This document shows positions 1-64,000 of a stretch of DNA of 64,000 bases, piece by piece (the first letter of the stretch is position 1; the number at the start of each line of letters is the position of its first letter). Under the pieces are notes generated by a model. That model saw only the letters and a list, made by a program, of their open reading frames with translations, did no database searches and was not told where the DNA came from. The stretch spans positions 293,217 to 357,216 of the forward strand of contig JBNASD010000001.1 in the NCBI GenBank assembly GCA_049720225.1, in the 5' to 3' direction. The position numbers were made by a program, and so were the translations under genes. Origin of the DNA: Microgenomates group bacterium (GTDB taxonomy: Bacteria > Patescibacteriota > Microgenomatia > PFEM01 > JBNASD01).

Positions 1-603
1 TCCATTAGGACTAAAACCACTTCCACTAATTAAAACTGTGTCGGTTGGTGCATAATCAGCTTTGTCCGTTGCTAACTGAGCGCTTTGGGCAATATTCTGA
101 ACATCTAAATCCAAAGAGTTAACTGACTCAGTAGAAACATTATCCAAAATTAAAGCAGTAAGTTCTCCTTTTTCTGGTTGTTCTTTGACATCCTGAGAAG
201 TCAAATCTTGTTTTACTTCTGCTGTTGGCTCTTTCAAATCTTCTACCGCTGGTTTTTCAGTTGGTAATGCTCCTGTCGGTATTGTTTCATTTAGTATTAC
301 CCCACCTGAGGACTCCATACTTGTTCCTTCTTTAGGTGAAGTTTCGGGTGTCGGTGACGCTTCTTGAGTTGAGCTATTATCTACCACTGTTTCCGTTGTT
401 GAAGGTGGTACCTCTTCTGGAGTTTCTACTCTCGCTGTTTGGTCAATTTCTTGTACTGAAGAGGCTGGTTCTTCGGCTAAAATTGGTCGATAAAAAAGAA
501 AACCGTAATTAAATTGAAAAATTAAAGAAATTACCGTAAGAAGAGAAAAAAATTTCTGAAGTGTTTTAATTCTTTTAACTGATAATTTAAAAATTAATCT
601 CAC
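1..603 (-). CDS. Secreted Ser/Thr/Pro/Glu-rich (mucin-like) protein, N-terminal part only; the gene continues past the window start
   Basis: I translated the reverse strand myself. An open frame runs from a GTG at 601-603 to beyond position 1. It begins VRLIFKLSVKRIKTLQKFFSLLTVISLIFQ, a signal-peptide-like start, followed by an acidic T/S/P-rich region. The ORF track omits it because it is truncated by the window edge. The start codon is inferred, not certain. Confidence 0.45.
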   Translation of the reverse strand, partial: MRLIFKLSVKRIKTLQKFFSLLTVISLIFQFNYGFLFYRPILAEEPASSVQEIDQTARVETPEEVPPSTTETVVDNSSTQEASPTPETSPKEGTSMESSGGVILNETIPTGALPTEKPAVEDLKEPTAEVKQDLTSQDVKEQPEKGELTALILDNVSTESVNSLDLDVQNIAQSAQLATDKADYAPTDTVLISGSGFSPNG

Positions 604-688
604 ATTATTGGGGCAGGTTACCCGCACTATACCATTAATAATTATATTTTGTCAAGTTTTTCTTAAAAGTCAACTATAAATAAATACA

Positions 689-1321
689 TCAATTTACCTC
701 TTTAGCAATTACTATAAGTCTTTTTAAGGTGGTTCCTGGTGGATAACAGGTTTGTAAAGTTAAAGTTTTTCCTGAAACATGATTTTTAATATAATCTTCT
801 AAAATTTCTGGAGAAACTACTTTTTTTTCTACTACATTATATATATATTTTTTTCCTTGATAAAAAATATTTATTTCGTCTCCTTTTTCTAATTTTCCAA
901 TCAAAAAAAATACCGCATTATATCGATTTACATTCCAAAAAACATCAGTGGAATGAGCAAAAAGAAATACATTACCTACCTCCCCTGGATAAGCACTTCC
1001 TCTAGAATGAGCGACTCCTTTTTTAAGAATTGATAAATACTCATTGAGATTAGTGGGATCAACTTCCGCAAAAATTTTAGCATTAACACCAATTTTGGGA
1101 ATAACAATTCCAAAGTCAGTATCTAAAGGAATTATTGTGTCTTCTTTAAAACTTGAAGAAAAAAAAGACGAAATTAAAGAAGAAGAATTGCTAAACCTTT
1201 TAAACTGATACTTAATTTCTTCTTTTAAAACTGGAAAAAAAATTAAGCCAATAATTATTACCCCACCAATTATTAAAAGATTACCTATTTTTTTCAATAA
1301 TCTAAAGTTTATTTTGGCCAA
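689..1321 (-). CDS. Sortase family transpeptidase
   Basis: It has an N-terminal TM anchor, the conserved His context NVFLFAHS, the TLxTC catalytic motif (TLTLQTCYP) and a downstream Arg (LKRLIV). It overlaps the subtilase stop by 13 nt, consistent with an operon. Confidence 0.8.
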
Positions 1322-3006
1322 TAATAACTCCGATTAGTAAGGTAACTTTTTCCATCTAAACATCTCACTTCGTAAACAGGAGTTAATGATTTTTTCCTTC
1401 TTACAGTCCAATCTTCATTATCTGCAGGATCTGAATAATAATAAACTTCTTCTTTTCGACTAACAGAGTTATAACTTAACGAACCATATCTCCCTTCTGC
1501 ACATTTACAAAATTTATTAAGTTGGTTTTGATTAAGATAAAGATATTGATATTCTTCCCTCCAGCACAAAATCGGTGAAGGTGAAGGAGGAGGAATGGGA
1601 GTTAAAGTTGGAGTAACTTCAGGCGTGGGAGTGGGTGTTGAAGTAGGACTAGTGGTGGGTAAAGGAGTAGGGGTATCACTCGCAGTAGGAGTGGGTGTAA
1701 ACTCCGGTGTTGGGATAGCCGTTGGAGTAAAACTCGGCGTGGGAAACGCCCCTAACGCAGCCGCCGCATCAACTAATCCCCATCCATAAATATCATCTCT
1801 TCCCGGTGTTCCTTTGTCTTCCGCTGTTTGTTGAAGAATATTCTTCACTTCTAAAGGACTATTTGCTCTACCGGCAGAAATTACTAATGCCGCTACCCCA
1901 GAAACATGAGGAGTAGCCATTGAAGTTCCTTGATAAAAATAATAACCCCATTCAATTTTCGCCCCCTTTTTAACAAATGTTTGTTGTAAAACACCATCAC
2001 CATAACCATCTTTATTTTGATCAATACTCGTATTTCCTCCGGGTGCTACCAAATCAACTGAAGGTCCATAATTTGAATAAGGAGCTTTTGTTTCATCATA
2101 TTGAGTTGCTCCTACCGCAATTACATAATCATCATAACTAGCCGGATATAAACAGTTTGGTTTATTATCATTTCCGCAAGCAGCAATAACGACTACCCCC
2201 TTTTGATAAGCATAAGCAACCGCTTCTTTTAATGTTTGAGAATCGGAAGTTCCTCCCAAACTTAAATTAATTATCTTGGCTTTATTATCTACCGCCCAAC
2301 GAATTCCATCGGCAACATCAGCATATGTCCCTGAACCACTCGCATCTAACACTCTTACTGGCATCAAACAACTTTTATAAGCAATTCCTGCTACCCCTAA
2401 ACTATTATTAGTACTTTGGGCAATTGTGCCGGCAACATGAGTTCCGTGACCATTTTCATCAGTAGGATCGCTATCATTATTCACAAAATCATAACCAGCA
2501 ACAAAGCAAGTATTTAGCAGATCAGTCCCCCTTCTTATTCCTGAATCAACTACTGCTACTGTTACTCCTTCTCCCTTACTAACCTCCCATGCTTTTTCCA
2601 TCTGAATTCCTCCATAGACAGAATTATCTAAATGCCATTGATAAGAATAATAAGGATCATTAGGAACCATCAATGCATAAATCAAATAATTCGGTTCCGC
2701 ATAAGCGACTAAGGGATTTTTAGAGAAAGCTTTAATTATTTCTTTTTCCTTTCCCTTAGGAACTTTTAAAACAAAGGTTTTTTCTTTTCCTATCTGTTTT
2801 TTAATTTTTCCCTGATAAAGTTCAATTAACTTTTCCGAAATTATTTGGGGAACAAAAGAATTAAATTTAACAATTATTTCTTCAGGCACCATTTTTTCTT
2901 CAGAAAAATCAAAAGAAGCAAAAGTATTCGATGAATGATTAATAACTAAAAAAGAAGTTAAGAAAAAAAGTAAAATAAAAGGGAGAAATTTTTTCATTAT
3001 TATCAT
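1309..3006 (-). CDS. Subtilisin-like serine protease (peptidase S8) with a Pro/Thr-rich linker and a small Cys-containing C-terminal domain
   Basis: It has a signal peptide and an I9-like propeptide. The catalytic triad motifs are VAVVDSGI (Asp), [10 protein letters not shown] (His) and [15 protein letters not shown] (Ser). A PTPTP-type linker is followed by about 85 aa with 4 Cys. There is no LPXTG. Confidence 0.9.
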
Positions 3007-3039
3007 TATATAAATTAGGCTTAAAAATTGTCAATCTTT

Positions 3040-4026
3040 CTAGTAACCTTCAGGATGAGTTTTGTGCCATTTCCAAGCGGTTTCCACAATTGTTTTTAAA
3101 TCTGAATATTTTGGCTCCCAATTTAAGGTTTTTTTAATTTTTTCTGCTTTGGCAATTAACTGCGCCGGATCACCTGGTCGCCGAGAACCAACAGGAGAAG
3201 GAAAATCCACTCCAGAAACCTTTTTCACCATTTCTACTACCTCTTTAACCGAAAATCCTTTTCCTGTTCCCACATTAAAATAATAAAAATCAACCGGCGC
3301 TTTCTTAAGAAAATTTAAAGCTTTAACATGGGCATCAGCTAAATCTAAAACATGAATATAATCACGAATACAAGTACCATCGGGAGTAGGATAATCATCA
3401 CCAAAAATTTGAAATTCGGGAATTTTTCCTAAAGCGGCCAAACACGCTCTGGTAATTAAATGGGTTGGTTTGGGATAATCTTGACCGAAATTTCCATCCA
3501 AAGAAGCGCCAGCGGCATTAAAATAGCGCAAAGCCACTGAAGAAAGTTTATAAGCACCAGCATACCATTTTAAAATTTTTTCCACCATCAATTTTGATTC
3601 TCCATAAGGATTAGTAGGATTTTTAGGGGAATCTTCATCTATAGGAACTACCTCTGGTTCTCCATAAACTGCCGCTGTTGAAGAAAAAACAATTTTTAAA
3701 ACCCCGTACTTAATCATTACCCGCAAAAGGTTTAAGGTACCTAATACATTGTTATAAAAATACTTCTCCGGATTTAAAACCGATTCTCCAACCTCAATAT
3801 AAGCGGCAAAATGAATTACCCCTTCTGGCTTTTCTTTCTCAAAAATTTTTTCTAGCAAATCAATATCTTTTTGCAAATTTCCTTGATAAAAGGAAGTCTC
3901 GGGAATAGCTTGAAGATGACCTGTTTCTAAACTATCAAAAACCACCGGAGTAAAACCTGCCTTTTTTAAAGCATCAACTGTAAAACTACCAATATAACCT
4001 GCACCACCGGTGACTAAAATTTTCAT
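3040..4026 (-). CDS. galE: UDP-glucose 4-epimerase
   Basis: It has the Rossmann motif VTGGAGYIGS, the catalytic YGESK (YxxxK), and an overall length and order typical of GalE. Confidence 0.85.
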   Translation of the reverse strand: MKILVTGGAGYIGSFTVDALKKAGFTPVVFDSLETGHLQAIPETSFYQGNLQKDIDLLEKIFEKEKPEGVIHFAAYIEVGESVLNPEKYFYNNVLGTLNLLRVMIKYGVLKIVFSSTAAVYGEPEVVPIDEDSPKNPTNPYGESKLMVEKILKWYAGAYKLSSVALRYFNAAGASLDGNFGQDYPKPTHLITRACLAALGKIPEFQIFGDDYPTPDGTCIRDYIHVLDLADAHVKALNFLKKAPVDFYYFNVGTGKGFSVKEVVEMVKKVSGVDFPSPVGSRRPGDPAQLIAKAEKIKKTLNWEPKYSDLKTIVETAWKWHKTHPEGY

Positions 4027-4382
4027 TTAATAATCTCCTCTTTTAAAATTTTAGCAAAAAAACCACCACTAAAATCAACCACTAAATCTTGCCATTGAAA
4101 GGTTCTGGTAGGAACAAAAATTTGATGAACCTCATCAAAAAAAGCATAACCCCAAACACAAATTAAAGGAAGAAGAAAATCTTTTTTAATTTTTCCGAAG
4201 TTAATTGCCCGAAAAAATAAAAAATAACCAATTCCATAAAAAAGAAAATGAGCTCCGCTACGAATTATTTCATCCCAAAAATTATTCTCCGCTACCCGTA
4301 AATTAGGGATTGAAGATAAATAAAAAAGAGTTCCCATCCATATTCCTACCGGAAGCCATAATTTAATTTTGACTTTTGCCAT
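4023..4382 (-). CDS. VanZ-like family membrane protein
   Basis: It is small with 3-4 TM segments. It has a DEVHQIFVPTRTFQWQDLVVDFSG motif resembling the VanZ signature (DE.HQ...R.....D...d..G). It overlaps the galE start by 4 nt. Confidence 0.55.
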   Translation of the reverse strand: MAKVKIKLWLPVGIWMGTLFYLSSIPNLRVAENNFWDEIIRSGAHFLFYGIGYFLFFRAINFGKIKKDFLLPLICVWGYAFFDEVHQIFVPTRTFQWQDLVVDFSGGFFAKILKEEIIK

Positions 4383-5544
4383 TTGATTTTTGCCCTTTTA
4401 TTTGAGTATACCAAAAATAAACTCCCCCACCAAAAAGAAGCAAAAATCCTCCTCCTATAAACAATATTCCTATCCATTTTTTATTTTTAGGCGTTTCTGG
4501 GGAAGGAAAAACCATTTCTCCTTCTTCCGTTGATTCCCACGGATAAAAAGCGGAAGTTGCCGGTTGGCTTTCTCCTAAAATTTCTCCCTCTTTAGTAGCA
4601 GTTTCTGAGGGATGAATTTTAAAAGTAGGAGTAGGAGAATTAGGTGGCAATGATATTAAAGGAATAAAAGTAGGTGTTGCTGTAGGTAAAGAGGTAGGTG
4701 AAGAATAAGAAACATTTTCTTTTTCCATTATCGGATTAACTTCTAAATTATCTCCTGCTTTAATCTCAATTCTTTCTGACCAACTTTGGTAACCCGTTTT
4801 TTGTAACTCAATTAAATGACTACCAAATCCACAATCCACATAGGTATCACATTTACAACCCTCACAAAAAGTTAAAACTTCCGGTGCATAATGGTGAATA
4901 TAAACGCCATCGACATAAATTTTAACGTTGGAAATCGTCTCTCCGTTTTTATTTTTTACCTCATTTATTTTGTAAAAGGCTTTAGGAAAAGAAGTAGGAG
5001 TAAAAGAAACGGTTATTGAAGGAGTAACACTTAAAGCCAAAGTGGGTGTGGAAGAAGGGGTAGAAATTAAACATTCATTATCAGAAGGGGTAGGATTAGA
5101 AAAAACCACCCATTGAGAACTACCATCTGGTAATCTCCCTGTAGAACTTCCTTTTGGATGCAAAGGAATTTCTGAAGAAAAATAAGTTACCGAATCTACT
5201 AAATTTCCATCTTTGTCAAAGAGTCTAATACTATCACCATCGTTATTCAGTCGATTAGCAAAATTAAACTTCCGAAAACTTTTAGGACAAATAAATCCGG
5301 TTAAAATAATTTTATTTGTTTCCGTATTATCTCTAATTATCCATCCATTTAAATCAATTTCTTTATCGCTTAAATTATAAAGTTCCACCCAATCAGGATT
5401 TTCGGTAGTTCCATCAGTTACCGCTGCGAATTCATTAATCACTATTTCCGCGGCCAAACTAGAAGAAGAAAATAAAAATAAAAAAGTTATCATTAAAAAG
5501 AAGATTTTTGTCTTTTGAAACCACCCTCTCCTCCGGGCAGGCAT
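4363..5544 (-). CDS. Cell-surface protein with a lamin-tail domain (LTD), a PEGA-like domain and a C-terminal TM anchor
   Basis: It has a signal peptide. The LTD signature is INEF...DWVELYN...DLNGW...NDGDSIRLFDKDGNLVDSVTY. S/T/P linkers follow, then a PEGA-like block (KIYVDGVYI...QKTGYQSW). The C-terminus is a hydrophobic helix plus a basic tail (KKWIGILFIGGGFLLLFGGGVYFW..KGQKSNGKSQN). There is no canonical LPXTG. Confidence 0.7.
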   Translation of the reverse strand: MPARRRGWFQKTKIFFLMITFLFLFSSSSLAAEIVINEFAAVTDGTTENPDWVELYNLSDKEIDLNGWIIRDNTETNKIILTGFICPKSFRKFNFANRLNNDGDSIRLFDKDGNLVDSVTYFSSEIPLHPKGSSTGRLPDGSSQWVVFSNPTPSDNECLISTPSSTPTLALSVTPSITVSFTPTSFPKAFYKINEVKNKNGETISNVKIYVDGVYIHHYAPEVLTFCEGCKCDTYVDCGFGSHLIELQKTGYQSWSERIEIKAGDNLEVNPIMEKENVSYSSPTSLPTATPTFIPLISLPPNSPTPTFKIHPSETATKEGEILGESQPATSAFYPWESTEEGEMVFPSPETPKNKKWIGILFIGGGFLLLFGGGVYFWYTQIKGQKSNGKSQN

Positions 5545-5547
5545 TTT

Positions 5548-6042
5548 TTAACGATTTAAAAATAGCCTTTTAATTTTTCTTTTAATTTGAATAATTATCC
5601 ATTTAGAACGTAATTCTTTTGGTAATTCATTTAATCCTTTAAAAACTCTATAAAAAGGAGCTTTTTTAATATTTAAGGCGTCTTTTATTTTTAAAGGACT
5701 TGGAGGAGTAGTTTTCTTTAACGCTTCTTTAATTTCCATCCAAGCAACCTCTAAATTTTCTTTAGGATCTGTTTTTAGTTTACCCCCCTTACTTAAACAA
5801 ATAAAAGTGATATTTAGAGTCGGAAAAAATTTAAGATTTCTAAAATAAATTCCGGAAACTTTTAATGGTTTTATTTTTATTCCTGTTTCTTCATAAGTTT
5901 CGCGAATTACCGCCTCTAATAATGATTCTCCTTTTTCTACCTTTCCTCCGGGAATAGTCCAAATTTTTAAATCTTCCCTTTTTTGCACTAAGACTTTAGT
6001 TTTATTTTTGTTAAAAACAACCGCGCTAACTCCGATATCCAT
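5548..6042 (-). CDS. NUDIX hydrolase
   Basis: The Nudix box is GGKVEKGESLLEAVIRETYEETGI (Gx5Ex7REUxEExGU). Confidence 0.85.
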   Translation of the reverse strand: MDIGVSAVVFNKNKTKVLVQKREDLKIWTIPGGKVEKGESLLEAVIRETYEETGIKIKPLKVSGIYFRNLKFFPTLNITFICLSKGGKLKTDPKENLEVAWMEIKEALKKTTPPSPLKIKDALNIKKAPFYRVFKGLNELPKELRSKWIIIQIKRKIKRLFLNR

Positions 6043-6046
6043 TTTT

Positions 6047-7264
6047 TTACTTAAATACTACAATTTTATCTATTAAACCAATACTATAAAAATCTTTAAA
6101 ATTTTTATCATAACCATGCCAAGGATCGTGCATAATATAATTATCTTGCTCTTTTTTCTTAATCACGACAAAATGTCCATCACCGCCTAAATTTAAATGG
6201 ACAATTACTGGTCGCCCCTCATTTAATTCTTTATCCATTTCGTTTATTCCTCCTACCACAATATAACTTTTTCCTGGCGGGGCTGGCCAAGGTTGAAGCA
6301 TATAAGCGGTGGTGCTAAAAAAATAAGAAGGATTAGAAGCAATTTCGATTGGGGTAATATTTTGCCCATAAAATTTATGAATCATTGCCACACTAGATAC
6401 TAAACACCCGACATCAAAGATTATTTCTGAAGACAATCCAATTGTTTTCTTTGCCCATCTTTCATCTCGTTGGCTAAAAAACCAACCGTCAGGACTATTT
6501 TGTGGCGGCAAAATTCCTCCAGTTTGTTTAGAGGTAAAACCCTTAAGGCTTCTTACCTCGGCTATTGCTTTTGCTAAAAGTTGTTGATATTTTGTTTCGT
6601 TATTTTGAGTCACTGCCAAAAGGTTTTCTTTTGCTTTTTTCTCTTGAGCCAAAATTGCCTTTTGAGATTCCAATTTCTTTTTTGCCGCCTCCAATTCTTT
6701 CTGTTTTTCTTCTTTAATATTTTTTTCATCCTCAAAATTAGTTCTCACTGTTTCTAATTGAATCATTAGTTTCTTATCATGAATTTGCATTACTTTAAGA
6801 TACTTCCAACGATTAATAAAATGAGAAAAACTATCAGAAGAAAAAAGAATAAAAACAGGGTCTATCTTTCCCTTCTTATAAGTAGCGCTTACTCGCTTCA
6901 TTAAAATTTCAGACAATTGATTTAAAGAAAGGTCTAATTTATCGATTTTTTTGTCTAAATCGACAATTTCTTTTTCTAAAATTTCTATCTGTTTAGTAGT
7001 GGCGTAAATTCGGGTGGTGGTTAAGTTAATCGCCGCATCAAATTTGGCAATCTCATTTTTTAAGGTTTGTTTTTGCTGACCAACTTGAGATAAAAGATTA
7101 GAAAAAATTCTCTCGCATTCTTCTACTTCTTCTACCTTAAGCTCTCCTTTACCAATTTTATTCTCGCATTCTTCTTGGGTAATTGCTTCAATTTTTCCCG
7201 AAAAAAAACTAAAAATTAAACAAAAAATTAATAAAAAAAGAAGCTTTCTGAAAATTTTCTCCAT
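6047..7264 (-). CDS. Secreted coiled-coil protein with a C-terminal papain-like (C39-like) cysteine peptidase domain; a PcsB/EnvC-type putative FtsEX-coupled cell-wall hydrolase
   Basis: It has a signal peptide and about 220 aa of heptad-rich coiled coil with many E/K/Q residues. The C-terminus has Q..W...GC (QRDERW...DVGCLVSSVAM) followed by His/Asp (GHFVVI, MHDPWHG), as in the Peptidase_C39_2 fold. It lies immediately downstream of ftsE-ftsX on the same strand. Confidence 0.6.
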   Translation of the reverse strand: MEKIFRKLLFLLIFCLIFSFFSGKIEAITQEECENKIGKGELKVEEVEECERIFSNLLSQVGQQKQTLKNEIAKFDAAINLTTTRIYATTKQIEILEKEIVDLDKKIDKLDLSLNQLSEILMKRVSATYKKGKIDPVFILFSSDSFSHFINRWKYLKVMQIHDKKLMIQLETVRTNFEDEKNIKEEKQKELEAAKKKLESQKAILAQEKKAKENLLAVTQNNETKYQQLLAKAIAEVRSLKGFTSKQTGGILPPQNSPDGWFFSQRDERWAKKTIGLSSEIIFDVGCLVSSVAMIHKFYGQNITPIEIASNPSYFFSTTAYMLQPWPAPPGKSYIVVGGINEMDKELNEGRPVIVHLNLGGDGHFVVIKKKEQDNYIMHDPWHGYDKNFKDFYSIGLIDKIVVFK

Positions 7265-7265
7265 T

Positions 7266-8135
7266 TCATTTAAGATATTTTCTTACTGCTAGCCAACTTC
7301 CTAAACAACCAATTAAAACTCCCAACGTCAATTCTCCTCCCAAAACCATCAACATAAAAATAACGGAAACAGGCAAAAGCGATATTCCTTCTAAAAATTC
7401 TTTCAAAAATGGTGTCGAATAAAGTAAAAGAAGAAAAGCTAATCCCCACCCCAAAATTCCACCTAATACTCCGTAAAAAATTCCCTCTAGAATAAAAGGA
7501 AAATAAATATAGCCCTTAGTAGCACCCAAAAGTTGAAGAATTTCTACCTCTTTTTTCCTTAAAGCAACTTTCATTCCAATAATTACTAAAATTACTAAAA
7601 AGGAAACTAAACTTAAAAAAGAAATCATTCCTATTCCAATTTTTCTTAAGTTATCAGTCCAATTTTTTAATGATTTTACAATGTCTTCCTGATAAACCAC
7701 CTCCTCCACGAAAATACTTTCTTTTAAAATTTTTGCTACTTCTCCTAAATAAGAAATATCAGTGGTAGAAACTTCTAAAGAGGCAGGTAAAATATTAGCA
7801 GTTACCATTTCTAAAAGTAGGGGGTCGTTTTTATTTTGTTCTTGATAAATTTTTAAAGCTTCTTCTTTGGAAACATACTTTATTTCTTTTATTTTTCCAG
7901 TCGCTAACAAACGAGACTTTAATTCATTTATTTGTCCTTCAGTTGCTTCATCTTTGAAAAAAGCAGTTACCTGAGGACGAGTTTCAAAAAATTGAAGAAT
8001 CTTTTGTGAACCTACTGCTGACAAAAAAAGGAGTGTAGAAATAAAAAAAGTCAATGTCATTATCCCAATTGCCGCTAAGGCTTGATAAGGAGAACGACGA
8101 ATATGTTTCCAGGTTGTCGCCAAATGATCTTTCAT
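7266..8135 (-). CDS. ftsX: Cell division ABC transporter permease FtsX
   Basis: It has one N-terminal TM, a large extracytoplasmic domain, then three C-terminal TMs. It is adjacent to ftsE. Confidence 0.8.
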   Translation of the reverse strand: MKDHLATTWKHIRRSPYQALAAIGIMTLTFFISTLLFLSAVGSQKILQFFETRPQVTAFFKDEATEGQINELKSRLLATGKIKEIKYVSKEEALKIYQEQNKNDPLLLEMVTANILPASLEVSTTDISYLGEVAKILKESIFVEEVVYQEDIVKSLKNWTDNLRKIGIGMISFLSLVSFLVILVIIGMKVALRKKEVEILQLLGATKGYIYFPFILEGIFYGVLGGILGWGLAFLLLLYSTPFLKEFLEGISLLPVSVIFMLMVLGGELTLGVLIGCLGSWLAVRKYLK

Positions 8136-8141
8136 AAAAAA

Positions 8142-8813
8142 CTATTTCTCTCCTTTCTTTTTATCGGCAACAACTTTTCCTTTATCTAATTCAATAATTC
8201 TTTTTTTAAACCTTTTTACTATTTCTACATTATGAGTAGCCATAATTACTATTTTTCCTCCTTGATTAATTTTTTCTAATAAGTCAACTATCTGTTGGCC
8301 AGTACTAATATCTAAATTTCCCGTTGGTTCATCGGCAATTATAATTTCTGGATCACCAACTATTGCTCGGGCAATACAAACTCGCTGCAACTCTCCTCCT
8401 GCTAATTGAGCGGGAAAAAAATTAGCTCTTTCGCTTAAACCAACTTGTTCTAAGGTTTCTTTAACTTTTTGTTCAATTTCTTCCTCTTTCTTTTTTAAAA
8501 TTTTTAATGGCAAAGCAATGTTTTCAAAAACGGTTTGATCGGGCAAAAGCTTTAAATCTTGAAAAATCATTCCTATTTTTCTTCGATAGTAAGGGATTTT
8601 TTTTCGTGGCACCGAAGCTAAATTTACCCCTGCAATTTCTATTTCTCCTTCGGTAGGAAGATATTCCCTTAAAATTAAGCGGGCAATTGTTGTTTTTCCC
8701 GCTCCCGAAGGTCCCATCAAAAATACAAATTCACCCGGTTCGATTTCAAAACTAACGTTTTCTAAAGCAGTAATCTCGCCAAATTTTTTGGTAACATTTT
8801 TAAAACTAATCAT
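8142..8813 (-). CDS. ftsE: Cell division ATP-binding protein FtsE
   Basis: Walker A is GPSGAGKTT, the ABC signature is LAGGELQRV, and Walker B is [11 protein letters not shown]. At 223 aa it has the size typical of FtsE. Confidence 0.85.
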
Positions 8814-8833
8814 TTTATAATTTTGGGAATTAA

Positions 8834-9325
8834 TTAAATCCCCTCAGGGCAGGAATTTAACACCTTTACCCAACCCACATCTAATAACCACGCCGCTTTT
8901 TGTCCTTTAAAGGTTTCTCCTAAAATTTCTACACATTTACCCACAAATAAATCTAAATCTACCATTGAACTGGTTAAATAAGCAGTTTGACTTGGTCCCC
9001 CGGGACGAATTAATTTATGAGTCCCCTCCGGAATATCTTGATTGTCATTTTTTTCAATTCTTCCAAAAGCCTGGTCTTTAAAAGTTTTTGGATCTTTTAT
9101 TCCCATTTCCTGAGGAATTTTTTTTCCTTCCTTATTAACAAATTCTTTTTTTTCTGATATTCCCACTCTACCTTTTTCTTTATTCGCCAAAAACCAACCA
9201 GTAGCCCCTCCCGCTAAAATAATCACCAAAATTATTAAAGCAGGCAATAAAATTTCTCTAAAAAAGGGTTTTTTCTCCTCTTTTGGAGAATCACTTAGGG
9301 TTTTAACTAATTTTTCTTCCTCCAT
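8834..9325 (-). CDS. Hypothetical membrane-anchored protein
   Basis: It has a single TM (LLPALIILVIILAGGATGWFL). An SD (AAGGAGG) sits upstream. I recognise no family. Confidence 0.4.
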   Translation of the reverse strand: MEEEKLVKTLSDSPKEEKKPFFREILLPALIILVIILAGGATGWFLANKEKGRVGISEKKEFVNKEGKKIPQEMGIKDPKTFKDQAFGRIEKNDNQDIPEGTHKLIRPGGPSQTAYLTSSMVDLDLFVGKCVEILGETFKGQKAAWLLDVGWVKVLNSCPEGI

Positions 9326-9367
9326 TTTTCCTCCTTTTTATTTAAAAGGATATCACAAAAGTTAATC

Positions 9368-10393
9368 TTAAGACAATTGGCGAATTTCTGCTTCGATAAA
9401 ACCATCAATTTCTCCATTTAAAATTGCCTCCGGGTCATTACTTTCATAACCAGTTCTTAAATCTTTAACCATTTTATAAGGATGCAAAACATAAGATCTA
9501 ATTTGTGTTCCCCAACTTGCTTTTGTCTTTCCTTGTTTTAATTGTCTTTCTTCTTCCGCTCTTTTTTCTTCCTCTTTTTGCCAAAGTTTTGCTTGTAATA
9601 TTTGTAAAGCAATTTTGCGATTTTGCGCTTGATATCTTTCACTTTGAGAAGTAACCACAATTCCTGTAGGCTTGTGTCTTAATCTTACCGCCGTGGAAAC
9701 TTTTTGAACATTTTGTCCTCCCTGAGAAGAAGCTCGAAAAAACTCCCATTCTAAATCTTCCTCTTTAATTTCAATTTCTTTTTCTTCTAATTGGGGTAAA
9801 ACTTCCACCAATGCAAAAGAGGTTTGTCTTAATCTATCGGCATTAAAAGGAGATTGGCGCACTAACCGATGAGTTCCTGCTTCATGTTTTAAATATCCAT
9901 AAGCGTATGGGGCGTCAATTTTGAAAGTTACACTTTTAATTCCCGCTTCCTCTCCCGGGGTTTCGTCAATTATTTCATAATCCCAATTCCTTTTTTCAAA
10001 ATAACGAAGGTACATTCTTTTTAACATTTCTGCCCAATCCATTGCTTCTGTTCCTCCTTGACCGGCATGGATGGAAAAAATTGCTCCCGAGGAATCATAT
10101 TTTCCTCCTAAAAAAGTTTTTAATTCTAATTTCTGAATTTCTTTTTCCGCTTCTTGTTCTTTTCCTAAGGAAACTAAATTCTCTAATTTTTCTATTTCTT
10201 CTATTTCCTTTTGTAAATCTGCTAGTCTTTTCATTTTTTTACTTGCTTCTTCATGATCTTGCCAAAATTCAGGATTTGCTGAAAGTCTTTGAATTTCCTG
10301 GATTTCTTGAAAAATCTGATCAAAATTAAGCTTTCTTTTTATTTCTTCTATTCTTTGTTTTAAGTCTTTCATTCTTTTAATACCTCCTGACAA
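9368..10393 (-). CDS. prfB: Peptide chain release factor 2
   Basis: It has the SPF tripeptide (SPFNADRLRQTSF) and the GGQ motif (GGQNVQKVSTAVRLRH). The N-terminus reads through where E. coli has its +1 frameshift site, so no programmed frameshift is encoded here. Confidence 0.9.
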   Translation of the reverse strand: MSGGIKRMKDLKQRIEEIKRKLNFDQIFQEIQEIQRLSANPEFWQDHEEASKKMKRLADLQKEIEEIEKLENLVSLGKEQEAEKEIQKLELKTFLGGKYDSSGAIFSIHAGQGGTEAMDWAEMLKRMYLRYFEKRNWDYEIIDETPGEEAGIKSVTFKIDAPYAYGYLKHEAGTHRLVRQSPFNADRLRQTSFALVEVLPQLEEKEIEIKEEDLEWEFFRASSQGGQNVQKVSTAVRLRHKPTGIVVTSQSERYQAQNRKIALQILQAKLWQKEEEKRAEEERQLKQGKTKASWGTQIRSYVLHPYKMVKDLRTGYESNDPEAILNGEIDGFIEAEIRQLS

Positions 10394-10761
10394 AATTCTT
10401 TTAAAACTGCTTTTTTAATTTCTTCCAATTGTTCTTGGGGAAGTTGTCTTAAAATTTCAATAATTTTTTCAGTTTCAATTTTTATTTCATTATTTTCTTT
10501 AGAGGAAGAGTTTTCCTCACTTTTCTTTAATTGCGGAATTTTTTCTTTTAGATTATTATTTTCAGGAATAATTTTTATCGCCTCACCTAAAACTTTTTCT
10601 CCCCAATCTTCTATTTTTCCCTTAATTTCTTCTGTGGGTAAAGAAACTGGTTTTTCTTTTTTTGCTCTTTGCCATTCAGAAAATACTTTAGGAAATAAAG
10701 AAAAAATTATTCCTCCCGCTAAAACTAAAATTATTATTCTTTTTATTCTTTCAAACCACAT
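10369..10761 (-). CDS. Hypothetical N-terminally anchored protein
   Basis: It has a single N-terminal TM and a charged E/K-rich tail. It overlaps the prfB start. Confidence 0.4.
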   Translation of the reverse strand: MWFERIKRIIILVLAGGIIFSLFPKVFSEWQRAKKEKPVSLPTEEIKGKIEDWGEKVLGEAIKIIPENNNLKEKIPQLKKSEENSSSKENNEIKIETEKIIEILRQLPQEQLEEIKKAVLKEFCQEVLKE

Positions 10762-10789
10762 AGGTTATAATTTATTATAATTCAAACAT

Positions 10790-11872
10790 ATGGAGATTAT
10801 AAACACTAAAACTATCAATCCTCAGATAATTAAAAAAATTATCAATGTTCTTAAAAATGGAGGGGTAATTATTTATCCCACCGAAACATGTTATGGAATT
10901 GGAGCGGATGCTACTAATCCTAAGGCAGTAGAAAAAGTTCTTAATTTTAAAGGAGAAAGAAAAGGGAAACCGATTTTAATTGCGGTAGCTGATAAAAAAA
11001 TGGCAGAAGAATATGTAGAAATTAACGAAATCGCCGAAAATCTTTATCAAAAATTTCTTCCCGGACCGGTCGCGGTCGTTTCTAAAAGCAAAGGAAAAGT
11101 AGCCCCGGGTATTGAATCTCCTACCAAAACTTTAGGAATTAGAATCCCTAATTATCCTTTAATTTTAGAAATTATTCGCCAGTTTGGAAAACCAATTACT
11201 TCTACCTCCGCCAATCCTTCAGGAAAAAAACCACCCTATTCTTTAAAAGATTTTTTAAAATACACAAGTGAAAAAAGAAGAGAATTAATAGATATTTTTT
11301 TAGATGGAGGTAAACTTCCTCCTAATCCCCCCTCTACGGTGGTGGATACCACTCTTCAAGAACCAACGGTTTTACGCCAAGGAGAAATTTCCATCCCTGA
11401 TCTCCCCGGACAAAATTTTGTATCCAATTCTGAAGAAGAAACTAAAAATATCGCCAAAACAATTTTTGGCCGTTTACAAAATTTACTCAATTCTTATTGT
11501 TTAATTTTCGCTCTCCAAGGAGAATTAGGAGCAGGAAAAACTCAATTTGCAAAAGGATTAGGAGAGGTTTTGGGAATAAAGGAAAACATTAATTCTCCTA
11601 CCTTTGTTTTAATTAAAGAATATAAATTTAAAATACTTGAACATTCTGGAACTTTTTTTCATATCGATACATGGCGAATTAAAACAGAAGAAGAGCTTTT
11701 AGATCTTGGTTTAGAAAAAATGATTAAACCAGGAAATATTGTCGCCATCGAATGGCTTCAAAAAGTTCGTGATCTTTTGGAAAAAATTAGTAAAGAAAAA
11801 AAAGCAAAAGTAATTTGGATAACAATTGAAATTTTAAGCGAAAATAAAAGAAGAATAAAATATAAAATTTAA
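10790..11872 (+). CDS. tsaC-tsaE: Fused L-threonylcarbamoyladenylate synthase (TsaC/YrdC domain) and t6A P-loop protein TsaE
   Basis: The N-terminal roughly 200 aa is a YrdC fold (IIYPTETCYGIGADATNPKAVEKV...KPILIAVAD). The C-terminal roughly 150 aa is TsaE/YjeE (LQGELGAGKTQFAKGLGEVLGI...SPTFVLIKEY...HIDTWRI). Confidence 0.8.
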   Translation: MEIINTKTINPQIIKKIINVLKNGGVIIYPTETCYGIGADATNPKAVEKVLNFKGERKGKPILIAVADKKMAEEYVEINEIAENLYQKFLPGPVAVVSKSKGKVAPGIESPTKTLGIRIPNYPLILEIIRQFGKPITSTSANPSGKKPPYSLKDFLKYTSEKRRELIDIFLDGGKLPPNPPSTVVDTTLQEPTVLRQGEISIPDLPGQNFVSNSEEETKNIAKTIFGRLQNLLNSYCLIFALQGELGAGKTQFAKGLGEVLGIKENINSPTFVLIKEYKFKILEHSGTFFHIDTWRIKTEEELLDLGLEKMIKPGNIVAIEWLQKVRDLLEKISKEKKAKVIWITIEILSENKRRIKYKI

Positions 11873-13092
11873 CTATTCAAAAAATCTAACGCAGTCAAGG
11901 CATAAACTTTAGTTACTTCAATTAAACTATCAACTTCAACATATTTATCTTTACTGTGCATTCCTCCTCCATCACACCCAAAGTTAACTGCCGGAATTCC
12001 TTTAGAAATAAACATCCACATATCGCTCCAAGGACCAGAACCCTCAATGGCGGGACTCTTTCCAAGAATTTTTTCAGCATTTTTCTTTAAAATATTTACA
12101 ATCAATTCATTCTTTTTTATAAAAACAGCAGGAACATAAACAAGAGGTATTAGTTTGTAATTTAGTCCTAACTTATCAATTTTATTTTTAATCTTCTTCT
12201 CTATAGATCTTTGAGTTATTCCCGGCAAAATCCTCATATCCCCAAAAGCAATACACACATCAGGGACAACATTAATTGCTTTCCCTCCCTCTAATGAAGT
12301 AGGAAAAGTTAAAATATTTTTCCTCCCAGGAAAAATTGGGTGTTCTTTTTTAGGAAATTTAATTTTTTGAAAAGCATTAATTATTTTTACCATTTCAATT
12401 ATTGCGTTTTTTCCTTTTATTTTCTGTTCCCATTCTCTCGAACCAGTATGAACAGATTCCCCAAAAGTTTCGATTTTAAATCGATATCCCCCCTTATTTC
12501 CAATAGTAATCTTTTGAGCACCAGGTTCGCCAATTATAGCAGCATCACCGGTATATCCTTTCTCTAAAAGATAATAAGTTCCAAATTTAGAAGCGGCCAT
12601 TGGTTCTTCATCAATCACAAACTGTAAAAGAACTTTTCCTTTTAGTTCTTTTTCAAAATCCAAAAGAGCTTTAATCATAAAAACATAACAACATAATGCC
12701 GATTTCATATCTAAAGCTCCACAGCCATAAATTTTTTTATCTCTAATTATTCCCCTAAAAGGATCCACCCCCCATTCTTCTGTAGGTGGTACCGTATCCA
12801 TATGACCATTAAAAATTAAGGTTTTTCTTCCTTTTCCTAAAACACAAACTACATTTGGTCTTTTAATAGATAATCCTTCGTATTTTGGTTTAAGACCAAA
12901 ACTTTTAAGTTTTTTAAATATCAATTGAGCTACCCCTTTTTCTATAGGAACGTCTGGTTTTGATTCTAAAGGATTTTTAGTAAAATAATTAACAGAAGGA
13001 ATTTGAATTAATTTTTTTAAAAAATTTATTTCTTCTTTTTTTGATTTCTCTATTTTTTTAATAATTTCTTTTTTAATTCTGTCTATATCCAC
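11869..13092 (-). CDS. M20 family metallopeptidase (ArgE/DapE-like deacylase)
   Basis: It has HMDTVPP, the DMKSAL metal-binding Asp, IDEEP, and C-terminal dimerisation-domain-like sequence. Confidence 0.75.
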   Translation of the reverse strand: MDIDRIKKEIIKKIEKSKKEEINFLKKLIQIPSVNYFTKNPLESKPDVPIEKGVAQLIFKKLKSFGLKPKYEGLSIKRPNVVCVLGKGRKTLIFNGHMDTVPPTEEWGVDPFRGIIRDKKIYGCGALDMKSALCCYVFMIKALLDFEKELKGKVLLQFVIDEEPMAASKFGTYYLLEKGYTGDAAIIGEPGAQKITIGNKGGYRFKIETFGESVHTGSREWEQKIKGKNAIIEMVKIINAFQKIKFPKKEHPIFPGRKNILTFPTSLEGGKAINVVPDVCIAFGDMRILPGITQRSIEKKIKNKIDKLGLNYKLIPLVYVPAVFIKKNELIVNILKKNAEKILGKSPAIEGSGPWSDMWMFISKGIPAVNFGCDGGGMHSKDKYVEVDSLIEVTKVYALTALDFLNS

Positions 13093-13104
13093 TTTAAATT
13101 TATA

Positions 13105-14205
13105 TTATATCAAACATTCCAATTCTTTTAACATTCTCTGATTTTTTCTCAAAGAAAAATAATCCCTAGCCGGCTGAAGAATCTCAATTAAAGTTTCTGC
13201 CACCGCATTTTTCAAATCTTGAGGGTGGAGAGATTCATTTTCATAATCTTCTTTTAGTTTTTTAAAATTATCATAAATTACATCTCCACCATATTCTGCT
13301 AATCGTTTAACTTCTAATCTTCTTTTTAAAGGAAAAATTAAGTGTTTTGTCCAATCTAAAACCGGATTAAATTCCGTTTCCTTTGGAGGGCAAAAAGCAT
13401 TGTTAATTTTTTGACGAATTTCTTCTGGCGAATCATGAATAAAAACACAACTTTCTGGTTTTGATTTACTCATCTTCATTGATATCCAAACTTCCCGAAG
13501 CTTATCTTTCGGCACTGGCCAAATTGGTGGTTTTCCCAAACCTAATAAAATATGATTATGCAAAGCTACCGGTTTGTAGCCGGCAACTTTTTCTCCCACC
13601 TCTCTTGCCAATACATGGGCTTTTCGTTGATCCATTCCTCCATGGGCGATATCTACTTTAAGACCAAAAATATCGGTTACTTGTAAAGGAGGATAAAGCA
13701 TTAAACCAAACTCTACCGTTTCCCCTGCCTGACGACCAGCAATCGATAAAGATTTTTTTACTCGAGAAAGAGTTAATTCTTTACAAACTTTGACAAAAGT
13801 AACCCAATACTCATCGTTATGATGATATAAATCCGAACCTAAAACAAATTTTATTTTTTCCGGATCTCCACCAACGCATTTTAATGAGGCTTTTAAACCC
13901 TCTTTAAAATAACCAACCGCTACTTTTTTAATTACTTTCAAATCTCCGCCTAATTTATTATTAAGCCAAGTGTGCCAATCCGCCAATAAAATTATGCATT
14001 CTACCCCAAGATCCTGAAGTGTTTTCACTACCATCATTGTGGCTAAGCCAGTACCTAAATGAATCTTTCCGGAAATTTCAAAACCAATATAATGCCGAAG
14101 TTTCTTTTTTGATTTAAGAAAGGATTTTAAGTCTTCGGGGGTTAAAATTTCTTCGCAAACGGAGGAAATAATTTCAATCTTTCGCTCTAATTTTAAATTT
14201 TTCAT
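13105..14205 (-). CDS. tyrS: Tyrosyl-tRNA synthetase, archaeal/eukaryotic type
   Basis: The class I HIGH-type motif is GKIHLGT and the KMSKS motif is MKMSKSKP. There is a close block-by-block resemblance to archaeal TyrRS (IGFEISGKIHLG, DSPEEIRQKINNAFCP, LHPQDLKNAVAETLIEILQP). Confidence 0.8.
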   Translation of the reverse strand: MKNLKLERKIEIISSVCEEILTPEDLKSFLKSKKKLRHYIGFEISGKIHLGTGLATMMVVKTLQDLGVECIILLADWHTWLNNKLGGDLKVIKKVAVGYFKEGLKASLKCVGGDPEKIKFVLGSDLYHHNDEYWVTFVKVCKELTLSRVKKSLSIAGRQAGETVEFGLMLYPPLQVTDIFGLKVDIAHGGMDQRKAHVLAREVGEKVAGYKPVALHNHILLGLGKPPIWPVPKDKLREVWISMKMSKSKPESCVFIHDSPEEIRQKINNAFCPPKETEFNPVLDWTKHLIFPLKRRLEVKRLAEYGGDVIYDNFKKLKEDYENESLHPQDLKNAVAETLIEILQPARDYFSLRKNQRMLKELECLI

Positions 14206-14232
14206 TTTTAATTTTTAATTTTTAAATGATTT

Positions 14233-14318
14233 TGGTCCAGGGGGGAGGATTCGAACCTCCGCAGGCATACGCCGACGGTTTTACAGACCGTTCCGTTTGG
14301 CCACTCCGGCACCCCTGG
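14233..14318 (-). tRNA. tRNA-Tyr (anticodon GTA), type II with a long variable arm
   Basis: I folded it by eye on the reverse strand. The acceptor stem is CCAGGGG/CCCCTGG. The anticodon stem ACGGT/ACCGT holds the loop CTGTAAA. A long variable arm and the T-arm GGAGGTTCGAATCCTCC follow. Discriminator A and CCA are encoded. It lies directly downstream of tyrS. Confidence 0.85.
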
Positions 14319-14334
14319 GAATATTCTAATTTTA

Positions 14335-14739
14335 TCACACTAATCTCAATTTCTCCACTAATTCTTTTGCTTTTTCTGGTGGCAGTTGTTTTCTTTCTCC
14401 TAAAGCAAAAAGTTTTAGATTATAAGCGGAAGGCAAAAGATGAATATGAGCATGAGGAACTTCCGTTCCCCAAATTAAACTAGCCACAAATTCATCTTGA
14501 AATACTTTTTGGTAATGAACGGCAATTTTTTTTACTACTTCAAAATATCTTCCCAATTCTGGTACCTGCCAAACCCATTGATAATGCTTTTTAGGAATTA
14601 CTAAAGTATGGCCATCAACAAAAGGATTAATATCTAAAAAAGCCAAGAAATCTTTATCTTCGTAAATTTTCCAACAAAGAATTTCTCCGCTAACAATTTT
14701 ACAAAATATACAGTCTTTCATAAAAATTCCAATGTTCAA
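14335..14739 (-). CDS. HIT family (histidine triad) hydrolase
   Basis: It has CIFCKI, HTLVIPKKH and the HxHxH triad HAHIHLLP. Confidence 0.85.
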   Translation of the reverse strand: MNIGIFMKDCIFCKIVSGEILCWKIYEDKDFLAFLDINPFVDGHTLVIPKKHYQWVWQVPELGRYFEVVKKIAVHYQKVFQDEFVASLIWGTEVPHAHIHLLPSAYNLKLFALGERKQLPPEKAKELVEKLRLV

Positions 14740-14781
14740 ATACTCAAATATTAAAAAAACTAAAAAAATTATTTCAAAGTC

Positions 14782-15135
14782 TTACCTACTTTTATTTATG
14801 ATACTAGTAAAAATATACACAAATTCTTTCGCCTCTGCAATCAATGAATCAAATTCTTTTTCGAACCGATTAATACTCCTTTTTAAACCAAATAACCACA
14901 ATTGACATTCCTTTGCTTCTTTACGGGAAATTTTTACTTTATGAATGAAATCTTTTTTACTTTCACTTTCACTAGCTTCACACCAATTAGCTCCAATTGA
15001 ACCAGCGCTAGCAATTAATTGTTCTACTTGCCTTTTAGTAATAGGGTTTATAGGAATTTTCTTACAAAGATCAATTATTTTCTCAAAATAATTTTTTGTT
15101 CTTTCCTCTAAATCAAATTTTCTCTCTTTTTCCAT
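14782..15135 (-). CDS. Four-helix-bundle protein (23S rRNA intervening-sequence protein family)
   Basis: GSIGANWCEASESESKKDFIHKVKISRKEAKECQLWL matches the signature of this family. Confidence 0.75.
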   Translation of the reverse strand: MEKERKFDLEERTKNYFEKIIDLCKKIPINPITKRQVEQLIASAGSIGANWCEASESESKKDFIHKVKISRKEAKECQLWLFGLKRSINRFEKEFDSLIAEAKEFVYIFTSIINKSR

Positions 15136-15223
15136 TTTAAATTTTATTTTACTTTGAACATTGGATTTTTGAATATTTGAACATTTTTACAATTTCAATT
15201 AAATTAAATGATAAAATAAAAAA

Positions 15224-16279
15224 ATGACAAATATCAACATCAAAAAAGGATTTACTATTTTAGCGATTGATACTAGTTGTGACGAAACCTCGGTAGCAAT
15301 CACCGAAGATGATAAGGTTTTAGTAAACATTGTTTCCTCACAAATTAAATATCACCAAAAATACGGAGGAGTCGTTCCCCATTTAGCCCGTCAAATTCAC
15401 CAAAAATTTCTTCCTTTAGCAATTAAAGAAGCATTGAAAAGAGGAGGAAAAAAATTTAAAGATATTAATTCTTTAGCAGTAACTATCGGTCCAGGACTAG
15501 CCCCGGCGTTAGAAGTAGGAATTGCAGAAGCAAAAAAACTTGCCCATATTTATCAATTACCAATAATTGCTGTCAATCATATGGAAGCTCATCTTTTATC
15601 TTCTTTTGCAAAAAACTCTAAAGGAAAAGGTGGATTTTCACCTGTCTTTCCAATCATTGGTCTTTTAGTTTCTGGTGGCCATACTCAATTAGTGTTAATG
15701 AAAAACTTCGGTGATTATAAACTCTTAGGAGAAACTGTTGACGATGCCGCAGGAGAAGCTTTTGATAAGGTAGCTAAAATGCTTAATTTAGGTTATCCTG
15801 GTGGTCCAATTATTTCTCAATTAGCCAAAGAGGGAAAACCAAAATATCAACTTCCTATTCCGATGATTAAATCAGGAGATTTAAACTTCAGTTTTTCTGG
15901 ACTTAAAACTGCCTGTTTGTATTTTTTGGAAAAAATTCCGGAAGAGAAAAAAAATCGCCAATTTATTTGTGATTTTTGCGCTTCTTTTGAAAAAACAGTC
16001 GCCCTTGCTTTAGCGATTAAATTAGAAATGGCAATTAAAAAATATCATCCTCACCAAATCGTTTTAGGAGGTGGAGTGATTAACAATTTAACTATCAGAA
16101 AGGAAATTCGCAAAGTGGCAAAAAAATTTAATCTTAAAGTATTTATTCCCTATACATCAAAACTTTTAACCGATAACGCAGGAATGATAGGAGTTTGCGC
16201 TTGGTATCAGGCAAAGAAAGGAGATTTTGTAAAAGATATCAAAAAATTAGATCGCTTACCAAATCTAAACTTTAAATAA
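15224..16279 (+). CDS. tsaD: tRNA N6-adenosine threonylcarbamoyltransferase
   Basis: It has ILAIDTSCDETSVAI, the HMEAHL metal-binding His pair and VSGGH, with the length typical of Kae1/TsaD. Confidence 0.9.
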   Translation: MTNINIKKGFTILAIDTSCDETSVAITEDDKVLVNIVSSQIKYHQKYGGVVPHLARQIHQKFLPLAIKEALKRGGKKFKDINSLAVTIGPGLAPALEVGIAEAKKLAHIYQLPIIAVNHMEAHLLSSFAKNSKGKGGFSPVFPIIGLLVSGGHTQLVLMKNFGDYKLLGETVDDAAGEAFDKVAKMLNLGYPGGPIISQLAKEGKPKYQLPIPMIKSGDLNFSFSGLKTACLYFLEKIPEEKKNRQFICDFCASFEKTVALALAIKLEMAIKKYHPHQIVLGGGVINNLTIRKEIRKVAKKFNLKVFIPYTSKLLTDNAGMIGVCAWYQAKKGDFVKDIKKLDRLPNLNFK

Positions 16280-16308
16280 TTAAACTATTAAATTTAATTA
16301 ATTAAACT

Positions 16309-16914
16309 ATGAATTTTCTTCAAAAAATTATCACCGGTTATTTAGCCGGCCTTTCAGTAGGAGTTTATTGCTTAGGAATTTGTTTGTCTGTTTTTTTACC
16401 AATATTACTTTCCCAAGAAAGAACTCCTAAAAAAAGTTTTTGGTTAGTAATTGAATTTTCTTTAGGAAGATTAATCGGTTATTTATTTTTTGGTTTAATT
16501 TTTGGTTGGTTAGGAGAAACTTTAAAAAGTGATTTCATTCATACTATTGTCTTATTAACTAATCTTTGGTTGGGAATTTTAATGATTCTTTATTCTTTAG
16601 GAACTATTAATCAAAAATTTTGCCCTGGAAAATTATTTAATAAATTAAAGTGGCCATTTTTATTGGGTTTTTTAACAGGAGTAAATATTTGCCCTCCTTT
16701 TTTAGCTTCTTTAACTTATGTTTTTAACTTAAAAAATGTCATTTTTTCTTTAATTTACTTTCTTTTTTTCTTTTTAGGAACAAGTACTTATATTATTCCA
16801 ACTGCTATTTTTGGTTTTACTACCAAAATAATTTTAATTCAAAAAATCGCCAAAATTGGAGGATTTTTAGCGGGATTTTATTTTGTTGCTCAAAGTTTGT
16901 TTAAAATAATTTAA
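16309..16914 (+). CDS. Integral membrane protein with 6 TM and TM cysteines; possibly CcdA/DsbD-like
   Basis: It is hydrophobic throughout. Cys sit within TM1 (VYCLGICLS) and a later TM (GVNICPPF). The family assignment is tentative. Confidence 0.4.
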   Translation: MNFLQKIITGYLAGLSVGVYCLGICLSVFLPILLSQERTPKKSFWLVIEFSLGRLIGYLFFGLIFGWLGETLKSDFIHTIVLLTNLWLGILMILYSLGTINQKFCPGKLFNKLKWPFLLGFLTGVNICPPFLASLTYVFNLKNVIFSLIYFLFFFLGTSTYIIPTAIFGFTTKIILIQKIAKIGGFLAGFYFVAQSLFKII

Positions 16915-17406
16915 CCGCTCAATTAGATGTAAAAAAGCTACCAATCCAAACACTATTCCCAACTGATCATGCCAAAAATAATAATTAGCAATTTTAATAT
17001 TCAAAAACAATAAAAATCCGCTAATTCCTACCGGTAAAAAAGAAGCCAAAAGGATTAAATTCCAAAATAACCGAAAATTTAGAGGAGAAAAAAATTTTTT
17101 AGTCAAAAAATAAGAAATTAAAATTAAAAAAACAATTATTAAAAAATTACCAACGGAAAAATTTCTTTCAGTTGAGGAATTTTTTATCGGTGAGGGAGGA
17201 GGTTCACTATGATCACAAATTTGGTTATTATTAGTATCAAGATAACGAGAGCATTGACCTGGATACGGATCATTAACTTCTCCAAACGGACAATCTAACC
17301 AAGCTTTAACCGGAGAGGCTAATAAAAATGTTAAAATTAAAAATATGAAAAAAAGCCTAATCGGGACAGGAATTATTGTCTTCGGCATTATTCTCTCCTT
17401 AATCAT
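16867..17406 (-). CDS. Hypothetical membrane protein with a Cys-rich extracytoplasmic segment
   Basis: It has a signal-peptide-like N-terminus, then CPFGEVNDPYPGQCSRYLDTNNNQICDHSE, then 3 TM. Its 5' end overlaps the radical SAM gene head-to-head, so one of the two starts is uncertain. Confidence 0.4.
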   Translation of the reverse strand: MIKERIMPKTIIPVPIRLFFIFLILTFLLASPVKAWLDCPFGEVNDPYPGQCSRYLDTNNNQICDHSEPPPSPIKNSSTERNFSVGNFLIIVFLILISYFLTKKFFSPLNFRLFWNLILLASFLPVGISGFLLFLNIKIANYYFWHDQLGIVFGLVAFLHLIERLNYFKQTLSNKIKSR

Positions 17407-18460
17407 TTTAGCAAAAACTCCTAAGGAAGAAAAATCCGCTTTAAAAAATCTTTACGAGGCTCAATTTTATCAACAATTAGAAAACGGTAAAGTTCAATGT
17501 AATCTATGTCCTAATCGCTGTTTATTGAGTTTAGGTCAAAGAGGGTTATGTAAAGTAAGAGAAAATATTGGCGGTAAACTTTACTCTTTAGTTTACGGAA
17601 AACCAGTCACTACCGCTGTTGATCCAATTGAAAAAAAACCATTTTATCATTTTTTACCAGGAGCCAAAACTTATTCTTTAGCAACTGCTGGTTGTAATTT
17701 AGCTTGTAAATACTGCCAAAATTGGGATATTGCTCAAAGATTTCCTGAAGATATCCAAACTATCCCAATGACTCCCCAACAGGTAGTTGAAGAGGCTTTA
17801 AAATCTGGTTCTCAGGTAATTGCTTTTACTTATAACGAACCAATTATTTGGTATGAATATATGTTAGATATTGCTAAATTAGCAAAAGAAAAAGGATTGC
17901 GAACAGTAATGATTTCTAATGGTTATATTAATCAACAACCATTGAAAGAAATTTTAAATTATTTAGATGCCGTTAAAATTGATCTTAAATCTTTTAATAA
18001 TGATACCTATATGAAACTAATTGGAGGCAAATTGGAACCAGTCTTAGAAAGCATTAAAACCGTTTATCAATCAGGAAAATGGTTAGAAATTGTTTGGCTA
18101 GTGGTTCCAGGATACACTGATAATTTAGAAGAAATAAAATCTGCCTGTAAATGGATTAAAGAAAATACTAGCGAAAATATTCCTATCCATTTTTCTCGCT
18201 TTTGGCCAAAATATAAGCTCACCAACCTTCCTCCTACTCCCGAAGAAACACTTAAAAAAGCAAGAAAAGTTTGTTTAGAAGTAGGAATGAAATATGTTTA
18301 TACGGGAAATATTGACGATGAAGAAGGAAGTATTACTTATTGCCCAACTAATAAAAAACCCTTAATTAAAAGAGTTGGTTACTTTATTAAGGAAAACTTA
18401 ATTAATCCGGAAGGAAAATCTCCCAATTGCCCAGAAATTATCCCCGGAGTTTGGCAATAG
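17345..18460 (+). CDS. amrS: AmmeMemoRadiSam system radical SAM enzyme
   Basis: It has the N-terminal accessory Cys cluster CNLCPNRC, the radical SAM motif CNLACKYCQNW and DPIEKKPFYHF. The predicted N-terminal TM anchor is unusual for this family. Confidence 0.8.
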   Translation: MKKSLIGTGIIVFGIILSLIILAKTPKEEKSALKNLYEAQFYQQLENGKVQCNLCPNRCLLSLGQRGLCKVRENIGGKLYSLVYGKPVTTAVDPIEKKPFYHFLPGAKTYSLATAGCNLACKYCQNWDIAQRFPEDIQTIPMTPQQVVEEALKSGSQVIAFTYNEPIIWYEYMLDIAKLAKEKGLRTVMISNGYINQQPLKEILNYLDAVKIDLKSFNNDTYMKLIGGKLEPVLESIKTVYQSGKWLEIVWLVVPGYTDNLEEIKSACKWIKENTSENIPIHFSRFWPKYKLTNLPPTPEETLKKARKVCLEVGMKYVYTGNIDDEEGSITYCPTNKKPLIKRVGYFIKENLINPEGKSPNCPEIIPGVWQ

Positions 18461-20330
18461 AAAGCAAACCTCCTAAAACAATCCCCCCTAAAAAAATTAA
18501 AACTCCTTTTACTCCCAATCCTGGCAAAAGAAAACTACTGGTTAAAATTGCTCCTAAAAATCCCCCAAATAAATCAAAAGCATAAATAAAACCGGGGTTT
18601 TTGTATTTTTTTAGATAATTTTTATTAATTAAAGCAAAAATCATTCCGCCAATAAATCCAATACCTAAAGCCAAAATTGGCCAAAAATTTACCTGATGAA
18701 TTAAAAATAAAAATGGTAAATAGCCCATAAACAAAATTTTCAATTTCCAATTTTCAATTTTCAAATATTTTTTCTCAATTACTCCCACCCCCAATCCTAT
18801 CCCTATCAAAACGGCGGCAAAAATTAAAGCAATTTGACTATAAAGATAACCAATTTTTGTTTGAAAAATAAAAATCAACAAAATCTCTAAACTTATTAAA
18901 ATAAAACTAGAAATGGCGACAGTCACTCCCCAATTAATTTTTCTAGAACCAAATAATAAAATTAAAAATAATAAAATCAACAAAAAAATAGGAATGATTT
19001 TTACTAATTTAATTAAATAAACTGGTAGCTTAAAACTAAAAATTGTTTGCCAAAAAAGTTGTTGATAGAAAAAAGCTGTAGGATTAAAATCATTATTTAT
19101 TTCTGCCGGTGTATTTTGAATTTTTTCTAAAATTTTTTGACGTCTTTGATTATCAATTTGATACCAAAAATAATCTTTAAATTGAAAGCTAATTTTTTCC
19201 TGATTAATTTTTAATTCTTCAAAACCAGCTAAAAAAATTAGCTGATCTTCAGGAGTTAATAACTCCAAAAAAGGAAAGGCTATTTTTAAAGTTTGATAAA
19301 GAGAACTAACAAATCTTGCTGCCTCCTCGCTTTGGTAGTCAGTCGGTGAATGAATAATTAAAGCAAATATTCCGTTTTTACTTAGTCGATTTTTGATTTT
19401 TTCAAAAGACTCATAGGTAAAGTAGCGGTTGGTTAACAAAGTTTGAGGATTGCCTAAAGAAAAAATAATTAAATTCCATTGTTGCCTATCATCATTTAAA
19501 AATTGTCTGGGGTCGCTGATAATCAAATCAATTCCGGGAATCAAAAGCTCTTTTTCTAAATTGGCAAGCTTTTCATCAATCTCTATAAAAATAATCTTTT
19601 CAGATAAAGATAACTTTTTAATTTCCGAAGCAATATTAGGATTACCAAATACCAAAATTTTTTTATCTTCTTTCACAAACGGTATAATTAAACTTAAAAT
19701 TTGTTTTGTTTCGTAACTTTCTTGATTAGTAAAAGCAAGTTGGCCACTAACAAAATAACTCCGTTGATTGTCTTGGTTATTAATAATTATTTGTTGGTAT
19801 TTAGAATTAATTACTTTTTCTAAACCAGGATATCGCCATTTCAAGCCAAAGGAAAAATTAATTGTTGCTAAAATAAAACTAAAAATTAATCCCCCAGCGG
19901 TAAAGCCAATTGTTTCCCAAAAGTAACCTAAATTAGGTCGCCAAAAACTCACTCCCAAAGCAAAAACTGCCCCCAAAAGAAAGCAAAAAATAAAAAGAGG
20001 CGGAAATATAACCATAAAAACAAAAATTGGATCTGGCAATTCTCCAAAAGAAACAAGTAGTCCCACTAGCCATCGCCAATAAATGATTAAAAGAGGCAAA
20101 AGAAAAACCAAAATTCCCAAAATTACCCAAAGAAATTTAAAATTTTTAAAAAATTTTTTAAATTTAATCCCAAACAATCCTCCTAATCCAGAAAATAACA
20201 TCCAACTTCCCAGTCCTAATCCATAAAACATCTCATTGCTATAAAAAAGGTTGGCAATTTCTCTCAAAATTAACGCTTGAGCCAAAATGGAAATTACCCC
20301 AAGAAGAAAAAAGAAGATGGGAAAAATCAT
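18438..20330 (-). CDS. Polytopic membrane protein with an embedded spermidine-synthase-like (SpeE fold) domain
   Basis: It has about 7 N-terminal TM and a central Rossmann-like block (IEIDEKL...LIISDPRQ...NLIIFSLGNPQTLLTNRYFTYESFEKIKNRLSKNGIFAL). The canonical GGGDGG is replaced by FGNPNI. More TM follow at the C-terminus. Confidence 0.45.
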   Translation of the reverse strand: MIFPIFFFLLGVISILAQALILREIANLFYSNEMFYGLGLGSWMLFSGLGGLFGIKFKKFFKNFKFLWVILGILVFLLPLLIIYWRWLVGLLVSFGELPDPIFVFMVIFPPLFIFCFLLGAVFALGVSFWRPNLGYFWETIGFTAGGLIFSFILATINFSFGLKWRYPGLEKVINSKYQQIIINNQDNQRSYFVSGQLAFTNQESYETKQILSLIIPFVKEDKKILVFGNPNIASEIKKLSLSEKIIFIEIDEKLANLEKELLIPGIDLIISDPRQFLNDDRQQWNLIIFSLGNPQTLLTNRYFTYESFEKIKNRLSKNGIFALIIHSPTDYQSEEAARFVSSLYQTLKIAFPFLELLTPEDQLIFLAGFEELKINQEKISFQFKDYFWYQIDNQRRQKILEKIQNTPAEINNDFNPTAFFYQQLFWQTIFSFKLPVYLIKLVKIIPIFLLILLFLILLFGSRKINWGVTVAISSFILISLEILLIFIFQTKIGYLYSQIALIFAAVLIGIGLGVGVIEKKYLKIENWKLKILFMGYLPFLFLIHQVNFWPILALGIGFIGGMIFALINKNYLKKYKNPGFIYAFDLFGGFLGAILTSSFLLPGLGVKGVLIFLGGIVLGGLLSIAKLRG

Positions 20331-20333
20331 AAT

Positions 20334-21797
20334 TTAATTATAAACCAATCTTCCTTCTACCTTTCTGAAAACATTTTGATTATTTCTCAACCATTCCTCC
20401 AAAACCTGTTGAGCCGAGGTGGTTACCACTTTTGATTTTCCCGAGGCTAAAAGTTCTTCTTGAGTAATATTTAAATAAGAGGCGCAGTTATTAAAATGAT
20501 ATCCTTGCATACAGATAGTATAAAATTTGGTTTTGTCGATTGGCACTCCATCAATAGCTAAAGAAACTAACCGATGTTCTTCGTCAGAATAAATGGCGCG
20601 CACTTTTCCATTTACCTGATAACATTCTCCCTCCCCATTACGATTTTCCGTTCGCATAATATGAGAAAAAATTTTTTCCAGTTGAGCGCCGGTAATTGTA
20701 AATCGATGCAATACATCATCATAGGGAAAACAGGCTAATAAATCTTTCAGCGTCACCGCCGGTCCCAATTGAGTTGCTCTTATTGAACCGCTTCCTACCA
20801 GCATTACATCACATTCTGCCACTTCCGCAAAAGCATCGGCAATCAAATTACCCAAAGAAGTTTCGACTTCTCTTTTAGGATGGGTAAGTGTCTGGGAAAA
20901 CTTACATAAAATCACATTATATTTTCTATCAACTTCTTTTTGAAAACTTAAAATATAATCTTCAAGCTTTTTATCGGGTTTGGCTAATTTATTATCAATT
21001 GGAATCAGTTGCCATTTATAGTCAACAACGCTATTGGTATCATCATCAACCAAAATATCAAATCTTCCAATCTGATTCGTTCCCACTCCTGCTTGGGCAA
21101 TTAAAATATTATTTACTTTTACTGGCTTATCTAAAATCGTATGGGAATGACCGCCAATAATCATATCCACTCCCCATTCCGGCCGAAGCAGTCTTGCCAA
21201 CTTTATATCCTCTTCAAATCCAATATGAGTTAACAAAATCGTCAAATCAATATCATCATTTTTATAAGCATTACAAATTTTTCCTACTTCTTTACTTGCT
21301 TCTTCTACTCCCACAAAAGTACCAATTAGTTTATCTTGTTTGATGGAATCTAAAATTTTTTCGGTAATAATTCCCGTAAACAAAATATCAAATCCCGCTT
21401 TTTTCAAAATTAAATAAGGAAGTAAAAGCCGACGATTGTTTTTAATGATATATAAATTGGCATTTACTAAGGGAAAATTAGCCATTTTCTCCAAAAACAA
21501 AAGATGAGGTAAACCATAATCAACTTCATGATTACCAATTGCCACCACATCCGGCGCTAAATAATTCATAATTTCAATAGTCGAGCAACCTTTCCATTCG
21601 GTATCAATCAACGAGCCCTGAAGCATATCACCGGAAATAACATACAAAACATTTTCCTCTTCTTTTCTAACTTTATTGATATACCCCGAAAGTAAAGCTA
21701 ATCCCCCAATCAACTCTTTTTTCCCGGCTTGAATTTCCGCCAAAAAATCCCCATGCATATCATTGGAATGAAGAATAGTAAATTTCTTAGTTTTCAT
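20334..21797 (-). CDS. Bifunctional metallophosphatase/5'-nucleotidase family protein
   Basis: The calcineurin-like motifs are DMHGD, GNHEVDYG and GGHSH. It also has a 5'-nucleotidase C-terminal domain. There is no signal peptide. Confidence 0.8.
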   Translation of the reverse strand: MKTKKFTILHSNDMHGDFLAEIQAGKKELIGGLALLSGYINKVRKEEENVLYVISGDMLQGSLIDTEWKGCSTIEIMNYLAPDVVAIGNHEVDYGLPHLLFLEKMANFPLVNANLYIIKNNRRLLLPYLILKKAGFDILFTGIITEKILDSIKQDKLIGTFVGVEEASKEVGKICNAYKNDDIDLTILLTHIGFEEDIKLARLLRPEWGVDMIIGGHSHTILDKPVKVNNILIAQAGVGTNQIGRFDILVDDDTNSVVDYKWQLIPIDNKLAKPDKKLEDYILSFQKEVDRKYNVILCKFSQTLTHPKREVETSLGNLIADAFAEVAECDVMLVGSGSIRATQLGPAVTLKDLLACFPYDDVLHRFTITGAQLEKIFSHIMRTENRNGEGECYQVNGKVRAIYSDEEHRLVSLAIDGVPIDKTKFYTICMQGYHFNNCASYLNITQEELLASGKSKVVTTSAQQVLEEWLRNNQNVFRKVEGRLVYN

Positions 21798-21802
21798 GAA
21801 CT

Positions 21803-22774
21803 TTAAAGTTTAATCAATTTTTCTAACCATGGAACATGCTTATTTTTTCTTTTCCACCAAATATCTTCCCAAACATAATGAACCGCCAATGCTTTCCACT
21901 TTCCCCATTTTTCAAAAAATTTTAACATTTTTTCTACTGGAACTAATTCTTTTTCGTAATCTTTATTAAAAAAAATTTTGGTATAAATTTTCTGCTCCCA
22001 AGGAGAAATATGATTTAAATAATCCCAATGGTGAAAGACATCAACCATAATATAATTTAATGTTGCTGGGACAACGCCATACAAAGAAAGCAATGTTTCC
22101 TCCTGTTTCTCTTTACTTTCCTTTCTTAATTTTAACCCATCCACCACACCATTAGCAAAGGGTTGGGAAATTTTGATTAAAGATTTTGCCCGATATCCAA
22201 CCTTAAGATTTCTTAACTCCTCCTCTCCAGTATTTGCTAAAATTTCCGGCTCCCAAAAACACCAAAGCTTTTGCTCGCCATATTCAAGCAAACTACCATA
22301 TTTTTCAAAAAGAGTCTGAAGCATACTCACACTTCTTTTTACGGTGGCGTTTTGTAACACAATCCCAATAATTAAGTATTCATAAAGAGAACCGGCATGC
22401 ATTGGCCGAAGACCAGAAAATTTTTTAATAATCGGGGCTAAAATGTGGTCTTTTTCTACCTTTTTATAAAAACTCTTTAAATCTAAATCTAAATTGAACC
22501 GCCAAATAATCTCTTTTTTTAAAGTCTTATAAAATTCGGACGATAAACTCTTTGCGGAAAATACTCTTATTTTTATTTTTGGTTTTGTTTTTATACCAGA
22601 ATCTTCGTAAATTAACCCTAATTTTTCTCCTTTCCATAACATTGTTTGCCATCTTTTCCCTGGTTCCCATTGGCAATCTCCGCTAGGAAAATGGTCAGGT
22701 TTATAAAAAGTTAAATCAAAACTAAAAGGATAGGTAGGAATAATTTCCAAAACTTTTTGATATTTTAATTTCAT
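21803..22774 (-). CDS. HhH-GPD superfamily DNA glycosylase-like protein (Ogg/AlkA-like)
   Basis: A helix-hairpin-helix region with VGYRAKSLIKIS resembles the GYRA motif of Ogg/AlkA enzymes. The assignment is tentative. Confidence 0.45.
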   Translation of the reverse strand: MKLKYQKVLEIIPTYPFSFDLTFYKPDHFPSGDCQWEPGKRWQTMLWKGEKLGLIYEDSGIKTKPKIKIRVFSAKSLSSEFYKTLKKEIIWRFNLDLDLKSFYKKVEKDHILAPIIKKFSGLRPMHAGSLYEYLIIGIVLQNATVKRSVSMLQTLFEKYGSLLEYGEQKLWCFWEPEILANTGEEELRNLKVGYRAKSLIKISQPFANGVVDGLKLRKESKEKQEETLLSLYGVVPATLNYIMVDVFHHWDYLNHISPWEQKIYTKIFFNKDYEKELVPVEKMLKFFEKWGKWKALAVHYVWEDIWWKRKNKHVPWLEKLIKL

Positions 22775-22793
22775 TTTTACCCTTCAAAGATAT

Positions 22794-24167
22794 TTACTTT
22801 CTCCAGTGAATATGTTTAATTTGAACTAATTCCATAAAGCCAAACTCTCCATGTTCTCTTCCTATTCCGCTTTTTTTATAACCTCCAAAGGGACATGAGG
22901 GAAAGAAAAAACTGTCGGTATTAACTGAAATTGTTCCTGCCTGAATTTGAGAAGCTACTTCTTTAGCTAATCTTCTGTCTGAGGTATAAATCTCCGCACT
23001 TAATCCATAGATGGTATCATTAGCGATTCTTATTGCTTCTTCTTTATCCTTAAAGGGTAAAATTGGTAATACAGGACCAAAAACTTCCTCCTTGTACACC
23101 CGCATATTCTTTTTAATATTAACTAAAAGAGTTGGTTCAAAGAAAGCACCATTAAAACCATCTGGTTTTTTTCCTCCAGCTATAATTTTTGCACCCTTTT
23201 TTACTGCATCTTTTACTTGGCACTCTAAAATTTCTAATTGTTTTTTAGAGATTAAACTTCCCATTTCTGTTTCCGGATTTAAAGGATCCCCGATTTTGAC
23301 TTTTTCTACCCGAGATTTAAGTTTCTCTACTACTTTTTCAAATATTGATTTTTCAACCAAAAGTCTTTTAATTGCCGTGCATACTTGACCGCAATTCAAA
23401 AAACGACCAGTATATATTTCTTCTATAGCATTATCTAAATTAGCATCGGCAAAAACAATTGCTGGACTACTTCCTCCCAATTCTAAAACTGCTTTTATGA
23501 ATTTTTTTCCCACTTTTTGATAAATTTCTTGACCGGCAGCCGAGCTTCCGGTAAACCAAATTAAATCTATCTGACTATCTACTAACTTTTTTCCTACTTC
23601 TTCATTGCCAAAAACAATATTAAATACTCCCTCTGGTAAACCTACCTGGTTAAGCAAATCCCCTAAAAATTTACCGGTTAAGGGTGTTTCTTCTGACGGC
23701 TTGAAAACTACCGTATTTCCCACTAAAAGATTAGGAACAATCCCCCAAATTGGTAAATCTAAAGGAAAATTCCATGGGGTAATTACCGCCGTAACTCCAT
23801 AGGGTTCAAAAACCAATTCACTTTTACCTCCACCATCTTCAAATAAAACTCTTTTTGGAAGAAATTTTAGGGCTTCCTTTAAAAAATAATTAAAATATTT
23901 TTGGTCAAACTCAACTTCATCGTAGGCTTCCCTTATTGGTTTACCTGTTTCTAAAGTGATTAATTTAGCTATTTTTTCTTTATTATTTAAAATCAAATTT
24001 TTAATTTTTTTTAAAATTTTTATTCGGTTTTCAAGCGATATTTTTCTCCATTTTTCTTTAACTTCATGTGCTTTTTCCACACATAAACCAATTTCTTTAT
24101 CAGAGGAAACTTTAACTTTTCCTATTACCTCGTAATTTTTTGCCGGATTAGTAGAATAAAGAAACAT
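22794..24167 (-). CDS. NAD(P)+-dependent aldehyde dehydrogenase
   Basis: It has ELGGSSP, the catalytic Cys context FLNCGQVCTA, and EEVFGPVLPI. Confidence 0.9.
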   Translation of the reverse strand: MFLYSTNPAKNYEVIGKVKVSSDKEIGLCVEKAHEVKEKWRKISLENRIKILKKIKNLILNNKEKIAKLITLETGKPIREAYDEVEFDQKYFNYFLKEALKFLPKRVLFEDGGGKSELVFEPYGVTAVITPWNFPLDLPIWGIVPNLLVGNTVVFKPSEETPLTGKFLGDLLNQVGLPEGVFNIVFGNEEVGKKLVDSQIDLIWFTGSSAAGQEIYQKVGKKFIKAVLELGGSSPAIVFADANLDNAIEEIYTGRFLNCGQVCTAIKRLLVEKSIFEKVVEKLKSRVEKVKIGDPLNPETEMGSLISKKQLEILECQVKDAVKKGAKIIAGGKKPDGFNGAFFEPTLLVNIKKNMRVYKEEVFGPVLPILPFKDKEEAIRIANDTIYGLSAEIYTSDRRLAKEVASQIQAGTISVNTDSFFFPSCPFGGYKKSGIGREHGEFGFMELVQIKHIHWRK

Positions 24168-24267
24168 CAGAAAATTTTAACAAAAAACTCTAAAGATTTC
24201 ATCAGAGTAATTAGGACACATAGCAAGGTTAATTTCTTTAACTCCATTTGCTATAATCAAGCTGTGA

Positions 24268-25791
24268 ATGAAAAAATTTTTTTGGATAGGGGGCATAATA
24301 TTTTTGGTAGGAATTTTGGGTTTGCCGATTTGGTTTATTAAAAATAAATCAAAAGAAATGGAAAATAAGAAATCTGCAAAAACTATTCGTTTACCCGCCG
24401 TTGCCGGTGCTTTTTATCCAGCAGAAAAAGAAATTTTAGACTCCCAAATCTCTACTTTAATCAATCAAAGTAAGAAAATTTCTGAAGAGGGAAAATTAAG
24501 GATTTTAATTGTGCCTCATGCAGGAATTCAATATTCCGGACCAACCGCTGCCGCTGGATTTAAACAAATTGAAGGTCAAGATTATAAAAAAGTAATAATT
24601 TTAGGAGCCAGTCACCGGGCTTGGTTTAACCATGCCGCTGTTTTTAGTCAAGGAGTTTGGGAGACTCCCTTAGGCCAAGTAGAAATTGACCAAAATTTAG
24701 CGGAAGAAATTTTGGGAGAAAAAATTATTGCCGATGAAAATCCCCATCTTTCAGAACATTCCTTAGAAGTAGAATTAATTTTTCTTCAAAAAGTTTTAAA
24801 AAATTTCAAAATTGTTCCTATTTTAGTTAGTCAAACCAGCGAAGAATTAATTAATAATTTAGCTGAAAAAATCGCCCAAAATTTTGACGACCAAACCTTA
24901 TTAGTAGTTTCTACTGATTTATCTCATTATCCTCCTTATGAAATTGCCAAAAAGGTAGATAACCAGACTATCGAGGCAATTTTAACTGGAGATTTAGAAA
25001 AATTTAACCAAACAGTTTCTCAATTAGAATCCGCAGGTTATCCCGGTTTAGAAACTGCCATTTGTGGACAAGAAGCCGTTAAAGTTGGTTTGGTAGTTGG
25101 AAAAATTTTAGGTGTTAATTGGCAAAAAATTAAATACGAAAACTCCGGCGATACTGCCGGAGAAAAAAACCAAGTAGTAGGATATGTCGCCATTGGTGGA
25201 TGGAGCAAAACTCTTCCTTTAAAAGAGGAATCTTCTTCCGCTGATTATCTTAATGAAGAAGAAAAAAAACAAGCTTTAGAAATTGCCCGAAAAACATTGG
25301 AAGAATATCTTAATAACGGTAAAATCCCCTCTTTAACTTCTTCACTTCCTGGTTTATCAAAACCGTTAGGTTGTTTTGTCACTCTTCGTAAACATGGAGA
25401 GCTCCGTGGTTGTATTGGCGAATTTGAACCAAAAGAACCGCTTTATAAAGTAATTCAACGAATGGCAATTGCCGCCGCTACCGAAGACCCTCGTTTTCCT
25501 CCAGTAAAGGCGAAAGAATTAAAAGAGATTAAAATTGAAATTTCGGTAATGACCCCAAAAAGAAAAATTGATGATTGGAAAAAAATTGAATTAGGAAAAC
25601 ATGGAGTGGTTATTCAAAAAGGTTTTCGCTCTGGCACATTTTTACCGCAAGTAGCAACAGAAACGGGTTGGGGTTTGGAAGAATTTTTATCTCAACTTTG
25701 CTGGCAAAAAGCCGGTTTACCACCTGACTGTTACAAAGATCCTTCGGTTAATCTTTATGTTTTTGAAGCCCAAGTTTTTGAAGAAGATTAA
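24268..25791 (+). CDS. Fusion of Memo-like (AmmeMemoRadiSam protein B) and AMMECR1 (protein A) domains, with an N-terminal TM anchor
   Basis: The N-terminus has a TM. Memo motifs follow (ILIVPHAGIQYSGPTAA, GASHRAW). The C-terminal AMMECR1 motifs are GCFVTLRKHGELRGCIG and FRSGTFLPQVA. Confidence 0.8.
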   Translation: MKKFFWIGGIIFLVGILGLPIWFIKNKSKEMENKKSAKTIRLPAVAGAFYPAEKEILDSQISTLINQSKKISEEGKLRILIVPHAGIQYSGPTAAAGFKQIEGQDYKKVIILGASHRAWFNHAAVFSQGVWETPLGQVEIDQNLAEEILGEKIIADENPHLSEHSLEVELIFLQKVLKNFKIVPILVSQTSEELINNLAEKIAQNFDDQTLLVVSTDLSHYPPYEIAKKVDNQTIEAILTGDLEKFNQTVSQLESAGYPGLETAICGQEAVKVGLVVGKILGVNWQKIKYENSGDTAGEKNQVVGYVAIGGWSKTLPLKEESSSADYLNEEEKKQALEIARKTLEEYLNNGKIPSLTSSLPGLSKPLGCFVTLRKHGELRGCIGEFEPKEPLYKVIQRMAIAAATEDPRFPPVKAKELKEIKIEISVMTPKRKIDDWKKIELGKHGVVIQKGFRSGTFLPQVATETGWGLEEFLSQLCWQKAGLPPDCYKDPSVNLYVFEAQVFEED

Positions 25792-26759
25792 TGAGTAAAA
25801 GAAAGTTTCTTCTTTTTTTAGTTTTTGGGGGATTAATTTTTGGGATTTTTTTAATTTTCTCTTATAAAAAATTATCATTTTCCTCCGTTAAAAATTTTAA
25901 ATATTCTTTTAATCAATTTTCTCCAACTTCTTCGCCGACTAAACTTCCAATAATTACTTTAATTGCTGTGGGCGACGTGATGTTAGGAAGAACAATAAAC
26001 TATCACTCTGTCAAAAACAATAATTTTACCTGGATGTGGGAAAAAACGGTTAATGAGCTTCGGTCGGCAGATTTAACTTTAATTAATTTAGAATCGCCGC
26101 TAGTAGAAAATTGTCCAGTTACTACCTCAGGAATGATTTTTTGCGGAGACCCAAAAAATATTGAAGGTTTAAAGTTCGCCGAAATTGATTTAGTTAATTT
26201 AGCTAATAATCATATCGCCAATTATGGGAAGAAAGGAATTGAAAATACTATCAACTTACTCAATGGTGCCAATATCGTTCCAATTGGTACTAATACTCCA
26301 GTTTATAAAAATATAAAAGGCATTAAATTTGCTTTTTTAGGCTATAGTGATTTTGCGGTGCCCCAAGAAATTTCTCAAGTAAAAAAAGAAAAAATAATTC
26401 AAGAAATTGCTCAAGCTAAAACTCAAGCAGATATCATAATTATCTCTTTTCATTGGGGAGAAGAATATACCAATCAACCTACTTCTCGCCAAAAAGAGTT
26501 AGCTTATCTTGCCATAGATTCTGGAGCAGATTTAGTCATCGGCCACCATCCCCACTGGATTCAACCCGAAGAATTTTATAAAGAAAAACTAATTGTTTAC
26601 AGTTTAGGCAATTTTATTTTTGACCAATTTTGGTCAGAAAAAACTACCCAAGGATTATTAGGAAAATTTATTTTTGAAGGAAAAAAATTAGTTTCTTATC
26701 AATTAATTCCTATAAAAATTATCCCTCCTGGTCAACCTACTTTAGAAAATTTTCCATAA
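25791..26759 (+). CDS. CapA/PgsA family (PGA_cap) metallophosphatase-like protein
   Basis: It has an N-terminal TM and the motifs VGDVMLGR, ANNHIANYG, HWGEEYT and DLVIGHHPHW. Confidence 0.8.
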   Translation: MSKRKFLLFLVFGGLIFGIFLIFSYKKLSFSSVKNFKYSFNQFSPTSSPTKLPIITLIAVGDVMLGRTINYHSVKNNNFTWMWEKTVNELRSADLTLINLESPLVENCPVTTSGMIFCGDPKNIEGLKFAEIDLVNLANNHIANYGKKGIENTINLLNGANIVPIGTNTPVYKNIKGIKFAFLGYSDFAVPQEISQVKKEKIIQEIAQAKTQADIIIISFHWGEEYTNQPTSRQKELAYLAIDSGADLVIGHHPHWIQPEEFYKEKLIVYSLGNFIFDQFWSEKTTQGLLGKFIFEGKKLVSYQLIPIKIIPPGQPTLENFP

Positions 26760-27175
26760 AGCTGAGTTTTTATCTCTTTTTCGTCTTTTTCAGCTAAAAC
26801 TTCAATCCCTTGACTTTTTAAATAATTTTTCAATTCAGAAGAAATTTTTAAAGAATTTTTAAAAATATCCAAAATCGCCGTAGGTAAATCATCACCCGCA
26901 ATTCGGTTGATAGAAATTTTTCCGCAAATTTTACACTGATGAACAATCATAATTTCTCCTTGACGAGGTTTGCCAGTAAATTTATCAATTCCTTCTTTTT
27001 TAAAAGTTAAAGCAATCGGCGTCATCAATCCCCCACAAAAAGCTTTTCTATCTCCTGATTTTTTATCCAAATGTTTTGACCATAAACAAAAAGGACAGTG
27101 ATTACGATGGGCAGTTCCCAAAGCTTTAAGAGGTACTTCCTTACCGCAATTTTCGCAAATAAATTTACCTTTCAT
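26732..27175 (-). CDS. RNHCP domain protein
   Basis: It has CENCGK...RNHCPFCLWSKH...CGGLM...CKICG, a zinc-ribbon-like RNHCP signature. Confidence 0.7.
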   Translation of the reverse strand: MKGKFICENCGKEVPLKALGTAHRNHCPFCLWSKHLDKKSGDRKAFCGGLMTPIALTFKKEGIDKFTGKPRQGEIMIVHQCKICGKISINRIAGDDLPTAILDIFKNSLKISSELKNYLKSQGIEVLAEKDEKEIKTQLYGKFSKVG

Positions 27176-27914
27176 AAAAAATTCCTACAGGAATTTTTCC
27201 TTGTCCGTCTTCATAATTCCATTCTTCCGCTTTTTCTAAAGCTTCACATAAATTTTTGGCTGGTTTTTCTAATTCATAAACTCTTTGGTTGTAATCTTGA
27301 AAAGTGTTAAAAAAAACTAAACAAGGTTGAAGAATATCTATAAACGCAAATCCATTATAAAAAAGGGCTTTTTTAATTAATGAAAATAAATGATCCGGTT
27401 TCCCCACATATCCGCGAGCAACAAAACCTGCTCCTACGGAAATCATTAATTTTAGCGGATTTATCGGTAACTCTTTACTTCCTTCTGGGGTAGATTTTCC
27501 TTTAAAACCTAACGGTGAAGTGGCAGTAAACTGACCAGTCGTTAAAGCAAAAGTCCGATTATCATGAACCAAAACCACCATGGGAATATTTCTTTTTGCG
27601 GCATGAATTAAATGTTCTATTCCCTCATTGTAAGCATCACCATCACCAACACTTACTATTACCTTTAAATTAGGATTGGCAATTTTAATTCCTGTTGCCA
27701 CCGCCACTCCCCGTCCATGCAAAGCATAAAAACTGTTAATATTTAAATAATCCGCCATTTTTCCGTGGCAACCAATCCCGGTAACCAAAACAAAATTTTC
27801 CCGACCAATTTCTTTTTCTGTCTCTTCAATTAATTTTTTTAAAGTATTTAAAATCAAAAAATTTCCACACCCGGGACACCAAGTTTTTAAGGTATTAGTT
27901 TCTAAGTTGTTCAT
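27165..27914 (-). CDS. korB: 2-oxoacid:ferredoxin oxidoreductase, beta (TPP-binding) subunit
   Basis: It has WCPGCGNF and the TPP-binding GDGDAYNEG, and sits next to the alpha subunit. Confidence 0.85.
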   Translation of the reverse strand: MNNLETNTLKTWCPGCGNFLILNTLKKLIEETEKEIGRENFVLVTGIGCHGKMADYLNINSFYALHGRGVAVATGIKIANPNLKVIVSVGDGDAYNEGIEHLIHAAKRNIPMVVLVHDNRTFALTTGQFTATSPLGFKGKSTPEGSKELPINPLKLMISVGAGFVARGYVGKPDHLFSLIKKALFYNGFAFIDILQPCLVFFNTFQDYNQRVYELEKPAKNLCEALEKAEEWNYEDGQGKIPVGIFYER

Positions 27915-29550
27915 CTAACTCCTCTGGCCAAAATGGTCGGCCATCATATTTTAATATAACTTTATCAACTTTAATCCCAAATGCAGGTAAAAGATTAGCT
28001 AACTGACCTAACAAATTGTTTTCCGCAACGATTATTTTTTCTACTCCCTTCAGTGCTTCTTTCATTTGTTTTTCAGGAAAGGGTTGAAGAATTACTGGTT
28101 GAACTAATTTTAACCCTTGTCTTTCGGCAACTTCTAAAGCTACTCCTTTTACTGAACCCCAAACAATTAAAGCTTTTTTACTTTCTTTATTTCCATAAAT
28201 ATTAACCGCTGGTAATTTTTCTAATGCTTTTTTCATTAAATTAAATTTTCTTAATCGCTTTTCCTGCATTTTTTTAATTAATTCTGCGTCTTCGGTGGCA
28301 ATTCCTTGTTCGGTATGTTCATAGCCTGTAACTTTTATTACTTTATCTTTTTCTCCCGGAAAGGCTAAGGGAGAAACTCCTTGGGGAGTATCTTGATACC
28401 GTAAGTAATTAGTTTGACTTTTTGCTAAAAGTGGGGGGCGAATTTTAATTTTCTTAAAAACTTCTTTATCTACGGAAAAGGTACTCTCGGAAATTTGTTT
28501 ATCTACTAATAAAATTACCGGCGTTTGATACTCCCACGCTAAATTTAGTCCTTCACCCGCCCAAAAACAAGCTTCTTCTCCATCTCCTGGAGCAATCACA
28601 AAACGTAAAAAATCACCGTGTCCTGCTCCCAACACAAAATTCAAATCTGATTGAGAAGTATAAGTAGGAACCCCGGTAGAAGGACCACCTCTTTGAGACT
28701 CAATAATTAATAATGGAATTTCCGCCTGAGCAGAAAAACTTAATCCCTCTGTCATTAAAGCAAAACCACCCCCAGAAGTTCCAACCGCCGTTCTTGCCCC
28801 AGCAAAACTTGCTCCCAAAGCGGCGTTAATTACCGCTATTTCACTTTCTAATTGAAATACCTTTAAATCTTTTTTCTCGGCTAAAAAATGTAAAATTCCT
28901 GTCGCTGGCGTCATTGGATAGGCAAAATAACAATCTAAACCCGCCTTTATCATCCCTAGACTAATTGCCTCATTGCCAGTAAGAAGAGCTGTTTCTTGAG
29001 AAGAAAAAACTTTAATCTTTTTTAATGGCTTCGAAGAATCAAAAGCTCTTTTAGCAATTTTAATATTTTTTTCTTCTGTTTCTCCCTTAAATTCTTCTTT
29101 TAAAATTTTTTCCAAAAATTCCCACCTAATTCCCAAAACCCTTCCCACTGCACCAATTAAGGCGGTATTTTTCATTAAAGGAATTCCTTTTTCCTCTTTT
29201 ACCCACTGTTCTAACGGCAAACCCAAACCGGAAAATTTTTCATTGACTACATTAATTACCGAAGAATCATATATCAAAATACCATTTTCCTTTAATTCTT
29301 TTTGATGGTAATCAATTGTTTTTCTATCAAGCGCTAAAAGTAAATCCAAAGAGGGAGAAACACTAAGAATTTTCTTTCTGCTTGCTCTAATTAAAGAAAA
29401 ATTATGCCCTCCTCGAATTAACGATTGATAATCATCATAAATAAAAATTCGATAGCCAATTGAAGAAAGAAGTTTCCCTAAAATTAATCCCGCTTTCCGG
29501 GAGCCTTGACCAGCTTCTCCACCAATAAGAAGAGTTAACTCCTCCATCAT
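27895..29550 (-). CDS. korA: 2-oxoacid:ferredoxin oxidoreductase, alpha subunit with an N-terminal gamma-like domain
   Basis: The N-terminus has GGEAGQGS (gamma domain). The alpha core has GNEAISLGMIKAG, YFAYPMTPATGI and GFALMTEGLS. Confidence 0.85.
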   Translation of the reverse strand: MMEELTLLIGGEAGQGSRKAGLILGKLLSSIGYRIFIYDDYQSLIRGGHNFSLIRASRKKILSVSPSLDLLLALDRKTIDYHQKELKENGILIYDSSVINVVNEKFSGLGLPLEQWVKEEKGIPLMKNTALIGAVGRVLGIRWEFLEKILKEEFKGETEEKNIKIAKRAFDSSKPLKKIKVFSSQETALLTGNEAISLGMIKAGLDCYFAYPMTPATGILHFLAEKKDLKVFQLESEIAVINAALGASFAGARTAVGTSGGGFALMTEGLSFSAQAEIPLLIIESQRGGPSTGVPTYTSQSDLNFVLGAGHGDFLRFVIAPGDGEEACFWAGEGLNLAWEYQTPVILLVDKQISESTFSVDKEVFKKIKIRPPLLAKSQTNYLRYQDTPQGVSPLAFPGEKDKVIKVTGYEHTEQGIATEDAELIKKMQEKRLRKFNLMKKALEKLPAVNIYGNKESKKALIVWGSVKGVALEVAERQGLKLVQPVILQPFPEKQMKEALKGVEKIIVAENNLLGQLANLLPAFGIKVDKVILKYDGRPFWPEELDEQLRN

Positions 29551-29587
29551 TTTTAAATTTTACCCCATTTAAGATAAAATTAAAAGA

Positions 29588-30445
29588 ATGGTATCTTTAA
29601 AAGGAAAAATTCCCCTTTTAATTAAGGATTTAAATTTAAACCCTAATTTAGGGCAACATCTTTTAGTTGATGAAAAAATTATTGACCAAATTATCAATAT
29701 AATTCCCCCAAAATCTTTAGTTTTAGAAATTGGAGCAGGATGTGGGCAAATAACTCGAAAACTTCTTCAAAATCACTGCCAAGTAATTGCGGTAGAAATA
29801 GATAAAAAATTTGCTCCCTTTTTGGAAAAATTAAAAAAGAAATACAAAAAAAGATTAAAAATAGTTTATCAAGATATTTTAAAATTTAATTGGGAAAGTT
29901 TATCCTCTTCTAAAAATCTTTGGCTGACAGGAAGTCTTCCTTATCATATTACCGAACCTTTATTTCACAAATTAATATTTGTTCCTTTTAAAGAAGCAAT
30001 TTTTTTAGTCGGCGCAAGGTTTGCTTTTGAAACCCAATTAACCGAAGATTTCCAAAATTTCGGCAAATTAACTTTATTAATTCAAAGTTTTTTTAACCCT
30101 CAGGTAATTGAAAAAATTCCCAAAAATTCGTTTTTTCCCCAACCAAAAGTAAATTCTGCTATTTTAAGACTTACACCAAAAACCAAAAATGATTATCAGA
30201 AAAATCCTTTTTTAAAAATTTTCAAAGAACTTTTTCTTTCTGCTCCTCGAGGCCCGTTGATTAAAAATGCTTTACGGGAAACTTTAATTAGGCAGAAATT
30301 AGCTAAAACAAAAAAAGAAGCCAAAAAAATAATTAGTCAATTAAACTTACCTCAAGAAATCCTTCAAAAACCTCTTGAGCAGTTAAATAATCAACAGCTT
30401 TATCAACTCTATTATAGTTTAAGAAGCTTTTTGCAGAGGCTTTAA
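29588..30445 (+). CDS. rsmA: 16S rRNA (adenine1518/1519-N6)-dimethyltransferase
   Basis: It has GQHLLVDEKII and the SAM motif VLEIGAGCGQITRKL, with KsgA length and layout. Confidence 0.9.
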   Translation: MVSLKGKIPLLIKDLNLNPNLGQHLLVDEKIIDQIINIIPPKSLVLEIGAGCGQITRKLLQNHCQVIAVEIDKKFAPFLEKLKKKYKKRLKIVYQDILKFNWESLSSSKNLWLTGSLPYHITEPLFHKLIFVPFKEAIFLVGARFAFETQLTEDFQNFGKLTLLIQSFFNPQVIEKIPKNSFFPQPKVNSAILRLTPKTKNDYQKNPFLKIFKELFLSAPRGPLIKNALRETLIRQKLAKTKKEAKKIISQLNLPQEILQKPLEQLNNQQLYQLYYSLRSFLQRL

Positions 30446-30619
30446 AAACTCTTCTAAACTTAACCAAGGAGCTATTTTAAAAGCTTTTTCCCAAATTTTT
30501 TCTTTTTCTTCTTTGCTCTGAGCTTTGATATACAATTGCCGCAATTTTGCCAATTTTTTGGCTCTTTTATGTGATTGTTTTATTTTCATACTTCTTCTTT
30601 TTGGATCTTCTTTCCCCAT
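30419..30619 (-). CDS. Small basic hypothetical protein (66 aa)
   Basis: It is a Lys/Arg-rich ORF 22 nt downstream of the YibE/F-like gene on the same strand. It has no clear SD and overlaps the rsmA 3' end. It may be spurious. Confidence 0.25.
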   Translation of the reverse strand: MGKEDPKRRSMKIKQSHKRAKKLAKLRQLYIKAQSKEEKEKIWEKAFKIAPWLSLEEFLKPLQKAS

Positions 30620-30641
30620 AGCTTAAAAATTATAATAAATT

Positions 30642-31736
30642 TTATTTATTTTTCAAGATGTTTACCGCTAAAAAGGTGGTAATGGGAACTGCCGAAATTA
30701 AGCCAATACTTCCTACTAACGTTCTTACCACTTCCTCGGCAATAATTTCGTAGTTAATTACCTGATAATAGGGCAAGGGATTATTCAAAAATAAAAGCAA
30801 TAAAGGTAAAGCAGCACCAGTGTAAACTAAAATTAAAGTATTTACCATTGAAGCAATATGATCCCGTCCTACACTCATCGACCGCCAAAAAATTTCTTTT
30901 TTAGAAATTTTGGGATTGATTTTTTTAAGTTGCTCTACAACCGCCGATTGAGAAACGGTAATATCGTCCAAAACCCCTAACGCTCCAATAATAATCCCCG
31001 CTAAAAGTAAACCTTTAATGTTTATTGTTCCTCCTTTAGCTACTTGTAAAAAACCTGCCTCTTCTGAGGCATAACCGGTTAATTTAGCAATATCAACAAA
31101 AATTTTTGCTAAATATCCGGTAATTAATAATGCCATAAAAGTTCCTAAAATTGCCACCGTTGTTTTTCTATTCACTCCATGAGAAAGATAAAATGTAAAG
31201 GGAATAATCAATAAAGAGCCTATTATAGCAATTAAAACTGGATCCTTTCCTAAAGAAATCTGAGGTAAAATATATTTAAAAATTACCAAAAAAGAAACTC
31301 CTAATCCTAAAAGAGAACTCAATCCCCGCCAATAACCAACCACTATTACTAAAATTAAAAAAATAATCCCTAACCAAATTAATGGTTTTCTTCTTATATA
31401 ATCCGTAATAAAAAATATGTCTTCTCCCGTCGGGTTTTTTGAATAGCTTAATAAAACTTCATCATCAACTTTATATTTTTGTTGGCTTATTAATGGAAGA
31501 TTACCTACTTCGATTTCTATTTCTTTTCCTTTTAAAGAACCTTTGGTGATTAAAATTTTTAATTTTTGATATAAATTTTTTTGTCCTTCTTGAAGAATAA
31601 CGTCTTCTTTTAAAATTTTTACTACTTTTCCTTCAAGAATTTCTTCTTTTAAATTTTCTCCATTCTGAGCAAAAATCCCTTTTTGACTTATTAAAATTAA
31701 AAATAACAAAATCAAAAAAATTGTTTTAATTTTCAT
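30642..31736 (-). CDS. YibE/F-like family membrane protein
   Basis: It has a signal peptide and an extracytoplasmic N-domain of about 110 aa, followed by about 6 TM. The topology and spacing match YibE/F. Confidence 0.5.
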   Translation of the reverse strand: MKIKTIFLILLFLILISQKGIFAQNGENLKEEILEGKVVKILKEDVILQEGQKNLYQKLKILITKGSLKGKEIEIEVGNLPLISQQKYKVDDEVLLSYSKNPTGEDIFFITDYIRRKPLIWLGIIFLILVIVVGYWRGLSSLLGLGVSFLVIFKYILPQISLGKDPVLIAIIGSLLIIPFTFYLSHGVNRKTTVAILGTFMALLITGYLAKIFVDIAKLTGYASEEAGFLQVAKGGTINIKGLLLAGIIIGALGVLDDITVSQSAVVEQLKKINPKISKKEIFWRSMSVGRDHIASMVNTLILVYTGAALPLLLLFLNNPLPYYQVINYEIIAEEVVRTLVGSIGLISAVPITTFLAVNILKNK

Positions 31737-32988
31737 TTTTTGTAATCTTAATTACCTTGCCAAAACCAATTGCTTGAGCAATTTTTTTAAGAGCAGTAAT
31801 AAAAGAAGCTTCTTTTAAATCAACCTGATATTTTTGACTGTTAATAAAAATTTCTTTAAATGATTTGGTTAATTTTCTTTTAAGCTCCCGGTTTACTTTT
31901 TCTTCACTCCACCGAACTTTATTTTTATTTTGTAACCATTCAAAATAAGAAACAACTACTCCTCCACCATTTGCTAAAATGTCCGGAAGAGAAACAATTT
32001 TTCTTTTTCTTAAAATTGGATAAGCATCCTCGGTTACTGGTCCATTTGCCATCTCAACAATTAATTTCGCAGAAATTTTATTAGCATTTTTAGAATTAAT
32101 TACATTTTCCAAAGCGGCGGGCACTAAAACTTCTACCGGAAGCTCTAATAATTCTTCATTAGAAATTACTTTTCCATTCGAAAAATTAATTACCGAACCG
32201 GTCTTTTCTTTTACAAGCATTACTTCTTCAGGATTTAAACCGTCAGGATTAAAAACTCCCCCCTTAGAATCAGAAATCGCCACAATTTTAAACCCGTTTT
32301 GATAGGCAATTTTGGCAAAATAATAACCCACATTCCCAAATCCTTGAACTGCCACTGTTTTGTATTTCTTTTTACTTTCCTTAAGAAAACTTTCCATTAC
32401 AATCACTCCTCCTCTTCCGGTTGCTTCGATTCTTCCCAGACTTCCTCCCTTTTTTAAAGATTTACCGGTAAAAGAAGCAGGTGATTTTCTCCCAATCACC
32501 CTTTCGTATTCATCTACCATCCAATCTATAACTTGACTATCTGTATTTACATCAGGAGCGGGAATATCGATATCTTCACCAATAAAAGGAGCAATTGTTC
32601 TTGCATAAACTCGGGAAAGTTTTTCTAATTCTCTTTTTGATAATTTTGTAGGATCAACAATTACTCCCCCTTTTCCTCCTCCAAAAGGTAATCCACACAC
32701 CGCACATTTTAAAGTCATTAAGGTAGAAAGAGCAATAACTTCTTCTCGAGAAACATTAGGATGGAATCTAATCCCTCCTTTATAGGGACCTAAAATATTA
32801 TTATGTTGACTCCGAAAACCAATAAAGGTTTTTAGTTTGCCGTTATCAAGTTTTACCGGGAGTTTTATCTCAATTACTCTATCAGGTTGAATAATAAATT
32901 CAATCTCCTCTTTACTTAAACCTATTTTTTTAGCGTTTTTTCCAATTAATTGCTGAACAGTATCTAACATTTTGTTATTGGTTTTCAT
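31726..32988 (-). CDS. gdhA: Glutamate dehydrogenase (Glu/Leu/Phe/Val dehydrogenase family)
   Basis: It has the catalytic GLPFGGGKGG and the NAD(P) motif GFGNVG. Confidence 0.9.
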   Translation of the reverse strand: MKTNNKMLDTVQQLIGKNAKKIGLSKEEIEFIIQPDRVIEIKLPVKLDNGKLKTFIGFRSQHNNILGPYKGGIRFHPNVSREEVIALSTLMTLKCAVCGLPFGGGKGGVIVDPTKLSKRELEKLSRVYARTIAPFIGEDIDIPAPDVNTDSQVIDWMVDEYERVIGRKSPASFTGKSLKKGGSLGRIEATGRGGVIVMESFLKESKKKYKTVAVQGFGNVGYYFAKIAYQNGFKIVAISDSKGGVFNPDGLNPEEVMLVKEKTGSVINFSNGKVISNEELLELPVEVLVPAALENVINSKNANKISAKLIVEMANGPVTEDAYPILRKRKIVSLPDILANGGGVVVSYFEWLQNKNKVRWSEEKVNRELKRKLTKSFKEIFINSQKYQVDLKEASFITALKKIAQAIGFGKVIKITKNEN

Positions 32989-33348
32989 TTTAATTTTCTT
33001 TTTTAATATTTTTAACTTCTGCTTTAGTAATTAATTTTAACCTAAAAGGAGAAATTTTAAATACAGAAAATCCATCACCAGCTGTTCCCCAAACTTCTGA
33101 GAATTTAAATAAATCTTCATCTTAGCTAGCTTCTTTTCATCAACCTGATTAATCCCACTTGTAATTACGAGAATAGGCATTCCCGAAGAAGTTTTAAAAA
33201 CAATAGATTTAGCAATTTGAGCTACTTGGCATCCTATCGCATGAGCAGCTTCCACTGCGGTTCGCGTTGAAGAAGGAAGAATAATTATTTTTAAGGGAAT
33301 CTTAAATTTTTTGACAAATCTTTTAAATTTTTTTACACCATCGCTCAT
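32987..33348 (-). pseudogene. YbaK/ProX-like aminoacyl-tRNA deacylase domain gene, apparently frameshifted and short
   Basis: The track ORF at 33037..33348 gives ...TAVEAAHAIGCQVAQIAKSIVFK...VDEKKLAKM. The family-like continuation DEDLFKFSEVWGTAGDGFSVFKISPF...VKNI lies in another frame. That frame ends in a TGA overlapping the gdhA ATG at 32987-32989. A 1-nt indel near 33115-33130 would link the two frames. Confidence 0.4.
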
Positions 33349-33377
33349 AGGTTTTATGATATACTGAATTATAAAGA

Positions 33378-33387
33378 AAGGAGGTGA
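33378..33387 (+). promoter_or_regulatory. Shine-Dalgarno AAGGAGGTGA for the cupin gene
   Basis: It is a perfect anti-SD complement, 5 nt upstream of the ATG at 33392. Confidence 0.7.
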
Positions 33388-33391
33388 GAAA

Positions 33392-33787
33392 ATGAAAGGT
33401 TACTATACCCATATCGAAGAAGCAACGGAAAATAATACTGATTACCGACGAGTCCTATATACTGGTAAATATTCCCAATTGGTGCTAATGAGTTTACAAC
33501 CAGGAGAAGAAATTGGGGAAGAAATCCATCCCGAAAACGACCAATTTTTCCGCTTTGAAGAGGGGGAAGGAAAAGTCATTATTGACGGTAATGAATATTT
33601 TGTCCACGATGGAGACGCAGTAGTGGTTCCTGCCGGCGCTAAACACAATGTCATCAATACCGGCAATGAACCATTAAAGCTTTATACTATTTATTCTCCA
33701 CCCCATCATCGCTATGATGTTGTTCGGGCAACTAAAGCGGAGGCAGAAGCAGATGCACCAGAATTTGATGGAACAACAAGTGAATAA
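33392..33787 (+). CDS. Cupin domain protein
   Basis: It has a two-motif cupin core (G.EIGEEIHPENDQFF ... GDAVVVPAGAKHNV). A strong SD precedes it. Confidence 0.75.
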   Translation: MKGYYTHIEEATENNTDYRRVLYTGKYSQLVLMSLQPGEEIGEEIHPENDQFFRFEEGEGKVIIDGNEYFVHDGDAVVVPAGAKHNVINTGNEPLKLYTIYSPPHHRYDVVRATKAEAEADAPEFDGTTSE

Positions 33788-34120
33788 TTAAATTTTTAAC
33801 GGTTTTTGAGAAAGTTTAATAATTTTTTCAAAATTGTCATGGGGAGAAGTTTTGTTTGCTTTTCTAATTCCGCATTTTTGACAGCGGTGAATGATTTTCC
33901 ATTGGCCTTTTTTTTGAATTACCCCTAGTGGTTCCATTAAACCACCGCAATTTGCCTGTCTATCCCCAGGATTAATATCAACGTGTTTACTCCATAAACA
34001 CGAGGGACAATGATTAGTATAACCGGTTCCCCTAACTTTAATTCCACAAATTTCGCAAACAAAATCTTCTTTTCTTTTTTGAAATTTTTTGTTTTTCACC
34101 TTATGATAAAATTTTAACAA
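33788..34120 (-). CDS. RNHCP domain protein (second paralog)
   Basis: It has CEICG...TNHCPSCLWSKH...CGGLM...CQKCG, the same architecture as 26732..27175. Confidence 0.7.
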   Translation of the reverse strand: MLKFYHKVKNKKFQKRKEDFVCEICGIKVRGTGYTNHCPSCLWSKHVDINPGDRQANCGGLMEPLGVIQKKGQWKIIHRCQKCGIRKANKTSPHDNFEKIIKLSQKPLKI

Positions 34121-34633
34121 ATGAGAGAAATCTTTCCTGGCAAAATGATTATTAATTTTTTAAACAAATTGGGAATTTTTCTTATAATTTTTCTCATCTT
34201 TTATTTTATTGGTTATTTCCTTCGGAAAATAATTAGAAAAAAACTCCTAGGCAAGCTTATTCAGAAAGAAATCATCACTTTTGTTTCTGATTTTATTTTT
34301 TATTTTTTTCTAATTTTAGGTTTGATTTTCTCTCTTACTAATATAGGGGTCAACACTAATGCTTTATTAGCAAGTTTAGGTTTAGGAGGATTCGCTATTG
34401 GTTTAGCTTTAAAAGATATTGTCGCTAATTTTGTTAGTGGACTTTTAATTATTTTAAGCAAAACTTTTAAAGTAGGTGATTATCTTAAAATCGGCAATAC
34501 AGAAGGAACAATAAAATCAATTAATCTTCGGCATACTGTTTTGGTAGACAATCAAAATCCAAAAACCCGGATTTTAATCCCCAATAGCAATATTTTCTCC
34601 TCCATCATTATTATCCAAAAGAAGAATTCCTAA
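34121..34633 (+). CDS. Small-conductance mechanosensitive channel family protein (MscS-like, short form)
   Basis: It has 2-3 TM and the MscS TM3/beta-domain signature ASLGLGGFAIGLALKDIVANFVSGLLIIL...FKVGDYLKIGNTEGTIKSINLRHT...IPNSNIF. Confidence 0.7.
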   Translation: MREIFPGKMIINFLNKLGIFLIIFLIFYFIGYFLRKIIRKKLLGKLIQKEIITFVSDFIFYFFLILGLIFSLTNIGVNTNALLASLGLGGFAIGLALKDIVANFVSGLLIILSKTFKVGDYLKIGNTEGTIKSINLRHTVLVDNQNPKTRILIPNSNIFSSIIIIQKKNS

Positions 34634-35410
34634 AGCTTGACCTATCTCTAAACCTAAAACATCAATGGTATCATGAGGTTGACCATTATGTTTTGCTAAT
34701 CGATGACGAAGAATTTCAGTAAACAAAGCGGTTCTTCGATAGATTTCCTCTAAAATAAATCCACTAATCCTCTCGTAAAAATTTTTTTCTCTCTTTAATC
34801 TGACACTTACTCCCGCCAGAACAGCGTGCCAAAAATGATAAGTATCTCCAGCAGGATCGTTTAATACTTTATTGTTATATCCAAAGGGAGCAACACAAGT
34901 TTTCCATTCTTCCATTTCTTCCTTAGAAATAACTAATCCCATTCTTGTTTCGTAATTACGGGCAGCAACCCGACAACCAGTTGCTAAAATTATAATCGCT
35001 TCTAAAAGATCTGAAGAAACCATTAGTGATTCTTTTAGTTGTTCTCTCAAAGTTAACGGCCTTCTTAAATTTTTAGAAACTTCGATAATCACTTTTATTA
35101 AAGAAACCGCTTTCGGAGAAAAAAATTCTTCAGGTAATTTTCCATTATGCTGGTCAGCAAAAGCGGTAAAATAAGCAAAAATTTCTCTTTTTCTAAATTT
35201 TAATTCTCCTAAAGGAATTTTTAAATTTTTAATCTCTCTTAATAATTCTTCTAAAAAATTTTCCGGTTCAGGATTATAAAAAATTCTTTTTCCATATTTT
35301 TCGTAATTTGGGAGTGGAGAAATTAATTCTTCTAATTCTGAAGGATATTCCCTTATTACTCCCGCCACTAATGGCGGAACAATATTCAATAACCTTTCTG
35401 CTCTATTCAT
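34574..35410 (-). CDS. Hypothetical protein
   Basis: It is a 278-aa soluble ORF with no family I can name. Its 3' end overlaps the convergent MscS-like gene by 60 nt. Confidence 0.4.
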   Translation of the reverse strand: MNRAERLLNIVPPLVAGVIREYPSELEELISPLPNYEKYGKRIFYNPEPENFLEELLREIKNLKIPLGELKFRKREIFAYFTAFADQHNGKLPEEFFSPKAVSLIKVIIEVSKNLRRPLTLREQLKESLMVSSDLLEAIIILATGCRVAARNYETRMGLVISKEEMEEWKTCVAPFGYNNKVLNDPAGDTYHFWHAVLAGVSVRLKREKNFYERISGFILEEIYRRTALFTEILRHRLAKHNGQPHDTIDVLGLEIGQALGILLLDNNDGGENIAIGD

Positions 35411-35419
35411 ATTAAATAA

Positions 35420-36328
35420 TTAAAAAGAAACAAAGAAGTAATCAAAATCATCTAACGGCCTGCGAAAAATTATTTCTAATTTTTCAACCTCTGCCAATAT
35501 TGGACCCTTTTTTAAATATTTTATAAACTCCTGAAGTTGATCCTCCTTTCCCTGAGCTAAAACTTCAACTGTTCCATCGGGAATATTTTTTACCCAACCT
35601 TTAATTCCTAACTTTTCGGCAATTCTTTTAGTAAAACGACGAAAACCTACTCCCTGCACAAACCCATAAATTTTTGCCCAAAATTCTAAAAAATCACTTT
35701 CTAAATCTTGAAAGGTTAATGCCTGATTTATAGAAAAATCATCGATTTTAGTTCTTTTTAAACTTTGAAGATATCCCCCACATCCTAATTTTTCTCCTAA
35801 ATCTTTCGCTAAAGAACGAACATAAACACCAGAACCGACTTCTGCTTTAATTTTTAAAATATTTTCTTTTAAATTTATAAACTCTAAATTGTAAATTTTA
35901 ACCTTTCGCGGTTTAATTTCAACCTTTTCTCCCCTTCTTATAAGTTTATAGGCAGGCTTTCCCTTTATTTTAATCGCCGAAAAAGGTGGTGGTTTTTGGT
36001 AAATTTCGCCAATAAAATTTTTAAGCGTTCTTTTTATTTCTTCTACACTTGGTAATTTATTTCCTTTTTTTGTTATTTTTCCCGTCAAATCATAAGTATC
36101 AGAAATCGCCCCCAAAAATATTTCCCCAATGTATGTTTTTTTACTTCCTTTTAAAAATTTTTCTAACTGTTTAGTATATTTTCCTATTCCTAAAATTAAA
36201 AGTCCTTCGGCAAAAGGATCTAATGTTCCTCCATGACCAACTTTTTTTCCTGTTTTTTTCTTAAAATAATTAGTAACTTGGGTAGAAGTTATTCCTTTTG
36301 GTTTATTAAATAAAACTAATCCCTCCAC
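35420..36328 (-). CDS. truB: tRNA pseudouridine(55) synthase fused to a C-terminal acylphosphatase-like domain
   Basis: The N-terminus has the catalytic GHGGTLDPFAEGLL of TruB. The C-terminal roughly 90 aa has the acylphosphatase signature IYGFVQGVGFRRF...GWVKN..DGTVE. Confidence 0.85.
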   Translation of the reverse strand: MEGLVLFNKPKGITSTQVTNYFKKKTGKKVGHGGTLDPFAEGLLILGIGKYTKQLEKFLKGSKKTYIGEIFLGAISDTYDLTGKITKKGNKLPSVEEIKRTLKNFIGEIYQKPPPFSAIKIKGKPAYKLIRRGEKVEIKPRKVKIYNLEFINLKENILKIKAEVGSGVYVRSLAKDLGEKLGCGGYLQSLKRTKIDDFSINQALTFQDLESDFLEFWAKIYGFVQGVGFRRFTKRIAEKLGIKGWVKNIPDGTVEVLAQGKEDQLQEFIKYLKKGPILAEVEKLEIIFRRPLDDFDYFFVSF

Positions 36329-36355
36329 TTTAATTAATTAAAATGATTAATTTAA

Positions 36356-36865
36356 TTATTTAAACTCTTCTTCGCAAACAATCTCTTGAAGATTTTTTCT
36401 AATTTTTGGCGATGGTTTATCGGCAGGATAACCTATTGGAAATAAAGCCACTACTTTATAACGAGAAGGAACTTTTAAAATTCTTTTTACTTCTTCTTGG
36501 TCAAAAGCACCAATCCAACAACTTGCCAATCCCAAAGCAGTTGCCGCTAACGCTATGTGTTCTCCGGCAATTCCTAAATCTAAACCATAAGCAGGCACTC
36601 CAGAAGACAAAATATGTTCAGGATCTAACGAAACCGCAACGATAATTACTGGTGCCTGTGCAATAAATAACTGACCCGCCGCTTCAGCAAGTGCTTGACG
36701 CTTATTTTTCTCCTTTACTACAATAAACTTCCATTCTTGTGCATTATGAGCAGAAGGAGCCAATCTCGCTGATTCCAGAATCTGGATTAATTTTCCTTCC
36801 TCTACCGGTTGGTTTTTATAATGCCGGCAGGAATAGCGCTTTTTTACTACTTCAAAGAAATCCAT
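36356..36865 (-). CDS. Nitroreductase family protein
   Basis: It has RYSCRHYKNQPV...ILESARLAPSAHNAQEWKF, the nitroreductase signature. Confidence 0.85.
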   Translation of the reverse strand: MDFFEVVKKRYSCRHYKNQPVEEGKLIQILESARLAPSAHNAQEWKFIVVKEKNKRQALAEAAGQLFIAQAPVIIVAVSLDPEHILSSGVPAYGLDLGIAGEHIALAATALGLASCWIGAFDQEEVKRILKVPSRYKVVALFPIGYPADKPSPKIRKNLQEIVCEEEFK

Positions 36866-36869
36866 AAGA

Positions 36870-37454
36870 TTATTTCAAGGCTAAATCTCCTTTTAAAAAA
36901 TACTCGCCTATTTTTTTAACCTCTTCCATTACTTTAGCAATTTTTTCTTTTTCTTTCCACCAGTTATTTTTGGTAATTTTTCTTTCATCAACAACAGGAA
37001 CGATTAAAAGTTCTGAGTGAGGAAAAACTTGAGCAAACGTCATTTTTAATCTCCGAGCGTGATAAGGTTTACTTACTAATAAAATTCTTTTGTGGGGTAA
37101 TTTGAATTTTCTAATTAATTTTGCTGCTTCTACTGCATTTTCTTTTGTGTTAGTAGAATTGCCCTCTTTCAAGATATTTTTAGGCAACACTCCCAACTTA
37201 ATCGCAATTTCTGCTCCAAAATCACATTCTTTCTGGCTAATTCGTGGGTTGATATTTCCGGTAAATAAAATTTTTTTGGCAAACCCCTTTTTATAAAGAA
37301 ATACTGCCTTTTTATGAAGCTGGGGCATGCTCGTCCCCGGTACAATAATCAAATCAGCCTTTTTAGGCTTATCTTCTACAAAAATAAAATTAGTAATTAA
37401 TTGGATAATACTTAATCTTCGTTCCATCGGTATTCTTCTCTGAATGTATTCCAT
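36870..37454 (-). CDS. DUF218 (YdcF/SanA-like) domain protein
   Basis: It has ADLIIVPGTS...ILFTGN and a Rossmann-like DUF218 core. Confidence 0.7.
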   Translation of the reverse strand: MEYIQRRIPMERRLSIIQLITNFIFVEDKPKKADLIIVPGTSMPQLHKKAVFLYKKGFAKKILFTGNINPRISQKECDFGAEIAIKLGVLPKNILKEGNSTNTKENAVEAAKLIRKFKLPHKRILLVSKPYHARRLKMTFAQVFPHSELLIVPVVDERKITKNNWWKEKEKIAKVMEEVKKIGEYFLKGDLALK

Positions 37455-39088
37455 GGTCGTTCTTTCATTAAACTAAAAATCTCTTTAGCTACTTCTTCCT
37501 GAGAAGAAACAACTGTATTTACATCTACAGAAATTGCTTTTCCTATTCCATCCAACATATCATAGATTTGCTTAATTGCTTTTCTAACATCATCTAAAGA
37601 AAAATCACCGGTTCTGGTCCATTTAATAAGTTTTTCTAAAAGAAAAGATTCCACATCAAAAAATGCTTCAGATAAACTATTAAAATCTTGTCTATCACGA
37701 AAAGAGGGCGCTTTTTTAATATCCCAAATTTTTCCCTGCCCCACTGCTCTTATTCTATCTAAGCAATGAGTAAATAATGACTTCATTGAAGCATAAATTG
37801 CCGCTATCTCCTTAGGCATAACATAATCATGATATCCCTCAAAAGGATTTCGTTTAATTAATCTCCCTTCTGCTTCAAGTAATTTTTGAATTGGAGTTCC
37901 ATCAAACACACGCAGTGCTTTACTTAATATAGGAGTTAAACCTCTTCGTTTTAAAAATGCTAAATCTTTTTCTAACGTTTCCAAAGTTGTATAAGGATTA
38001 AAAATCATAAAACCAACAACAACAGAAATCCCCTCTCTGGCTAAAATATCTAAAGCTTGTTCCATTTCGGCAATAGTTTCTCCCTTACGGAATTTTCGCA
38101 AAATTGCATCGTCCGAACTTTCCACACCAATCAATAGTCTCTCAAAACCAGCCGCTTTTAATAAAGAAACAACACTCTCATCCGCCGTTATATCATTCCC
38201 TCGACAAAAGCCCATTAAATGAAAAGGTAACTTTCTCTTTGCAATTTCTCGGCAAAAAGATAATACATGCTCACGTCCTTCTTTTCCAGGACCAAAAATA
38301 TTTGGGTCATTAAATTTAAAAACAGTAACGCCATATTTTTGGTATAATTCCTCCATTTCCTCTACTACTGCAAGAGGATTTCGTGCACGCCAACGAGATC
38401 CTTTCCTTATACTCTCAAAAGAGTAGTTACTGCAAAATGTACAAATCCCATAACAACCACGACTACCCATAATGGTGGCATAATTAGTTTTCCCCAAACA
38501 ATAAGACAAATAATCGCGGGCGGCAAACGGAAGAGCATCTAAATCAACTGTATCCATAGGTTTATTAATTATCTGATCTGGACCTTGACGAAAGGCAATA
38601 CCTTTAACTTCCCTCCACTCTTGACCAGTTAAAATCCTTTCCGCTAAATTAACAATTATATTTTCTCCTTCTCCTAAAACCACCGAGTTTATTTTATCTC
38701 CCAATCTTTCTAAAATATAAGGAAAACTTAAGGTTGCCGTAATTCCTCCGCAGGTAATATGTCCTTGATAGTCTCTTTCTCTTAAACCATTTACAATTAA
38801 CTCTAAGGAAGGTAAAGCTCTCTGTAAAACAGAAAATCCTACAATTGGTGGGTTTTTTTCAAGAATTCTTCTAATTGTCTCCTCTATAGTTTTGGCTTCT
38901 ATATCTGCATCAAATATTTCTACTCTTCTACCGTATTTCCTTAAATTTGCCGCCAAATACATAAGCCCCATTGGTTCTTTTGGATTGTAATCTGGTTCTC
39001 GACCAGTTTGATACAAAGGAGGCAAAACTAAAAGAACCTCCGGAGAAGAAGTTAAAGGTTCTATTTCTTTAGATATTAAATTATTCAC
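37412..39088 (-). CDS. B12-binding domain-containing radical SAM protein
   Basis: The N-terminus is B12-binding-like (LVLPPLY...MGLMYLAANLRKYGRRVEIFD). The radical SAM cluster is GSRGCYGICTFCSNY. It has a C-terminal extension of about 120 aa. Confidence 0.8.
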   Translation of the reverse strand: MNNLISKEIEPLTSSPEVLLVLPPLYQTGREPDYNPKEPMGLMYLAANLRKYGRRVEIFDADIEAKTIEETIRRILEKNPPIVGFSVLQRALPSLELIVNGLRERDYQGHITCGGITATLSFPYILERLGDKINSVVLGEGENIIVNLAERILTGQEWREVKGIAFRQGPDQIINKPMDTVDLDALPFAARDYLSYCLGKTNYATIMGSRGCYGICTFCSNYSFESIRKGSRWRARNPLAVVEEMEELYQKYGVTVFKFNDPNIFGPGKEGREHVLSFCREIAKRKLPFHLMGFCRGNDITADESVVSLLKAAGFERLLIGVESSDDAILRKFRKGETIAEMEQALDILAREGISVVVGFMIFNPYTTLETLEKDLAFLKRRGLTPILSKALRVFDGTPIQKLLEAEGRLIKRNPFEGYHDYVMPKEIAAIYASMKSLFTHCLDRIRAVGQGKIWDIKKAPSFRDRQDFNSLSEAFFDVESFLLEKLIKWTRTGDFSLDDVRKAIKQIYDMLDGIGKAISVDVNTVVSSQEEVAKEIFSLMKERPWNTFREEYRWNED

Positions 39089-39108
39089 TCTCTCTTATTT
39101 TACCAAAA

Positions 39109-39378
39109 TCACAAAGTTTTCTTACTTTTTAATAAATTTTTTTCAATTTTTTCTAGAAAAGAAAGAACTCTTCCTTTGTCTAAATCCCAACGATTTAAAT
39201 AAAAAATATAGGCAATTTCCAATAAACCTGTTGTGTTAAGAACTAATAAAATTATAAACCATAAAAGTTGCCGCTTTTGCGAAGCTTTCCAAAGCGCCCA
39301 ACCTTTCCAAAAAAGGGTCCAAAAAATCAATAAACTCCAAGCCCAAATTGGTAAATTTTGATAATTTATTTTTTCCAT
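39109..39378 (-). CDS. Small hypothetical membrane protein
   Basis: It is an 89-aa ORF with two hydrophobic helices. It overlaps the desulfoferrodoxin gene end by 13 nt. Confidence 0.35.
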   Translation of the reverse strand: MEKINYQNLPIWAWSLLIFWTLFWKGWALWKASQKRQLLWFIILLVLNTTGLLEIAYIFYLNRWDLDKGRVLSFLEKIEKNLLKSKKTL

Positions 39379-39743
39379 AAACCGTGAAGATTACAATATT
39401 CTCTCACTAAAATTAAATCTCCTTCGCCTACACAAAATTCTGCTTCGGGTAATTCCCCTGGTTTTAGAAACTTTTTAAAACTTCCATTTTGAGTAACAAC
39501 CTCAATCCACTGAATATAATGAGACTCTTCCATTGGATGAGGAACAGAACCTACTTTAACTTTAATTCCCTTTTCTGTTTTTTCCACCACCGGTACATGT
39601 TTTTCCATTCCTACATCTTCGGTTTTTTCTTGTAAAAGCTCCATCGGTTGACCACAACAAACTAATTGTCCCCCGCCAGCATATAAAACCTCCACAACGT
39701 TTCCGCAAATGTTACATTTATAAATTTGGTATTGTTGAATCAT
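39366..39743 (-). CDS. dfx: Desulfoferrodoxin (2Fe superoxide reductase)
   Basis: The N-terminal desulforedoxin site is CNICGNVVEV...CCG. The SOR centre is EKHVPV...HPM...HYIQWIE...CNLHGLW. Confidence 0.9.
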   Translation of the reverse strand: MIQQYQIYKCNICGNVVEVLYAGGGQLVCCGQPMELLQEKTEDVGMEKHVPVVEKTEKGIKVKVGSVPHPMEESHYIQWIEVVTQNGSFKKFLKPGELPEAEFCVGEGDLILVREYCNLHGLWKK

Positions 39744-39760
39744 TCTTTTTCACCTCCTTC

Positions 39761-40249
39761 TTATTTAAAGTATATATTAATCCAATCGCCAATTAAATGG
39801 GAAATTATTACCACCAAAATTGCGGTTATTAAATGCTCAAGAATTATTTTTCCTTGGTCTTTTTCCTTCTCTCTAGCCAAAAGAAAATTAAAAATAAAAA
39901 TTAAAAATAAACCAAGAAAGATATTTATTATGATTGCTTGTGAAAGCGACTTTAAAATTAAAATTGGAAAAATAAAAATTATTGCAAATAAAAACTTAGC
40001 CAAAAAGGTAGCAAGGGTTGCCTGCCAAATTTCTCCAAAACTATGCTTCCCTTCTGTTTCTTCGGAAATATGAATTCCTAAGGCGTCAGAAAAAGCATCA
40101 GCTACCGCTATCCCTATAATTCCTCCTATCACCGCTAATTTTGAGTGGGTTCCAGAATGAAGGCTGGTCATTAACCCCAAAGTTGTAATTATTCCCGAAG
40201 TAAAACCAAAACTAAAACCGGTTTTAATTGGGTGATTAAATAATAACAT
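39761..40249 (-). CDS. VIT1/CCC1 family (short DUF125-type) membrane protein
   Basis: It is small with 4-5 TM and a glycine-rich motif AVIGGIIGIAVADAFSDALG, typical of the VIT family. Confidence 0.55.
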   Translation of the reverse strand: MLLFNHPIKTGFSFGFTSGIITTLGLMTSLHSGTHSKLAVIGGIIGIAVADAFSDALGIHISEETEGKHSFGEIWQATLATFLAKFLFAIIFIFPILILKSLSQAIIINIFLGLFLIFIFNFLLAREKEKDQGKIILEHLITAILVVIISHLIGDWINIYFK

Positions 40250-40585
40250 CTATTTTTTATTAAAACACAAACACCCCTTTTTTGCCAAAATTTCTTTTTG
40301 TTCCTTTAAAGTATTAATTAATTTATCTTGTTTCGCTTTTCCCTTGGCTAATTTTTTATCTAAAGGAGATTGATGATGGTATCCTCGCTTTTTCATTTCC
40401 GAAACCAATTTTTGGTGTCTTAAATATAAAGCTTTTAATTTTCCTCGCCAACGTAAAACTTCTGGATGACGAGAGTAACCTTTTTTATTTTTGATTAAAA
40501 TATTCCAAATAGCATGAAGCTCGCGATGTTCTGCTAATAAATGCTGGCGACACAAATATTTTGGAGGAAAATCCCAAATGCGCAT
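40250..40585 (-). CDS. Pyrimidine dimer DNA glycosylase family protein (T4 endonuclease V / denV-like)
   Basis: RQHLLAEHRELHAIW matches the denV DQHLMAEYRELPRVF core. Downstream it has ...HPEVLRW...GYHHQSPL. Confidence 0.7.
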   Translation of the reverse strand: MRIWDFPPKYLCRQHLLAEHRELHAIWNILIKNKKGYSRHPEVLRWRGKLKALYLRHQKLVSEMKKRGYHHQSPLDKKLAKGKAKQDKLINTLKEQKEILAKKGCLCFNKK

Positions 40586-41050
40586 TTAATTTAAAATCGC
40601 TACTGCCAAATTTAAAACCGAAGCAAAGCTTACCCAAAGCAAATAAGGTAAAAGTAAAATCCCGGCAATTTTTCTGATTTTATAAAAATTAACGGTTAAA
40701 TATAAAATTATCCCCCATAAAACCAAAATTTCCAAAAACGCCAAAAAGGGATTTCTTAAACCAAAGAAAAAAATTGACCATAAAGAATTTAAAAATAAAT
40801 GAATAAAATAAATCTTCAAAATTTTCATTTTCTGAGGATTTTCGCTTTGCCAAATTAAAAACGACGCTATTCCCATTAAAATATAAAGAGTCGTCCAAAC
40901 TGGTCCAAATAGCCAATTAGGTGGTGAAAAGAAAGGTTTGTTTAGAAATTGATACCATGAGGATATCGCCGGAAAAGTAAAATAAGCACCAATTGATCCT
41001 GCTAATTGAGGAAGTAAAAGAAAACCAATTAAAGAAAAAACTTTTCTCAT
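40586..41050 (-). CDS. tspO: TspO/MBR family tryptophan-rich sensory protein
   Basis: It has 5 TM and PNWLFGPVWTTLYILMGIASFLIW. Confidence 0.8.
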   Translation of the reverse strand: MRKVFSLIGFLLLPQLAGSIGAYFTFPAISSWYQFLNKPFFSPPNWLFGPVWTTLYILMGIASFLIWQSENPQKMKILKIYFIHLFLNSLWSIFFFGLRNPFLAFLEILVLWGIILYLTVNFYKIRKIAGILLLPYLLWVSFASVLNLAVAILN

Positions 41051-41115
41051 TTTAATTATTGACTAAATTTCTTTTAAGTGTTAAAGTTAATCAATTTTAA
41101 CAAATTTATTAATAA

Positions 41116-41667
41116 ATGAAAAAAAGTTTAATAGCCTTAATTCCCCTTGCTTTAATTTTAATTGCGGTTTTAGGTTATAAATTTTTAAATAAAAAAAATA
41201 TTTCTTCCTCAAAACAATTTCCTTCCCCCTCATTTCAATCTTCTGAATCTATTTCACCAACAGAATCAACTTCAGCAAAAGAAAAAGCTTCTTCAAAAAT
41301 AAATCTGGTTTGTCGTTATCGCCCTAATGAAAAGATAGAAGTTATAAGTTATCTTAAAGAAGGAAAAATTTTCTCCGAAATTAAGGGAGAAAATCAAGGT
41401 TTTGATAAATTTCTTTTCTTTAACGATACGGGGAAAATTTATTATTGGAATAGTTCAACCAAACAAGGTTTCACTTTAACCGCTACCACCGCTCAACCAA
41501 ATACCCAATTTGAATTTAAAAATACTGATGAATATTTAGGACAGATGGAAAAATACAGGCCGGATTGTCGAGAGGAAAGTTTAAACGACGAACTTTTTAA
41601 CATTCCCTCTGATGTAAATTTTCAAGATATGGAAAAACTTCAAGAAATGATGCGTCAAAATCAATAG
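41116..41667 (+). CDS. Hypothetical secreted or anchored protein
   Basis: It has an N-terminal TM/signal and a Ser-rich linker. I recognise no family. Confidence 0.45.
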   Translation: MKKSLIALIPLALILIAVLGYKFLNKKNISSSKQFPSPSFQSSESISPTESTSAKEKASSKINLVCRYRPNEKIEVISYLKEGKIFSEIKGENQGFDKFLFFNDTGKIYYWNSSTKQGFTLTATTAQPNTQFEFKNTDEYLGQMEKYRPDCREESLNDELFNIPSDVNFQDMEKLQEMMRQNQ

Positions 41668-42702
41668 ATGAAAAAACACTTTTTAATTTTAATTATTTTG
41701 CCTATTTTATTAATTAGCGGATTTTTAATTTTTAGAAACAAAAAAATTTCTCCTAAAAAAAGTGACCAATCGCCTCCTACTTCCTCTTTAGAAATTCCTC
41801 CTGAAGTACCAAAAATAAATTATGAAGAAATTTTTGGCAGTGAAATTAATGTCTGTAAACTTTTTCCTCAGGAAAAAATTGAAGAGCTTTTAGGAAAAAC
41901 TTTTGTTGAAGTAAAATCAGGGGTTAATAAAACCTCGCTTTACACCGAATACTATTGCGAATATTATCAGGAAGAAGCAAAATTTAAATACGAAGGAAAC
42001 CGACCAATTGTTCCAAAAAGACTTCCGATTACTATTTTGAAAAGTAACAACATTAAAGAAATGAGGGAGGCTTATAAACTTTCTGGCTTCCAGGCAAAAC
42101 AAGATGATGAAATTCCTTTCCCTCATCAACTAATTTACGATCAGAACGGTAAATTTAGAACACTTGAGATCTTCTTAGATGATAATACAGATTTGGATAT
42201 TCACCCTTTTCAAAGTAATTTAACCCAAGAAGAAGCTTTAGATTTTATTAAAAAATTCGCCTTTTATTTTAAAGATTTTGTGGAAAACAAACTAAAATCT
42301 CCATCTCCACCTTCTTCTTACTCATCTGAACAAGGAGAAGGAGTGCCCCTCCCTCAAGATGAAGATATTATTCGCAACTTTGTTTCTTTAATTGAGGAAG
42401 GAAGTGCCGATAAAGCTGCCCAAATGATGAAGGTAAAAGATGAAACGGAAATGCAAATATGGGGAGTTCATTTTTCGGCGATCAATTCTTTTAAATTATT
42501 AAAAATAGAAAAAGCCAATGAAAATGAATGGACTGACACAAAACATATTTATAAAGTTCTTTTAGATGTCTGGATGGACCCTCGTTCGGCAGATGCCCCA
42601 ATTCCCTATTATGGTTGGGAAAATGGCCAAAATACTCGCTGGATTACCTTAGAAAAAGTTGGCAATACTTGGAAAATTGCCGAAATTGCCACTGGACCAT
42701 AA
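41668..42702 (+). CDS. Hypothetical anchored protein with an NTF2-like C-terminal domain
   Basis: It has an N-terminal TM. Its C-terminal roughly 110 aa resembles the C-terminal domain of the S1 protease at 43746..45026. Confidence 0.45.
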   Translation: MKKHFLILIILPILLISGFLIFRNKKISPKKSDQSPPTSSLEIPPEVPKINYEEIFGSEINVCKLFPQEKIEELLGKTFVEVKSGVNKTSLYTEYYCEYYQEEAKFKYEGNRPIVPKRLPITILKSNNIKEMREAYKLSGFQAKQDDEIPFPHQLIYDQNGKFRTLEIFLDDNTDLDIHPFQSNLTQEEALDFIKKFAFYFKDFVENKLKSPSPPSSYSSEQGEGVPLPQDEDIIRNFVSLIEEGSADKAAQMMKVKDETEMQIWGVHFSAINSFKLLKIEKANENEWTDTKHIYKVLLDVWMDPRSADAPIPYYGWENGQNTRWITLEKVGNTWKIAEIATGP

Positions 42703-42703
42703 A

Positions 42704-42713
42704 AAGGAGGTGA
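42704..42713 (+). promoter_or_regulatory. Shine-Dalgarno AAGGAGGTGA
   Basis: It sits 8 nt upstream of the ATG at 42721. Confidence 0.65.
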
Positions 42714-42720
42714 GAAAAAA

Positions 42721-43050
42721 ATGAGGCTTTTTGGATTTTTATTTTTATTATTATTTTTTATTCTTCCAGTCGGATTAGTTGGTTTACTTATTCTAAAAAT
42801 GGTCAAAAAAACTAAAGCCAGTGAATGGGAAGGAGAAATAATTGATAAACTTTATCGAACTAAAGAAGAAAGAGATGAAGGAAGTATTATTAAAAATAAG
42901 AAAAAAGTTTCTCATTTTTATACTTTAGTTGTTAAAACCAATGAGGGATTAACCAGAAAAGTCGCGGTTTCCAAAGAAATGTACGACAGTTGTCAGATTG
43001 GTGACAAATTAATTAAACCAAAAGGGGCCTTAAATCCCCGCAAAGCATGA
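42721..43050 (+). CDS. Small membrane-anchored hypothetical protein
   Basis: It is 109 aa with an N-terminal TM and a strong SD. Confidence 0.4.
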   Translation: MRLFGFLFLLLFFILPVGLVGLLILKMVKKTKASEWEGEIIDKLYRTKEERDEGSIIKNKKKVSHFYTLVVKTNEGLTRKVAVSKEMYDSCQIGDKLIKPKGALNPRKA

Positions 43051-43289
43051 AGTCTTTTTTTAAATTTTTATTGCCGATAAATTTAGTTAGTTTAAGCGGT
43101 CTATTACTTCTTCTTTTGGGATTTATCCTTTTGCCTTTTTTAGTTGGTTTTCCTCTAATAATTTTAGGAACAATTATTATTAGTTTAGAATTCTTAAATC
43201 ACACTTTAAAATTTTTTCCCGGCGGAAAGATAGTTAAAGATTATTATAAATCATTTTTAAGCTCACTTTTTAAAATACTCCGTAAGTAA
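43047..43289 (+). CDS. Small two-TM hypothetical protein
   Basis: It is 80 aa. Its start overlaps the previous stop (ATGA). Confidence 0.35.
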   Translation: MKSFFKFLLPINLVSLSGLLLLLLGFILLPFLVGFPLIILGTIIISLEFLNHTLKFFPGGKIVKDYYKSFLSSLFKILRK

Positions 43290-43736
43290 ATTTTTGGCAA
43301 AATGGCGGGCGTTTTGAAAATCTTTTTGGTTGGGGTGATTTTTATTTATTCCTCCAAAAAATTTTAAAATTCCAAAACTATCCCAACCCAAACAATTAAA
43401 TTCGCCAATAACTTTACACCCCTTATTTATTAATTTTCGGCGCAATTTTCGATGAAAAATTTTTCCTAAGGAGACCCCGCTGGTGGAAAAAATAAAAACT
43501 TTTTGGTCTTTGGAGAATTTTAGTCTATCAACCAATTCTAATAATTGCCGATGATGTTGCCAAAAATAAATTCCCGAACCAAAACCAACCAAATCATAAT
43601 TTTTCAAACTCAAGCTATTGAACTGCCCCGCTTCTTTTAATTCCGCTTTCAATTCTTTTCCTAAAATTTTGGCGATTTTTAGGGTATTCTGGTGATGGAC
43701 AGACTTATAAATAATTAAAACTCTGGGAAATTTCAT
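43263..43736 (-). CDS. Flavodoxin-like fold protein
   Basis: It has VLIIYKSVHHQNTLKIAKILGKEL, an N-terminal FMN-binding-like loop, at about 157 aa. Confidence 0.55.
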   Translation of the reverse strand: MKFPRVLIIYKSVHHQNTLKIAKILGKELKAELKEAGQFNSLSLKNYDLVGFGSGIYFWQHHRQLLELVDRLKFSKDQKVFIFSTSGVSLGKIFHRKLRRKLINKGCKVIGEFNCLGWDSFGILKFFGGINKNHPNQKDFQNARHFAKNLLTEYFKK

Positions 43737-43745
43737 TGTTTATTT

Positions 43746-45026
43746 TTATTCCCAAAACCAAAAACCACTGGGATTGTTAATCTCTAAAATTCTACTTTTT
43801 TTCATTTTATAAACGCCATCCTCAAAAACCGTTTGCCAAGTACCCTCATAATAATGAAACTCTACTTCATTATCAACCCAATTTTTGGTTCCAAATTTTA
43901 CATACACTGTGTCTTTAGAATCCTTAACCATTTCAGTTTTAAAAACAGTCACATCCAAAACATCTTTAAATCGACTGGTCCATTCCTCAAAATTAGTTTT
44001 TTTCAAATATTCCCGACTTAAAAGCGCAAATCCATCTTTCATTCTTCGCGCTTTAATATAAGTATAAAAAGCCCTAACTGCTTCTTCCGGTGATTTTGAA
44101 GGATCCACTTCAATTTTTTTAATTTCCTGGTCAGCTAAATGGGGAAGAAAAAGCTTAGCATTATCGGCAAGAATAAACAAAGAAAGACCTCCAACCCCAA
44201 TATTATTAATCCCTACTACTTTTCCACATTGATTAACCAACGGACCGCCACTCATTCCCTCCACTAAATTAATATCTACTTGAGCATAGAAAAGGGGCGA
44301 ATTTCTTGTTTTTCGAAAATCCAAGAGTTTTCCTTGCAAAACTGTTGGTTTTCCGCTTAATTCTGTTCCCAACGGATAACCAGCGGCTAAAAGTTTTTCT
44401 CCTTCATTAAAATAAAGACGTTCCTCTGGTAAAGGCATAACTAATTGAGGAAATTTCTCTTCAGTAAAAAGTAACGCTAAATCGGCATCTTTGTGACCTA
44501 AAATCTTAATTGGAGTAATAAATCTTCCATCTGGCAAAATAATCTTGGGACTCGGCTCATCGGCAATTACATGAAAGTTAGTTATTACTTGGTCTTCGGC
44601 AATAAAAAATCCTGAACCCTCCGAATATCCCCCAACTATTCTTACAACCGAATTTTTTAGTTTTTCTTCAACATCTTCCAAAAGGAAACAATAAAACGTC
44701 CCTATCCATCCATATTCCCGACGAATATAATCAATAATCACTAAAAAAGAAAAAAGTAAATAAACAAAAACCCCAAGAAGAAAAATTGCTTTAAGGAAAT
44801 TCTTTAAACTTTTGAAGGGAAAAATAATTGTCTCAAAAATTAAACTTAAAAATGCAAAAATAAATTTAATAACAAACTTAATTAAATAATAAACTGTATA
44901 AGTAATCAATTTTAGGGGGAATAAGTAAAGGGGAAAAAGTAATCTTTTGAAATAAGCTTTCGTTTTCAACCAAGATTTTTTAACAAAAATTTTAATTTTA
45001 TTTGCCAATTTTTCAAAAGGATCCAT
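43746..45026 (-). CDS. Membrane-anchored trypsin-like (S1/HtrA-like) serine protease with a C-terminal NTF2-like domain
   Basis: It has 2 N-terminal TM. The catalytic residues are His (VITNFHVIAD), Asp (DADLALL) and Ser (GMSGGPLVN). Confidence 0.7.
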   Translation of the reverse strand: MDPFEKLANKIKIFVKKSWLKTKAYFKRLLFPLYLFPLKLITYTVYYLIKFVIKFIFAFLSLIFETIIFPFKSLKNFLKAIFLLGVFVYLLFSFLVIIDYIRREYGWIGTFYCFLLEDVEEKLKNSVVRIVGGYSEGSGFFIAEDQVITNFHVIADEPSPKIILPDGRFITPIKILGHKDADLALLFTEEKFPQLVMPLPEERLYFNEGEKLLAAGYPLGTELSGKPTVLQGKLLDFRKTRNSPLFYAQVDINLVEGMSGGPLVNQCGKVVGINNIGVGGLSLFILADNAKLFLPHLADQEIKKIEVDPSKSPEEAVRAFYTYIKARRMKDGFALLSREYLKKTNFEEWTSRFKDVLDVTVFKTEMVKDSKDTVYVKFGTKNWVDNEVEFHYYEGTWQTVFEDGVYKMKKSRILEINNPSGFWFWE

Positions 45027-45029
45027 TTT

Positions 45030-45497
45030 TTATTTTATTTTAATTTTATCACCAACATTTATACCATATCTTTTAACTACTCCATTATTGATTTCCAAAA
45101 CTTTATCTACTGGCTGTGATGGTTTTAAAACCTTTGGCGGTTGGAGATCTTCTGGTTTAACATTTTGGGTGATCTCTACTACTGTATCGCCATTAATCCA
45201 AACAAAATCCAACGGAAACCTCATTCCCTTCATCCAAAAGGAATAATAATCCGGCTTTTCAAAAATAAAAAGCATTCCCTGATTTTCCGGCAAAAAATCT
45301 CTTTCCGAAAGTCCCCTTTCTCGCTTTTCCGGTGTATCGGCAATCTCTACTAAAATTTCCGTATTACCAATAGTGATTTTTTTCAAATTTAAAGATGAAG
45401 GTTTAATTTTGAAGACTAAAAAATAAAAAATTAATAAAAAAAGGGGAAAAAGTAATAAATAAATTTTCTTAATCTTCATTAATATAAAGTTTATCAA
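45030..45497 (-). CDS. DUF192 domain protein
   Basis: It has an N-terminal TM and ...RERGLSERDFLPENQGMLFIF...FWMKGMRFPLDFVWIN. Confidence 0.75.
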   Translation of the reverse strand: MINFILMKIKKIYLLLFPLFLLIFYFLVFKIKPSSLNLKKITIGNTEILVEIADTPEKRERGLSERDFLPENQGMLFIFEKPDYYSFWMKGMRFPLDFVWINGDTVVEITQNVKPEDLQPPKVLKPSQPVDKVLEINNGVVKRYGINVGDKIKIK

Positions 45498-45862
45498 AAT
45501 CCTGCTTTTCTCTTACCTTGATAATTTCTTCCTGTTCGAAAATATCCTTTTACTCGATGAGTTTTTCCCTGCTCTTCTTCCCATTTATTTCTCAAACCAG
45601 GAGGACTATTTACCAAAAAACCCGCTAATCTTCGCTTTAATCTTTGAGGAATTCCTTCTCCTCCATTTTCTTTTGAAGCGTAATGAAAAGTTAATACTAC
45701 TAACGCAAGAGTTTGTTCCGTTTCAAAAGGTGATAAACCAAAAGTTTCTTCCAATTCTTTCTTATTTACAACAACAGTGGGTTCTTCTCCTTGTAAAGCA
45801 TCCGCAATAACCCTTAAGGCTTCTTTTTGGGTTGAAGTTAAAAGTTTTTCTCTTTCTCTCAT
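45494..45862 (-). CDS. Hypothetical protein
   Basis: It is a 122-aa soluble protein with a basic C-terminus. Its start overlaps the yjbQ stop. Confidence 0.4.
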   Translation of the reverse strand: MREREKLLTSTQKEALRVIADALQGEEPTVVVNKKELEETFGLSPFETEQTLALVVLTFHYASKENGGEGIPQRLKRRLAGFLVNSPPGLRNKWEEEQGKTHRVKGYFRTGRNYQGKRKAGF

Positions 45863-46254
45863 AAAAATAATTTTACTATTATTTTTCTTTCTCTTGGCCC
45901 ATCAAATTCTACTAGAAAAATTTCCTGCCAACTTCCTCTAATCAGTTTCCCTTCTTTTACCGGCAAAACTTTGCTTTGACCAACTAGTCCTGCTAAAAGA
46001 TGAGCCTCAGCATTATTATCTATTTTATTGTGTTCAAAATCAATCCCGGAAATTATTTTTTCAAAAAACTTTAGCCAATCTCTTTTTAATCCTTCTTCAT
46101 CTTCAGTCAACAAAATCCCTGCCGTCGAATGGGGTACAAAAACCAAAACTATTCCCTCCTCAATTTTCGCCTCAACCACAATTTCTTCTATTTTTGAAGT
46201 AATATTTATTAATTGATATTTTTGCTGAGTTAAAATAGTAAATTGAGCAATCAT
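45859..46254 (-). CDS. YjbQ family (UPF0047) secondary thiamine-phosphate synthase-like protein
   Basis: It has FVPHSTAGILLTEDEEGLKRD and NAEAHLLAGLVGQS...GSWQEIFLVEFDGPRER. Confidence 0.8.
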   Translation of the reverse strand: MIAQFTILTQQKYQLINITSKIEEIVVEAKIEEGIVLVFVPHSTAGILLTEDEEGLKRDWLKFFEKIISGIDFEHNKIDNNAEAHLLAGLVGQSKVLPVKEGKLIRGSWQEIFLVEFDGPRERKIIVKLFL

Positions 46255-46265
46255 TTTTATTTTGT

Positions 46266-46710
46266 TTATCTATTTTTGCTATTTTCCCTCTTTCTTTTAA
46301 CAAACTCAATAGTTCCTAGAATTGTTCTTCCTAAACGCAAAAGACTATATAAAAAAATAAACAAAAAGAAGAAAAAAGAAAAACATATTCCAATAGTGAT
46401 AATAAAAAGAACAAAAATCATTAACGCTAAAGAAAATCCCTCGAAATTTTTAAAATTATAAAAAAACGCCGAAAAACTAAAAATTAATATTATTAAACTC
46501 AATTAATATTATTAAACTCAAAAATAATCCCAAAATCTTTAAAATAGGAAGATTTAATATTTTTGGTTTTCTGATCCCTTCTTTTCTCCATTTTTTAATA
46601 AATGTTTGCCGAATAAAAGAACAAAAACGATAAGCTCGAGCTAAAAACCTAAATAATTCTATATCAAATTTTTCAGCTTCATATTTGAAATTAATTTTAA
46701 TAAAAGACAT
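46266..46710 (-). pseudogene. Small membrane-protein gene split into two ORFs by a 19-bp tandem duplication
   Basis: ORFs 46477..46710 and 46266..46502 (TTG start) meet exactly at the duplicated unit. Removing one copy fuses them in frame into a single hydrophobic protein of about 149 aa (...KILGLFLSLIILIFSFSAFF...). Confidence 0.5.
46482..46519. repeat. Perfect 2x tandem direct repeat of the 19-nt unit AATTAATATTATTAAACTC
   Basis: I read it directly: copies at 46482-46500 and 46501-46519. Confidence 0.9.
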
Positions 46711-46920
46711 TTTTTAAATTAATTATTAATCCCCTCCTTTGAAATCACACTTATTAACTTAAATTTATCAATCAAATACTGTCTTCATTTATCGGGTTTT
46801 TCTTATTGTCTTTCCGTCTCTTTTAAAATCTGATAGGCAATATCGTTAAAAGAGAATAATAATTCCTTTTTTATATATTCTTTTTTAATAAATTTTTAAA
46901 CTTACTTGCCGTCTTTTAAA

Positions 46921-47349
46921 TTATTTATGTCTGTATTTATTTTCTAAGCAATTTAATAATTTATTGATAGGCTCAATAAATTCTTCAGGAGGTATATAAA
47001 TCTTAAAACCTCCAAATAAATATTCAAATTGTTTGGTACGATAATATTCATTCATATGGCTAATTGATTTCAAAAACTGGTTGTCCAATTTATAAAGATT
47101 TAAAATTCCCTCTTTTTTACATAAATCTATTGCTTTTACAAGATCGTGTTTTAATTTTTTAATTTCATCAACTTTATAACCCCTGTAAAGAAGAAAAGAT
47201 TTAAAAGCAAGCTCCATTGAATGAAAAAGAAGAAAATATTTAACATTTGTCTTTTCTGTAATATTAGGGCACTTTTCATTTATAATTTTAAATGAGGACA
47301 AAAAGTCTTTTGCATATGTTAAATAGCCTATGTGTGTAGTTCCTCTCAT
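46921..47349 (-). CDS. Hypothetical protein in a very AT-rich island
   Basis: It is a 142-aa soluble ORF. Its composition is markedly AT-richer than the flanking core genes. I recognise no family. Confidence 0.4.
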   Translation of the reverse strand: MRGTTHIGYLTYAKDFLSSFKIINEKCPNITEKTNVKYFLLFHSMELAFKSFLLYRGYKVDEIKKLKHDLVKAIDLCKKEGILNLYKLDNQFLKSISHMNEYYRTKQFEYLFGGFKIYIPPEEFIEPINKLLNCLENKYRHK

Positions 47350-47498
47350 ATAAAATTTTTTAATTTATTTTAAATTATTTAGTGAACTAATCAAAAACCG
47401 GGAATTTACAAATTGACGAAATCTGAAGCAAGTCCCGAAATAGAGGTATGAAAACAAAAAACACCTAAAGGTTGCAAATATTAGAAAAACTCTATTTT

Positions 47499-48197
47499 TT
47501 AAATTTTGTTTAATAATATCCTAAGTAATATTCCAAATATGTCTAATAAGACTTTAAAATATGGCAACAAAAGAATTGTTATTATAAACCATAGGTCTCT
47601 TTTCAGTATTCTTCCTGATTGCCTATCATCATCTACTAAAACAATAGCAGGATATAAAAAATCAAGTTTTTCTAAAATATTAAAATAAATGAAAACAAGC
47701 AAAAAAGTTAAGTGTTGATTAATATATAGAAATTTTTTATTTAAAAATATTAAAAGCGTTCCTGTTAATAAAGAAAGAGCCCCTGCCAAAAGCAATGTTA
47801 TAAGTGTAAAATGGTTATTCCAACTTTTTTCATAAAATATTTTTTTAATAAATTTTTCACACTCTAATATAACCCCCTCCTCTTCAAAACCAAGATTTAC
47901 ATAAATTTTTTTGGAATAATCAATGGTTTTAATTTCAATATGAATCTTATTACCCCAATACAAAAGACGTATCCCTCTTATAAATTTAAAATTATTTTTA
48001 ATACTTCTTATTACCTCTGATTCGCTATTACAAGAGCACTCTTCTTCATTCTTTATTCTTAAAATCATCTCTACTTTTTCTTTACATATGCCCTTAGTGT
48101 CCTTTTTGGCTTTTTCAGAAAGAAAGTTATATAGATTAATAATTTCATCAATAGAACATATAGAAGAATTTAATTCAAAAGATTTAAAATATCTCAT
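47499..48197 (-). CDS. Hypothetical protein with a soluble N-domain and C-terminal TM helices
   Basis: It is 232 aa, with about 125 aa soluble (Cys/Glu-rich) then 2-3 TM. It lies 80 nt downstream of the RM gene on the same strand and is very AT-rich. Confidence 0.4.
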   Translation of the reverse strand: MRYFKSFELNSSICSIDEIINLYNFLSEKAKKDTKGICKEKVEMILRIKNEEECSCNSESEVIRSIKNNFKFIRGIRLLYWGNKIHIEIKTIDYSKKIYVNLGFEEEGVILECEKFIKKIFYEKSWNNHFTLITLLLAGALSLLTGTLLIFLNKKFLYINQHLTFLLVFIYFNILEKLDFLYPAIVLVDDDRQSGRILKRDLWFIITILLLPYFKVLLDIFGILLRILLNKI

Positions 48198-48277
48198 ACT
48201 CTTATTTCTTTTCTTATTAACACCAGTTTAATTAACCCCGATATTCGACGAATGATTTAAATTTTAATAAACCTTTA

Positions 48278-51200
48278 TCAACCAAAGATATTTTCCCAAA
48301 CCATATTTTTAATTCTTTCGGCAATTTTAAAATTGACAATTCCCTCAAGGGCTTCATCTATAAATTTATTTATTCTTTCATACTCTTTTTTAATAATCGT
48401 TAAGTCATTTTTAAATCTATTTTCAGGAATTATAACTTCCTCTCGTTTCATAAGAACAAATAATTGCAGTAATTCTGCCTCATCTTGGCTTTGACAGTCA
48501 ATTTTTTGTTTACCGCAAACTAACTGCCAACCTAGCAAACTTTGAATTACTTGAGGTTTCTGTTTGCTATCGGAGGGCAATTTTACTAATTTTCCTTTTT
48601 TATTCTTTAAAGGATTATACTTTTGCCAAATAGCAGTTAATGGAGTTTTGCCAATCCATTTTAAAATTTGCTCTACCTGTTTTTCCTCAACCACCTTTTT
48701 TTTGGATTTATTTTTTGAGGTAACACTTTTAGCTCGTTTAAGACGGGAGGAAACTAAATCAATAATTGCTCGATAAACCTCTAACTGCTCTTCTTCAGTT
48801 AGACCCAAAATATCACCCATAATGATTTGGTCAAGTTTTCTAAGTTGAGGGTTAATTTTGTGTAAAAAAACTTCATCTAAAGTACTTGCTCTTAATAAAG
48901 CAAAAATATTCTCCATTAAAGTAGAAGACAATTTGCTAAGCAAGATTTGCACCTCAGTTATTTTGGATTCTTCGATCACTTTGGGATTAGGCAATAATAT
49001 TTTTTTAAATTCGTAGGTTTGAATTTTTAATAGACCACCTCCAAAAGTAGTTCTGCCTTCTATGTTTTCAAAAAACCAAAACAAAGATGAATTTATCAAA
49101 GGGGCTATGAGGTAATTCGTGTGTATTTCCTGAAAATCATCGCTTACATTAACACTACCAACATATCCTCTTCCTATATCATGAATAAGGTAATTGATAT
49201 TAAGATTTGTTATTCTCCTTTTTCCTAAATCATACCATCTTTTCCTGCTCGCACATGTTGGTCTTTTGTGAAACCCTTTTCTTTCACCTTCTTTGATATA
49301 CTTTAAAACATTAGTCCCTTTGAGTTCTTCTTTATCTTTATGAATCATCAAAACCCTATATTTTAGGTCCTTGGGGTTAATGACAATCGACTTGCATTCG
49401 CGGGGAGATTTAATAATATAGTTTGGCACCCAATTACCCTTTTCATCTTGATGCATCCAAAATTCTTTTTCAATACCTCTCCTTTTAATTTCCTCTTCGG
49501 TGAGATAAAAAAATTCATTAGCTCCTGTGGTGATACCCCTGCGAACATCAGCTACTTCTTTAAGAGGCACTAATTTGTCTTTGCATTTTTCCAGAATTTT
49601 AAAAAAGATTTGCGGAGCCCTGATGTACTTTCCCCATTTTGAACCAACATAAGTTTGCGTTTCTTCATCAAATCCTTCATCCCATAGTTCTTTTTGTAAT
49701 TTTGGGTAAATTCTTATCTTTTCGTCTTCAAAATATTTATCATGAGCTAAGATTAAATCCTTAAGTTGACTGATTTTTTGCCATCTTTCTTTTTGAAGTG
49801 CTTGATTGGTAGAAAAAATCGGGATAAAATCAGAAAGTGGTTTTTTAAGCTGAACAAAGCGAACTAAATTATTATCTCTTTCTTCCTTGTTTTTTTCTCC
49901 CTCGCATTTTTCCAAAATTACAATACAGGTATTAATATCCGCATCTTCAAACCAGCGCTCGACTTTTGATTCGATAATGGCAATAATTTTGGCATTTTTG
50001 AGAAAAAATTCTTGAAGACCTTTGCCGTAATCAACATCAAGCCAGGAGTTGGAAACAATAAACCCAAACATCCCTCCATTTTGGAGAAATTTGAAACCGT
50101 GAACAAAAAAATAAGCGTGAATGCCTGCTCTCTTAGAAATTGTTGCCAGTTTTTTTCCTCGAGTATCATAAATAGCTGATTCTATTAATTTTTCTTTGTA
50201 TCGCTCTCCCTTGCCTGAAATATCTTCAATTTCTTCCTGCCGAGTGTAAGGAGGATTACCAACAACGGCATTAACTATTCTTGGGTAAGGTATTTTCTGA
50301 ATTGTACCGTCATATCTTTTAACTTCTTTTGCGTCTATATTTGGATACTCTGCCAATCCACCAAGTTTTAACTCAAAAAAATCATTTTGAAAAATTTGCG
50401 GATAGTTATCTTTTTCTCTTAAATCTCTTATGACTAAATTAATTGTTGCAAGATGAGCAGGAAATTTAGCAATATCTACGCCCCATAAAGAAGAAAGTAT
50501 TTCTTTGTGCGTCAATGTTGGGTCAAGAAGTCTTTTAAGAAAATAGCTTTGGATTAAAAAGGTACCTGTGCCACAAGCAGGGTCTAAAACCGTATCTTTG
50601 GTAGGATTTTTGAGACAAAAATTAAGAATTAAATCAACAACATCAGTGCGAGTAAAATATTGACCAAGATTGTGTCTTTCTGCTGCAGGAATTAAATTTT
50701 CAAATATCTTTCCGATAGTATCAGGAGTATCTTTTACCAACTGACCCCAATCGTATTTATTTAAAGCCTCAATAAGGTCAATTATCGTTTGAATTACTGC
50801 CTGATTGTTAGTTGAGAAAGCCAATGTATCAATAAAATCGGTAGAATAAATAGTCTCATAATCAATATTTAAAACATGCTGGAATTTTGCTTGCAGTTCT
50901 GTTTGGAGCTGACCGCCTGTGGCTAAATCACGAGGTATTTTTAGCTCCGGGATTCGTGCAGTTTGTGCCCGAAGGATCTCATAAAAGAATATTTTATTTA
51001 CCAAAAGATAAGCAGTTTGTCGAGCGGCTTTTTCAAAATCATAAGTCTCAGGGAATGGTGGTAAACTCCAAAACTGTTCAGAAAACCATTTTCTAAGTTT
51101 TTTTCTAAAATCGGTATCACTTTGATATTTTTCTTCAATGACAGGAAGATAAAGTCTTGTTAAAATTTTGATTTTCTCTAAAAGTCTAAAAATTAAAATT

Positions 51201-51736
51201 TCATCTAGTGGTAATTTTTTAGGCTTTTCTTTTTTGAAGTATAAAGCATAAAGGTCCAAAAGTATTTTTTTGAGTTCTTTTTGAATAGGCAATTGATAAG
51301 AGAAGTTTTCCAAATAGTCTAAATTTTCAATATTAGAAAGATTGTATTTAGCAATAATTTGGTCTTCTTCTTTTTTTAGATTGTTAACTTTTGCGGTATC
51401 CCAAAGAATAAGAGTCTTAAAATTAGAGGTAGCGAAGTATGGAGACTTTCTTAAGGTTGCCTTTTTACGCGCCGGTTCTTTTAGATTCTCCCCATCAAAA
51501 ACGTCATAAAAAGGAGGCTTAAATTCAATTAGCAATAATGTTCTGGTGTTTTCGGGCGAATCATAAAGAATACAGTCCGGTCTTTTTCCATCCACTCCTT
51601 TCTTTTCTATCCTTGCTTGACCAAATGGTAAATTTTCTTCTCTAATAATTTGGTTTATCCATTCAGCAATAATAGCAGCAGCGCTCCATTCTGTATGATG
51701 ATCAATAATTTCAAAAGGGTTTACGAATTTATTCAT
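48278..51736 (-). CDS. Type IIG-like restriction-modification enzyme: N-terminal PD-(D/E)xK nuclease fused to a gamma-class N6-adenine DNA methyltransferase and specificity region
   Basis: The N-terminus has RPDCILYD...LLLIEFK (D..ExK). Mid-protein it has SAM motif I VLDPACGTGTFL upstream of catalytic motif IV VVGNPPY. The C-terminal half, about 550 aa, is unassigned (TRD/helical). Total length is 1152 aa. Confidence 0.75.
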   Translation of the reverse strand: MNKFVNPFEIIDHHTEWSAAAIIAEWINQIIREENLPFGQARIEKKGVDGKRPDCILYDSPENTRTLLLIEFKPPFYDVFDGENLKEPARKKATLRKSPYFATSNFKTLILWDTAKVNNLKKEEDQIIAKYNLSNIENLDYLENFSYQLPIQKELKKILLDLYALYFKKEKPKKLPLDEILIFRLLEKIKILTRLYLPVIEEKYQSDTDFRKKLRKWFSEQFWSLPPFPETYDFEKAARQTAYLLVNKIFFYEILRAQTARIPELKIPRDLATGGQLQTELQAKFQHVLNIDYETIYSTDFIDTLAFSTNNQAVIQTIIDLIEALNKYDWGQLVKDTPDTIGKIFENLIPAAERHNLGQYFTRTDVVDLILNFCLKNPTKDTVLDPACGTGTFLIQSYFLKRLLDPTLTHKEILSSLWGVDIAKFPAHLATINLVIRDLREKDNYPQIFQNDFFELKLGGLAEYPNIDAKEVKRYDGTIQKIPYPRIVNAVVGNPPYTRQEEIEDISGKGERYKEKLIESAIYDTRGKKLATISKRAGIHAYFFVHGFKFLQNGGMFGFIVSNSWLDVDYGKGLQEFFLKNAKIIAIIESKVERWFEDADINTCIVILEKCEGEKNKEERDNNLVRFVQLKKPLSDFIPIFSTNQALQKERWQKISQLKDLILAHDKYFEDEKIRIYPKLQKELWDEGFDEETQTYVGSKWGKYIRAPQIFFKILEKCKDKLVPLKEVADVRRGITTGANEFFYLTEEEIKRRGIEKEFWMHQDEKGNWVPNYIIKSPRECKSIVINPKDLKYRVLMIHKDKEELKGTNVLKYIKEGERKGFHKRPTCASRKRWYDLGKRRITNLNINYLIHDIGRGYVGSVNVSDDFQEIHTNYLIAPLINSSLFWFFENIEGRTTFGGGLLKIQTYEFKKILLPNPKVIEESKITEVQILLSKLSSTLMENIFALLRASTLDEVFLHKINPQLRKLDQIIMGDILGLTEEEQLEVYRAIIDLVSSRLKRAKSVTSKNKSKKKVVEEKQVEQILKWIGKTPLTAIWQKYNPLKNKKGKLVKLPSDSKQKPQVIQSLLGWQLVCGKQKIDCQSQDEAELLQLFVLMKREEVIIPENRFKNDLTIIKKEYERINKFIDEALEGIVNFKIAERIKNMVWENIFG

Positions 51737-52092
51737 TTTGTTTTTTCTTTTATTTCCTTAGTAACCTGATTGACGATTCTTCTAGCTATTTCCAGCGCCG
51801 CGGCAATTCTTACCACTTTTACTTGTTTTAATCCCTTAATTTGATAAAGTTTTTCAAAGGGTTGATTAGCTAATCCCCTAAAATCTTTAAATCTTTCGAT
51901 TATTTCTTCTGCCATTTTTAAAGCAGGTTTTTTAGGTATACCTGAACCAATCAAAATTGCTAAAAGTTCTGCATCTGTACAATATTGGGCCCCTTTTCTT
52001 AGAAGTTTACCTCCAGGGTGTTTCCATGTTATCCTTTTTATCCCAAAATTTTTTCTTTCTTTCCCTTTCTCCATTTTTCTATATTTTCCCAC
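51733..52092 (-). CDS. RadC N-terminal (HhH) domain-like protein lacking the JAB/MPN domain
   Basis: CTDAELLAILIGSGIPKKPALKMAEEII..F.....LANQPFEKLYQIKGLKQVKVVRIAAALEIARR matches the UPF0758/RadC N-terminus. Its stop overlaps the RM gene start (ATGA). Confidence 0.55.
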   Translation of the reverse strand: MGKYRKMEKGKERKNFGIKRITWKHPGGKLLRKGAQYCTDAELLAILIGSGIPKKPALKMAEEIIERFKDFRGLANQPFEKLYQIKGLKQVKVVRIAAALEIARRIVNQVTKEIKEKTK

Positions 52093-52265
52093 AAAAATTC
52101 TTTCTTCTCAATAAAAAATGAGGAAAAAACTATATCAAGTAATAAATTTAAATCTCCGTTTTTTCTTTACTTTTGATAATACGGAAGTATACGAATAACA
52201 GTGGTTTAAAAGATAATATTTGGAGAAAAAAGTAAAGTTTAATATAATATTTATATCCAACAAAA

Positions 52266-53327
52266 ATGGCAATTATTATTTCAAAAAGCGGTCAAAATGC
52301 AATTAAAATTGAAAAAAGTGATCTTGAAAATGAGAAACATCTTCAACAATATATTTATAACAATCCAGAAAGTATTCCTCTTTACAATATTAAAGAAGAT
52401 ATTCGTCTTTTAATTTTAGCACGCGAATTTTCCACTAAAAGTGGACCAATTGATGCCTTGGGAATTGATAAAGATGGCGAAATTTACCTAATTGAAACAA
52501 AACTTTATAAAAATTCTGATAAAAGAATGGTTGTAGCCCAAGTTTTAGATTATGGAGCATCTCTCTGGTCTAATTATCGAGACTTTAATAATTTTATTAA
52601 TCAAATAGAAACCCACACATTTAAAGATTTTAATCAAAATCTAAGCCAAAGACTAAATGACTTTTTTGGTATATCAAAAGAAGAAGAAAAAACGCTTTTA
52701 GAAAATGTTAGAAGAAATTTGAATGAAGGAAATTTTAAATTTGTAGTTTTAATGGATCATTTACATGATCAACTCAAAGATTTAATTATTTTCTTAAACA
52801 ATAACAGCGAATTTACAATTTATGCGGTAGAACTGGAATATTACAAACACCAAGACTTTGAAATTTTAATTCCTAAACTTTACGGCGCAGAAATTAAAAA
52901 AGATATCGGAAAAAATACCCCTGTTATACCAACAGACGACGATTTTATTAAAGCTTTTCAAGGCCAACCAGAGGAAAATAAAGTTAAAGAACTAATCGAT
53001 TTCTTTAACGATTTAAGAGAAGGAAGAAAAAAAATTAAAAATGTAACAGTTGCCAAAACATTTAAGAATCTAAATTTTTATGTGACTACCAGTTATCAAG
53101 ATAAGATTTCCATTTCTTTATATATTCAAAGAAGAGAAGGCAGTTTAGATTTTTGGGGAACCAAAAAAATTGATCAAATAGTAAGGGAAAAGATTAAAAA
53201 ATTGCTTCCTCGTGCCGAAATCCAAAAAGAAATGACGACAAGTTTTGGCATTATTGCTAAATGGCCAATGAAAGATTATTCAACAGAGAAATTTGAACAA
53301 TTACTTCGAAAATTAAGTCAAATCTAA
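52266..53327 (+). CDS. DUF91/NucS-like PD-(D/E)xK nuclease family protein with an unassigned C-terminal domain
   Basis: It has E.HLQQYIYNNPESI...LAREFSTKSGPIDALGIDKDGEIYLIETK...VVAQVLDYGASL, the characteristic core of the NucS-C/DUF91 family. Confidence 0.6.
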   Translation: MAIIISKSGQNAIKIEKSDLENEKHLQQYIYNNPESIPLYNIKEDIRLLILAREFSTKSGPIDALGIDKDGEIYLIETKLYKNSDKRMVVAQVLDYGASLWSNYRDFNNFINQIETHTFKDFNQNLSQRLNDFFGISKEEEKTLLENVRRNLNEGNFKFVVLMDHLHDQLKDLIIFLNNNSEFTIYAVELEYYKHQDFEILIPKLYGAEIKKDIGKNTPVIPTDDDFIKAFQGQPEENKVKELIDFFNDLREGRKKIKNVTVAKTFKNLNFYVTTSYQDKISISLYIQRREGSLDFWGTKKIDQIVREKIKKLLPRAEIQKEMTTSFGIIAKWPMKDYSTEKFEQLLRKLSQI

Positions 53328-53504
53328 AAACCCATCAATTCCACCTTCCAAAAATCTTTTTTTTAATCTTTGTCAATGACCAAAATAGGAAGGCTTTTGC
53401 GTCATTTTTTCTTATTTTTTCACAAACTCCTTTTCTTCTCAAGAAAAAATATTATAGTTATTTTTTTTATTTTTTTAAACTTTAATAATATAATTAATCA
53501 AAAC

Positions 53505-53792
53505 ATGCGCGAAAAAGAACTTCATCCTTATCAGCGAAGATTAGGGGAAGAGGGAGAATTAGAAAGATATCTTTTCCCAAAAGGGACAATGATTTGGCCG
53601 AAATATTCAGGAAGAGGAATTTTAACTCAAGATTGCTATGCAAAAAGATTAAACTGTAAAATAAGAGGTCTAACCGGTTTTAAAAGTTGTGAACCACTCT
53701 TTTTACGTTTAGACGAAAGGCATTGGACTTTACCGGAAGGAACTACTTTTGGAGCATATGTAAAGACTGGCAAAAAGCGTAAAATAAAATAA
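53505..53792 (+). CDS. Small hypothetical protein
   Basis: It is an internal ATG of track ORF 53370..53792. The upstream part of that ORF is low-complexity F/I/L text and is unlikely to be coding. The remainder (MREKELHPYQRRLGEEGELERYLFPKG...) has normal composition. Confidence 0.3.
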   Translation: MREKELHPYQRRLGEEGELERYLFPKGTMIWPKYSGRGILTQDCYAKRLNCKIRGLTGFKSCEPLFLRLDERHWTLPEGTTFGAYVKTGKKRKIK

Positions 53793-53879
53793 AAAAAGGA
53801 AACACCACAAATAGAAGATTATCCTTATTCTTATGCTACTACCGGTGCTTCTGAATATAAATTTTCTTTTGGTTCTACA

Positions 53880-54452
53880 TTGGCAAAATTAAGAGAAAAA
53901 ATTGCTCCTTTCAGATTCGGATTAGCAGCGAAAGAAATTATTCGCAGTCTAAATCTGGAAGGGAAAGAAAAAATTTTAGAAATAGGTAGCGGATTAGGAT
54001 TGCTAGGCCAAGAAATTAAAAAAAGAATTGGAACAAAAACTTTTTATGTAGGAATAGATCTTGCTTTTAATCCCCTTGAAAAAAGTAAAGATAGAGAAAT
54101 TTTGCCAGTTCAGGGGAACGCAATTAAACTTCCCTTTACCGATGAAGCTTTTGATGTAGTGATTTCTACCGATGTTTTAGAACATATTCCTAACGCAGAA
54201 GAAGTGATAAAAGAAATAAGAAGAGTTTTAAAACCGGGAGGTAAAGCTTTTATTGTTATTGCGGATCCTTCAGAACCAAGATTTGAAAATGTTGTTGACC
54301 ATATTAAAAGATCCCAAAGTGCCTCTGATGTTCCTTTGGGAAAATCTTTTTCGAAAAAATGGTTTTACTATTCTTCCAGAGTCCCAAAAATATCGCCAGA
54401 AAGATTGGCGAAAAATTTTCAATCTTCCATTTTTAGTAAAATTACGCAATAA
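53880..54452 (+). CDS. Class I SAM-dependent methyltransferase (Methyltransf_11-like)
   Basis: SAM motif I is ILEIGSGLGLLG. Motif II/post-I is YVGIDL and motif III is LKPGGKAFIV. Confidence 0.7.
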   Translation: MAKLREKIAPFRFGLAAKEIIRSLNLEGKEKILEIGSGLGLLGQEIKKRIGTKTFYVGIDLAFNPLEKSKDREILPVQGNAIKLPFTDEAFDVVISTDVLEHIPNAEEVIKEIRRVLKPGGKAFIVIADPSEPRFENVVDHIKRSQSASDVPLGKSFSKKWFYYSSRVPKISPERLAKNFQSSIFSKITQ

Positions 54453-54528
54453 ACCGGGTTTTGCCTGTGCTTTTAATCCCGTATGTCGCCCGGGAGTTTA
54501 TATTTTAAAACGAAATTAAATTAAAATC

Positions 54529-54981
54529 TTAACAAACCAAAAGATAAAAAATTCCACTGATTAAAAGAGTCGATAAAATTGGCAAAATTACTTTTTGGAA
54601 AGGAAAGAAGGCTTTGCCAGAATTTTTAGTGCGCAAAAACTTATCAACTAAAAATCCTAAATAAAAAAAGATTGTTCCTACCGTTATCCCCAACCAAATT
54701 TTACAAACTCCCCAGATTTTACAATAAGGATTATTTAGTTTGCCGGCAATCTGTAAACTTGCTAACGTTAAAAGATAAAAAACTACCACCCAGCTTATTT
54801 CCGGATAGGGAAGTTTAATTTTTTTAAATTTACCCGCCATCGCCAAAGCTAAAGCAGTAACTAACGCGCCAATCCAGATAGCGGCAATCAAATCATCAAC
54901 TCCTAATTTTTCGGCAATCCAAAGACCACCACCAACTGCCACCACACAAACTGGACAAGTAGCAAAAACGGGTTTTATCAT
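54529..54981 (-). CDS. DsbB-like 4-TM membrane protein with two Cys pairs
   Basis: It has 4 TM, CPVC near TM1, and C..WGVC in the second extracytoplasmic loop. It overlaps the CPHC thioredoxin-fold gene start (ATGA). Confidence 0.4.
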   Translation of the reverse strand: MIKPVFATCPVCVVAVGGGLWIAEKLGVDDLIAAIWIGALVTALALAMAGKFKKIKLPYPEISWVVVFYLLTLASLQIAGKLNNPYCKIWGVCKIWLGITVGTIFFYLGFLVDKFLRTKNSGKAFFPFQKVILPILSTLLISGIFYLLVC

Positions 54982-55376
54982 TGATATTTTGAAGAAAGAT
55001 AATCAATAATCGGCTGGTCGCCTATAATACATCTTCCCTTGTCATATAAAAAGGGTACACCAATCCCCTGACTTCCATCAACTTGACATTCTTTTGCTTT
55101 GGCAACCATTTCTTTGCTGTTTTCTTGATTATAATAAACTTCTTTTTTGACTAAACCTGATTTTTCTTCTATTTTGGGATTTTTTGTCAACCACTCTTCT
55201 ACTTTTTGACAATGAGGGCAGGTTTTTCCATAAAAAAGGATTACTGAAGATTGATTATCTCCTTTTACTTCAGGATTTTGAGAGGGATTTTTTGGTCCAC
55301 TAAATAAAAGATAGCCAACAATTAAAACACCGGCAATGAAAATGGCTAAAAATATTTTTTTCATTCGATGCAACAA
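54978..55376 (-). CDS. Thioredoxin-fold thiol-disulfide oxidoreductase (CPHC active site), N-terminally anchored
   Basis: It has an N-terminal TM/signal, then YGKTCPHCQKVEEWL, with glutaredoxin/DsbA-like spacing. The CPHC dipeptide is as in DsbA. Confidence 0.65.
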   Translation of the reverse strand: MLHRMKKIFLAIFIAGVLIVGYLLFSGPKNPSQNPEVKGDNQSSVILFYGKTCPHCQKVEEWLTKNPKIEEKSGLVKKEVYYNQENSKEMVAKAKECQVDGSQGIGVPFLYDKGRCIIGDQPIIDYLSSKYQ

Positions 55377-55936
55377 TCAATAATTTTTTTAACTAGATCT
55401 CCTAATTTGGAAAAAATTCCCGCTTCCCCTTTAATTTTTGGCGGTTCTTCTTCGCTAATAAGATTTATTTTATCATTTTTTTCCATTTTAATCTCCTCCA
55501 GTTTAACTACTCCTAAATTTAATCCCCAAAATAAAGAATAAAGATGATATGATTTTGCAAATAGTTCCTCCGCTTGTTTTTTCTCGCCTTTAGTTAAAAA
55601 CTTTGTTCCCACCTCTAAAAGTCTCATCGAAGTAGATAAAAGATGCTTGGCAATACACCACCATTCACCTTCGGGATTTTTAACTAATCTTTTCATTAAA
55701 CTTTTACGCATTTCCCGAACCTCATTTAATAAATCCAAATATTTGGGGTTTTTGGTTTTGCTAAAAGTAAAAAATAAATGCTCCTCAATGGCGATTAAAT
55801 TCATTACCCCAACCGATAAATCCTCATCAGAAGACAAATCCAGTTTTTCTCCCCGCTCTAATTTTTTGGCTTTTTCAAGAAATTTTTGAATATCTTCGCT
55901 TTTAATGCTTTTCATTGTTTTTTGATTATAACTCAA
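55361..55936 (-). CDS. Hypothetical protein
   Basis: It is a 191-aa soluble helical ORF with a C-terminal CC. I recognise no family. Confidence 0.35.
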   Translation of the reverse strand: MSYNQKTMKSIKSEDIQKFLEKAKKLERGEKLDLSSDEDLSVGVMNLIAIEEHLFFTFSKTKNPKYLDLLNEVREMRKSLMKRLVKNPEGEWWCIAKHLLSTSMRLLEVGTKFLTKGEKKQAEELFAKSYHLYSLFWGLNLGVVKLEEIKMEKNDKINLISEEEPPKIKGEAGIFSKLGDLVKKIIDCCIE

Positions 55937-55946
55937 TTTTTAAATT

Positions 55947-56213
55947 TTAACTACATTGACAATTCCCTGCAAAACATTTTCCCTGGCAGCTACTACATTT
56001 CTTTTTCTTCCCAAACTTTATTTCTTTTTCATCTACTTCTTTTCCGCATTTTGGGCAGGAAGCTACTCTTTTTCGACAAACTCCATAAATTTGGTGTCGC
56101 CATTCTTTTAATTTTCCTTCGGTGGTAAATTTTAATTTACAATTTGGACAAAAAAATAATCTTTTCATTTGATTTATTTTATCTTGAAAAAACTTCAGTC
56201 TTTCAAAAACCAC
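55947..56213 (-). CDS. Cys-rich zinc-ribbon mini-protein
   Basis: It is 88 aa with CPNC...CPKCG and a C-terminal CSSCQGKCFAGNCQCS (metallothionein-like). It lies directly downstream of the ZIP transporter gene. Confidence 0.45.
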   Translation of the reverse strand: MVFERLKFFQDKINQMKRLFFCPNCKLKFTTEGKLKEWRHQIYGVCRKRVASCPKCGKEVDEKEIKFGKKKKCSSCQGKCFAGNCQCS

Positions 56214-56920
56214 ATTAAAAGCAAACCCGTTAAAATTAGAAGAAATTGAGAAATTGAATCTTTAAGGTTTTCTTTCTTATGAAGCTCGGGAATTAAATCC
56301 GTTCCAGCAATATATAAAAACCCTCCGGCAGCAAAAGGAATAAAGTAGAATAAAATTGAAGAAATTTTTTCCGCCAAAAATAAAACTACCACTGCTCCTA
56401 AAACCGCGGTTAAAGCGGAAAGAAAATTAAAAAACAATGCCTTTTTCTTTTTCATTCCTCCATAAAGCAAAACGGAAAAATCACCAATTTCCTGAGGAAT
56501 TTCATGAAAAATTACTGCTAATGTCGTACTTAATCCTAAAGAAAAGTTAGTTAAAAAAGCACTCGCAATAATCGCCCCGTCTAAAAAATTATGAAGGCTA
56601 TCACCTAAAAGATTTAAATACACAAAAGCATGCTCATCGCAATGTCCCAAATGACAATGACGCCAATGAAGAAATTTTTCTAAAATAAAAAACATTAAAA
56701 AAGAAATAGCGGTTAAAAGAAAAGTTTTTTCTCCTATTGTTTCAATTGATTCCGGTAAAAGATGAAAAAAAGCACTCCCTAAAAGCGCTCCGCAGGCAAA
56801 ACTTACCAAAAAAACCAAAAGGCGATTTAAAAATTTTTCCTGAAGACTAATAAAAAATATTCCTAAAAAAGAAATCAAACTTACTAAAATTACACTAGCA
56901 AAAATATAAATCTCTTTCAT
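56195..56920 (-). CDS. zupT: ZIP family metal (Zn/Fe) transporter
   Basis: It has 8 TM and the signature HEIPQEIGDF with a His-rich loop (HWRHCHLGHCDEH). Confidence 0.85.
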   Translation of the reverse strand: MKEIYIFASVILVSLISFLGIFFISLQEKFLNRLLVFLVSFACGALLGSAFFHLLPESIETIGEKTFLLTAISFLMFFILEKFLHWRHCHLGHCDEHAFVYLNLLGDSLHNFLDGAIIASAFLTNFSLGLSTTLAVIFHEIPQEIGDFSVLLYGGMKKKKALFFNFLSALTAVLGAVVVLFLAEKISSILFYFIPFAAGGFLYIAGTDLIPELHKKENLKDSISQFLLILTGLLLMWFLKD

Positions 56921-57756
56921 AATTTATTGTTTGTTAATAATAATTTTGCCTTTTCAACAGCCCGAGTTAATTTTTCTTTAGTAATTTTTCTTTTTTTAGA
57001 AAAATCAGCAATATTAATTTCTACTAGATCTTTAATTAAAATTATATTTTCTTCAAAAAGAGTTTTTACTATATAATCACTAAATTCAGGAAATACGGTA
57101 ATTGGATAAAGTTTTTGACGATCAATAATTGTTTCTAAACCTCCGCTTGGAGGATATTTCCATCCTAATAATTCCACCCCTACACACGATGAATAAGTAA
57201 TTGCCTGAGAAGAAAATTTGGTATTGGTAACTAGTAAGCTTTTTAACTGATGATTTCCCTTAAAAAATCCTCCTTTTTGAATATCTAAAAACCGAGCATA
57301 ATTTGCCAAAGCAATAGTTAAATCTACTTTTGTTCCCGGTAATTGGTGATATTTGCATTCCCCTATATATAAAATCCCCTCTTTTTCTGCTAAAAAATCA
57401 ATTTCGTAAGAAGTACAAAAACCTTTAATTATTTGATTTATTTTCACTTTGTAACCTTCTTCTTCTAAAATTCTTGCAATATATTTTTCAAAAGGATAAC
57501 CAGTAGGCCCCAATCGTCTTAGTCCTTCTTTGATATTAAAAGCCAAACTTGCCGGGGGGTGTTTTTGGTTTAGCAGTTGTAAAACGCGCTGAAAAATTAC
57601 TTTCGTTTTAATTCCGGAGTAAACTTCTTTTTGAATGGTATCGGCAATTTCTTTTGCGAGAATCTCATTAGCTCCTACCCGGCGAGCAGAATTAAAAACT
57701 TTTTGCCAAGAAAACGGTTCTTTTTCCCCTGCCCAATTAACTACCCAAATTCCCAT
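56917..57756 (-). CDS. ATP-cone domain fused to an Mrr-like PD-(D/E)xK restriction endonuclease domain
   Basis: The N-terminal roughly 90 aa is ATP-cone-like. Then comes FEKYIARILEEEGYKVKINQ...YEIDFLAEKEGILYIGECKYH (D...ExK). It overlaps the ZIP gene start by 4 nt. Confidence 0.6.
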   Translation of the reverse strand: MGIWVVNWAGEKEPFSWQKVFNSARRVGANEILAKEIADTIQKEVYSGIKTKVIFQRVLQLLNQKHPPASLAFNIKEGLRRLGPTGYPFEKYIARILEEEGYKVKINQIIKGFCTSYEIDFLAEKEGILYIGECKYHQLPGTKVDLTIALANYARFLDIQKGGFFKGNHQLKSLLVTNTKFSSQAITYSSCVGVELLGWKYPPSGGLETIIDRQKLYPITVFPEFSDYIVKTLFEENIILIKDLVEINIADFSKKRKITKEKLTRAVEKAKLLLTNNKL

Positions 57757-57772
57757 AAAAATATTTTACCTA

Positions 57773-58798
57773 TTAACTTTCTTTTTTTCCATTCAAATCA
57801 ACCAACCAATTTTTTCCCTCTGCATCCCGTAAGGTATTAATAAGAAGTCTTTTTAAAATTTCGGTAAAAGAAATTCCATAAAGATCCAAAATTGTGGAAA
57901 TGGCACAACTTAATTCCTTAGGGCCAAAAGCGGGATTGGAATTACAATCTAAAAAGAAATAACGGCCGGAAATATCTAATCTAACATCAAATTTTCCATA
58001 ATCCGCCATTCGGGTAACTTCGAACGCTTTTTTAACATACTCTTTTAAAAGGGGGTCATCGTATTTTTGATAATAAAATCTTTCTTTACCAATAAGATCT
58101 TCAAAACTAGCAAAAACATATTTTTTTTCTGGTTTATTAAAGACTTTTTCCCCGCAATAAACTTTTTTATTTAATCCTTCCAACAAAATAGCCGTAATTT
58201 CGCGACCAACAATAAATTCTTCCACTAACACTGGTTGTTCATAGGTAGTAATTAAAAATTTTAAGCGTTGGCGTAAATGTTTTTCGTTTTCCGAAACCGA
58301 ATCTTCGGTAATTTCTACTGCTCCATGAATTTCGTTTAGTTTAGAAATTAAAGGAAAACGCAAAGTAGGATCTAAAGGATCATCGGGCGTATTAAAAAGT
58401 TGATAATGAGGAACAGGAATGCCGTTTTGTTGTAAAAGTTTTTTTACTAAAAATTTATTGTAAGAAAGCGATTCCCCTAAAATTCCCGCTCCGGTATAAG
58501 GAATTTCTAAAAATTCTAAAATTGCCGGAATGGTTGAGGCTAAATATTCATTTCCTTTAACAGAACCCACTAAATTTAAAACTACCTGCGGTTTATCCTT
58601 TTTTAAACGAAAAGGTAAAGAAGTATTAGCAGGATACAAAAGCGGAGTAATTCCTAATTTTTTAAGATATTTGGCGACAACTTTTGCATCACGATAAGCA
58701 TCCTTTTCCGTTAAATACTGCGCCTCAGTAGGAAAATACTCCCGCTTAACATCGCTATAGATAATCCCCACTTTTTGGGGTAAAGAATAATTTCTCAT
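57773..58798 (-). CDS. D-alanine--D-alanine ligase family ATP-grasp protein
   Basis: It has an N-terminal Ddl-like pre-ATP-grasp domain. The ATP-grasp core is ...LVEEFIVGREITAILLEG...DVRLD..GRYFFLDCNSNPAFG. Confidence 0.6.
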   Translation of the reverse strand: MRNYSLPQKVGIIYSDVKREYFPTEAQYLTEKDAYRDAKVVAKYLKKLGITPLLYPANTSLPFRLKKDKPQVVLNLVGSVKGNEYLASTIPAILEFLEIPYTGAGILGESLSYNKFLVKKLLQQNGIPVPHYQLFNTPDDPLDPTLRFPLISKLNEIHGAVEITEDSVSENEKHLRQRLKFLITTYEQPVLVEEFIVGREITAILLEGLNKKVYCGEKVFNKPEKKYVFASFEDLIGKERFYYQKYDDPLLKEYVKKAFEVTRMADYGKFDVRLDISGRYFFLDCNSNPAFGPKELSCAISTILDLYGISFTEILKRLLINTLRDAEGKNWLVDLNGKKES

Positions 58799-58884
58799 TG
58801 AAATTCTTTTTTATTATATAAAAAAATAAATTTACTTCAAGGCTTTTCTTAAAATTTTAAAAACTTTTGATAAAATAAACTAAA

Positions 58885-59937
58885 ATGAAAAATTTTCTTT
58901 TCAAGAATAAAAAAATTTTTTGGGGAGTAGGAGGATTAATTTTAACTTTTTTACTCGTTTTCTTTTTAAAAATAAAACCCTCTCTCCAGTCCCCTGAAGA
59001 AAAATACCAAACCACCAAAGTAAGAAGAGGAAATCTTAAAATAACTGTTTCTGCTTCAGGAAAAATAGAGGCAGAAAAGCAGGTCACTCTTCGATTTCAA
59101 ACTGGAGGATTACTAAGTTGGGTAGGGGTAAGAAAGGGAGATAAAGTTAAAAAATGGCAAACAATTGCCTCTTTAGATACCCGAGAGTTAGAAAAAGACC
59201 TTAAAAAAAGACTCTTGGCTTATATGAATCAACGATGGGACTTTGAACAAACTCAAGATAATTATAATGTCCACGGAAAACCTTTAAACGAACTTATCTT
59301 AACTGAAGAAGAAAAAAGGATTTTAGAAAAAGCACAATTCAATCTCGATAGTACTGTTTTAGACGTAGAAATTAGAGATCTTTCGATAAAATTGGCAAAA
59401 TTAGTTTCTCCAATAGAGGGAATTGTTGTGGAAGCAGAACCTTCTTTACCTGGCGTAAATATTCTTCCTACTAACTCCTATTTCACCATTATCGATCCCT
59501 CGCAAATGAAATTTGTGGCGGATGTAGACGAAGTGGACATTGGAAAAGTAAAACTAGATCAAAAAGCAATTATTACTTTAGATGCTTACGAAAATCAGAC
59601 TTTTGAAGGAAAAGTCAAAAAAATCTCTTTTGCAGCAATTACAACCAAAGGAGGAGGAACCGCTTTTCCAGTAGAAATTTCTTTACCAGAAAACCATGAA
59701 GAAAAATTTAAATGGGGAATGAATGGGGATGTAGAAATTATTATCGAGGAAGTAGATAACGCATTAATAATTCCCTCCGAAGCTATAATCAAAAAAGAAG
59801 GAAAAAATTACGTAAAGGTATTGGAGAAGGGAAAAATTAAAGAAAAAGAAATCACTACCGGTTTGGAAACAGAAGAAGAAATAGAAATTCTTTCCGGCCT
59901 TCAGGAAGGAGATATAATTATCCTTTCAGAAAAGTAA
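58885..59937 (+). CDS. Efflux transporter periplasmic adaptor (HlyD/MacA family)
   Basis: It has an N-terminal TM, a coiled-coil hairpin, beta-barrel/lipoyl-like segments (ASGKIEAEKQVTL...IASLDTRELEKDL...), and a C-terminal domain. Confidence 0.75.
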   Translation: MKNFLFKNKKIFWGVGGLILTFLLVFFLKIKPSLQSPEEKYQTTKVRRGNLKITVSASGKIEAEKQVTLRFQTGGLLSWVGVRKGDKVKKWQTIASLDTRELEKDLKKRLLAYMNQRWDFEQTQDNYNVHGKPLNELILTEEEKRILEKAQFNLDSTVLDVEIRDLSIKLAKLVSPIEGIVVEAEPSLPGVNILPTNSYFTIIDPSQMKFVADVDEVDIGKVKLDQKAIITLDAYENQTFEGKVKKISFAAITTKGGGTAFPVEISLPENHEEKFKWGMNGDVEIIIEEVDNALIIPSEAIIKKEGKNYVKVLEKGKIKEKEITTGLETEEEIEILSGLQEGDIIILSEK

Positions 59938-61149
59938 ATGGAAATAAAAGAAGTATTTAAAATCGCCTTCGAAGCATTAAAAACAAATAAAATTCGTTCT
60001 GGATTAACCATGTTAGGAATTATTATCGGAGTAGCTTCTGTAATTCTTTTGGTCTCTATTGGAAGTGGACTAAAAACTTATATCACCCGTCAATTAGAAG
60101 ATTTAGGGGCAAATGCCTTGTTTGTTATGCCAGGAGAAATGGGAATAGCTACCAGTGGAGACAAAAAGGGAGGAATTCCCGGTGCTGGGGTAGCGAATTC
60201 TAAATTTACCGAAAAACATTTAAAAGATTTAAAAAAGAAGGGGAAAAATATTGCGTCAGTAATGGCTTATATTGAAAATAATGGAGTAATGAAATACAAA
60301 GGAAAAACTCATGTTACTCAAGTGGTAGGAGTCGGTCCCGAATATCCTGAAGTTCGCAATCAGAAAGTTAAAATTGGGTCGTTTTTTACTTCATCCCAAT
60401 ATAATTCTGCCAAAAAGGTAGCAGTTCTAGGAAAAACAGTAGCAAAAGAACTTTTTAATGATGAAAACCCGGTTGGAAAGAAAATTACAATTTCTAATCA
60501 ACGCTATACTGTTTTAGGAGTCTTAGAAGAAAAGGGAGCTTTTGGTTCAATCGATATGGATAATCAAGTATTTATTCCTGCGACCACCGCGATGCGTCAT
60601 TTTGAAATGGAAAAAATTCAATCATTTTGGGTTCAAGCCAAAGATAGTCAATCAGTAGAATTAGCTAAAAAAGAAATTGAGGAAATTTTGGGAAAAAGTT
60701 TGAAAGAGGAGGAGTTTTCGGTATTAGATACCAAAAGTCTTCTCCAAGTAATTGGAGATGTTTTAAATGTTTTAACCTTAGCTTTAACAGGAATTGCCGC
60801 TATTTCTTTATTAGTAGGAGGAATCGGAATTATGAATATTATGTTAGTTTCGGTTACCGAAAGAACTAGAGAAATTGGTTTAAGAAAAGCTTTAGGAGCT
60901 ACTTCTAAAATAATTTTATTTCAATTTCTTGTTGAAGCTATTACCCTTTCTTTAATTGGAGGAACTATTGGTATTTTAGGAGGAGTATTTCTTGCTCTTA
61001 TCTTGAATAGATTTTTTACCACCACCATTACTCCCTGGTCAATATTCCTTGCTTTTGGAGTATCTGCCTTAGTAGGAATCGTTTTTGGTGTTGCTCCGGC
61101 AGCCAAAGCCGCTAAACTTCACCCAATTGAAGCTTTAAGATATGAATAA
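59938..61149 (+). CDS. MacB-type ABC transporter permease (FtsX-like fold)
   Basis: It has an N-terminal TM (TMLGIIIGVASVILLVSIG), a large periplasmic domain, 3 C-terminal TM, and the terminal AKLHPIEALRYE. It abuts the adaptor gene stop. Confidence 0.8.
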   Translation: MEIKEVFKIAFEALKTNKIRSGLTMLGIIIGVASVILLVSIGSGLKTYITRQLEDLGANALFVMPGEMGIATSGDKKGGIPGAGVANSKFTEKHLKDLKKKGKNIASVMAYIENNGVMKYKGKTHVTQVVGVGPEYPEVRNQKVKIGSFFTSSQYNSAKKVAVLGKTVAKELFNDENPVGKKITISNQRYTVLGVLEEKGAFGSIDMDNQVFIPATTAMRHFEMEKIQSFWVQAKDSQSVELAKKEIEEILGKSLKEEEFSVLDTKSLLQVIGDVLNVLTLALTGIAAISLLVGGIGIMNIMLVSVTERTREIGLRKALGATSKIILFQFLVEAITLSLIGGTIGILGGVFLALILNRFFTTTITPWSIFLAFGVSALVGIVFGVAPAAKAAKLHPIEALRYE

Positions 61150-61152
61150 AGT

Positions 61153-61815
61153 TTATTTCACTAAAAGCTTTACCAACCAACCAAAGAGACTCTTGATTCG
61201 TTCTTTGGCCTGAATTTGTTTCTCTAGAGCAGTATTTTGTTCAATCATTGCCTGAATTGTTTCTTGAATTTGGTTTTGGTCGGCTTTATTGGCAATTTGA
61301 TTCCTTAATTGCTCCAGTTGTCTTATTCTTAATCTGTTTTGCTCAAGTTGAGCTTTAAGATTATTAATCGCCCGGTAGTTTGGGCCAATTACTCTTTCCA
61401 ACCAAGCCGGCCTTTGTTCAAGATTTCTAAATTCTTTTTCAATCTCTTGCTGAGCCTGTTTTTGTTCTTGAGCTACCTGTCTTATTTGTTGACCAATACC
61501 CCCCTTCGCTCCTTGAGTAGTTAACAGCTCCTCCACCGCCTTCGCCACCTCACTCATTCGTTCTCGAGCGGTTTCACTTCGGGGGGTAGCTAATTTCGGT
61601 TGACCGATAGCTTGATTGTTTTCTCCCTCATCTTCTCCCTCTTTTAATTGCTCTTGTTCTTGGGTATTAACCTGTAATTGCTGCTCCTCTCCTTGATTTC
61701 TGGTTTGAATTCGATTTTGGTTTTGTGTCTGACTGCTTTTGCTTTGACCAAAAATAATAGCTGGAAAAGCCAAAGTTAACACCAATAAACCTATTAGTAT
61801 TATTATTTTTTTCAT
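61153..61815 (-). CDS. Secreted Gln/Glu-rich coiled-coil protein
   Basis: It has a signal peptide, then Q/E/N-rich heptad repeats. A perfect SD (AAGGAGGTGA) sits upstream at 61820-61829. Confidence 0.45.
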   Translation of the reverse strand: MKKIIILIGLLVLTLAFPAIIFGQSKSSQTQNQNRIQTRNQGEEQQLQVNTQEQEQLKEGEDEGENNQAIGQPKLATPRSETARERMSEVAKAVEELLTTQGAKGGIGQQIRQVAQEQKQAQQEIEKEFRNLEQRPAWLERVIGPNYRAINNLKAQLEQNRLRIRQLEQLRNQIANKADQNQIQETIQAMIEQNTALEKQIQAKERIKSLFGWLVKLLVK

Positions 61816-61866
61816 TTTCTCACCTCCTTTCTATTTTTAAGAATAACATATTTTCATTTTTCTTTT

Positions 61867-62277
61867 TTATTGACTTATGTTTCTCCGAAATTCTGGATTT
61901 AACTGGATGTTTTGGGCAGTAACGCTACCATCAGAATTCTCCTGTCCAAAAACTGCTACTTTTTCCCCAACCTTTAATTCTTCTTTATCCACTTTTTCTG
62001 CCTTATTTATTTGCGTATTTTCCGAAAGAATGATAATTTTACTTGAACCATCGGTAAGTTTAACCGTAATTGATTTTTCATCGGCGGAAATAATTTCTCC
62101 CTGAACCGGCCGAAACCCACCCCTAAGTTGTCCCTGCCCACCTCTTACTCCTTGACCACTTCCAAACTGACGAAAAAAAGACGACCGACGGCTTTGCTGA
62201 TATTTCATCCCGGCAAAAAACCCAATTCCGCCGGCCAAAACAGCGACAGCGATAGTAACCATTAAATTATTTTTCAT
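61867..62277 (-). CDS. Small secreted/anchored protein with a Gly/Gln/Arg-rich segment
   Basis: It has an N-terminal TM and GSGQGVRGGQGQLRGGFRP followed by a beta-rich tail. A perfect SD sits at 62281-62290. Confidence 0.45.
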   Translation of the reverse strand: MKNNLMVTIAVAVLAGGIGFFAGMKYQQSRRSSFFRQFGSGQGVRGGQGQLRGGFRPVQGEIISADEKSITVKLTDGSSKIIILSENTQINKAEKVDKEELKVGEKVAVFGQENSDGSVTAQNIQLNPEFRRNISQ

Positions 62278-62289
62278 TTTTCACCTCCT

Positions 62290-63513
62290 TTACTCATACC
62301 TTAACGCCTCAATTGGCTCTAGTTTTGCCGCTTTTTGCGCCGGATACCAACCAAATAAAATTCCCACCGCGGTGGAAACGCCAAAGGCTAAAATTATTGC
62401 CGAAGGCGAAATTACAAAAGGCAAATCCATTATCCTTGAGAGAAATCCAAAAATTAAAATCCCCAATATTATTCCTAATAGACCTCCACTAAAAGTAATA
62501 ATTACCGCTTCGGTTAGAAATTGGGTGGTAATAATTTTTTTAGTAGCTCCCAAAGCTTTCCGTAATCCAATTTCTCTTGTCCTCTCGGTTACCGTCACCA
62601 ACATAATATTCATAATGCCAATTCCTCCAACCAATAAAGAAATAGCAGCAATTCCGGCTAAAAGATAGGTAAAAGTTTGAGTAACTTGAGTGGCGGTAGA
62701 TAAGATATCCGCCTGAGACATTATTTGAAAATCAGCCGAAGTTGGATCAGATAACCGATGACGCTCTAAAAGTAAATAGCCAATTTGATTTTGCGCTTCG
62801 GTCATTACCTCTTTACTTTTGGTCTCCACCGAAATTGAACTTAGATAATCCACACCAAAAACTATCTTTTGAGCAGTGGTTAAAGGAATAAAAACCCGGT
62901 CATCTTGATTAAAAAATCCTGTTCCTCCCTTACTTTTAGTGACTCCAATTACTTTAAAAGCAATTCGATTAATTCTTATTGTCTCACCAACCGGATTGGC
63001 TCCTTCGCCAAATAAATCAGTTACCACCTGAGGTCCCAAAACTGCCACCTTTGCGATTGTCTCGACATCTTTCTGAGAAATAGAAACGCCCTTTTCTATA
63101 TCTACTTTTCGAATTGAGAAATAAGTTGGTGTTACTCCATAAATTAAAGTATTAGTATTGCTTTTTCCCGCGGTCACCTGAGCATTACGATAAAATTCGG
63201 GAGAAACAGATTTAACGGTAGTTATTTGAGAAGATCTAACAATCGCTTGGGCATCTTCGTAAGTTAAAGTTGTTGCTCCCCCCATTGCTCCCCTAATTCC
63301 TCCCCGACTAATTCTTCCAGGATAAATTATTAATAAGTTTGACCCCAAAGATTCAATTTGACTTTCAATTAAATATTGAGAGGCCTTTCCTAAAGATAAA
63401 AGAGAAATCACACTGGCAATACCAATAACCACTCCCAAAGTTGCTAAACCGGTACGAACTTTATTAGCTTTAAAAGTATTAAGACTTTCGGAAATTAATT
63501 CTTTTATTTCCAT
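62290..63513 (-). CDS. MacB-type ABC transporter permease (second copy)
   Basis: It has the same architecture and the same C-terminal AKLEPIEALRYE as 59938..61149. Confidence 0.8.
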   Translation of the reverse strand: MEIKELISESLNTFKANKVRTGLATLGVVIGIASVISLLSLGKASQYLIESQIESLGSNLLIIYPGRISRGGIRGAMGGATTLTYEDAQAIVRSSQITTVKSVSPEFYRNAQVTAGKSNTNTLIYGVTPTYFSIRKVDIEKGVSISQKDVETIAKVAVLGPQVVTDLFGEGANPVGETIRINRIAFKVIGVTKSKGGTGFFNQDDRVFIPLTTAQKIVFGVDYLSSISVETKSKEVMTEAQNQIGYLLLERHRLSDPTSADFQIMSQADILSTATQVTQTFTYLLAGIAAISLLVGGIGIMNIMLVTVTERTREIGLRKALGATKKIITTQFLTEAVIITFSGGLLGIILGILIFGFLSRIMDLPFVISPSAIILAFGVSTAVGILFGWYPAQKAAKLEPIEALRYE

Positions 63514-64000
63514 AAGATTTTTTGTTTTCCATTAAGCTCATCTTTAATTATTTTTCCGTCCCGAAGAAGAATTTTTCTTTTGGCATATTGGGCGATATCT
63601 GGTTCGTGAGTAATCAAAACGATGGTATGGCCTTCTTTATTTAATTTTTGAAAGATTTTCATTATTTCTTCCGCCTGATTAGTAGCAATATTCCCCGTTG
63701 GTTCATCGGCTAATATAATTGCCGGATTCATGGCTAAAGCGCGGGCAATAGCTACTCGTTGTTGTTCTCCCCCGGAAAGTTGAGCAGGGGTATGATAAAT
63801 TCTTTTTTCCAACCCAACTGCTTTTAAAAGCTCTTTGGCTTTTTTTTCTCTTTCTTGGGGATTTACTCCTCCGTAAATCATAGGAATTATTACATTTCTT
63901 AAAGCATTTGTTCGGGGTAAAAGATTAAAAAACTGAAAAACAAAGCCAATTTTCTTATTGCGAATTTTTGCTAACTCTTCGTCGCTAAACTTGGCAGTAT
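63504..64000 (-). CDS. ABC transporter ATP-binding protein (MacB/LolD-type), C-terminal part; the gene continues past the window end
   Basis: It has the ABC signature [15 protein letters not shown] and Walker [10 protein letters not shown]. The Met at 63881 is internal. The same frame stays open upstream to the window edge, reading ...[29 protein letters not shown]..., the Q-loop region. Confidence 0.8.

Follow-up and report, generated by a model that had tools for sequence, protein, structure and literature searches.

The interval between 46 and 54.5 kb of the window (the whole 64,000-nucleotide stretch of DNA analyzed here) contains seven open reading frames, all located where the initial annotation had placed them. 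The question is whether these genes form one multi-component defence locus, as had been suggested, or whether a restriction-modification (RM) enzyme and the small RadC-like protein encoded next to it stand on their own, and what such a protein may do for the enzyme. The interval is flanked by ordinary non-defence genes. No tRNA, integrase or long flanking repeats were found around it, and promoter and terminator scans stayed at shuffle level.

The longest reading frame (48278..51736, minus strand) codes for a 1152-aa protein. Pfam matches (N6_Mtase, 8e-22, and Eco57I, 2e-20; MmeI_Mtase is also present), a PADLOC match (REase_MTase_IIG, 2.7e-39, residues 45–753), an invariant nuclease triad and a fold match to BpuSI all agree with the initial proposal, and we predict the protein to be a single-chain Type IIG-like nuclease-methyltransferase fusion. 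SAM-dependent or SAM-stimulated cleavage at a set distance from an asymmetric site, together with methylation of that site, is a trait of the class that it may share. Its domains follow each other in the order nuclease, helical linker, methyltransferase, specificity (TRD) module and C-terminal domain. The PD-(D/E)xK nuclease domain (residues 12–135, 51332..51703, minus strand) is confidently modelled as an alpha/beta domain (pLDDT 80–92), and residues D54, E71 and K73 are invariant in alignment A1, which comprises 24 enzyme sequences from many phyla; the codons of D54 (51575–51577) and of E71-F-K73 (51518–51526) were checked by translation. The methyltransferase core (residues 361–640, 49817..50656, minus strand) carries invariant motifs I (DPACGTGTF, residues 385–393, 50558–50584) and IV (NPPY, residues 494–497, 50246–50257), and their order, I then IV, is that of the gamma class, here of N6-adenine methyltransferases. 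As can be seen, the motifs on which the initial annotation relied, RPDC...IEFK for the nuclease and DPACGTGTF before NPPY for the methyltransferase, are both present, with invariant key residues.

The specificity module (residues 641–1005, 48722..49816, minus strand) is matched by M_Eco57I_C of Pfam over residues 725–914 and by the PADLOC model MTase_II over residues 696–1000. Within it lies a hypervariable exchangeable cassette (residues 838–945, 48902–49225, minus strand), discrete variants of which are exchanged among enzyme homologues of alignment A1 that are otherwise ca. 50% identical; mean identity is 0.27 in the cassette vs. 0.5–0.7 in the rest of the enzyme. TRD exchange proceeds independently of the other parts of the protein. 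Most of the ca. 550 C-terminal residues that had been regarded as unassigned thus belong to the TRD, and only residues ca. 1010–1152 are without a family. This domain of ca. 140 aa (48281..48709, minus strand) follows a Lys-rich linker, is modelled confidently (pLDDT ca. 80–90) and matches nothing in Pfam or the PDB. Eight related loci encode it as a reading frame of its own, which shows it to be a separable module.

A Foldseek search with the AF2 model of the enzyme (pLDDT 72) retrieved BpuSI (3s1s) as the best match over the full length (E 5.6e-17 over 1084 columns), followed by CamA, DrdV and BsaXI. The Type IIG/IIL enzymes (BpuSI, 3s1s; MmeI, 5hr4; DrdV, 7lo5; the Eco57I family) have the same nuclease-linker-methyltransferase-TRD order on one chain. 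However, sequence relatedness between them and the window enzyme is confined to the methyltransferase core, and the latter possesses the additional 140-aa C-terminal domain without a family as well as a near-obligate small HhH partner gene. To our knowledge, the characterised Type IIG/IIL enzymes act without such a partner. Type IIB systems (BcgI and BsaXI, the latter being among the fold matches) likewise consist of a large nuclease-methyltransferase chain and a small separate subunit, but that second subunit is the specificity (S) subunit, whereas in the window enzyme the large chain itself contains the TRD, with which the small protein shows no covariation.

Several other enzyme classes were considered and rejected. 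BREX PglX scored 21.5 bits against a cut-off of 400 (NF033451); none of the window reading frames scanned (43–58 kb) matched BREX component families, and no BREX components were present in those related loci whose genes were listed. A Type I HsdM is not compatible with the lack of an HsdM_N match and with the presence of an N-terminal nuclease and an internal TRD, and the enzyme gene has no hsdS or hsdR neighbours. Both PglX and a nuclease-less HsdM had been named initially as identities that would change the reading of the locus; profile scores and the nuclease domain decide against them. The MAD2 methyltransferase of MADS was rejected as well (NF047738, 66 bits against a cut-off of 720), and apart from a 190-aa protein discussed below no other window protein reached 0.001 with mad models.

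The ATG of the enzyme gene overlaps the stop codon of a small upstream gene (51733..52092, minus strand) in an ATGA sequence at 51733–51736, just as had been noted before. Counted from its GTG start, the small protein has 119 aa; the NCBI record begins with the ATG codon 52072–52074 and gives 113 aa. It matches Pfam PF20582 (UPF0758_N; 1.7e-18, residues 25–94), while its match to the NCBIfam RadC model is limited to positions 3–87 of 212 (72 bits against a cut-off of 180) and the protein therefore lacks JAB; neither Pfam nor NCBIfam detects a JAB/MPN domain in it, and the reading frame ends at residue 119. The earlier description of this gene as the HhH N-terminal half of RadC is thus well founded, and we consider the product a stand-alone RadC N-terminal (HhH)2 domain. 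An AF2 model (pLDDT 86.6) is all-helical, and its fold neighbours are all HhH modules (XPF, MutY, ERCC1), although these matches are weak and non-significant (best E 0.26). A PDB sequence search with the small protein returned noise only. The protein is basic (pI ca. 10), as are most of its relatives (pI above 8 in 28 of 34 homologues). These 34 homologues, aligned in A2, show 62% mean column identity, with 62–66% identity across phyla, and share an invariant W-x-HPGGK motif.

The N-terminal domain of RadC/UPF0758 proteins (E. coli YicR type), which is homologous to the small protein, has been described as HhH in the literature. Unlike RadC, the small protein is devoid of the defining JAB/MPN domain, and its gene is found in the context of RM operons rather than in the usual radC neighbourhood. 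The W-x-HPGGK motif occupies what we take to be the place of P-R-E-K/R-L in RadC. Homologues of the small protein number more than 1400; the best 120 of them are 96–206 aa long (about three quarters fall between 96 and 128 aa), all carry PF20582, none has JAB, and two have additional HhH-family matches.

The coupling of the two genes, claimed initially from this locus, is a conserved association. The small gene is located upstream of the enzyme gene in 74 of 77 loci that were selected via the enzyme and have upstream DNA; these 77 loci span more than 25 phyla, archaea included, and in 65 of the 74 linked loci the two genes are directly adjacent. Conversely, 63 of 72 loci selected via the small gene have the enzyme downstream. 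Toxin-antitoxin cassettes are inserted between the two genes in about 10–14% of loci, leaving the operon unbroken. Neither gene strictly requires the other next to it: three full-length enzyme genes (L053, L065 and L084) have no small gene upstream, and in four or five loci an intact small gene remains after loss of the enzyme. In locus L120, a GHKL-like gene lies downstream of the small gene. All close family members come from uncultured organisms. Searches of plasmids and viral contigs found no close enzyme relative; the best plasmid match is 28% identical and lacks the small gene, and the small gene itself is present on a single viral contig.

The association extends beyond this enzyme family. 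Members of this small-protein subfamily are also found ahead of a second family of Type IIG-like enzymes (PADLOC PDLC03630, 4.7e-24). A tandem-duplicated UPF0758_N protein, whose two domain copies are 45% and 41% identical to the window protein, precedes an 815–851 aa N6_N4_Mtase/NmeDI_C protein in four out of four look-ups, and the latter family has nothing detectable in common with the window enzyme family beyond the SAM-binding motif. Text searches of the literature retrieved no description of a RadC-N/Type IIG pairing, in line with the earlier remark that it is unfamiliar, and the pairing seems to be undescribed.

The remaining genes can be treated separately from the pair. No third gene recurs near the pair in related loci, and no homologues of the 353-, 232-, 142-, 140- or 190-aa proteins were found within 6 kb of it in 86 related loci; next to the most similar pair (70% identity), HTH_17 and DUF3800 genes are found in their place. 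Downstream of the enzyme gene, a 232-aa protein (47499..48197, minus strand, 23.9% GC) has the layout ascribed to it, a soluble N-terminal half followed by three hydrophobic segments (ca. 130–155, 163–181 and 201–232, by hydropathy). It matches nothing in any family library, and its own family is rare: 1.84 billion proteins yielded only 22 cluster representatives, almost all 211–242 aa long. The 142-aa protein (46921..47349, minus strand, 24.9% GC) has no family either; a HEPN-like reading of it obtained no support from profile comparison. The composition shift proposed earlier is real for 46255–48277, the 2-kb stretch with the lowest GC content in the window (23.7%), but does not extend to the RM pair (33% GC vs. 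the window mean of 32%). On the other side, a 140-aa reading frame with a TTG start and no family (53370..53792, plus strand) is followed by a generic 190-aa class I SAM methyltransferase (53880..54452, plus strand; Methyltransf_11, Pfam 1.6e-20). The latter does not belong to a DNA methyltransferase family; its best NCBIfam matches are small-molecule methyltransferases, all below cut-offs. Its strong match to mad2 is confined to the shared SAM methyltransferase domain.

The 353-aa protein (52266..53327, plus strand) contains a NucS_C-like PD-(D/E)xK core and an unassigned C-terminal half. The assignment to DUF91/NucS made initially holds in part: the NucS_C match (0.0011; 19.3 bits) is below the Pfam cut-off of 24, but a weak match is seen in 14 of 20 family members, and D63, E77 and K79 are invariant in the family. 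Comparison with NucS (2vld) yielded an E value of 0.11. The nuclease-like core is itself N-terminal, no match to the N-terminal DNA-binding domain of NucS was found in the protein, and residues 200–353 match no family. There are 1904 homologues of ca. 354–360 aa, and those with a source name come from Patescibacteria lineages; elsewhere, they are located beside serine recombinases, a BsaWI-type RM system and a Type I RM system.

In the window, the 353-aa gene is flanked by an imperfect 48-nt direct repeat. Most of the left copy (52072..52119) lies in the spacer that separates the small gene from the 353-aa gene (52093..52265), and the remainder extends into the small gene at its 5′ end; the right copy (53403..53450) is a degenerate duplicate of the small-gene 5′ end sequence. 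The copies are identical at 37 of 48 positions, which makes this the best repeat in the 10-kb region and exceeds all 100 block-shuffles (maximum 34). Comparable flanking repeats, 1276–1343 nt apart, are present in two other loci (L094 and L103). The 353-aa gene is a separate repeat-flanked cassette, independent of the RM module, and what was initially taken for a divergent promoter region is more plausibly the junction where this cassette inserted independently. The right copy overlaps the 140-aa reading frame, the first ca. 45 codons of which are probably not coding.

One could still propose that the pair, the DUF91-like nuclease, the AT-rich membrane protein, the 142-aa protein and the SAM methyltransferase make up one multi-component defence system, since the genes are clustered within 8 kb and the 353-aa protein matches the PADLOC candidate PDC-S11 (7.5e-18, residues 7–202). 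Given the 86 loci devoid of these five neighbours, the different surroundings of the nearest pair relative, and a 353-aa gene that occurs elsewhere in unrelated contexts and is flanked here by its own repeats, we regard this as very improbable. Co-occurrence of the DUF91 gene with the pair was not observed: that gene is absent from all 86 pair loci. A small accessory patch is a fair description of the interval; an integrated system is not.

What, then, does the small protein do? The reading we favor, to which we assign a probability of roughly 55%, is that the core of the locus is a horizontally mobile two-gene RM operon in which the small protein is an accessory and the other genes are independent neighbours. 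The first gene would provide a basic protein of ca. 100–120 aa made up solely of a RadC-type N-terminal (HhH)2 domain, and the second, in translational coupling with it here, a single-chain Type IIG-like enzyme of ca. 1150 aa. We infer that the small protein acts as a dimer that binds DNA without sequence specificity and, as an accessory subunit of single-chain RM enzymes, may help the enzyme to engage or bridge DNA, for example by bringing together two nuclease domains so that both strands are cut; recognition of a specific sequence would be left to the TRD of the enzyme itself. The two-copy tandem form is consistent with a dimer, and the UPF0758_N match, the HhH fold neighbours (DNA-binding or dimerising modules) and the basic pI point to DNA binding. 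Compact paired helix-hairpin-helix domains are likewise found in XPF/ERCC1, UvrC and RuvA, the top though weak (E at least 0.26) fold neighbours. (HhH)2 domains serve there in non-specific DNA binding and dimerisation; they are fused to the nuclease in those proteins, whereas in the window pair the domain is a separate polypeptide. Divergence of the small protein tracks that of the nuclease, linker, methyltransferase and C-terminal domains (r 0.71–0.79) but hardly correlates with variation in the TRD cassette (r 0.12), so the small protein is not a specificity factor. Nor is it obviously a regulator, since no common operator-like word was found in 72 upstream regions. Against the accessory role speak the individually non-significant fold matches (best E 0.26), the three enzymes without a small gene and the four or five small genes without an enzyme, the varied downstream cargo, which also fits a leader or a regulator, and the upstream, overlapping position, which is exactly that of controller (C) proteins.

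That last resemblance deserves attention. In C-protein operons, such as those of C.PvuII and C.AhdI, a small gene lies immediately upstream of the R gene, is co-transcribed with it and overlaps it, and the window gene is likewise small, co-oriented and overlapping with a nuclease-bearing gene. Were the HhH protein a transcriptional controller that sets the timing or level of the downstream gene, one could also understand why the same small gene heads cargo as different as toxin-antitoxin pairs and two Type IIG families, and why a σ70-like promoter (TTGACCATAT...TATAAAATT) stands ahead of it in several loci from different phyla. C proteins, however, are Xre-type helix-turn-helix dimers that act on conserved C-box operators, while the small protein has the HhH fold, and modules of that kind contact the DNA backbone irrespective of sequence. 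Despite 62–66% identity of the protein across phyla, no common operator-like word or palindrome was found in the 72 upstream regions; among 7–10 nt words, only A-rich low-complexity ones exceeded shuffle expectation, a search that can miss a degenerate or gapped operator. Moreover, in a fused R-M chain delayed expression could hardly separate methylation from cleavage. We therefore view a controller as unlikely, if worth keeping in mind.

A safety catch, that is, an antitoxin-like inhibitor that restrains the nuclease or shields host DNA until foreign DNA appears, is in our opinion improbable. Translational coupling would have the small protein ready first and keep its synthesis matched to that of an enzyme potentially toxic to its own cell, and the tight linkage (74 of 77 and 63 of 72 loci) fits as well. 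Yet three intact full-length enzymes do without the small gene, the protein pairs with enzyme families that have no nuclease domain in common, and true toxin-antitoxin pairs occur in these operons as insertions of their own. The idea that the small gene is merely a housekeeping radC truncated by insertion of the RM gene draws on the restriction of its match to the N-terminal 40% of RadC models. It is ruled out by family-wide conservation: there are more than 1400 homologues, the best 120 of which were listed and carry only the UPF0758_N domain, the invariant W-x-HPGGK is specific to the subfamily, the pairing is kept in 74 of 77 loci, and one locus (L058) also has a separate full-length RadC.

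Returning to the accessory role, we would extend it tentatively, at chances slightly short of even, to the proposal that stand-alone UPF0758_N proteins, in single or tandem-duplicated form, are a widespread and hitherto unrecognised class of accessory subunits dedicated to single-chain methyltransferase/nuclease enzymes with three or more unrelated architectures. A Type IIG enzyme is regarded as one polypeptide that needs no helper, and a near-obligate HhH partner that occurs across bacteria and archaea and is re-used by unrelated methyltransferase fusions would add a kind of component to RM systems. The pairing also places the RadC N-terminal domain in a concrete setting that is open to testing. 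What RadC does has been hard to pin down, to judge from a title cited in PMC3239186, "RadC, a misleading name?". Whoever clones such enzymes, e.g., as new specificities, should include the upstream small gene, and the cleanly swappable specificity cassette makes the enzyme family attractive for engineering. If this wider proposal is true, more than 1000 genes, going by the number of homologues, that are annotated as "DNA repair protein RadC" or "UPF0758 domain protein" would be RM components whose annotation should be corrected, and the RadC N-terminal domain would be a general module that couples DNA-processing enzymes to DNA.

The ORFs named in the initial annotation were all confirmed at their coordinates: on the minus strand, those of 142 aa (46921–47349), 232 aa (47499–48197) and 1152 aa (48278–51736) and a small gene (51733–52092; 119 aa from GTG or 113 aa from ATG), and on the plus strand those of 353 aa (52266–53327), 140 aa (53370–53792) and 190 aa (53880–54452). 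The proposed overlap of the small gene and the large gene was also seen, the TGA stop of the former and the ATG of the latter sharing an ATGA. Proteins of the window match those of a MAG labelled 'Microgenomates group bacterium'.

The large protein contains the Pfam domains N6_Mtase, Eco57I, MmeI_Mtase and M_Eco57I_C, and among PADLOC models its full architecture is best matched by one for a Type IIG REase-MTase (2.7e-39, residues 45–753). Residues 696–1000 are covered by a PADLOC Type II methyltransferase model, and only residues ~1010–1152 of the approximately 550 C-terminal aa previously described as unassigned are left without a family. The search matched more than 1300 homologues. The 120 top-ranked ones that were listed come from many phyla, most being ~50% identical over their full length and 1143–1195 aa long (six are shorter, 893–1034 aa). 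In an alignment of 24 sequences, the nuclease triad (D54, E71 and K73 of PD...ExK) and methyltransferase motifs I (DPxCGxGTF) and IV (NPPY) are invariant, and residues ~838–945 form a hypervariable block present in a few discrete, swapped versions, which is how an exchangeable target-recognition cassette would look. BREX PglX (21.5 bits versus 400), MADS MAD2 (66 versus 720) and Type I HsdM were ruled out by score, domain content and neighbours. The C-terminal ~130–140 aa of the enzyme (48281–48709 of the window) are encoded by a separate ORF in eight related loci, starting after a Lys-rich linker (L037, L054, L057, L075 and four others; L numbers denote genomic or metagenomic loci compared with the window). 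This ORF may be either a true split subunit or a product of frameshifts in the A-rich linker.

The small protein is, as had been proposed, the N-terminal half of RadC without a JAB domain: UPF0758_N was matched at 1.7e-18, and RadC models were matched over their first 40% only. It is not a radC remnant, since more than 1400 homologues were matched, and the 120 best listed all contain UPF0758_N, all lack JAB and are 55–70% identical across phyla. The lengths of these 120 range from 96 to 206 aa; about three quarters are of 96–128 aa, and roughly one quarter are tandem-domain forms of 183–206 aa. The homologues are mostly basic, and a W-x-HPGGK motif is invariant among them. AF2 confidently models the window protein as an all-helical fold (pLDDT 86.6), and the fold neighbours of this model, each matched weakly, are all HhH modules (XPF, MutY, ERCC1-XPF, UvrC and NusA). 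The RadC N-domain is recorded in the literature as HhH; no mention of a restriction-modification (RM) link was found there.

The actual finding is the pairing of this gene with the enzyme. When one genome per species was scanned, 304 enzyme relatives were retrieved, and the best 80 span more than 25 phylum-level lineages, including the archaeal Pacearchaeota, Methanosarcinales, Altiarchaeota and Methanomicrobia. Upstream DNA is available for 77 of these 80 loci, and the small gene is present there in 74, directly adjacent in 65 and separated by a 0.2–1.3 kb insert in nine; three loci truly lack it. The coupling noticed in the window is thus a conserved operon, which was also seen around two distant homologues of the small protein (from Actinomycetota and Gottesmanbacteria). 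Conversely, among 80 metagenome loci selected by the small gene, 72 had enough downstream DNA, and 63 of these carry the enzyme downstream. Of the remaining nine, at least three carry a toxin-antitoxin (TA) pair followed by another Type IIG-like gene and four have lost the downstream enzyme. At L120 (4295–8276), the RM enzyme is replaced: downstream of the small gene come a PIN-type TA pair and then genes for 71-aa, 211-aa and GHKL-like >700-aa proteins. L064 (4961–5179) also encodes a homologue of the 71-aa protein, in this case upstream of the small gene.

Where the two genes are separated, the inserts are mostly TA cassettes (L019, L025, L026, L030, L034, L038, L061, L064 and L086), judged by eye to be RelE/ParE-like, HicA/HicB-like, PIN-like, MNT/HEPN-like or DUF4258/DUF2283-like; nested cassettes were seen in nine further loci (L108, L110, L114, L136, L137, L166, L169, L179 and L181). 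A 4-nt overlap between the last TA gene and the enzyme ATG is frequent, and the junction appears to be an insertion hotspot for TA cassettes. In L086, a PIN-type pair is flanked by two copies of the small gene. A σ70-like promoter, TTGACCATAT-N-TATAAAATT, lies 60–110 nt upstream of the small gene in L019, L024, L034, L037, L039 and L055; since these loci are assigned to different phyla, the shared sequence suggests that the cassette carries its own promoter along.

The multi-component defence locus proposed initially was not supported: in 86 loci, the DNA up to 6 kb from the pair has no homologue of the 353-, 232-, 142-, 140- or 190-aa proteins, and no recurrent third gene was found near the pair in related loci. 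In the closest relative of the pair, the neighbours are HTH_17 and DUF3800. The suggested composition shift applies to 46255–48277 only (23.7% GC against ~32% for the window), but not to the RM pair, whose GC equals the genome average. The 232-aa protein, whose gene lies within the 2 kb of lowest GC in the window, belongs to a family that is genuine though rare: among 1.84 billion proteins it has 22 cluster representatives, nearly all of them full-length and of 211–242 aa. Its three hydrophobic segments agree with the claimed layout, and it is predicted to be membrane-anchored. The 142-aa protein has no family match in profile libraries, and the 190-aa protein is a generic class I SAM methyltransferase. 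The 140-aa ORF has a TTG start and ~45 low-complexity first codons (53370–53504), and a 95-aa ORF from an internal Met (MREKELHPYQ...) appears more plausible; neither has a homologue in the libraries searched. The genes flanking the interval are ordinary (flavodoxin, trypsin-like protease, DUF192, UPF0047 and ZIP transporter), and no mobile-element boundaries were found around it. A perfect 19-nt tandem duplication (AATTAATATTATTAAACTC x2, 46482–46519) lies among short ORFs of a very AT-rich stretch (46.25–46.9 kb).

The 353-aa protein, described as a DUF91/NucS-like nuclease of the island, does have a weak NucS_C-like core with invariant D63, E77 and K79, but is not linked to the pair in the 86 loci. 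It matches PADLOC candidate PDC-S11; its family members are ~354–360 aa long, and the few with a source name belong to Patescibacteria lineages. In other contexts the neighbours of the gene are serine recombinases (L093 and L103 have a large one directly after it), a BsaWI-type RM system and a Type I RM system. Two copies of an imperfect 48-nt direct repeat enclose the gene in the window (52072–52119 and 53403–53450; 37/48 matching, above all 100 block-shuffles); the right one is a degenerate copy of the 5′ end of the small gene and overlaps the low-complexity codons of the 140-aa ORF. Of three other contexts, two likewise have imperfect repeats of local sequence on both sides of the gene, which makes three of four with the window (L103, 9735–9766 and 11078–11109; L094, 5886–5910 and 7162–7186), at spacings of 1276–1343 nt. 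To judge from these repeats, the gene looks like an independently inserted cassette, perhaps a small nuclease unit that is mobile or selfish.

Several roles can be considered for the small protein. Over 54 loci, its pairwise identity correlated with that of the nuclease domain (r = 0.71), helical linker (0.79), methyltransferase (0.71) and C-terminal domain (0.78) of the enzyme, but poorly with that of residues 641–835 (0.29), the variable cassette 838–945 (0.12) and residues 946–1005 (0.31). It follows that the specificity module recombines on its own and that the small protein does not determine specificity. Alternatively, it could be a controller, i.e., a C-protein-like sequence-specific regulator of the operon it opens; however, no operator-like word common to 72 upstream regions was found even though the protein is highly conserved, which argues against this role. 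The controller nevertheless remains a rival, as does a safety catch. With no specificity role and no shared operator, we favour, tentatively (probability of about 0.4), a dimeric, non-specific DNA-binding accessory subunit of the enzyme. The enzyme itself is a new Type IIG member. No description of a conserved HhH partner of a Type IIG-like enzyme was found in literature text searches, nor is one included in PADLOC v2.

Such partners are not confined to the window-type enzyme. The alternative Type IIG-like gene that follows the small gene and a TA pair matches PADLOC PDLC03630 (4.7e-24; L132, 1343–2459; L140, 1055–1481; L163, 4803–5072); a tblastn search with the enzyme of the window did not pick it up. 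The small protein ahead of it belongs to the window's subfamily. The second class of stand-alone UPF0758_N proteins (183–206 aa), in which the domain is duplicated in tandem, is encoded immediately upstream of an 815–851 aa protein in all four look-ups, with the genes overlapping in most loci (L087–L092 and L096–L100). This partner has an N6_N4_Mtase domain at its N-terminus as well as an NmeDI_C region, and apart from the SAM-binding motif it shows no detectable similarity to the window enzyme. Judging from the tandem form, two RadC-N domains would make up the functional unit, and the single-domain protein would accordingly act as a dimer. Thus, at least three methyltransferase-fusion families come with a RadC-N module.
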